A stretch of DNA of 30,018 bases from a virus (lineage: Duplodnaviria; Caudoviricetes). The translations under genes were made by a program, and so were the position numbers. The DNA lies in IMG/VR virus record IMGVR_UViG_3300023175_002562, positions 1-30,018 of that record. One strand, given 5' to 3'. Shown in pieces: positions 1 through 30,018 of this stretch. The notes below the pieces were generated by a model. It searched no databases and was not told the origin of the DNA. It worked only from the letters and a program-made list of their open reading frames with translations. How positions within the stretch are numbered: the first letter of the stretch is position 1; every line of letters starts with the position of its first letter.

Positions 1-567
1 ACCAGCAACGTTCTTTGCCTTCAGTTTGAAGTTAGCACCACCCCAGAAGTCAAAGGGATCGATTGCTTCCTCATCTTCAAACTCAGGTTGCATTGCAGCA
101 GTGAGTTTGTCGAAGATCTTCTTACCAAACTTGTAAAGCATGACTTTACCCTCATTCTGAGGATTGGCAGGATCCTTGACCACATAGACGTTAGCAATGT
201 AGGTCAGTTTACGCTTCTGCTTACGTGCCTGTTCCTTACCAGCATCGGTGCCGTTGTTCCACAGCATCGTGTTGTACTCGGACACAGGATCCTTCTGACC
301 AAGAGTAGTCAGGGAGTTCTCAATATACCAACCACCAGGACCTTGGAAGGCGTGACTGTAGAGTTTCACGAAAGGAAGGTCCTCACCTTCAGGAGCAGGA
401 AGGAAACGGATGACGGCATAACCATTGCCGCTTTTATCACATTCCAGTTTCCAGAGACGGTCATCACCATTAGAACCGCCATTGTTATTCATTTTTTCGA
501 CTTCCTTGACCAGTTTTGCGGTCAGGTTGCCAAGCTTAGATTGCTTTTTAAGGTCGGAAAACGACAT
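1..567 (-). CDS. g32: T4-like single-stranded DNA-binding protein gp32 (3' part runs off the window)
   Basis: Not in the ORF track; translated manually from ATG at 567: MSFSDLKKQSKLGNLTAKLVKEVEK...DDRLWKLECDKSGNGYAVIRFLPAPEGEDLPFVKLYSHAFQGPGGWYIENSLTTLG...YKFGKKIFDK...FDFWGGANFKLK, the typical gp32 sequence. The gp59-gp32 synteny agrees. Confidence 0.96.
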   Translation of the reverse strand, partial: MSFSDLKKQSKLGNLTAKLVKEVEKMNNNGGSNGDDRLWKLECDKSGNGYAVIRFLPAPEGEDLPFVKLYSHAFQGPGGWYIENSLTTLGQKDPVSEYNTMLWNNGTDAGKEQARKQKRKLTYIANVYVVKDPANPQNEGKVMLYKFGKKIFDKLTAAMQPEFEDEEAIDPFDFWGGANFKLKAKNVAG

Positions 568-611
568 TCGGATTACCTCGGATTAATTGGATTCGGGGGA
601 TTTACTCGGAT

Positions 612-640
612 AGTATAGCAAGGATGCCCTCAGTCGTCAA
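612..640 (-). promoter_or_regulatory. sigma70-type (early) promoter upstream of g32
   Basis: Minus strand reads TTGACG-N17-TATACT, with an extended -10 TG, about 45 nt before the g32 ATG. Confidence 0.75.
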
Positions 641-962
641 GATAGTCTGTGAGGGATTCAATTGTCTGTTTCATACTGTCGAATAAAACTTGCATATCGG
701 TATTTGCTGGGAAACCCATCATAACTACCGATTTGCGTAGGTTCTCTTTCATCTCAACCGCTTGTGGGTCGTCTGAAAGGGACAACCTAGTATACATGAT
801 TCTTTGCTTTTCTAGCAAGACTTTCAACTTTTCAACATGTTCCAATCTCGTCTCACGATCCATCGTGTGGAAAGTGAGAATACTTCCATAGATTTCTTCT
901 TGAAGATCGTTAATTTCTTCAAGTTCTTCTTGAATAATGTCAGATTTAAAAAATTCACTCAT
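630..962 (-). CDS. Conserved cyanophage protein (DUF1825-like)
   Basis: MSEFFKSDIIQEELEEI...LLEKQRIMYTRLSLSDDP; sits between gp59 and gp32. Start moved to the ATG at 962, which overlaps the gp59 stop. Confidence 0.75.
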   Translation of the reverse strand: MSEFFKSDIIQEELEEINDLQEEIYGSILTFHTMDRETRLEHVEKLKVLLEKQRIMYTRLSLSDDPQAVEMKENLRKSVVMMGFPANTDMQVLFDSMKQTIESLTDYLDD

Positions 963-1551
963 TGATAATAGACCGTAAGATTTTTTTATATTGGAACATA
1001 TCAATATTTAGAAACGGAGAATACTTCTTTAATTTCAAACTGACGGTTTCCCACACTGGATCAGTCAACTTTTTATCAAAGTTTTTTGAGAAATGGAATA
1101 CTTTGTCGAAGATTGTTAAAGTTTCTAGCGATACGCTCCCGCTTAGATACTTTTTGAGTATCAGAGGGTGACCTTTGGTACAGTTGAACAAAGTCTCTAA
1201 CTCGTTCTCCGATAACAATTCGTTGCTTTGCTCTTTGAATAAGTACGTCAAACTCTGTTGGCGTTTCATCCAATCGGCGTAATTTCTTTCGCCAGAATTG
1301 ATAATTTCTCCAATCCATAGGTTTTGCGGGTTGTCGGTGGCAGTGAAATTAGATACTAAAAAATCTACGACTTCTTTATCAGAGTACTTGCGGGAAGTTT
1401 TTTCGAACCAGTACTTATCCTTTCGTTTGTTGAAAGAAGTTATACTGGCACGTGTCTTCGCGCCATACTTGAAGAAGTCGTATTTTGGGTTTGTGAAATG
1501 ATTTTTTAGTGAGAGATAATGTTGATAAGTTTCAAAAGGACTCACGATCAT
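955..1551 (-). CDS. g59: Helicase loader gp59
   Basis: FETYQHYLSLKNHFTNPKYDFFKYG...KRKDKYWFEK...LKKYSPFL matches the cyanophage gp59 pattern; located between gp33 and gp32. Confidence 0.85.
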   Translation of the reverse strand: MIVSPFETYQHYLSLKNHFTNPKYDFFKYGAKTRASITSFNKRKDKYWFEKTSRKYSDKEVVDFLVSNFTATDNPQNLWIGEIINSGERNYADWMKRQQSLTYLFKEQSNELLSENELETLFNCTKGHPLILKKYLSGSVSLETLTIFDKVFHFSKNFDKKLTDPVWETVSLKLKKYSPFLNIDMFQYKKILRSIINE

Positions 1552-1808
1552 AGAGGCAGTTTTGCCCTAGAAGTTCGCTTCATGAAGTTGAGGCGAGTTG
1601 CATCCCACTTCAGTCGCTCCTTCAGGGGTTTAGAAATCAGTTTCACCACTGATTCTACCTCAAGATTATTGATTTCGCAATAGTGACAGATGGCATCAAT
1701 ATAGTTGACATTTTCTTCTGCCACAATTTTCTCGATCTCCAGAGCAAATCTGGATGGTGTTAAGAATTTGTTTTCTATTGCTTGTTCTAGTTCTTTATTC
1801 TGTTCCAT
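1548..1808 (-). CDS. g33: Late-promoter transcription co-activator gp33
   Basis: FALEIEKIVAEENVNYIDAICHYCEINNLEVESVVKLISKPLKERLKWDATRLNFMK. Start reassigned to the ATG at 1808 (MEQNK...). Confidence 0.88.
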   Translation of the reverse strand: MEQNKELEQAIENKFLTPSRFALEIEKIVAEENVNYIDAICHYCEINNLEVESVVKLISKPLKERLKWDATRLNFMKRTSRAKLPL

Positions 1809-2475
1809 AGAGTTCCAGTTTATCTCTAACAAACTTTCCAATGTATTTGGTGAGTAGTTTGATGTACTTTGATTTGTCTCGTTCTTCATAAACGACGCAT
1901 TCTCCATTTTCACATGCCATGATGATTACAAGTTTTTTGACTGAAATACCAGTCAGTTCGTACAGCATACAACCATATGCCATGCACTGTACAAAATAGT
2001 GGTCGATCCACTCTCGTGGTTTTGGTTTTTTAGAAGTCTTAAAGTCGATTATTGCTAGTTCGCCATCATATTCAGCAATACAATCAACGGTTCCAGCAAT
2101 GCCTAGTTGCTTACTATATAGGGAACCTTCAAGTGCGTATATATTATTTATACGATTTAAGTCTGTTTTTGAGATTTTGAATAAGAAATCGGAAATGGGT
2201 TGTACTTTTGGGAGTTCTTCATTCTTCAAATGATGCTCCACAAGAGTGTGCATATCCGTACCACGACTTGTTGCTTTCTTCGTGATACGGTCTGCTTCCT
2301 CATTACCAACTTTCTTTCTCCAATTGATAAAGATCTCCTTATTAAAATGACTGGTCACCGAAGTAATGGAGACCAGTCGGAGAAGTTCTTCTTCATCTGG
2401 AACGGAGTAATATCTTACTCCATCAATAGTCTCCCTCTCAAGTTGAGGGAGCTCAATATCAACGTGTTTGAACAT
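1795..2475 (-). CDS. PD-(D/E)XK exonuclease (conserved in cyanomyoviruses)
   Basis: Motifs SITSV, RGTDMH, AGTVDCIAEYDGELAIIDFKTS and QCMAY (QxxxY). Confidence 0.88.
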   Translation of the reverse strand: MFKHVDIELPQLERETIDGVRYYSVPDEEELLRLVSITSVTSHFNKEIFINWRKKVGNEEADRITKKATSRGTDMHTLVEHHLKNEELPKVQPISDFLFKISKTDLNRINNIYALEGSLYSKQLGIAGTVDCIAEYDGELAIIDFKTSKKPKPREWIDHYFVQCMAYGCMLYELTGISVKKLVIIMACENGECVVYEERDKSKYIKLLTKYIGKFVRDKLELYGTE

Positions 2476-3233
2476 TAAAAACCTGCTTCTCGTTTAGCAA
2501 TAATGTATTCTTTGACCAGTCCAGAACGGACAATATCATCAACTTCAAACTCAATCATATCAAAAGATTGCATTTTACGCAAGACATTCATAAAGTCTAC
2601 GATACCATTGCGCTCGTTCGTCTTTTGTAAATCGGACTGAACAGCATCTCCACAGAAACAAATTTTGGTATTCTCACCAACACGAGTGATAATACTATCA
2701 AGTTCGTGGAAGTTGAGGTTCTGAAATTCATCAACAATCACAATCGCATTATCAAGTGTGGTGCCACGAAGGAAAGAAGTGCTCCAGAACTTGATGGTTT
2801 CTTGTGATTTCAGATTACCATAGAGCATCTCAAAGTCAGCATCAGAAGGCATCTGGAACATATACTTTACCATATTCTTATAAGGAATTTGGTAGATGTC
2901 TGCCTTATCTTCATGCGAACCAGGAAGAAAACCAATCTCTCTGGTTGCTACAAGAGAGCGTACAAGGTAGATACGCTCATATGGGGTATATTCACTTAAA
3001 ACATCTCTAAGGGCATTGTAGAGCGTTATAAACGTCTTCCCTGTTCCTGCACATCCATAGGCAACTAAATGTTTTCCTTCTTTATATGAATCAAAAAGTT
3101 TTTTTTGATTTTCTGTGAGTGGATCAATTTCCACCAAATATTCAGAACTCAGAGGTTTTTTCCTCTTCATCTGCTTTGCCGTGAGTCCAACCCCAATGGG
3201 TTGTTCTGCAGATGCTCTTTTTCTTCTGGGCAT
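2475..3233 (-). CDS. phoH: PhoH-family ATPase
   Basis: Walker A GCAGTGKT, plus IGFLPG, FLRGTT, IVDEFQN, CGDAVQSDL and DIVRSGLVK. Confidence 0.96.
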   Translation of the reverse strand: MPRRKRASAEQPIGVGLTAKQMKRKKPLSSEYLVEIDPLTENQKKLFDSYKEGKHLVAYGCAGTGKTFITLYNALRDVLSEYTPYERIYLVRSLVATREIGFLPGSHEDKADIYQIPYKNMVKYMFQMPSDADFEMLYGNLKSQETIKFWSTSFLRGTTLDNAIVIVDEFQNLNFHELDSIITRVGENTKICFCGDAVQSDLQKTNERNGIVDFMNVLRKMQSFDMIEFEVDDIVRSGLVKEYIIAKREAGF

Positions 3234-3234
3234 G

Positions 3235-3483
3235 TTAGATCTTTAAGTTTTTTGCGCCTGGTGCTTTAGATGCTTTTGCAAGCACTTCATTCCATCCTGG
3301 ATTTTTTGCAATCAGTTTGTCTCTCCATTCACCAACGTCAGTAGCCATCGGTGCGGTGGATGGATCGGACCAATCGCGTGTCCAGTCTGGATTATCTTCT
3401 AACCACTGATTCCAGTCGTGAATACTCATCACAACTTCTTTTTGCTCACCAGTGGTTTTATTCACTACGGGATATGTTGCCAT
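3235..3483 (-). CDS. Conserved cyanophage hypothetical protein
   Basis: MATYPVVNKTTGEQKEV...W...PGWNEVLAKASKAPGA. The ATG at 3483 avoids overlap with thyX and follows a TCTAAATA late-promoter-like motif. Confidence 0.75.
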   Translation of the reverse strand: MATYPVVNKTTGEQKEVVMSIHDWNQWLEDNPDWTRDWSDPSTAPMATDVGEWRDKLIAKNPGWNEVLAKASKAPGAKNLKI

Positions 3484-3508
3484 TGTTAGAAAATCAAGAT
3501 AAAGATAT

Positions 3509-4144
3509 TTAGACCCATTCCAGTGCTTCTGCCACTGTAGGGAATTGTTCGGAAAACACCTTCTTGCATTCATTAGCAATGTCCATGTGCTCCTTCTGAG
3601 TGCCGTTTGCAGACCTCAGAGTGATGTAATGGATCCACGAACGACAGGAACCAGACATATAGAGTCGGGTAGGAGTTGCCAGAGGAAGCACAAAACGAGC
3701 ACACTCCTTTGCGATTCCTTCATCAAGCATGGTTTGATACAATGCCATTGCATCCTTGAAGTGATTCTCCATCAATGCTTCATACTTCTTCCGAGTTTCT
3801 TCAGAAATATCATCAATAGAGTTCTGACGATTCTTGGTGTCTTGCCGACGAAGTTCAGGGAGGGGGATCGTCTCCGCGAGTAGGGAACTATCAGCATAGC
3901 GTTGCGAAAATTCTTGATATGTGAAGGACCTATGCCGGAGCACTTGAGCTGCAAGACCACGAGTAGTCTCAATCTCCAGAGTCATGAAACTCTGTTCAAA
4001 CACAGACCAATGATTGTGCTTAATACAATAACCCAACAACTTAGCATAGTTGGGGTTTTCCTGATTATTAGGGTTACTCACACGAGCAACATATGCCATT
4101 GTCTTCTCCGCATCAGGAGTGACACTTACCAATTTTACACTCAT
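3509..4144 (-). CDS. thyX: Flavin-dependent thymidylate synthase ThyX
   Basis: ARVS, HWSVFEQ, ThyX motif RHRSFTYQEFSQRY, KECARFVLP and RSWIHYITLR. Confidence 0.96.
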   Translation of the reverse strand: MSVKLVSVTPDAEKTMAYVARVSNPNNQENPNYAKLLGYCIKHNHWSVFEQSFMTLEIETTRGLAAQVLRHRSFTYQEFSQRYADSSLLAETIPLPELRRQDTKNRQNSIDDISEETRKKYEALMENHFKDAMALYQTMLDEGIAKECARFVLPLATPTRLYMSGSCRSWIHYITLRSANGTQKEHMDIANECKKVFSEQFPTVAEALEWV

Positions 4145-4156
4145 TTTTGTTCCTCG

Positions 4157-4321
4157 TTAGTCTGGGTATCCATCGTCATCTTCAAAGATCTCGTCATAAT
4201 CATGTAGTGTTGAATCCTGATACTTCAAGTAACTTTCAGTATCAGAATAGATTTCTGCTTTGAGAGAATCAACCAACAGTTCAAGATTACGGACAATCAG
4301 TTTTAGTTTTTCTTTGTCCAT
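4157..4321 (-). CDS. Small acidic conserved cyanophage protein (54 aa)
   Basis: Below the ORF-track cutoff: MDKEKLKLIVRNLELLVDSLKAEIYSDTESYLKYQDSTLHDYDEIFEDDDGYPD. It fills the gap directly downstream of a promoter. Confidence 0.75.
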   Translation of the reverse strand: MDKEKLKLIVRNLELLVDSLKAEIYSDTESYLKYQDSTLHDYDEIFEDDDGYPD

Positions 4322-4342
4322 AGAATAGATTTCTCTCTATCC

Positions 4343-4371
4343 ATTTTACACAAAAAAAGAGGGTTCGTCAA
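4343..4371 (-). promoter_or_regulatory. sigma70-type promoter embedded in the terminator hairpin
   Basis: Minus strand reads TTGACG-N17-TAAAAT, with TG directly before the -10; the -35 lies in the hairpin loop. Confidence 0.7.
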
Positions 4372-4380
4372 GAACCCTCT
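4352..4380 (-). terminator. Rho-independent terminator
   Basis: Minus strand AGAGGGTTC-ttgac-GAACCCTCT (perfect 9-bp stem) followed by a T-run, directly after the 4386-4475 ORF. Confidence 0.85.
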
Positions 4381-4385
4381 GAATC

Positions 4386-4475
4386 TTATTTACTTAGCAA
4401 CTTGACCTCTGCATAGATTAGAAGAAAAAATGCGGCGGAAAAGGCAGTGAATGATCCTACCAGTGTTCCAATCAT
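4386..4475 (-). CDS. 29-aa hydrophobic (single TM-like) peptide
   Basis: MIGTLVGSFTAFSAAFFLLIYAEVKLLSK. It has an ATGA overlap with the upstream DUF4278-like stop and ends just before the terminator. Confidence 0.55.
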   Translation of the reverse strand: MIGTLVGSFTAFSAAFFLLIYAEVKLLSK

Positions 4476-4618
4476 TTTGTCTTCTCTCTGAAAAGGTTTT
4501 TCTCGAACTTGATTCCACGATAGATCTCGCTGAACCACTGCTCTTGTTGCAGTTGCTTCAGTGCCTCACGACGCTGTTCGGTGTCGTAAGATTGTCCACG
4601 GTAAACGACTTTAGACAT
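4472..4618 (-). CDS. DUF4278-like small protein (48 aa)
   Basis: MSKVVYRGQSYDTEQRREALKQLQQEQWFSEIYRGIKFEKNLFREKTK has two YRG motifs typical of DUF4278. It has a GGAG Shine-Dalgarno and lies directly downstream of the riboswitch-like motifs. Confidence 0.78.
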   Translation of the reverse strand: MSKVVYRGQSYDTEQRREALKQLQQEQWFSEIYRGIKFEKNLFREKTK

Positions 4619-4651
4619 AGTTCTACTCCAAAGAAATGAGATGGTTAATCC

Positions 4652-4693
4652 CGTTCCTTCGGGCGGCGTTTGCGTCCTCTATGAGGATGAACG
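4652..4693 (-). ncRNA. Glutamine riboswitch-like aptamer (glnA / Downstream-peptide class), distal copy
   Basis: Minus strand CGTTCA-TCCTC-ata-GAGGA-CGCAAACGCCGCCCGAA-GGAACG: P1 CGTTC/GAACG and P2 TCCTC/GAGGA. It lies upstream of a DUF4278-like ORF, the known context for these motifs. Confidence 0.75.
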
Positions 4694-4696
4694 ATC

Positions 4697-4917
4697 CGTT
4701 CCGCGTCGTCCTACTTGCGTCCTATTCTTCTACCTCAAAACATGAGGGATCTGTCCATTTAGAATAACTTTGAATAAAGTCTATTTTCTGTGGGAGAGAA
4801 AGAGACTTAGTATCCAACGTTCTTTCTACCAACCAATCAAACTGCTCACAAGTAAGAAGTAATGATGATTCTGGGGAGGACAGTGCCAGCAATAGAGGTA
4901 AAATCATAGGATGAACG
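4697..4917 (-). ncRNA. Glutamine riboswitch-like aptamer, proximal copy, with an ORF inserted in the P2 loop
   Basis: 5' half CGTTCA-TCCTAT (4917-4906) and 3' half ATAGGA-CGCAAGTAGGACGACGC-GGAACG (4725-4697). Same skeleton as the distal copy but with a loop of about 180 nt. Confidence 0.62.
4722..4907 (-). CDS. 61-aa hypothetical protein with hydrophobic N-terminus and two Cys, nested in the aptamer loop
   Basis: ORF track; ATG...TAG exactly spans the P2 loop. No Shine-Dalgarno, and the predicted leader is only about 11 nt. Confidence 0.55.
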   Translation of the reverse strand: MILPLLLALSSPESSLLLTCEQFDWLVERTLDTKSLSLPQKIDFIQSYSKWTDPSCFEVEE

Positions 4918-4924
4918 TAAGGGT

Positions 4925-4953
4925 ATTATACCCTCGATACTGTATATAGTCAA
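4925..4953 (-). promoter_or_regulatory. Near-consensus sigma70 promoter driving the riboswitch cassette
   Basis: Minus strand TTGACT-N17-TATAAT. The predicted start site (about 4918) falls immediately before the CGTTCA of the first aptamer. Confidence 0.85.
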
Positions 4954-4956
4954 GAA

Positions 4957-4980
4957 GTTTTGTAACTTGTGATACAAAAC
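4957..4980. promoter_or_regulatory. NtcA-type binding site (GTA-N8-TAC) in an extended palindrome
   Basis: GTTTTGTA-acttgtga-TACAAAAC, with perfect 8-bp inverted arms, 3 bp upstream of the -35 box. Confidence 0.72.
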
Positions 4981-5035
4981 CCTACAGACCCAAAATTTTG
5001 CCGGAGTTTTTTCCGACGATTCCGGGAAACAAAAG

Positions 5036-5290
5036 TCAATTTTCGTTTAGCTTCTTGATTTCAAACAAAGATGACTTCTGATATTTTTTTATCTTCTTAT
5101 ACTCCTTGATGATCTTATCGACCTCTTTGTTAGGAATTTTTACTGTAAGATCGTCATTATCATCTGCAGAAACGAATCCAAGACCAGACTTCCTCTCTTG
5201 CTCTTTCATATCAACAAATTCATTAATGTTTTCTTGAATTTCATTACGAATTAATTGATTTATTTGCTCTCTAAGAATTTCTTCGTTCAT
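5036..5290 (-). CDS. Hypothetical protein
   Basis: MNEEILREQINQLIRNEIQENINEF...; the ATG at 5290 overlaps the upstream stop (ATGA). Confidence 0.65.
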   Translation of the reverse strand: MNEEILREQINQLIRNEIQENINEFVDMKEQERKSGLGFVSADDNDDLTVKIPNKEVDKIIKEYKKIKKYQKSSLFEIKKLNEN

Positions 5291-5547
5291 TTCTTTTTCT
5301 TCTTTTCGTTTGGTACGTAACCCCACATCTTAGGACTGACTGTTCCCTCAGTCCACTTCATTCCCCTAAAATCACGATACTTATCCCAGTACTGATCAAA
5401 GATATCTGATTGAAGACCCTGAACAATATCATATTTTTGTTCTCCATTGTCTCCATAGGTCACAAGATAAGAATCTCGTGGAAGACTCTTATCATTGGCA
5501 GCAGAAGGATCACAATTTGGAGCAATAATATTAATTCCCTTTCCCAT
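5287..5547 (-). CDS. Conserved cyanophage hypothetical protein
   Basis: MGKGINIIAPNCDPSAANDKSLPRDSYLVTY...DIFDQYWDKY...WTEGTVSPKMWG; the start at 5547 abuts the upstream stop. Confidence 0.72.
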   Translation of the reverse strand: MGKGINIIAPNCDPSAANDKSLPRDSYLVTYGDNGEQKYDIVQGLQSDIFDQYWDKYRDFRGMKWTEGTVSPKMWGYVPNEKKKKK

Positions 5548-5548
5548 A

Positions 5549-6154
5549 TTAGGAACGACCTCCCCAATTAATCTGAGGGAATGCTTGAGCGACAACATCT
5601 TGAGTGATTTTGTACTTGTCACTCAACCTCTTATCCTTCACAAGACAAACAATTTCTGCCTCAAGAGGATGAAGACCCTCTAGGAGATTGATGAACATTG
5701 TTTCACGACGAATGGCATTGATACCATTATTTCCGCCCTTGATGAAGTGATAGAAGTTCTTACATTCTCTACGAAGAGTTGTCTTTCCATCAGTATCAGA
5801 TGCTCCTAGAGAAAAAGAACCCATCTCATACATTCTACGAACTTCTTGCGTAATCTTAGTAGAAAGGGTTCCACTAGAAGTTGTCTGCTCAGCATATCCA
5901 GAGTAAGGAACTGCTCCTTCTGGTAGTGCGGAAATAACAGATTCATCAAAGTTCCAGATCAAAAGCATCCGAAGAGCTGGGTGATTGTACTTTTGAAGTA
6001 CTTCTACCTTTTTTGCTTTTGATCTTTGCTTCGAAACAAGATCAAGAATCTCAAAAATAAGAGGGTTATTTGGAAGATCTAGACTTTGAGTTGTCGTTTT
6101 TGCTTTACTCGTCGTCTTCTTCGTCGTTGATTTCGTAGTCATGATAGTTGTCAA
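5549..6154 (-). CDS. Conserved T4-like cyanophage protein (DUF6433-like)
   Basis: LIFEILDLVSKQRSKAKKVEVL...WNFD...LPEGAVPY...RRETMFINLLEGLHPLEAE. The start may be 6142. Confidence 0.72.
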   Translation of the reverse strand: MTTIMTTKSTTKKTTSKAKTTTQSLDLPNNPLIFEILDLVSKQRSKAKKVEVLQKYNHPALRMLLIWNFDESVISALPEGAVPYSGYAEQTTSSGTLSTKITQEVRRMYEMGSFSLGASDTDGKTTLRRECKNFYHFIKGGNNGINAIRRETMFINLLEGLHPLEAEIVCLVKDKRLSDKYKITQDVVAQAFPQINWGGRS

Positions 6155-6335
6155 AGTTAAATGCGATCACCTCATCTGGTATCAAGTTTCCTTGATTGTC
6201 AAACATTTCGGGGTGAGGTCTTGGTACTTCCCGATAGTTCATCATATATTCTCTGGCAGTCCATCCAATCACAAGTCCCACTACAAGAAATAAAATAGTC
6301 AGAAACGAACCAAAAACTAGACTAACTGCTAACAT
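6105..6335 (-). CDS. Small membrane protein with acidic tail
   Basis: N-terminal TM helix followed by HPEMFDNQGNLIPDEVIAFNFD and an acidic C-terminus. Confidence 0.7.
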   Translation of the reverse strand: MLAVSLVFGSFLTILFLVVGLVIGWTAREYMMNYREVPRPHPEMFDNQGNLIPDEVIAFNFDNYHDYEINDEEDDE

Positions 6336-6600
6336 TTTTCTTTCTCCGGGAAATTGTCTTTCTTTTCCTTGACTTGAAGGAAAACTCGAAATAAATGGTG
6401 ACTTCCCGATTCAGAAAGCAAACCATCTTTTCGAAGATGATATGAAATGGGTAGGTTTGCTCTCTTTTACCTCCATTAAGTAGAAACTCAACGCCACGGT
6501 TTCTGTGGACTTCTGATTTATTTATGTTAGGACTTGATGACTTGTTGCTCTTTGAGGAATTTGATTGTGTCAACAGAACCTCCCAATTTTTTACTGTCAC
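6322..6600 (-). CDS. Hypothetical protein (start uncertain)
   Basis: NRGVEFLLNGGKR...REVTIYFEFSF fills the gap between glutaredoxin and the membrane protein. The 5' part overlaps the glutaredoxin gene and may not be translated. Confidence 0.45.
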   Translation of the reverse strand: MTVKNWEVLLTQSNSSKSNKSSSPNINKSEVHRNRGVEFLLNGGKREQTYPFHIIFEKMVCFLNREVTIYFEFSFKSRKRKTISRRKKNVSS

Positions 6601-6769
6601 ATACTACCTGTGGGAAAGTAGATCCCTTCCCAAACTCAGCATAAAACTCTTCTTTGGTAAAATGCTCACCAAGATTATAGACCACATAGTTGCTACCTGT
6701 CAATTCCAATACCTGTTTGACTTTGTAGCAATATGGGCAATTGTCTTTTGAATATACGGCAAAATTCAT
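6527..6769 (-). CDS. nrdC: Glutaredoxin (NrdC-like)
   Basis: YSKDNCPYC active site, TFPQV and LGG. Confidence 0.92.
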   Translation of the reverse strand: MNFAVYSKDNCPYCYKVKQVLELTGSNYVVYNLGEHFTKEEFYAEFGKGSTFPQVVCDSKKLGGSVDTIKFLKEQQVIKS

Positions 6770-6814
6770 AATTTTTTCTTTTAATATTCATAATACTTGT
6801 TTTTTGTTGTATTG

Positions 6815-7171
6815 TCAATACAACTTTATTTCTCTGTAATTTGAATTGGTGATTTCATTTATTTCTTTTTTAATTCTTGCTCTTTCATCATTTGTTTTAT
6901 AAACTTCTCTCGCAAGAGAAATAAATTCATCATCAAATTCTTTCAATTTTTCTTTTTCTCTAATTTTATCTTCCACTCTCCACAATTTTTTATTTATTTT
7001 TTTCAATTTAACTTCATGATCAAGAATGTATTGTGTGAGTGTCATTTTGATTTGATTCAAGTGCTCCAATTCTTTCTGGACATATTCATTATCAGTGTAC
7101 ATCAGTTTTATTTCAAGAATTGTAATTTTATCAATCAATTCCCCAACTGATATTGGGACTGTAATAATCAT
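6815..7171 (-). CDS. DUF6165-like hypothetical protein
   Basis: VPISVGELIDKITILEIK...LWRVEDKIR...FISLAREVYKTNDERARIKKEIN...EIKLY. Confidence 0.75.
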   Translation of the reverse strand: MIITVPISVGELIDKITILEIKLMYTDNEYVQKELEHLNQIKMTLTQYILDHEVKLKKINKKLWRVEDKIREKEKLKEFDDEFISLAREVYKTNDERARIKKEINEITNSNYREIKLY

Positions 7172-7175
7172 AAGG

Positions 7176-7607
7176 TCAATAGGCTACACATCTAAAGGCA
7201 CGAACACGGTAAGTATTTGTTTTATTCACATAATTACTGGATCCATTTTGATAGTTAACTGACCAAGCAGTTGTGTCATTACATTCAGTTCTACTCCAAT
7301 AATTATGAGAAGAATAAGAATCCCAATGAGATTTGCATTCATATCCAGGATTCTCAAGTTCTAATTTTGTCGGAACAAACCAGTCACGACAGGCAGCATT
7401 TGACTCTGCAGATCTTACAGCATCATCTATATTATCCCAGGTTGTTGACACCTCAGTAGATGCTGGTGCAACAATCCAGGCAATACCACCATTACGACAT
7501 ACTAAATTTCCAGAACTCTCGATAGTGTCACCTAATGACGCCCTTTGAACTAGAGTACGTTCAAATCTTTGGTGTGCTTCAAATGTTCGTCCAAATATGA
7601 TTCCCAT
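7176..7607 (-). CDS. DUF1566/Lcl C-type-lectin-fold-like protein
   Basis: WFVPTKLEL, YWSRTE, AWSVNY and terminal VRAFR. Paralog of 19766-20191 and 20199-20639. Confidence 0.7.
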   Translation of the reverse strand: MGIIFGRTFEAHQRFERTLVQRASLGDTIESSGNLVCRNGGIAWIVAPASTEVSTTWDNIDDAVRSAESNAACRDWFVPTKLELENPGYECKSHWDSYSSHNYWSRTECNDTTAWSVNYQNGSSNYVNKTNTYRVRAFRCVAY

Positions 7608-7634
7608 TATGGAAAAATTAATTTAATCCTCATG

Positions 7635-8609
7635 CTATTTATAATTCATGTTCAAAGGAGATTTATTGGTTTTGCTTAATGGTCGTTCCTTTTTATTTTC
7701 CCCCTCAATATTAAATATAATTTCTTTGTATGCTTTTTCAATTTCATCCTGTGTAAATTCAATCCTTGGCTCATTTAACCTAGAGGATAAATGAGAATGA
7801 AATGCAGAAATTCTCATTGCTTCGGGATAGAATTTTTCGTCCCTCTCAATAATATGAAAATTATCATATGTGATATTGATAGGATGAGTTCCAGCAACAA
7901 CAACTGATGCCTTTTTATCAAAACATTTTCTGATATGCTGTCCGCAACTATCACATCCAATGAAATAATCAACGGCATCTATTATCGCACACCATTCTCT
8001 CAAATTTGGATCAGGATCTGGTTTGTATGTTTTTTTATTATGAAAATCTTTTGCTCCCATAAAAATTACATTATAATCTTTTGTTAGATTATCAATAAAA
8101 TAATCTAACATATTATTTGGAATAGATCTAAGACTATCATCAAACACTCCAGAGTCATGTGGTAACGCAGTAGATCCATATGGTTGAATTAAAATAGTTT
8201 TCTCCTTTTTGTGTTGCTCCTTTGCCTCTTGGATGATTTCAAATGCCTTTCTTTTTTCTGCCAAAGAAAGGCGAAGTTGCATTGGTGGTAGATCATCATG
8301 TTCAGACGCTTCATTAATACAGATATCAAATGCTTCTCTCAAAGAGATTTCATTTCTATAATATGCAGGAATGCGATAAGGTTCTGGAGAGATTACCTTA
8401 TCTGCCTTCCAGAATAGATCAAAAGATCCTTTTGAGTCTGGATTAAAAGTTCTCTCCTGAAGTTCAGAGAATCCCCAGGTAATGTAATCCCACCCAAGAA
8501 TCATAATATACCACTCTTCATCTGGATGATTCTTATGATATTTAAGTAGTGCTGGAAGAGCAGTAATAATTCTACCAAATCCACCATCAAGAGTTATAAT
8601 TGTAGTCAT
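7635..8609 (-). CDS. GT-B glycosyltransferase (GT9/heptosyltransferase-like)
   Basis: N-terminal DGGFG, ILIQPYGS and IDAVDYFIGCDSCGQH (GxDSxxxH, GT9-like). Confidence 0.65.
   Translation of the reverse strand: MTTIITLDGGFGRIITALPALLKYHKNHPDEEWYIMILGWDYITWGFSELQERTFNPDSKGSFDLFWKADKVISPEPYRIPAYYRNEISLREAFDICINEASEHDDLPPMQLRLSLAEKRKAFEIIQEAKEQHKKEKTILIQPYGSTALPHDSGVFDDSLRSIPNNMLDYFIDNLTKDYNVIFMGAKDFHNKKTYKPDPDPNLREWCAIIDAVDYFIGCDSCGQHIRKCFDKKASVVVAGTHPINITYDNFHIIERDEKFYPEAMRISAFHSHLSSRLNEPRIEFTQDEIEKAYKEIIFNIEGENKKERPLSKTNKSPLNMNYK
7636..7643 (-). promoter_or_regulatory. T4-type late promoter TATAAATA
   Basis: Exact TATAAATA overlapping the upstream stop, 28 nt before the ATG at 7607. Confidence 0.6.
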
Positions 8610-10312
8610 TATGAATAAGAAATTTTGTTTGAAGGTGTAATTGGCGAAATTATATAATTGTTTAATACCAAATAGTCAATGTCAAGATTGATAAATGCTT
8701 CAATAGCATCCTCTGGTGTTTCTACAATGGGTTTTCCATTGTCATTGAATGAGGTATTTAAAATCACAGGAACTTTAGAAACATCATTAAACTTTCTAAT
8801 CAGAGTTGTAACCTCTGGATATAATTCTTCATTGGCAGTTTGGATTCTACATGTATGATCTACATGTGTAATTGCTGCTATTTGATCTCGTTTATCTTCT
8901 TTAACTGTAAGAGAGTATAGCATATATGGGGAGCAAAAGTCTTCCTCAAAGTAATCGTTCAAGTGTTCTTCAAGAATAATTCCAGCAAAAGGTCTCCAGT
9001 TTTCTCTATGTTTTACTCTTAAATTCATAATGTCTTTATTGGATGCTGGTCCTGGGTGCATCAACAAAGAACGAGATCCTAATGCTCTCGGTCCAAACTC
9101 TGATCTACCTTGAAACCATCCAATAATTTTATTTTCACTAAGTTTCTGTGCCGTGAACTCACAAAGTTCCTCAAAATTATCATATTTTTTATACTTCAAT
9201 TTAAATTTTTTCAATTGAGTTTCTACTTCTTCATCAGAATATTTTTTTCCAAGAAGAGCTATGTTTTTTGGCAAAGAAACTTTTTGTTTTGATTTAAATA
9301 CTCCATAACATGCCGCACCAAAATGAAGACCAGAATCACTGGTGCAAGGGGGAATGTGAATATTGAATCCAAGACTTTTTATTCTACTATTTGCTAAAAC
9401 ATTTAGAAATGATCCTCCAGCAAGACATATATTATCTTCAAGATAATTTAGATCTCTAAGATCCGAAAAATATTCTACCATCGCATCTTCAAAATTTTTC
9501 TGAACAATATAAGCTCTTTCATCGGCACTAATCAAAGAGTAATGTTTATTCTGAAATACTATGTAAGGAAAATCTCCATATACTAGATCTTTTGATTTTT
9601 CATATTCCTTACAATCATCAAACTTTTCGGACTTTCCATAGGCAGAAAGTCCCATAATCTTACCATCCCAAGTCTCTCTATGCTCTTCATCATATTCTCC
9701 AATAGATTTTGAAGTCTTTTTACAATAAATTCGATGCGAATTATCGTGATAGTAAGCTCCAAAATTATTTGTTTCCCTTATGCCATTAAAAACCCTTAAA
9801 ATATTTTTTTCTTTATTAAAGTATCCTATTGTATTTGTTTCATAAGATAAAATTTCTTCATATCTACTACCATATATTATAGATCCTGCACCATCTATTG
9901 TAACAATACTTCCCTCATTAAAATCAGAAGAAAATACTGATGATGCGACATGAGAAAGGTGATGAGATACTACATGGAATTTTGCATTTGGAAAAAGTTT
10001 TTCTATTTTTTCTTTAATCTCACCATTATAAAATCTTCTATAAAAAATTTCAACACACATTGAAGGAATATAAATTTCATCTACATCTTCATACGAAATA
10101 TTTCCCTCTTCCAAACAGTATTCAATAGATTTTGTTGGGAAATTTCCTTCATATTTTTTATGTGTCAATCTTTCTTCAGAAATAGAAGAAACGTGTTCCC
10201 CATCAATGAAAAGAGTTGCTCCAGAATCATGTACCCAGGTATAATCTCCCTGATCATTTTTGGACTTGTTTGCTTCCCAGTCAAACGCACCATAAATTCC
10301 CATCACAATCAT
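8609..10312 (-). CDS. O-carbamoyltransferase (NodU/CmcH/TobZ family)
   Basis: HDSGA, SEER, HHLSH, DGAG, GKIMGLSAYG, LAGG, GRSEFGPRALGSRS, RPFA and LNTSFN. Confidence 0.93.
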   Translation of the reverse strand: MIVMGIYGAFDWEANKSKNDQGDYTWVHDSGATLFIDGEHVSSISEERLTHKKYEGNFPTKSIEYCLEEGNISYEDVDEIYIPSMCVEIFYRRFYNGEIKEKIEKLFPNAKFHVVSHHLSHVASSVFSSDFNEGSIVTIDGAGSIIYGSRYEEILSYETNTIGYFNKEKNILRVFNGIRETNNFGAYYHDNSHRIYCKKTSKSIGEYDEEHRETWDGKIMGLSAYGKSEKFDDCKEYEKSKDLVYGDFPYIVFQNKHYSLISADERAYIVQKNFEDAMVEYFSDLRDLNYLEDNICLAGGSFLNVLANSRIKSLGFNIHIPPCTSDSGLHFGAACYGVFKSKQKVSLPKNIALLGKKYSDEEVETQLKKFKLKYKKYDNFEELCEFTAQKLSENKIIGWFQGRSEFGPRALGSRSLLMHPGPASNKDIMNLRVKHRENWRPFAGIILEEHLNDYFEEDFCSPYMLYSLTVKEDKRDQIAAITHVDHTCRIQTANEELYPEVTTLIRKFNDVSKVPVILNTSFNDNGKPIVETPEDAIEAFINLDIDYLVLNNYIISPITPSNKISYS

Positions 10313-10348
10313 AAATTTTACCTCAAATTTTCATTTCAATGCTGATGT

Positions 10349-10618
10349 TTACTCATCAATCTCATCTAAAAATTTTGATGCTTCTCTTTCCATTTCATCC
10401 CAATTCATTTTATTAATCCCTTCGTATCCAACCTCCGCCAGAAGTTTTATATATCCTCTCGGAACAACCTCAAGTTTAAAGTAATCCTTTACACTTTCAT
10501 AATCCGGATGATCAGTTTGAATTCTTAAATCCATTACATGAAGAACTTTTTTCACATCTTCAAGAGTTTGGATTTTATCAACAGACAATTTATATCTTCT
10601 TGTTGGTTTTTCAGTCAT
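10349..10618 (-). CDS. Hypothetical protein
   Basis: ORF track; likely start MTEKPT at 10618, overlapping the upstream stop. Confidence 0.6.
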   Translation of the reverse strand: MTEKPTRRYKLSVDKIQTLEDVKKVLHVMDLRIQTDHPDYESVKDYFKLEVVPRGYIKLLAEVGYEGINKMNWDEMEREASKFLDEIDE

Positions 10619-11429
10619 AATTAACTTCAAATGAATTCATTTTAGAATATTTAGACCACCATTGCAAGTGGTTAATATGAGGATCTTTTTGCCTCTCAAA
10701 TTGAACATGAAGGGCGAGAGATGGTATGGGATTAACTCGCACTACATGATTCTCCCATATGTCACATATCGTATTTCCCTCATGAACCAGTTCATCTATT
10801 GGATCAACTCCATTCCAAGGTGTATACTTTGATGCTAGTTTTTCAAAAAGTTCCCAGTGATCTTGAAACACTTTTGGTGTTGTCATCATTGTAAATGTTG
10901 TCCATATTCCCTCCTTCCAATGTCTAACTGGAGTTCTAAACACCCTGCCAGGAAAGATATGTCCCAACTCATAATCCTCGGGATTGTCAAAAGGAAATAA
11001 GCAAAGTTCCTTATCCAAATTATAACATGATTTTAGATACTGATAAGAAGATAACATTTCTGATATTGCTTCCGTGCAGTGTAAGTAATCATCTTCTACG
11101 GAGTATATTAGATCGGCATTAGAATTTTTGCAGTATTCAAATTGCTTGAGTCCACTAAAACGAAATCCAGGAACTTCAAGATCTATAAGTTTATATGGAT
11201 GTTTGGAGTATGAAAAAATTTTCTGTATCTCATCAATACAATTTTTAGTGCAGTGGTCATTCAGAATAAGAAATGAAACTTCATGCTGCGAAATTACATT
11301 TGCAGAATTAACTAAGGAACTAACACATCCTAATAGTAAATTTTTTTTAGATAGATCAATATATCTTGCTTTGTCTTTACCATGAATGTTTTTTCCGTCA
11401 TGTATTCTTACAACAATTTCAAGTTTCAT
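10611..11429 (-). CDS. GT-A fold glycosyltransferase (GT2-like)
   Basis: ILNDHCT, IYSVEDDYLH (acidic metal-binding motif) and C-terminal PIPSLALH. Confidence 0.65.
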   Translation of the reverse strand: MKLEIVVRIHDGKNIHGKDKARYIDLSKKNLLLGCVSSLVNSANVISQHEVSFLILNDHCTKNCIDEIQKIFSYSKHPYKLIDLEVPGFRFSGLKQFEYCKNSNADLIYSVEDDYLHCTEAISEMLSSYQYLKSCYNLDKELCLFPFDNPEDYELGHIFPGRVFRTPVRHWKEGIWTTFTMMTTPKVFQDHWELFEKLASKYTPWNGVDPIDELVHEGNTICDIWENHVVRVNPIPSLALHVQFERQKDPHINHLQWWSKYSKMNSFEVNYD

Positions 11430-11437
11430 TTTTCAAT

Positions 11438-12082
11438 CTAATATGTTATCTCAAAAGATTTTTTTATCTCTATATTTACATTTCCTGCAATAGAAATACG
11501 ATAATCATCACTAGTATAAAATGGATATACTTGATGATTGAGACTAGAAGGAAACATTATCATTGTTCCTTCCCAAGATTTATCAACAGGGAGAGTCATG
11601 TTAGTAATTCTTCCAAAAATGTTTAGATAACTAAACGAAAACATGGAATTTAATTTAGTATTTGAATCCTTACAGTTTGAAAAATTTTGTTCTTCCTCAT
11701 GATCAAACGGCACTTGAATCCAAACAACATATGATAAGCTACATGAATGATCATGCATTGGATTAAACTCATATTTTTTCTGAAAGTTAATCCATTGATC
11801 TACAACTGCAAATCTTAATTTATCCACATCACCACCCTCTTCAGAAGAAAGATAAAACTTTTCAGATGAAGATTGTATATAAGGATTTAAAATTTCTTGA
11901 ATTATTTTTGGAGATTGATATTCTTTTTCAATATTACCAGCCAACTTGCTGTTCCATTTTTGAAAATCAGTTGAGTTTTCAAGAACTTTTTTCACTTCTA
12001 CTTTAATAGAATCAAGATCTTTTGATGATAGTTTAGTTTTTACGAAAATAGGTTCTTTGTGGTAATGTGTTACATGTTTCAT
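11438..12082 (-). CDS. 2OG-Fe(II) oxygenase-like protein (TIGR02466-like)
   Basis: WINFQKKYEFNPMHDH (HxH), LSYVVW, FPSSLNHQVYP (distal His) and YRISIAGN. Confidence 0.82.
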   Translation of the reverse strand: MKHVTHYHKEPIFVKTKLSSKDLDSIKVEVKKVLENSTDFQKWNSKLAGNIEKEYQSPKIIQEILNPYIQSSSEKFYLSSEEGGDVDKLRFAVVDQWINFQKKYEFNPMHDHSCSLSYVVWIQVPFDHEEEQNFSNCKDSNTKLNSMFSFSYLNIFGRITNMTLPVDKSWEGTMIMFPSSLNHQVYPFYTSDDYRISIAGNVNIEIKKSFEITY

Positions 12083-12086
12083 TTCA

Positions 12087-12884
12087 CTAATACTGAATTT
12101 GTAAGTTTTGTTGTTTCCTCCAAAATTCTAGTCCACTATATTTTTTAACTATCTCAGGCGGAAGAATGTTTCTTGGGGGATTGTACTCCACTTCATTTCT
12201 TACCGTATGCAATCCTTTCAAATTACATTTTTCATCAAATAGATCATTAGAATATCCCACTTCCTTAAAATTGTGAGGGAAGTAGGGTTTTTCTAAAAAT
12301 TCATATATCTGTCTCATTGTTTTTTCAGGTTCTCTACACAGATCCTCATACTCTATGATGTAAATCATTTCTGGATTAAAATAATATCCTTGATTTAACC
12401 ACATTAAAGACTTAGATACTGTTCCATCTGCAGGTTCCATTAACAGATCACACCGCTCAAAACAGGATTCAAGACTAGACTCCTCAACTATTGTATTGGG
12501 ATAAAAAGGATTTTTTGAAAAAATAATCTCAAATGAATTTAAGATAGAAACAATGTCCCTTACAGTACACAAAATTTTTGTATATGGAAAGAGTGATTTT
12601 AAAAAACTAGTTTTTTTAGTCCAAGTTCTTGAAGTGTCAAAGATAATTTGTTCCTTCCTATGCTTATAATATCCATCAAAAATTCCATATATTACATTCT
12701 TTCTTTGCTCTTCATTTACTAATAGATTAGACTCACTAGCACTGATTACCTCAAGGCACATTCCAGTTGCCGATTCTAATGGTGAAGATATATCGGCGTA
12801 AAAATTTGGATTTTGACTAAGAATACTTGAAAGCAATGTTGATCCGGATCTTGGAAGACCCGATATAAAATAATATGAATTCAT
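12087..12884 (-). CDS. PAPS-dependent sulfotransferase
   Basis: 5'-PSB loop ISGLPRSGSTLL, 3'-PB motif VRDIVSILNS and YEDL...PEKTM. Start reassigned to the ATG at 12884. Confidence 0.88.
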   Translation of the reverse strand: MNSYYFISGLPRSGSTLLSSILSQNPNFYADISSPLESATGMCLEVISASESNLLVNEEQRKNVIYGIFDGYYKHRKEQIIFDTSRTWTKKTSFLKSLFPYTKILCTVRDIVSILNSFEIIFSKNPFYPNTIVEESSLESCFERCDLLMEPADGTVSKSLMWLNQGYYFNPEMIYIIEYEDLCREPEKTMRQIYEFLEKPYFPHNFKEVGYSNDLFDEKCNLKGLHTVRNEVEYNPPRNILPPEIVKKYSGLEFWRKQQNLQIQY

Positions 12885-12885
12885 A

Positions 12886-13500
12886 TTATTTTTGTGGGTA
12901 TATGGTTCCTTTGGGAAGAGCAATTAAACTAAAAGATATTGAGATTGTTTCTTCATCATGATCATTTGGTTCCACGGATACGGGAAGATAAGACGGGTAT
13001 AACAAAACACTTCCCTCAACAGGAACAACACGAATAACTTCTGCCGTAAATTGATTCTTTTCTTTTGCAAGTTGGCGTCCATACCAAAGAGGATTCAACG
13101 ATGGATTGCGAATACAAAATTTACCACTTCCATGTGGAGCCTTTAAATAAAAAACACCAGTAAAAGTGTCTCCATGTACGTGTTCACTAATAATACATTG
13201 ACGACTATCATTCACATTCAACCAGGCAGACGTTAAGGCAATATCACATGGAACAAAATCAAGATCAGAAACTGCTTTGAATCCCATTTGGCAGAAATAT
13301 TCAAAAAGTTCTTTTAGTTCTGCAACTCCTTGAAGTGTATCTGGAGATTGATATCCATTAATGTTTGACCTGGGGGTTTCTTTTGTTGGATTATTTTCTT
13401 TGTATTCTTTTACTGCATTCAGAAATGATTCTTTATCATTTTCAAATTCCCAATAATCGCTCTGCCAGAAAGGAACAGAATAAATTGACGTAAGATCCAT
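12886..13500 (-). CDS. TIGR02466-like 2OG-Fe(II) oxygenase homolog with degenerate active site
   Basis: RSNINGYQS, AWLNVN, HVH and TGVFYL are present, but YPSYLPVSV and ETISISF lack the distal His and the Arg. Confidence 0.75.
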   Translation of the reverse strand: MDLTSIYSVPFWQSDYWEFENDKESFLNAVKEYKENNPTKETPRSNINGYQSPDTLQGVAELKELFEYFCQMGFKAVSDLDFVPCDIALTSAWLNVNDSRQCIISEHVHGDTFTGVFYLKAPHGSGKFCIRNPSLNPLWYGRQLAKEKNQFTAEVIRVVPVEGSVLLYPSYLPVSVEPNDHDEETISISFSLIALPKGTIYPQK

Positions 13501-13546
13501 AATTCAAGAATAATTTTAACTATTATAATTTATATGTGTTTAAAAA

Positions 13547-14752
13547 TCAAGTTTTTGTGTTCCCATAATAGATGACTTTGACCTTTTTATCTGTTTTAAA
13601 ATTTCTCCACATGTCAACAACGATACTGTCTTCGGGAATATCGCAATACAATTTATCCTCCTTAAAATATGTTGTAAAGGAACTATGTGCCAATAGAATT
13701 ACAGATGGTTCAAGAATTGTATCTTCTCCAACAAATGGATCAATATACTTTGGTTCAAATCCAAATTCTTCGCAATAGTTTCCAATCAAAATACTATAAC
13801 TTCCATCAATGTAAGGAACATCTGGTTTGTATGCTTTCCCATGAATTACAATTGGCATCCCATTCTGTTTAGCCAATTCAACTAGTTTTAAAGCAATGTT
13901 CTTTGCCTGAACCTCACGAGTATGCATGATTGAACCGAAAAAATCATATCCCAAATCAAGTTTTTGAGACAAGTATTTAAGTGCGATATTGTCTCTAGGA
14001 TGACAGGCACCCCCATCACCCATTCCCGCCTTCATATATTTGGAACTGATTATTCTATCTGTGGATTTGCAGAGAGCACCAGTAACTACATCTACATCAA
14101 TATTACCTTGCCTTTCTGCAACGTCTTGTATCATATTTACAAATGATAATTTGGTGCTGACTAAAGTGTTATAAAAAACTTTAATACATTCACATTCATC
14201 CCAATTTGATACAACTATGGGTGGATCGTTTTTGATTACACTTTTATATAATGAAATAAGAGTTTCCACTTCTCGATTGGATTCTCCACTTTCATTTCCC
14301 AGAATAATCAAATCTGGATTGATCATATCATGTTTGACTGATCCCATCGCAATAAAATATGGGTTGTAGACAAACCTAGGATTAGTAACATGTTGTACCA
14401 GATGTTCTCTTACTGTTCCTGGAAGAACTGTAGATATCAATACTAGAATCTGATTAGAATTCATGTATTGATTTGCCTCTTTGAGTACGTCCTGAACAAT
14501 AGAATAATCAAAGTCTTTTGGTGGAAGATCGGAAATGGGTTTTCTACCATCATATTTTGGGTCGTGTGGAGTTGGAATAGCAATGAAAACGATTTCCACA
14601 TCTTCAACTGCTTCTTTAATTGACGATTTAATGTCAATTAAATCTGTTTCTACATCTCGTATGTCATACCCTTTGACCAGATGCCCTTGTTCAGCAAATA
14701 CTTCTGAACAGGGAAGACCAAGTTTTCCAAGACCAATAAACGATAAATTCAT
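13547..14752 (-). CDS. UDP-glucose/GDP-mannose dehydrogenase family protein
   Basis: GLGKLG Rossmann motif, IAIPTP, STVLPGT, IKVFYN (catalytic Lys), GDGGACHPRD (catalytic Cys) and AYKP. Confidence 0.9.
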   Translation of the reverse strand: MNLSFIGLGKLGLPCSEVFAEQGHLVKGYDIRDVETDLIDIKSSIKEAVEDVEIVFIAIPTPHDPKYDGRKPISDLPPKDFDYSIVQDVLKEANQYMNSNQILVLISTVLPGTVREHLVQHVTNPRFVYNPYFIAMGSVKHDMINPDLIILGNESGESNREVETLISLYKSVIKNDPPIVVSNWDECECIKVFYNTLVSTKLSFVNMIQDVAERQGNIDVDVVTGALCKSTDRIISSKYMKAGMGDGGACHPRDNIALKYLSQKLDLGYDFFGSIMHTREVQAKNIALKLVELAKQNGMPIVIHGKAYKPDVPYIDGSYSILIGNYCEEFGFEPKYIDPFVGEDTILEPSVILLAHSSFTTYFKEDKLYCDIPEDSIVVDMWRNFKTDKKVKVIYYGNTKT

Positions 14753-15711
14753 TTTCTTTCCAGATCAAGTGTGACACAATGAAATCCTCCACCAAGAGTT
14801 CTTTGATGTCTCATGGGAAGCATGACACATTCAATGTTGTGCCTTTCCAATTCCTTTCTTAAGTTATGTTGATGTTCTTCAAGAACAACAAGGTTTTGAT
14901 TAATAGAAAACAAATTCATATTAATCCACTTAGAGGCATTATTATAACATGAATGGTATCCAATATCAACTGGTTCTGGACACCAAACAGCATCCCAATC
15001 ACAAAATGGTTTGGGAAGGATGTCTTTCGACTTTATCCTCTCAGGATTAAGAAGCATCAGACCATCTCTTAAAAATGCTACGGTGCTATCAATGTGCATG
15101 TAACTATAAACACCTTCAAGTGTATGAACCTTTACAGAACTTCCCAACAAATCTTGAAGTAATTGTGCTCCTTTTTTATTTCCACTGTTTGAAACAAGAT
15201 ACAGAACATCCCCATTAGCACGAATAATGTTTGCAGCATCAAATGCTGGTGAATGTTCTGTCAATGAAAGTACATCCTTATTGCCCAAGCATTCTAAATT
15301 ATAGAGTCTTTCATCATAAGAACAATCAACAGAAACCACATTATTTAAATGTTTGTCAAATGATTTCCATTCATTATGTCGTGCCCGAATAGGCATTGGC
15401 GTTGAAAGAGTTAGTTCACCGTGAATAAAAACACTATCTCTTGGACAATAGTTGTAATACTTTGGATTGTTTCTTTCTGGTCTAACTACCTCAACACCTT
15501 CAGATCTTAAGAAACTGACAAAGACCTCAAGATCCTCAGATGCTTCTTCTATTACTTGCTGAGGATAATTTCCTACAGAAATTTCTGACGTATCACTTAC
15601 GTCGGCATAGTTTATAGTCCTCATACTCAGTTCAAGCTCTGGAATTTTTGATTGTTCTACAACTCCAACAACAACTTTATTAAGTTGTGCCCATTCATTC
15701 TTAGAGTTCAT
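14749..15711 (-). CDS. Amidinotransferase (glycine / inosamine-phosphate amidinotransferase family)
   Basis: NEWAQL, CPRD, FDAAN (Asp), HIDST (His) and GGGFHCVT (Cys): an intact Asp-His-Cys triad. Confidence 0.9.
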   Translation of the reverse strand: MNSKNEWAQLNKVVVGVVEQSKIPELELSMRTINYADVSDTSEISVGNYPQQVIEEASEDLEVFVSFLRSEGVEVVRPERNNPKYYNYCPRDSVFIHGELTLSTPMPIRARHNEWKSFDKHLNNVVSVDCSYDERLYNLECLGNKDVLSLTEHSPAFDAANIIRANGDVLYLVSNSGNKKGAQLLQDLLGSSVKVHTLEGVYSYMHIDSTVAFLRDGLMLLNPERIKSKDILPKPFCDWDAVWCPEPVDIGYHSCYNNASKWINMNLFSINQNLVVLEEHQHNLRKELERHNIECVMLPMRHQRTLGGGFHCVTLDLERK

Positions 15712-15720
15712 TATAAAGAT

Positions 15721-16599
15721 CTAATTGTAAAAATGGTCAAATTTATTTCTATTTGATTTTTCATAAAAACTAACAGGAATTAATGGATCGTTTTTTTTAA
15801 ATTGTGCTGACAAAGTATCCGGATACTTTGGACACATTCCACATACAGGTTCTGCCTTTCTATTAAAAAATTCAACAATTTCATCGTCAGTGCATTTTGG
15901 AGTTAATGGAGTATATTTTAAATAAGGATTCCATTTTTCAGACAATAAATCACCATATTTTTCTTTTTGTAATTGTAAGTATGCAGTCATGCAGCATTTG
16001 TATATGTTGTCTTCGTACAATTGGAAACATTCATGACCAGAACGACAATACTTCCAAGCTTGTTCCGGGTCTTTATGGTCGAAAGGTTCAAAATTAATCC
16101 CAAATCCTTTATATGCAGTAGCCCAGTTATTATACATATCATTTACGTTTATTTCTATATCATAAGACTCCTTCCATTTATCCAATATTTTAAAAACTTT
16201 GGATAATTTATCTACATATTTTATATTTTTTGGGGTTGAATGTATTGATATTGATAAAGCACAATTTGTTTTTTCTAATGCTTCAGGCAAATCTTTATGA
16301 TTTTTTTCATTTAACAATAATCCATTTGTTACAAGTTCAAAACGAGAACCTTTTGGTTGTGTCCACATTTCCCGTGTTAGATAAATTATATCTACTAAGT
16401 TTTTGTGTAGTAAAGGTTCTCCTCCCAAAATTGCCATCAATTTTGGAGATACTCTATCACTCCACAAAGAGTACCAATTTTCCAATTCTTCAATATCAAC
16501 AAACCAATTATGTCCATGATTTGTAAAGTGCATACATCCCTGACATGTTAAATTACAATTATGAGTAATGTGCCACTCTAAATGAGGAATTTCTATCAT
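15721..16599 (-). CDS. Radical SAM protein with C-terminal Cys cluster
   Basis: CNLTCQGC (CxxxCxxC), GGEPLL, TNG and C-terminal C..C..CC..CGMC. Confidence 0.9.
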   Translation of the reverse strand: MIEIPHLEWHITHNCNLTCQGCMHFTNHGHNWFVDIEELENWYSLWSDRVSPKLMAILGGEPLLHKNLVDIIYLTREMWTQPKGSRFELVTNGLLLNEKNHKDLPEALEKTNCALSISIHSTPKNIKYVDKLSKVFKILDKWKESYDIEINVNDMYNNWATAYKGFGINFEPFDHKDPEQAWKYCRSGHECFQLYEDNIYKCCMTAYLQLQKEKYGDLLSEKWNPYLKYTPLTPKCTDDEIVEFFNRKAEPVCGMCPKYPDTLSAQFKKNDPLIPVSFYEKSNRNKFDHFYN

Positions 16600-16606
16600 T
16601 TGCTTT

Positions 16607-17440
16607 CTATGAATAAAAGGCGATTTTACTATTCTTTGAATCTTCCCATCTAACTTTTTTGGTCATTATAAAATCGTTTGATTTTCCAAAAGTAAAGAAA
16701 TCTTCTAGGTCAAATTTATGATGTTCATTTTTCCACCAATCATAATACAAATCTCTACATGGTCCATGCCAATCTCTTGACATTCCCTGATCATCATAAT
16801 CGCTACCAAGGTCGGGATTATTTGTAATCAATGGTATGGAATATGTGTTCCCACCACGAAGAATAAAAACATCCACCATTCCATAGATACTTTTCAATCT
16901 AACATCATTATACTTGATATTTAATTTAAACTTATTTCCAACACAGTGCATCTTAATAAGTTTTTTTGCATAATCACGATTTATTAAACATGGACCAAAT
17001 CCATGATTATAATGAGGTGGATGAAGAAAGAATGGAATTATCTCCCTATTTTCAAATCCCAACTGAATACAATCCCAATTTTCTGGAATATTATTCATCA
17101 AATAATCCCAGTCAAAATTCCAATATTCTATTAAAGATAAATCATAGTCATCTTCCATCATAACCATATATGGATCGTCAGTTGTTTCCAACCAATTTCC
17201 AATCATTTCTAAATGGGTGATTGAATTGGCAACAGCAGGAGATCCATATTTTACTTCTTCATCAAGAACTAAATGTTCCCATTTATCCTGTTCAGTCGAA
17301 AGATATTTTGATGAAGATACTCTATGATAATCTTTTATTCCCCATCTATCAAACTGAGACTCCATGTATTCTCTACGATCAACCCTATGATCCAGATTCA
17401 TATAATATACAGTTGGAAAATTTTTTAATTTATCCATCAA
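16607..17440 (-). CDS. Glycosyltransferase family 25-like
   Basis: YYMNLDHRVDRR, SITH, MEDD and WDCIQLG. Confidence 0.8.
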   Translation of the reverse strand: MMDKLKNFPTVYYMNLDHRVDRREYMESQFDRWGIKDYHRVSSSKYLSTEQDKWEHLVLDEEVKYGSPAVANSITHLEMIGNWLETTDDPYMVMMEDDYDLSLIEYWNFDWDYLMNNIPENWDCIQLGFENREIIPFFLHPPHYNHGFGPCLINRDYAKKLIKMHCVGNKFKLNIKYNDVRLKSIYGMVDVFILRGGNTYSIPLITNNPDLGSDYDDQGMSRDWHGPCRDLYYDWWKNEHHKFDLEDFFTFGKSNDFIMTKKVRWEDSKNSKIAFYS

Positions 17441-18639
17441 TATTCTATGCCCATTTTTTCATTCATATGTTTTTTTGATATACATTTCAATTCTGGTATT
17501 ACGTCAAAGAGTCTTTCTCCCCTTTTATCATCTTCAAAAAAATTATAATCTAAAAATTTTTTAGATTCATATGCATTATTTTTAACAGACATATTCAAAT
17601 CACTGATGACATGTGCAAATAATTTTGAAATGTCCACTCCATATTTCAAACGATATTCTTCAATGTAAGTTTCAAGTTGTTTTGATATTTCCAACCTATA
17701 TGATTTTGGAAGAACAGCAAGAACATTATGTAGAGATGTCTCTAGGGTTAATTCAAAATTACTATAGTTATATCGTTCAGAAATCCACCCAATTTCAATC
17801 AATCTATCTATAATTTTTGGCAACCTAAAGACATTGTAAGAAGAGACTACAATATTTGTATTAACATTAAATTTCTCCTTACTCAATGTAATTAAATTTT
17901 TTTGAACTGTTTTCCAAACTGTACCTTTGCGTATATATTCTGCTCTTTCATCAATCTCATCAATACTCGCAGTAACTTTTAATTTATCTGGATTGAACTT
18001 TCTCCAGTAATCTAAAACAGATTTCCCTTTATAGTTTAGGATTGACATATTGGTGTTATACCAAATATCAATGTCCGTCTTTCCTTCTGAAATAAGTCTA
18101 TCCAAAACATCATAATGTTCATCCATTAGTAATGTTTCCCCTCCAGCAAATTCCATAAATTGCAAATGATCAATGTGCTCATCTAAAAATTTTGGAATGT
18201 TGAGATCTTCGGAACAACTGACAACGACATTATTATTAATTGAACTACTAAACGTTGGACTACATATTCTACATTTAAAATTACACTTATTACTAATTCT
18301 AAAATCCCAAGCCTTTATTTTTACTTCTTTCACAGATCCATCTGGATTTGTTTCTTCTTCAACAGAGTCAAAACAACTACTTAAAACCTCATTGTATTTT
18401 TCTCTAAGACTTTTTTTCCCGTGCCCCTCTTCAAACCTACAAGCCCAACACACCTCTGGAAGAGATTCTTTTAACATTTCCAATCTCAATTTTTTCATAT
18501 TATCACTATTCCATATTTCATCAATACTTTGTTCCTTTATGTTACCAAGAAAAATTGGATTGGAACAACATGGAGACACAACTCCCGATGGGAGAAGTTC
18601 AAGATAAGTCCATGGTATAATACACTGTGGTTTTTTCAT
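17437..18639 (-). CDS. Radical SAM protein with N-terminal SPASM/twitch-like domain
   Basis: N-terminal CIIPW...PCC...GNI...IWNS...CWAC, then CNFKCRIC, AGGE, YNTN and YIRKG. Confidence 0.9.
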   Translation of the reverse strand: MKKPQCIIPWTYLELLPSGVVSPCCSNPIFLGNIKEQSIDEIWNSDNMKKLRLEMLKESLPEVCWACRFEEGHGKKSLREKYNEVLSSCFDSVEEETNPDGSVKEVKIKAWDFRISNKCNFKCRICSPTFSSSINNNVVVSCSEDLNIPKFLDEHIDHLQFMEFAGGETLLMDEHYDVLDRLISEGKTDIDIWYNTNMSILNYKGKSVLDYWRKFNPDKLKVTASIDEIDERAEYIRKGTVWKTVQKNLITLSKEKFNVNTNIVVSSYNVFRLPKIIDRLIEIGWISERYNYSNFELTLETSLHNVLAVLPKSYRLEISKQLETYIEEYRLKYGVDISKLFAHVISDLNMSVKNNAYESKKFLDYNFFEDDKRGERLFDVIPELKCISKKHMNEKMGIEY

Positions 18640-18644
18640 AAATT

Positions 18645-19232
18645 TTAATTAAATACGGACATTTTTTCTAGATTGGGATAGTTTTCATGAGTCCATTTTT
18701 TTGGTTCCTCATTAGAAACTTTTGAAATTTTTTCTAATCCAAGTTTTGCGATCTCGGGAGTCATGTAATAATGATATCCTAATGTATCTATATCTTGCTC
18801 CATCCAAGGAGTATTTGGAGATCTACCATCATATGACATTTTTTTCAGCATATCATAATCACCTTTGTTTTGCAATAAAATCATCCCACCCCTACCTAGA
18901 CTAAGGTGTTTTCTATACTGAAAACTTAGGCACATGAAAGTGTCTTTTATATATCCACCTTTCTTCCAATAGACTGCGGCATCTACAATATTAGTATTGC
19001 CAAGAAAGTAATAGTCTTTCCATTCTTGATATTGAAACTCCCAGTTCAAATTAAGTTTTTCTAGTGTGAAAGGAACTGAAATATAAGTATGAGTTGGTAT
19101 GGTTATATTATTAAAACCACCATGTCTCAGACAAAGTTCTATGGCATGAGTACAACAATCTGTGGCAACGGCATACGGAGATCCATAGAATTCTGCTATT
19201 TCTTTTTCAAATTTTTCAACAGTTTCAAACAT
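18645..19232 (-). CDS. Short DegT/DnrJ/EryC1/StrS aminotransferase-family protein
   Basis: FEKEIAEF, AVATDCCTHAI, DAA, SFQYRKHL (PLP Lys), GRGGMI and GYHYYM; only 195 aa. Confidence 0.82.
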   Translation of the reverse strand: MFETVEKFEKEIAEFYGSPYAVATDCCTHAIELCLRHGGFNNITIPTHTYISVPFTLEKLNLNWEFQYQEWKDYYFLGNTNIVDAAVYWKKGGYIKDTFMCLSFQYRKHLSLGRGGMILLQNKGDYDMLKKMSYDGRSPNTPWMEQDIDTLGYHYYMTPEIAKLGLEKISKVSNEEPKKWTHENYPNLEKMSVFN

Positions 19233-19731
19233 AAGTTCCAGTGATTTGCATTGTATATCTGTGCTCTTTTCCTATATTAGCTGCCATATGTGGTGTGTCG
19301 TTTTTCCATAAAATATAATCCCCACTTTTCCAATTGACTACTGGTGTTTCATCAATCTCAAAATAGTGTCCAGACTTCCAATCTTCTAGGAAGACAACTG
19401 CTCTTCCAACATCATCTGTTGGTTTAAGGTTCATTATTTCCTTATACCTTATAAAAGTATCCCCATGCTCTGGAAGTATTGTTCCTGGTGTCATACAATA
19501 TAAGGTTATTGTAGCATTTTTGAGAGGCACTTTTTTTGCCACATCAAAACACCATCCTGGGAGTTGATGAGATTGATCCCTCATCAATCCAGTATATTTT
19601 TCATAATTATGACCCAAATCTTTCCACCTCTCTAGGGTGTCTTGGTCATTGAAAGGTTTGTTTATATATTCTAGTTCTTTATAATCTAAAATTTGCTGTG
19701 AATTTATTTTCCCTCTGATAACCACAGACAA
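19225..19731 (-). CDS. 2OG-Fe(II)/AspH-like hydroxylase
   Basis: PGTILPEHGD (HxD), distal PHMAAN and RYTMQITG; TTG start. Confidence 0.72.
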   Translation of the reverse strand: MSVVIRGKINSQQILDYKELEYINKPFNDQDTLERWKDLGHNYEKYTGLMRDQSHQLPGWCFDVAKKVPLKNATITLYCMTPGTILPEHGDTFIRYKEIMNLKPTDDVGRAVVFLEDWKSGHYFEIDETPVVNWKSGDYILWKNDTPHMAANIGKEHRYTMQITGTYV

Positions 19732-19765
19732 TCACGATTAAACATATATCAAATTATAGCACACA

Positions 19766-20191
19766 TTAATAAGTTATACACCTAAAAGCACGGTGTTTAA
19801 ATGTATCTGTAGAATAACAACTTCCATTACATCCTGATACCAAATTAAGAAATTGTGGACCTGTGGCAGGGTTATTGAAACTAAAAGCACCACAACAATT
19901 GGTGGACCACCAGATGCCAGAGCAGTCAGGTATGTTCGTTCTATGACAGCGTATCGGATCACATAATTGATCAAGAGTAGGAAGAAACCAATCCCCACAA
20001 GGAGCATTTGCTTCAGCACACGTAATTGCCGAAGTATTACTCCATCCTGCATTAACTGCCGTAGAATCTGGTGCTACTATAATTGCATTACCTTTTCCAT
20101 CACGACACATCAAATTTCCACCAAACATTTCTGTGCCTAATGGTTTTCCAGCAATAAAATGCCAACAAGTTTGTCCTATGATGAATGCCAT
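19766..20191 (-). CDS. Cys-rich DUF1566/C-type-lectin-like protein
   Basis: IVAP, CGDWFLPTLDQL, WWST and RAFRCITY; 12 Cys in 141 aa. Confidence 0.65.
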   Translation of the reverse strand: MAFIIGQTCWHFIAGKPLGTEMFGGNLMCRDGKGNAIIVAPDSTAVNAGWSNTSAITCAEANAPCGDWFLPTLDQLCDPIRCHRTNIPDCSGIWWSTNCCGAFSFNNPATGPQFLNLVSGCNGSCYSTDTFKHRAFRCITY

Positions 20192-20198
20192 TTTTATA

Positions 20199-20639
20199 TT
20201 AGTAAGTTACACATCTAAATGCACGGGTGAGATATGTATCTGTACCATAACAACTTCCATTAAATCCAGTGCTCATTAACACATATTGCGGACCAGTATT
20301 GGCATTGTCGAAACTAAAACCACCACAACAAGTAGAGGACCAATACCTTCCAGTAGGGGCAGTACCACCATCCCATCCCGATTTATTTTCATATCCAGGA
20401 TTCAACAGATCAGTTAGATTTGGAATAAACCAATCCCCACAAGGAATCGCAGTTTCTGCATTAGTTACTGCTGTTTGACCACCCCATGATGTTGTTGCTT
20501 CCGTAGAGGAAGGTGCAACAATAAATGCCACTCCTCCGCCGTTCGTACCTATAAAATGTCCTCCCTCAATACAACAACCAGGTTGTCTAAATGCGGAAGA
20601 AAAAAATTGTCCTTTAGATTGTCCAGCAGTTATTCCCAT
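20199..20639 (-). CDS. Cys-rich DUF1566/C-type-lectin-like protein
   Basis: IVAP, CGDWFIPNLTDL, YWSS and RAFRCVTY; 7 Cys. Tandem paralog of 19766-20191. Confidence 0.65.
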   Translation of the reverse strand: MGITAGQSKGQFFSSAFRQPGCCIEGGHFIGTNGGGVAFIVAPSSTEATTSWGGQTAVTNAETAIPCGDWFIPNLTDLLNPGYENKSGWDGGTAPTGRYWSSTCCGGFSFDNANTGPQYVLMSTGFNGSCYGTDTYLTRAFRCVTY

Positions 20640-20643
20640 TTAA

Positions 20644-21399
20644 CTATTCTCCAACAACATCAAAAAAATCTTTTGGTAAATTACAATCTGTTGCCAATTG
20701 TTTCAATTCTGTTTTTAGTTCAGCAGAAACTAAATCATTTTCAGTAGCGACTGTCCAATCAGATCTGAAATCTGTATATATTCCCAAATCTAATTTTGAA
20801 AGAGAAGATGGGAATGACACTGCAAGAGATGGTCTTGTTGCCATAAGTGATGTAATAAATTGATTATAATTATCCGATCTAAGTACACCCTTTTTAAAAT
20901 TATCCCACAATACAGGAGCAGGAGCAGGAAGTTGATTCTCGGGTACGTACTTATATATTACTTTTTTATTTGTGGTTACTTCAGAATTTATTCTGTGCTG
21001 TGGTTGTACACCACTTCTATATGGAATTCCATACTCGGTAGTATCAGCATCTATAGGAAGAATAACATATCTTCTTTCTCTAGAATACCAAATAACCTTG
21101 TGAGTTTCTGGATCATAATCGTGGTTTAGAGAAACCCAACAATTATTTTCAGCATCAAAAGTGTAATCTTCTCTAGAGTTTAATTCTTCAACTGCTTCCG
21201 ATGGCACATTAACATTTTCAATTACGCGTTTTTGAGTTGGTCTTGTATAAGGACCAGTCCACCCCAGAAGATGAAGTTCTGCGTCATCAATTTCCCTCAA
21301 GTCTCTACGAATAACACCATTTGGAAACTTCCAATAATCTGGAAGACCTTGTGGAGTATTTCCAGAAGGTGGAGAATATAATTTTAGTGCTGATCCCAT
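20644..21399 (-). CDS. Hypothetical late protein
   Basis: 251-aa ORF preceded by TATAAATA and an AAGG SD-like motif; no family recognised with confidence. Confidence 0.7.
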   Translation of the reverse strand: MGSALKLYSPPSGNTPQGLPDYWKFPNGVIRRDLREIDDAELHLLGWTGPYTRPTQKRVIENVNVPSEAVEELNSREDYTFDAENNCWVSLNHDYDPETHKVIWYSRERRYVILPIDADTTEYGIPYRSGVQPQHRINSEVTTNKKVIYKYVPENQLPAPAPVLWDNFKKGVLRSDNYNQFITSLMATRPSLAVSFPSSLSKLDLGIYTDFRSDWTVATENDLVSAELKTELKQLATDCNLPKDFFDVVGE

Positions 21400-21422
21400 A
21401 CCTTTAATTTACACCCTTTAAT

Positions 21423-21430
21423 TATTTATA
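21423..21430 (-). promoter_or_regulatory. T4-type late promoter TATAAATA
   Basis: Exact intergenic match 23 nt upstream of the ATG at 21399. Confidence 0.72.
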
Positions 21431-21433
21431 ATG

Positions 21434-22234
21434 TTATAGTGCAGTTGTTGATAGGTTTCCTGAGTTATCTACTTTTACGCGGAATTGTGATCCGTTATTT
21501 GATGTGAGAATAAGACCTTCACTTTCACTACGACCAACTCGTACATCACCACCAACTACATCAACTTGCAACAATGCTGTATCTGGTGCTGTGGTTCCGA
21601 TGCCAATAGATCCAGCGGCACCAACAACAACTTTAGAATTAAACGATGTATCATTAACTGAGAATAATGTATCTTCGTCTTTTGTAATTGAGAAGTATGA
21701 TTTATCCCCATCAATATCCTCAAAACTTATCATACCACCACTGGAACTATAAGCTCTGATTGCCATGTCTGAGGTTGTACTAATTCCAGTGGAAAGTACA
21801 ATATCATCATTTACATTTAATCTTCCGCCATAACCAAATGTTGTTCCGATGCCAACATTACCAGTAAGAACGGATAAATTGACATACTGAATGTCAGAAG
21901 TAACATCAATAAGAGATGCGGTTATAATTCCAGATGTATTTAAAGTTCCTCCACCAGTGACATTTAATGATCCGGTGACATCCATGTCACCAGAAAGAGT
22001 TATATCACCAGAATAAGTGTTGGTTCCTGTACCAGCAACATTTAGAGTTCCATCAACTGTAGTAATTCCTGTGTTCGTTACCCGAACATATCCACTAAAC
22101 TCACTATTACCACTGACATCAAAATCACCTTGATTGTTTATAGTTTTCCCCGCAGCAACAATTATACCCTGAGTATAAGTAGGTGCCGCAGTTCCATCTT
22201 GACTTACAATGTTATCAACTCTAAGCTCAGACAT
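21434..22234 (-). CDS. Virion structural / fibre-like protein
   Basis: MSELRVDNI N-terminus, G/T/S-rich beta-repeats, GNVGIGT motifs and C-terminal LILTSNNGSQFRVKVDNSGNLST; has a late promoter. Confidence 0.72.
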   Translation of the reverse strand: MSELRVDNIVSQDGTAAPTYTQGIIVAAGKTINNQGDFDVSGNSEFSGYVRVTNTGITTVDGTLNVAGTGTNTYSGDITLSGDMDVTGSLNVTGGGTLNTSGIITASLIDVTSDIQYVNLSVLTGNVGIGTTFGYGGRLNVNDDIVLSTGISTTSDMAIRAYSSSGGMISFEDIDGDKSYFSITKDEDTLFSVNDTSFNSKVVVGAAGSIGIGTTAPDTALLQVDVVGGDVRVGRSESEGLILTSNNGSQFRVKVDNSGNLSTTAL

Positions 22235-22257
22235 TTTTTAATATTGTTCTTTTAGAC

Positions 22258-22265
22258 TATTTATA
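22258..22265 (-). promoter_or_regulatory. T4-type late promoter TATAAATA
   Basis: Exact intergenic match 23 nt upstream of the ATG at 22234. Confidence 0.72.
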
Positions 22266-22286
22266 TAATTGAAATTGATTAAAGAT

Positions 22287-22439
22287 TTAATCTGCTGGTA
22301 ATGGTTCGTTGCCTTCTGATAACCATTCTTGGAATGGTGGGTGATTCGCATTACAAGTCAGACGTATTACACCATCGTCATCGACACGGGCGTAAATAGT
22401 TTCTCCTGAGGAGTTTGTGGTGAAAATTTTGTAGGTCAT
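22287..22439 (-). CDS. 50-aa fibre-associated small protein (possible assembly chaperone)
   Basis: Below the ORF-track cutoff: MTYKIFTTNSSGETIYARVDDDGVIRLTCNANHPPFQEWLSEGNEPLPAD. It has an ATGA overlap with the fibre stop, and its WLxxGNxPxPAD ending is common downstream of fibre genes. Confidence 0.7.
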   Translation of the reverse strand: MTYKIFTTNSSGETIYARVDDDGVIRLTCNANHPPFQEWLSEGNEPLPAD

Positions 22440-25400
22440 AGTTCTGCACTCCAGGCGAGGTATCCGTTATCGGTTTGTGCGATGGCTTTTGCTCCTTGTC
22501 CTGCTGTCAATCCACTTGAAACTGTAAAATTAAAGTCTGCGCCTTCAGTGGAAGCATAATCAAAACTCGGCACTACACTGCAAGTGGCATTCGAAGCGAG
22601 GTAGTTTATTGAATAGTCACCGGCAGACCCTGAAGTCTCAATCGATGTCGGTGCAGCTCTTAGGGGCACTGGGAACGTTGTAAATGCGTGAGTAAGGGTA
22701 GTGTTACGGTTGTAACCCATTGCAAAGGAACGATACTGCCCAGGTTGAGTTTTGTAGTAATAACGCTGACACCTTGCCAACTCATCGCCATAGATTCTGT
22801 GCTCAAAGGAACTTCTTTGATTACCTATTTCCAACTGTACTCCAGTAATATACCACTCATTAGAAGTACTGTCGCAAATATTTGTTCCTCCATATGCACG
22901 TGATCTATTAGCAGAAGTATTCCAAGAAGTATTTAATTCTTGAGTAAGGAATGGGAATTCTAAAGGATTACCACCATCATAATCTTGACCAGCACCCAAC
23001 CACCAATGAACGGAAAATTCATCAGAATTATCATTTGCCAAGGTTGATGCCGTATCTCCATCAATTGTGATTGTTTTTTGTTCCCAAGTGTCCGCAGAAT
23101 CAATAGTATAAGTTTGTGATTGTTGACGTGTATTTCCTTGTTGGAAGAATTCGCAAATGTAAGTTCCAGTCTTACTTGATCTTACCCAGAATGAAAGAGT
23201 TACTTGTAAAGCATCAGAAATTCCATATTTAAATTGTTGTACATTGTATCCCTCAATTTTTTGTGCTATGTAAAAATAATCCTCGTCTGCTGGGGAGGCA
23301 TCTGCTGTTGTACAGTCTATCTTCAGAGAATTAACAAATCCATCTGGAGCAGTTGTTGTTTGACTAGCACCAACAACACCCAAATTATTGAAATTTATTT
23401 CAAATCTATCAGTCTGATACTCAGAGTATGACGCTCCAGAAACAGATGTCACTTCACCAAGACTATATCTTTGAGAAATTGTTTGTGCTCCATTGATTAT
23501 AATGTTTCTATTAGATAATGCGCCAGTAGATCCAACTTCTGTAGAATTAATTGTATTGACTTCTAAAGAATCTGCATATAAGTTATTTGTGGTTACAATT
23601 CCTGCATGGAATTTCTTTGTATTGGTGGTTAGTGCTGCTGCCGATGGATTAGTTGTTCCGACACCAACGTCACCATCAACATTAACTATAAATGCCGTTC
23701 CAAAATTAGTGTCCATTACACTAAACAATGTGTAAACAGACTCTTTAGGAGTTTTAGATATAGAGAAGAACTGTTCATTATCAATTGGATCTTCAAAACT
23801 TAAAGAACCAGATCTTTGATTATCAATACCAGCTTCATAGGCAACAAGTTGCATCGCATCTTTAAAAGTACCTCCAACAGAGGTAGTTACAATAAGTCTG
23901 TCAGTTTCAACCGTAGTTGCTGCTCCGACATATTCTGCTGGAAAAAGATCAACAATATTTGTCTTAAACGTTGTTCCCGTAGATATTGTTACAGTTGATC
24001 CAGTGGAAATAGTAATTGATTCCGACTTAGTGAATACTTGGTTATCGTGACTAGAATCAGTTTCTACAGTGTATGTTCCAGAAGGGAACGTTAATATATT
24101 AGGTTCATGATAAATTCTAAATAATGGATTTGTTGAATCTAAACTTAATGAAGTTGAAAATCCATTCGTATTAAGTTTACTACCATCACCAGAAAAACTG
24201 GTTGCCTTTATCTCACCACTCACATCAAGTGCAACTGTTGGAAGAGTAGACCCAATTCCAACACTTGCTATGCCAGTTGCTCCACCAAATATAATATTAG
24301 CGTCTGTTGTTACACCAAGAATTTGTGCATCATTGGTGTCAACTATTTCAAAAATTGTAGAGTCTGTATCACTACCATCAACACTAAAAATTTCTGTTCC
24401 ATTATCGGCACTAACCGAAATATCTTTTGATACTAGATTACCATAGAAAGTGGTGTCAGTAACGATACCAGACTTTGAAGTTACAATGCCCGAATCTACT
24501 TTAACTCCATTCAAATTGCTCTCACCAACAACATGAAATTTAGATGTTGGACTAATAGTCCCTACACCAACATTATCATTTGTTCCATAAGGTGCTAATT
24601 GAATCGTACCATCAGCGTCTACATCAATAGAAGGAACACCACCACCATCATTGACTGAGAAAAGACTGCCAGAAGTCAGGTTATTCGTAAGTGAAAATAA
24701 TTGACCGGCACTAGCCTCCCAAGACAAAGTTCCATTATCAGTCGTATATGCTCTTTGAGTAATTCTCTGTGTGCTTCCGGCACCAGAAGTAGAAACTAAA
24801 AACTCATCAACAACATGTAAAGTTGACTGTGGGGAATCTGTTCCAATACCCATCCTCGTGGTTGATGGGTTGAAGACGAAACTCTCGGTAGAAACTCCGA
24901 CAACATCAGTAGAAGATGTTCCAACATAGAATGGAATGAACTGAGACTGGTTCGTTGTGTTTTCTGTTGGTGTTGTTCCGGCAGAAACTCCAGTCAGAGC
25001 AGATCCATCACCCTCAAAGGAAGTGGCGGTTATGATGCCAGTGATACTGATATTGCCAGTACCATCTATATTGTTACTATTAAGGTCTAAGTTTCCACCA
25101 AGTTGTGGTGTAGTATCTTCTACAAGATTGGATATTCCACCAGTTCCGGCAACACCAGTTATTCCAGATCCATCACCTACAAAAGATGTTGCGGTGATAA
25201 TCCCAGTAATATCAATATTACCAGTGCCATCTATATTAAAACTGTTAAGATCTAAGTTTCCACCTAATTGTGGTGTAGTGTCTTCTACAACACTACTAAT
25301 TCCAGCAGTAATACCAGTCAGAGCAGAACCATCACCAGAAAAACTGGTTGCCTTTACCGTTCCATTAACATCTAGTTTTGCCGTGGCAAGTGTTGTTCCG

Positions 25401-25690
25401 ATGCCAACATTACCACTATAAACAGACAGCCTTACATTACCATTAGCATCCGCATCAATAATGGGGAAACCAGAAATATCATTAACAGAATATATTATTC
25501 CAGATGACAGATTATTATTAAGTGCAAATACCTGACCCTCATATCCCTCAAAACTCAGCGTGCCTTCTGCATCATCTAAGACTTTGAGAGTTATAGAACT
25601 ATTTCCCGCTCCTGTAAAGGTAATACTTGGTTGGTCTACCGTAGAACCAATAGAAGGTTGTATTACAATATTCTTATCAGAATTCGCCAT
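22436..25690 (-). CDS. Tail-fibre-like protein with internal repeats and a C-terminal carbohydrate-binding-like domain
   Basis: 1084 aa, G/T/S-rich; GNVGIGT, ATSFxGDGS and DTTPQLGGNLDLN repeats; C-terminal NRNIIING...TLSFWV...ITGVQLEIG...ELARCQRYY module. Confidence 0.85.
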   Translation of the reverse strand: MANSDKNIVIQPSIGSTVDQPSITFTGAGNSSITLKVLDDAEGTLSFEGYEGQVFALNNNLSSGIIYSVNDISGFPIIDADANGNVRLSVYSGNVGIGTTLATAKLDVNGTVKATSFSGDGSALTGITAGISSVVEDTTPQLGGNLDLNSFNIDGTGNIDITGIITATSFVGDGSGITGVAGTGGISNLVEDTTPQLGGNLDLNSNNIDGTGNISITGIITATSFEGDGSALTGVSAGTTPTENTTNQSQFIPFYVGTSSTDVVGVSTESFVFNPSTTRMGIGTDSPQSTLHVVDEFLVSTSGAGSTQRITQRAYTTDNGTLSWEASAGQLFSLTNNLTSGSLFSVNDGGGVPSIDVDADGTIQLAPYGTNDNVGVGTISPTSKFHVVGESNLNGVKVDSGIVTSKSGIVTDTTFYGNLVSKDISVSADNGTEIFSVDGSDTDSTIFEIVDTNDAQILGVTTDANIIFGGATGIASVGIGSTLPTVALDVSGEIKATSFSGDGSKLNTNGFSTSLSLDSTNPLFRIYHEPNILTFPSGTYTVETDSSHDNQVFTKSESITISTGSTVTISTGTTFKTNIVDLFPAEYVGAATTVETDRLIVTTSVGGTFKDAMQLVAYEAGIDNQRSGSLSFEDPIDNEQFFSISKTPKESVYTLFSVMDTNFGTAFIVNVDGDVGVGTTNPSAAALTTNTKKFHAGIVTTNNLYADSLEVNTINSTEVGSTGALSNRNIIINGAQTISQRYSLGEVTSVSGASYSEYQTDRFEINFNNLGVVGASQTTTAPDGFVNSLKIDCTTADASPADEDYFYIAQKIEGYNVQQFKYGISDALQVTLSFWVRSSKTGTYICEFFQQGNTRQQSQTYTIDSADTWEQKTITIDGDTASTLANDNSDEFSVHWWLGAGQDYDGGNPLEFPFLTQELNTSWNTSANRSRAYGGTNICDSTSNEWYITGVQLEIGNQRSSFEHRIYGDELARCQRYYYKTQPGQYRSFAMGYNRNTTLTHAFTTFPVPLRAAPTSIETSGSAGDYSINYLASNATCSVVPSFDYASTEGADFNFTVSSGLTAGQGAKAIAQTDNGYLAWSAEL
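24986..25300 (-). repeat. Tandem 150-bp coding repeat (165-bp period) in the fibre gene
   Basis: 25151-25300 and 24986-25135 both encode ISxxVEDTTPQLGGNLDLNSxNIDGTGNIxITGIITATSFxGDGSxxTGV. Confidence 0.9.
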
Positions 25691-25757
25691 TTACCTAATA
25701 CTACTCCTTATAATGATATTTAGGAATTCTTTTACAGGGCATATGATTCATATTTTA

Positions 25758-26351
25758 TCATTCATAGGCAGTGCCATTCCAGGATTTTGCAATCACTTTA
25801 ATATTAGAAAATCCCCCATAAGTTGAATTAACAGAATAGAAACTAGTATCAACATAGACTGTTTTTCCAGTCCCATAACTTACAGAATGTAGTAATGTAG
25901 ATCCATTATAATGTTTTATGGTTCCGTCAGTATTATAAACTAAGTAGAATGTTTCTGACGTACTCCATGATCCACCAGGAGAAGGAGTGACCGCAGATCC
26001 ATTATTGTATACAACATATATGTCAGTTCTATAAGGATAAGAGGCATGATCCAATGATGTATAACTCGCATTTGTTGTTGGATCTTCATTCCAAGCAATC
26101 ATTGCATATGAAGCACCATTATCACTACTTCCTGCTTGCTTATTGAATTCAATCGTACATGGTGCCGTAAATGATAAATCACTGTAAGCATGATTATTCC
26201 AAGAATTTGATCCCGAAGTCTTAAATATGTCTACAGTATCTGTTCCATTATTTGTTGCCGTTAAATTTCCACTCAAAGTATAAGTTATTTCTTCATATGA
26301 AGCAGGAGCATTAGGAAACTCACCAGTGGTGCGAATCTTTAGAATAGCCAT
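25758..26351 (-). CDS. Beta-sandwich (lectin/SPRY-like) structural protein
   Basis: 197 aa rich in S/T/N/G and aromatic residues (SWNNHAYS, TIEFNK, IKHYNG, VYVDTSFY). It has a GGAG SD and a late promoter. Confidence 0.6.
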   Translation of the reverse strand: MAILKIRTTGEFPNAPASYEEITYTLSGNLTATNNGTDTVDIFKTSGSNSWNNHAYSDLSFTAPCTIEFNKQAGSSDNGASYAMIAWNEDPTTNASYTSLDHASYPYRTDIYVVYNNGSAVTPSPGGSWSTSETFYLVYNTDGTIKHYNGSTLLHSVSYGTGKTVYVDTSFYSVNSTYGGFSNIKVIAKSWNGTAYE

Positions 26352-26376
26352 ATTTAATATCTCCTATCAGTCATGA

Positions 26377-26384
26377 TATTTATA
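26377..26384 (-). promoter_or_regulatory. T4-type late promoter TATAAATA overlapping a LamG gene stop
   Basis: GGA CTA TAA ATA forms TATAAATA. Confidence 0.7.
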
Positions 26385-27093
26385 GTCCATAACGGCCACG
26401 AAAGGCATTATAATTTTTTGTAACTTCTGATGCTGTAAGTTGATCATTATAAATTCTAACAATCGAAACCTTCCCATTCAAATAATTTGTGGTAGCCGTT
26501 TGATATCTAAACAATTGTGTTATGGATGTCTGAAGAGTAGTAATACTTGTGGTAGAAACGAGAGAACCATTTATATAAATTTTTATTGAATCTGCTGTTC
26601 CATCACAAACAGCAACAAGGTGTACCCATTGACTTGAAGGAAGGGTATATCCCAATGATACAACAGCACTACCATTATAATAATATAATTCACTTAACGA
26701 TAAACTACTGTCGGTCCCACCTTCACTAACAGCAAGACCATTAGATCCACCTGTGAAAAAATATCCATAATCACTAGCGGCATTAGGTGGAGTATGATAA
26801 ACCCATGCTTCGTAAGTGAAATCGGTTACACTTATTGTTGAAGTGAGTGTTGCATAATCATTAGACCCATCAAAAACAATGACACCACCATCATCAGAAC
26901 TATAAGTGGGTCCGTTAGTAAGGGTTGCGTTATTCCCACTATCACTCAAATCAGTCCAAGTGGTTCCACTTCCAGGATAAGATGATGAATTACCAGCATC
27001 AAGGTTTAAGACCAGACCCTCTCTATGATAATCATTAAATATGGCAGTGGTTTTTAGTTTTAGTTTATTACCAGACTTTAATCTAACTTTCAT
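26380..27093 (-). CDS. LamG/concanavalin-A-like lectin domain protein
   Basis: GLVLNLDAGNSSSYPGSGTTWTDLS, FDGSNDY, FTYEAW, WVHLV, IYING, VRIYN and RYGL. Confidence 0.85.
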   Translation of the reverse strand: MKVRLKSGNKLKLKTTAIFNDYHREGLVLNLDAGNSSSYPGSGTTWTDLSDSGNNATLTNGPTYSSDDGGVIVFDGSNDYATLTSTISVTDFTYEAWVYHTPPNAASDYGYFFTGGSNGLAVSEGGTDSSLSLSELYYYNGSAVVSLGYTLPSSQWVHLVAVCDGTADSIKIYINGSLVSTTSITTLQTSITQLFRYQTATTNYLNGKVSIVRIYNDQLTASEVTKNYNAFRGRYGL

Positions 27094-27135
27094 CTATACA
27101 TCCTATATTATAAGCATTTTTTATCTTCATAATAA

Positions 27136-27143
27136 TATTTATA
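27136..27143 (-). promoter_or_regulatory. T4-type late promoter TATAAATA overlapping a LamG gene stop
   Basis: GGA CTA TAA ATA forms TATAAATA. Confidence 0.7.
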
Positions 27144-28479
27144 GTCCATAACGACCTTTTATGTTTCTATAATTTTGTTTGACTTCTGCTGCTGTGAGTC
27201 CTTTGCCTTTGTAGACACGGACGTTGGAGACATAACCGTTTAATGGATATGTAGCATTCCAAGTTGAACCAACATCAGCAGCACCAATACCGAAAAGTCC
27301 ACTAGCATCAGTAAAACTTGAATTAGAACCAGAATTTTCAAGAACTCCATTAACATATAAACTAATCGTAGAACCATTTCTAACAGCAGCAATATGATAC
27401 CATTGATTAGTTGCTACATTTGAAGTTCCATTAATTTGAGTTACTGCATTATACCAAAAACCAAACTTACCTCCGGTTTCTTTCCATATTCCCCAACCAG
27501 TACCATTGGTATAATTGTGTCTATTAACAATTCCAACATAACCAGAATTTGAAGTAATATCTTGCAAATAAACAAAGCATTCAACAGTAAAGTCTCCTGT
27601 CCCCAAATTAAAATCACTACTACTAGCAATACTCACATAATCATCAGTCCCATCAAACTCAAAGTATGATGCTCCACTAATTGACTTAGCATCACCATTG
27701 ATTGTAATGGCATGAGCACTGGAACTTCTATCTCTTATGGTTCCCTTCTGACAGGTAAGAAGCACTGTGTTTGGTGCGGACTCTGGGAGAAGTGGTTGTC
27801 TCTTTGGTGTGAAGTTTGATGTGTAGAGTGCGGTGCCTTTGAGGATTCGTAGGTTGGAGATGTAACCATCAAAATAATTAGTGTTTTTGTCACCACCAAT
27901 AACTAAATCATCAGTGTTACTAGTGAGACTTGAGGATGAACTTGTCATCGCAACAGATTGCCCATCATAGAAACCCGTAAACGAACTTCCACTTCTTACC
28001 ATAACTACATGGTGCCATGTATTTGTAGATATGTTGGCGTTAGTCTTAATAGTGGTTGTAGACCACGAAGATCCAGTTGTGCTGTATCGTGCCTGAAGAT
28101 CACCATTAAGTAAAATAAACATAAATGGAGCATATACGGCATTGCTATTTCTTTTAACAAAAAGCACATCCGTTTGTCCCGATGTCTTGATATAAACCCA
28201 AAACTCTAAAGTAAAATCACCTGTTCCAAAATCAAAATCAGCACTATCAGCAATACTCAGATAATCCCCAGTCCCATCAAAATACACAGCACCAGCACCA
28301 CCGAATGGTTCTAGTTTTGGTTCTTGTGTGAATACCGGTCCGTTGGTTAGGGTTCCATTATTACTTCCAATCAAATCAGTCCAAGTAGTACCTGAACCAA
28401 CATAAGACCTTGTGTTTGCGGCATCCAGTCCCAGTACAATTCCACTATCTGCTGTTTCTGGTCCAGAGAATGCACCCAT
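27139..28479 (-). CDS. Double LamG-domain structural protein
   Basis: LDAANTRSYVGSGTTWTDL; two FDGTxDYxSI...GTGDFTxE...WxHxxxVR...GYxSNxR units; ends in RYGL. Confidence 0.87.
   Translation of the reverse strand: MGAFSGPETADSGIVLGLDAANTRSYVGSGTTWTDLIGSNNGTLTNGPVFTQEPKLEPFGGAGAVYFDGTGDYLSIADSADFDFGTGDFTLEFWVYIKTSGQTDVLFVKRNSNAVYAPFMFILLNGDLQARYSTTGSSWSTTTIKTNANISTNTWHHVVMVRSGSSFTGFYDGQSVAMTSSSSSLTSNTDDLVIGGDKNTNYFDGYISNLRILKGTALYTSNFTPKRQPLLPESAPNTVLLTCQKGTIRDRSSSAHAITINGDAKSISGASYFEFDGTDDYVSIASSSDFNLGTGDFTVECFVYLQDITSNSGYVGIVNRHNYTNGTGWGIWKETGGKFGFWYNAVTQINGTSNVATNQWYHIAAVRNGSTISLYVNGVLENSGSNSSFTDASGLFGIGAADVGSTWNATYPLNGYVSNVRVYKGKGLTAAEVKQNYRNIKGRYGL
27635..27744. repeat. Direct repeat A, copy 1 (110 bp; copy 2 at 29281-29390)
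   Basis: 3 mismatches in 110 bp by manual alignment; encodes GTIxDRSxSAHAITINGDAKSISGASYFEFDGTxDYV. Confidence 0.92.
28286..28372. repeat. Direct repeat B, copy 1 (87 bp visible; copy 2 at 29932-30018)
   Basis: 2 mismatches in 87 bp; encodes IGSNNGTLTNGPVFTQEPKLEPFGGAGAV. Copy 2 runs off the window. Confidence 0.92.
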
Positions 28480-28805
28480 TATGCAGGTCCCTCACTAGAA
28501 GTCCAGTCTTCACCAGAAAGGATTTCTAAGATTTCGGAATGGGAATAAGGTCCTTGATAGGTTGAGATTGCTACTCGCTCTGATGAAAGACCAACACCAC
28601 TTACAAAGCTTGGAAGAATTTCTACTTCTTCTTCCACACCGTCTTCATTCATGGCACTTCCATAGTGTCCAAGATAATTCCACTTGACAAATGTCTTTGT
28701 CTGGTCAATAGATTTTCTTACAGTATCTGCCGATGTCTCTGCTACGGCACCAAAATCAACACGATCTAATTCGTCGGTGTTGATAATTAGGTATCTTCTG
28801 TTCAT
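28479..28805 (-). CDS. Small acidic LamG-gene-associated hypothetical protein
   Basis: RYLIINTDELDRVDF..V.ETS.DTVRKSIDQTKTFVKW...GPYSHSEILEILSGEDW. It has an AGGA SD, and its stop overlaps the next ATG. Confidence 0.75.
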   Translation of the reverse strand: MNRRYLIINTDELDRVDFGAVAETSADTVRKSIDQTKTFVKWNYLGHYGSAMNEDGVEEEVEILPSFVSGVGLSSERVAISTYQGPYSHSEILEILSGEDWTSSEGPA

Positions 28806-28829
28806 TTTTTATATTGTCCTTTTAGTTAT

Positions 28830-30017
28830 TTAGATTCCATAACGACCACGAAGGGAATTATAGTTTTGTTCAACTTCTGCTGCTGTAAGAACTTTATTAT
28901 GAAGCATAAAGTTTGATATGCTACCATTCCACTGATAAGTATCTGTATTTCCACCTATGGTTAAATTTGTGTTTGCAGAAGCATTTTTATAAGTTGCTGT
29001 ACCCAAAAGTTCTCCATCATAATATAACTTTGCGTTTGATGATGCATCATTAACAACAACATAGTAATGCCAATTCCCATCGGTTGCACTTGCCGGTGTT
29101 GAAGCAAAAGAATTACTATCACTATCCCAAGTATTCCAACTAATCTTACTATTATAGAAGAACAAATCTGGACCACTTCCACTTGGACCAGCATTAAAGA
29201 GCATGGGAGTGCCACTTAGTGTAGTAGTCTTTGCCCAGCAAGAAAATGTACAAGATGCTGCTTTGGTCACAGGAGCATTTACATAATCATTAGTCCCATC
29301 AAACTCAAAGTATGATGCTCCACTAATTGACTTAGCATCACCATTGATTGTAATGGCATGAGCACTGGGACTTCTATCTTTTATGGTTCCTTTCTCACAT
29401 GTAAGAAGTACAGTATCACTTGTTGCCTCTAGTTTTTTTCTCGGTGGTGTGAAGTTTGATGTGTAGAGTGCTCTGCCTTTGATGACACGGAGGTTGGAGA
29501 TGTAACCGTTAAATGGGTAAGCACCATTATAATGCATACCAATGTAAGCATCTTGAGTAGAAGTAATGTTAAAAGAATTTGTAGCAGATGCTTCTTGAAC
29601 ACCATCCACAAATACTTTTATAGTTGTCCCTTCTCTTGTTGCAGCAACATGATGCCAAGTATTATCAGTAATTATTGAAGTACCTGTAACTTTGTATCCA
29701 TTACTATCAGATCCATCAAAAACAATTAACTCTAATTTATTGTTATTTGTCGCATCCTGCCGAAAAATCCATCCATTAGCAGATCCTGGACTTCCATAAT
29801 CTTGAATTATAACTGCAGGAGTCGCCGTTGATCCGGTTTTGATCCAGGCTTCAATAGTGAAATCTCCCGTACCAAAATTAGTATCAGTAGTATTTGGTAT
29901 TTGTAGCGAATCTCCACTACCATCAAACTCAACAGCACCAGCACCACCAAATGGTTCTAGTTTTGGTTCTTGTGTGAATACAGGTCCGTTGGTTAGGGTT
30001 CCATTATTACTTCCAAT
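28830..30017 (-). CDS. Double LamG-domain structural protein (5' end outside the window)
   Basis: The frame stays open upstream of the track's 29609 start to the window edge: IGSNNGTLTNGPVFTQEPKLEPFGGAGAVEFDGSGDSLQ...FGTGDFTIEAW...WHHVAATREG. It ends in RYGI and is a paralog of 27139-28479. Confidence 0.87.
   Translation of the reverse strand: MGSNNGTLTNGPVFTQEPKLEPFGGAGAVEFDGSGDSLQIPNTTDTNFGTGDFTIEAWIKTGSTATPAVIIQDYGSPGSANGWIFRQDATNNNKLELIVFDGSDSNGYKVTGTSIITDNTWHHVAATREGTTIKVFVDGVQEASATNSFNITSTQDAYIGMHYNGAYPFNGYISNLRVIKGRALYTSNFTPPRKKLEATSDTVLLTCEKGTIKDRSPSAHAITINGDAKSISGASYFEFDGTNDYVNAPVTKAASCTFSCWAKTTTLSGTPMLFNAGPSGSGPDLFFYNSKISWNTWDSDSNSFASTPASATDGNWHYYVVVNDASSNAKLYYDGELLGTATYKNASANTNLTIGGNTDTYQWNGSISNFMLHNKVLTAAEVEQNYNSLRGRYGI
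29281..29390. repeat. Direct repeat A, copy 2
   Basis: Matches 27635-27744 at 107/110 positions. Confidence 0.92.
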
Positions 30018-30018
30018 C
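29932..30018. repeat. Direct repeat B, copy 2
   Basis: Matches 28286-28372 at 85/87 positions. Confidence 0.92.

Follow-up and report, generated by a model that had tools for sequence, protein, structure and literature searches.

Riboswitch aptamers are generally taken to be compact elements that lie upstream of the gene they control. Other structured RNAs hold reading frames within their folds: homing-endonuclease ORFs occupy peripheral loops of group I introns, often overlapping core helices, and the tag ORF lies inside tmRNA. Tandem glnA RNAs were reportedly studied by Ames and Breaker in 2011. For the gifB leader, the sections of the published account consulted here show glutamine binding and induction and propose the release of a masked site (PMC6212724). 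Tandem glnA RNAs have already been noted (PMC2864571, PMC10265488), as have glnA annotations in cyanophages (PMC9964418, PMC9004378), and the 2010 glnA alignment, as far as excerpted, contains wide gap blocks in both loops (PMC2864571). The passages returned by full-text literature searches held no account of a nested gene or of strand exchange, and an earlier mention around tandem glnA RNAs is possible. Here, we describe a variant of the glutamine riboswitch that is real, conserved and, apparently, so far undescribed.

The stretch of DNA analysed (the window) is a 30-kb linear virus record of 30,018 nucleotides whose source is a T4-like cyanophage. The genes neighbouring the leader match thymidylate synthase, PhoH, a T4 late-promoter regulator and a helicase loader, and the leader itself was matched in 356 phage records, mostly of phages that infect Synechococcus or Prochlorococcus, along with a few marine viruses. 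It belongs to a minus-strand unit that runs from a sigma-70-type promoter to a terminator-like hairpin (4953-4925 to 4380-4358):

4925..4953, minus strand: sigma-70-type promoter (TTGACT, 17 nt, TATAAT; 11 of 12 consensus matches)
4920..4934, minus strand: inverted repeat centred on the -10 box, seen in the sequence
about 4918-4917, minus strand: predicted transcription start, the first base of P1
4628..4662, minus strand: alternative SD-masking hairpin, in which the aptamer 3' strand pairs with a pyrimidine tract and with the two leading G residues of the SD (predicted OFF state in the absence of ligand)
4472..4629, minus strand: SD (GGAG, 4629-4626) and 48-aa DUF4278-like (IF17-like) gene (4618-4472)
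4386..4475, minus strand: 29-codon hydrophobic ORF overlapping the preceding stop (ATGA), from the sequence and ORF list
4358..4380, minus strand: intrinsic-terminator-like hairpin with T run that closes the unit, from the sequence

Among 239 distinct upstream regions, 214 possess a -35-like hexamer, and the -10 box, where found, mostly ends 7-8 nt ahead of C1 (4917). A stem of at least 5 bp surrounds the -10 box in 85% of these regions and in 14% of shuffles, with arms that vary between loci and phages; this repeat is possibly an operator, or the 5' hairpin of a longer transcript. A TAAATA, TATATA or TACATA box occurs in 127, 86 and 20 of the 239 regions, respectively, and in the window (4950-4944) directly follows the -35 hexamer. 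Because this box resembles T4-type late promoters, the unit may have early and late starts. The 29-codon ORF is probably on the same transcript as the DUF4278-like gene. Positions 4397-4933 are covered by metatranscriptome contigs from four runs; in the three of these compared over 18 kb, near-identical pieces elsewhere are few. Since the runs were chosen with this stretch and contigs carry neither strand nor level, this coverage was not counted as evidence. Elsewhere in the window, a long accessory block (7635-19731) contains, by eye, carbamoyltransferase-, sulfotransferase- and 2OG-Fe(II) oxygenase-like genes as well as genes resembling a nucleotide-sugar dehydrogenase, an amidinotransferase, radical SAM enzymes and an aminotransferase. 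Three related cysteine-rich ORFs (7176-7607, 19766-20191 and 20199-20639) have a common terminal 'RAFRC' motif.

The leader consists of two units, which a preliminary description of this DNA took to be adjacent aptamers of one skeleton, the second serving as an internal control. The parts of the fold that we propose instead are as follows, with the G22/C23 numbering carried over by inference from the sections consulted of PMC6698751:

4913..4917, minus strand: P1a, the 5' strand of the outer P1 (C1 = 4917, G2 = 4916), pairing with 4656-4652
4712..4719, minus strand: outer-core junction strand with G22 (4718), C23 (4717) and the AGUA half of the E-loop, placed by the Rfam alignment of empty alleles
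4704..4711, minus strand: P3 5' strand, pairing across units with 4668-4661 (6 pairs, 2 A-C)
4689..4701, minus strand: inner, circularly permuted P1 hairpin (GAACG 4701-4697, 3-nt loop, CGTTC 4693-4689)
4675..4687, minus strand: predicted inner-core P2, the second gene slot, empty here (5 bp, 3-nt loop)
4651..4674, minus strand: inner junction strand with the P3 3' strand (4668-4661) and the GAA half of the E-loop, including P1d (4656-4652) and G60 (4651)

Three lines of evidence lead to an interlocked reading, namely the distribution of the E-loop halves, cross-unit pairing of P3 and cross-unit compensation of P1. The E-loop is divided, its AGUA half being confined to unit 1 and its GAA half to unit 2, and in empty alleles, whose P2 loops hold no gene, the match to the Rfam glutamine-I model bridges both units, starting with the 5' half of the first and finishing at the 3' end of the second. 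The P3 segments are complementary across units (123 of 145 cells paired over 20 equal-length variants), and native P3 partners beat swapped ones in 24 of 29 cases. A scan for loci in which the 3' P1 strand of unit 1 is altered gave 120 matches, of which 106 were set aside, the other aptamer parts being absent, and 14 were real leaders. All 14 carry a compensating change in the 5' strand of unit 2 (13 of one kind, which may derive from few events, and 1 of another), and the same change occurs within the window's own clade (L005-L007). The outer P1 changed independently in two loci, and P1a changes together with P1d in L163/L401 and in L461. Accordingly, on comparative sequence grounds, the outer glutamine-I junction is read as carrying an inner circularly permuted core in its P3 loop, a structure that we hold with high confidence.

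Were the units instead to act as separate aptamers in tandem, with P1 and P3 both formed within a unit, the P1 strands would fit in the 334 of 361 loci where they are identical, so that either pairing is possible there, and the predicted energy would be equal to that of the interlocked form (-76.1 and -76.2, respectively, which gives no discrimination). Every informative variant, however, loses the within-unit P1 and retains the cross-unit P1, and each independent aptamer would possess merely half of an E-loop. The 14 of 14 cross-unit P1 changes, together with the P3 covariation, led us to reject independent units, which we regard as extremely unlikely. Thus, the second unit (4693-4652) does have the 3-nt P2 loop reported for it, but with P1 swapped and P3 shared it is neither an independent tandem aptamer nor an internal control. 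Likewise, CGTTC at 4917-4913 is complementary to GAACG at 4701-4697, as had been noted, but has a second, equally good partner in GAACG at 4656-4652; covariation chooses the latter, and the former is probably not the functional P1 pairing. Both the interlocked and the independent folds lie 14 kcal/mol above the SD-masked form, so ligand and tertiary contacts must close this gap.

The interlocked outer core, formed across both units, is a three-way junction with P2, P3 and an E-loop, and the glutamine-aptamer skeleton first recognized by inspection is supported. The second unit is the only Rfam gathering-level match in the window (RF01739, 35.5 bits against 35), and the filled outer core gave no Rfam match even at E 10. 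Natural empty alleles stood in for the window with its loop deleted; across both of their units, RF01739 scored 43.6 bits in L174, 40.9 in L246, 37.6 in L208 and 35.1 in L220, and stayed below gathering (35) in L175 (33.3) and in L221, the closest allele (30.8). RF01704 (cut-off 33) scored 21.6 in the window, 29.9 in L221 and 32.8 in the highest-scoring of 16 related loci. For every ligand contact named in the consulted sections of PMC6698751, both cores have the matching base: C1-G59, G2-C58 and G22 of the outer core lie at 4917/4652, 4916/4653 and 4718, and their inner-core counterparts at 4693/4697, 4692/4698 and 4673, bases that formed part of the search patterns in other loci. G60, which the patterns did not fix, occurs in 302 of 303 filled units, and the long-range pair 23/60 is present as C-G rather than G-C. 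The inner core has no E-loop and may not bind glutamine. A leader that keeps the skeleton while sensing another ligand or a protein, or that sets only mRNA stability, would agree with scores near or under the Rfam cut-offs and with a type-II C-G polarity within a type-I junction. It accords poorly with the presence of all named contact bases and with a downstream gene from a family controlled by validated glutamine switches, and we consider it very unlikely; the leader is likely, as judged from its sequence, to bind glutamine.

The P2 loop of the outer core contains an entire gene, the start and stop codons of which contribute to the helix that closes the loop:

4722..4907, minus strand: nested ORF, 61 codons and TAG, from the ORF list, filling the P2 loop
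4906..4911, minus strand: P2 5' strand, containing the first two bases of the nested AUG (third pair conserved in all 81 distinct units of this class)
4720..4725, minus strand: P2 3' strand, containing the TAG stop (4724-4722), supported by covariation
4895..4903, minus strand: P2 extension, 5' arm, codons 2-5 of the nested ORF (pairing probability about 1)
4728..4736, minus strand: P2 extension, 3' arm, last codons of the nested ORF, from the pairing prediction and recoding test

The ORF lies at 4907-4722, inside the P2 loop as originally claimed, and TCCTAT (4911-4906), spanning the AT of the ATG, is indeed perfectly complementary to ATAGGA (4725-4720), in which the TAG stop lies. An additional 9-bp helix within the coding sequence joins 4903-4895 to 4736-4728. 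Close relatives of the ORF are encoded in 34 viral loci; in every one the aptamer 5' half stands directly ahead of the ATG, and in all 30 that reach past the stop the 3' half directly follows it, the other 4 being truncated by contig ends. Across related loci the start/stop pairing is both conserved and compensated, the covariation that the preliminary description had proposed as a check. The first two P2 pairs were fixed by the search patterns and are hence uninformative. Among 81 distinct units of the window's class, the third pair is kept in every one (C-G in 54, U-A in 21, U-G in 6), against a mean of 67 in shuffle controls that are inflated by related sequences; the fourth is kept in only 56, the A of the AUG is paired with the U of the stop in 73, and past the sixth pair the register is not conserved. 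The bases ahead of the AUG track the stop codon, CU going with UAG, UU with UAA and UC with UGA. On a tree of 73 proteins, built from few columns and with rough support, UAA occurs with UU in 13 of 13 cases and UGA with UC in 7 of 7, and the well-supported branches force at least five gains or losses of the former combination and at least two of the latter. Chance complementarity of start and stop was excluded by this conservation and repeated compensation. The two ends of the coding sequence also form stronger pairing than in randomly recoded synonymous versions in 24 of the 26 representatives of the window's class (mean z -1.8), whereas no such preference was seen for the commonest second-slot class (mean z -0.2). 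In the window, ligand-free folding gives the start/stop helix and its extension predicted probabilities of 0.89-1.0.

The expectation that the nested ORF would show coding conservation was confirmed, with a dN/dS of ~0.15 in the window's cluster and invariant cysteines. Median values are 0.24, 0.18 and 0.15 in three large clusters, and 165 of 165 pairs in the window's cluster fall below 1, the pairs being non-independent in each case. The 296 distinct nested proteins all fall into a single BLAST-connected family, and every one contains exactly two cysteines, mostly spaced 34-37 residues apart; C20 and C56 are invariant in 110 aligned members. A spurious ORF is ruled out by dN/dS, the invariant cysteines and membership in a single family, and we are nearly certain that the nested ORF is a real gene. 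The family matches PHROG 504, 6471 and 13397, all of unknown function, and the window's ORF belongs to PHROG 13397, which is related to the other two. Its 61-aa product has a hydrophobic N-terminus followed by a predicted helical hairpin between C20 and C56, and AlphaFold2 gave a two-helix hairpin (pLDDT 86) with the N-terminus at low confidence. The protein is probably disulfide-stapled and exported or membrane-bound. A lipoprotein signal, considered by eye, was dropped, as 290 of the 296 proteins lack K and R among their first six residues. A Pfam search with the 110 family members identified no family, and tblastn of the window's ORF against phage isolates returned a single weak unrelated match. 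Sequence searches of the PDB gave weak helical matches only (best E 0.004), fold searches led either to cyanophage proteins that are themselves uncharacterised (best E 0.003) or to generic hairpins (best Z 4.1), neither pointing to a function, and ESM Atlas matches were all below 0.8. Four giant repeat proteins among 413 profile matches were rejected, matching only through summed weak repeats. Two very long repeat proteins (P0019 and P0034), presumably mesothelin-like, have units in which a hydrophobic stretch is combined with a cysteine and two helices, as in the nested family; these too matched only through summed weak repeats. In the portion of the PMC3037559 table consulted, the second-slot family (T4-GC 430) is without a virion-proteome mark.

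The suggestion that the P2 loop is a slot holds in that filled and empty alleles both exist. A scan with the first 3' half alone, which is blind to loop content, led to an estimate of about 3,600 matching stored viral stretches. At least one ORF-filled P2 loop was found in 82 of 120 sampled viral loci, a lower bound because the parser missed sequence variants; two loops are filled in 24, and the parser found none filled in 38. Inserts are shorter than 50 nt in 117 units and 130-239 nt with an ORF in 106, where the ORF starts in the P2 5' strand or just past it; two other inserts resemble chance matches. Nested stops lie in three places, the P2 3' strand (the window's class), the AGUA strand and the GAA strand of the last unit. 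The natural empty allele L221 matches the window identically from C1 to the SD outside both P2 arms. The second-slot family is encoded by 309 isolate records; in Syn9, family members are the adjacent gp196 and gp197, ahead of a similar small gene. The second loop is filled in S-SM1 and S-RIM2, and both loops are empty in S-PM2, in which no nested-family member was found, and in S-CAM7, which has a free-standing member (L593:1500-1680, about 184216-184392), clear of aptamer halves and far from the empty leader of that phage; the S-CAM7 record annotates no gene where this match starts. Together with the 38 loci without a filled loop, this free-standing member indicates that the leader and the gene can each occur alone. 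Among L178, L267, L365 and L368, closely related versions of one protein occupy the first loop in one phage and the second in another, and some phages have stop-in-P2 genes in both loops. From such sequences, the nested gene seems to move or duplicate between slots.

Several loci depart from this layout. A 201-aa homing-endonuclease-like ORF (L023:1717-2322, also in L024; PHROG 314, E 1e-6) lies in the short inner-P1 loop, reads through unit 2 and stops just past the aptamer. About 100 extra bases occur at the same loop in L142, and L272 has a three-unit leader with a gene in the middle unit. In cellular genomes, a pattern that demanded the phage-type junction gave 71 matches and 11 real leaders, 9 of which have flanks matching viral loci, the other two being L529 and L561. 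In L565, L535 and L587, the leader is found with phage-like flanks on 188-194 kb contigs of bacterial assemblies, one a Nonlabens isolate; these contigs are probably whole cyanophage genomes within those assemblies.

The loop might be a passenger slot, in which a gene exploits a strong promoter and a tolerant loop and the pairing saves the riboswitch with no regulatory coupling. The coexistence of filled and empty alleles with identical cores fits this explanation, as do a gene found in either loop or both with three stop positions, a third loop filled by the endonuclease-like ORF and the free-standing S-CAM7 member. Against it, a single protein family accounts for all 296 cases, synonymous sites in the window's class favour start-end pairing beyond the aptamer core, and finishing the nested ORF requires the ribosome to open P2. 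We regard the passenger explanation as unlikely. Functional coupling between the nested gene and the switch is moderately favoured.

The DUF4278-like gene downstream of the aptamer matches Pfam PF14105 (E 7.8e-4; 20.2 bits, under the 25.3 cut-off) and PHROG 5049. The SD-masking hairpin is its predicted ground state in the window (probability about 1); among 175 distinct platforms folded as short segments, 167 have the first G of the SD paired, and at one SD-masking pair A faces U in 29 of 30. By analogy with gifB and crystal structures, the 3' strand (4662-4648) would pair without glutamine with the tract ahead of the SD, keeping the gene off, and glutamine would lock that strand into the outer P1, freeing the SD. 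From this analogy, it appears quite probable that glutamine switches the DUF4278-like gene from OFF to ON.

The AUG of the nested gene is separated from the predicted 5' end by about 11 nt, and no SD stands ahead of first-slot genes (0 of 138 units), the mode of initiation being assumed. In folded prefixes of the RNA the AUG stays partly accessible as long as the stop-codon strand is missing; once that strand is present the AUG is closed without ligand, and this ligand-free closure favours a short translation window and competition. The AUG would be most open during RNA synthesis, and some 15 bp would clamp it, largely without ligand, once its own stop codon had been transcribed. A ribosome at the nested stop would unwind P2 and cover the junction strand, so that the outer core would be undone and the OFF hairpin favoured. 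The nested gene might then give a short burst of a small disulfide-stapled protein, delaying or damping the glutamine response. On balance we favour, somewhat above even chances, an interlocked glutamine-sensing leader in which translation of the nested gene competes with the fold.

In the preliminary description, glutamine binding was instead envisaged to close the nested gene while opening the downstream gene. The position of the AUG in P2, 6 nt from the outer P1 strand that pairs only in the bound fold, is compatible with such opposite switching, and relatives with a gene in the second slot support it further: an SD-like GGAG occurs in the inner P1 loop of 111 of 162 filled second-slot units and in 0 of 55 empty ones. 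In the window, however, the outer P1 is impossible until about 265 nt have been transcribed, and the helix covering the AUG should, by prediction, already exist in the ligand-free RNA, so that glutamine may add little to hiding this start codon. Opposite switching is therefore doubtful here; given the GGAG confined to filled units, ligand-dependent repression fits the second-slot relatives better than the window's upstream slot.

A broader reading, to which we would give slightly less than even chances, is that of a two-site sensor acting as a cassette holder, each P2 loop carrying a small secreted-type gene, with translation of that gene and folding of the sensor gating one another. If so, one mRNA would set up to three proteins by host nitrogen status and time after transcription, and the expression platform of the riboswitch would extend to an entire gene within its aptamer. 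The nested-gene layout is common in T4-like cyanophages, and covariance-model scans miss an aptamer split by a 190-nt gene. If the switch works, a lytic phage would have a direct route to read host nitrogen status and to control an IF17-like protein that may inhibit host glutamine synthetase. Cooperative glutamine sensing would find a structural basis in the strand-swapped double core.

Compared with group I intron ORFs and the tmRNA tag, the leader is alike in that a reading frame is looped out of a structured RNA, but here the RNA around the frame is a putative metabolite sensor within the same mRNA, and the frame encodes a small, non-mobile two-cysteine protein, with its start and stop forming the closing helix. 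With the glutamine-I class (RF01739), as represented by the consulted sections on the Synechocystis gifB/IF17 leader (PMC6212724), it shares the P1-P2-P3 junction, the E-loop, the contact bases, a site ahead of a DUF4278-type gene and a predicted ON response through unmasking of the ribosome-binding site. It differs from that class in having two interlocked cores with swapped P1 strands, one shared P3 and a circularly permuted inner core, a whole gene in P2 and a long-range C-G rather than G-C pair, and in being phage-encoded. The glutamine-II Downstream-peptide class (RF01704), in the portions of PMC6698751 consulted, has the same binding-pocket bases and the same C-G long-range polarity, and its model gives weak matches; the leader, by contrast, needs no pseudoknot helix of that class, scores under the cut-off and carries its small ORF inside the aptamer rather than downstream of it. 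Finally, the tandem and cyanophage glnA reports resemble this locus in double arrangement and phage occurrence, but in the sections consulted treat repeated units or plain annotations, whereas the cyanophage leader described here combines strand exchange with a nested gene.
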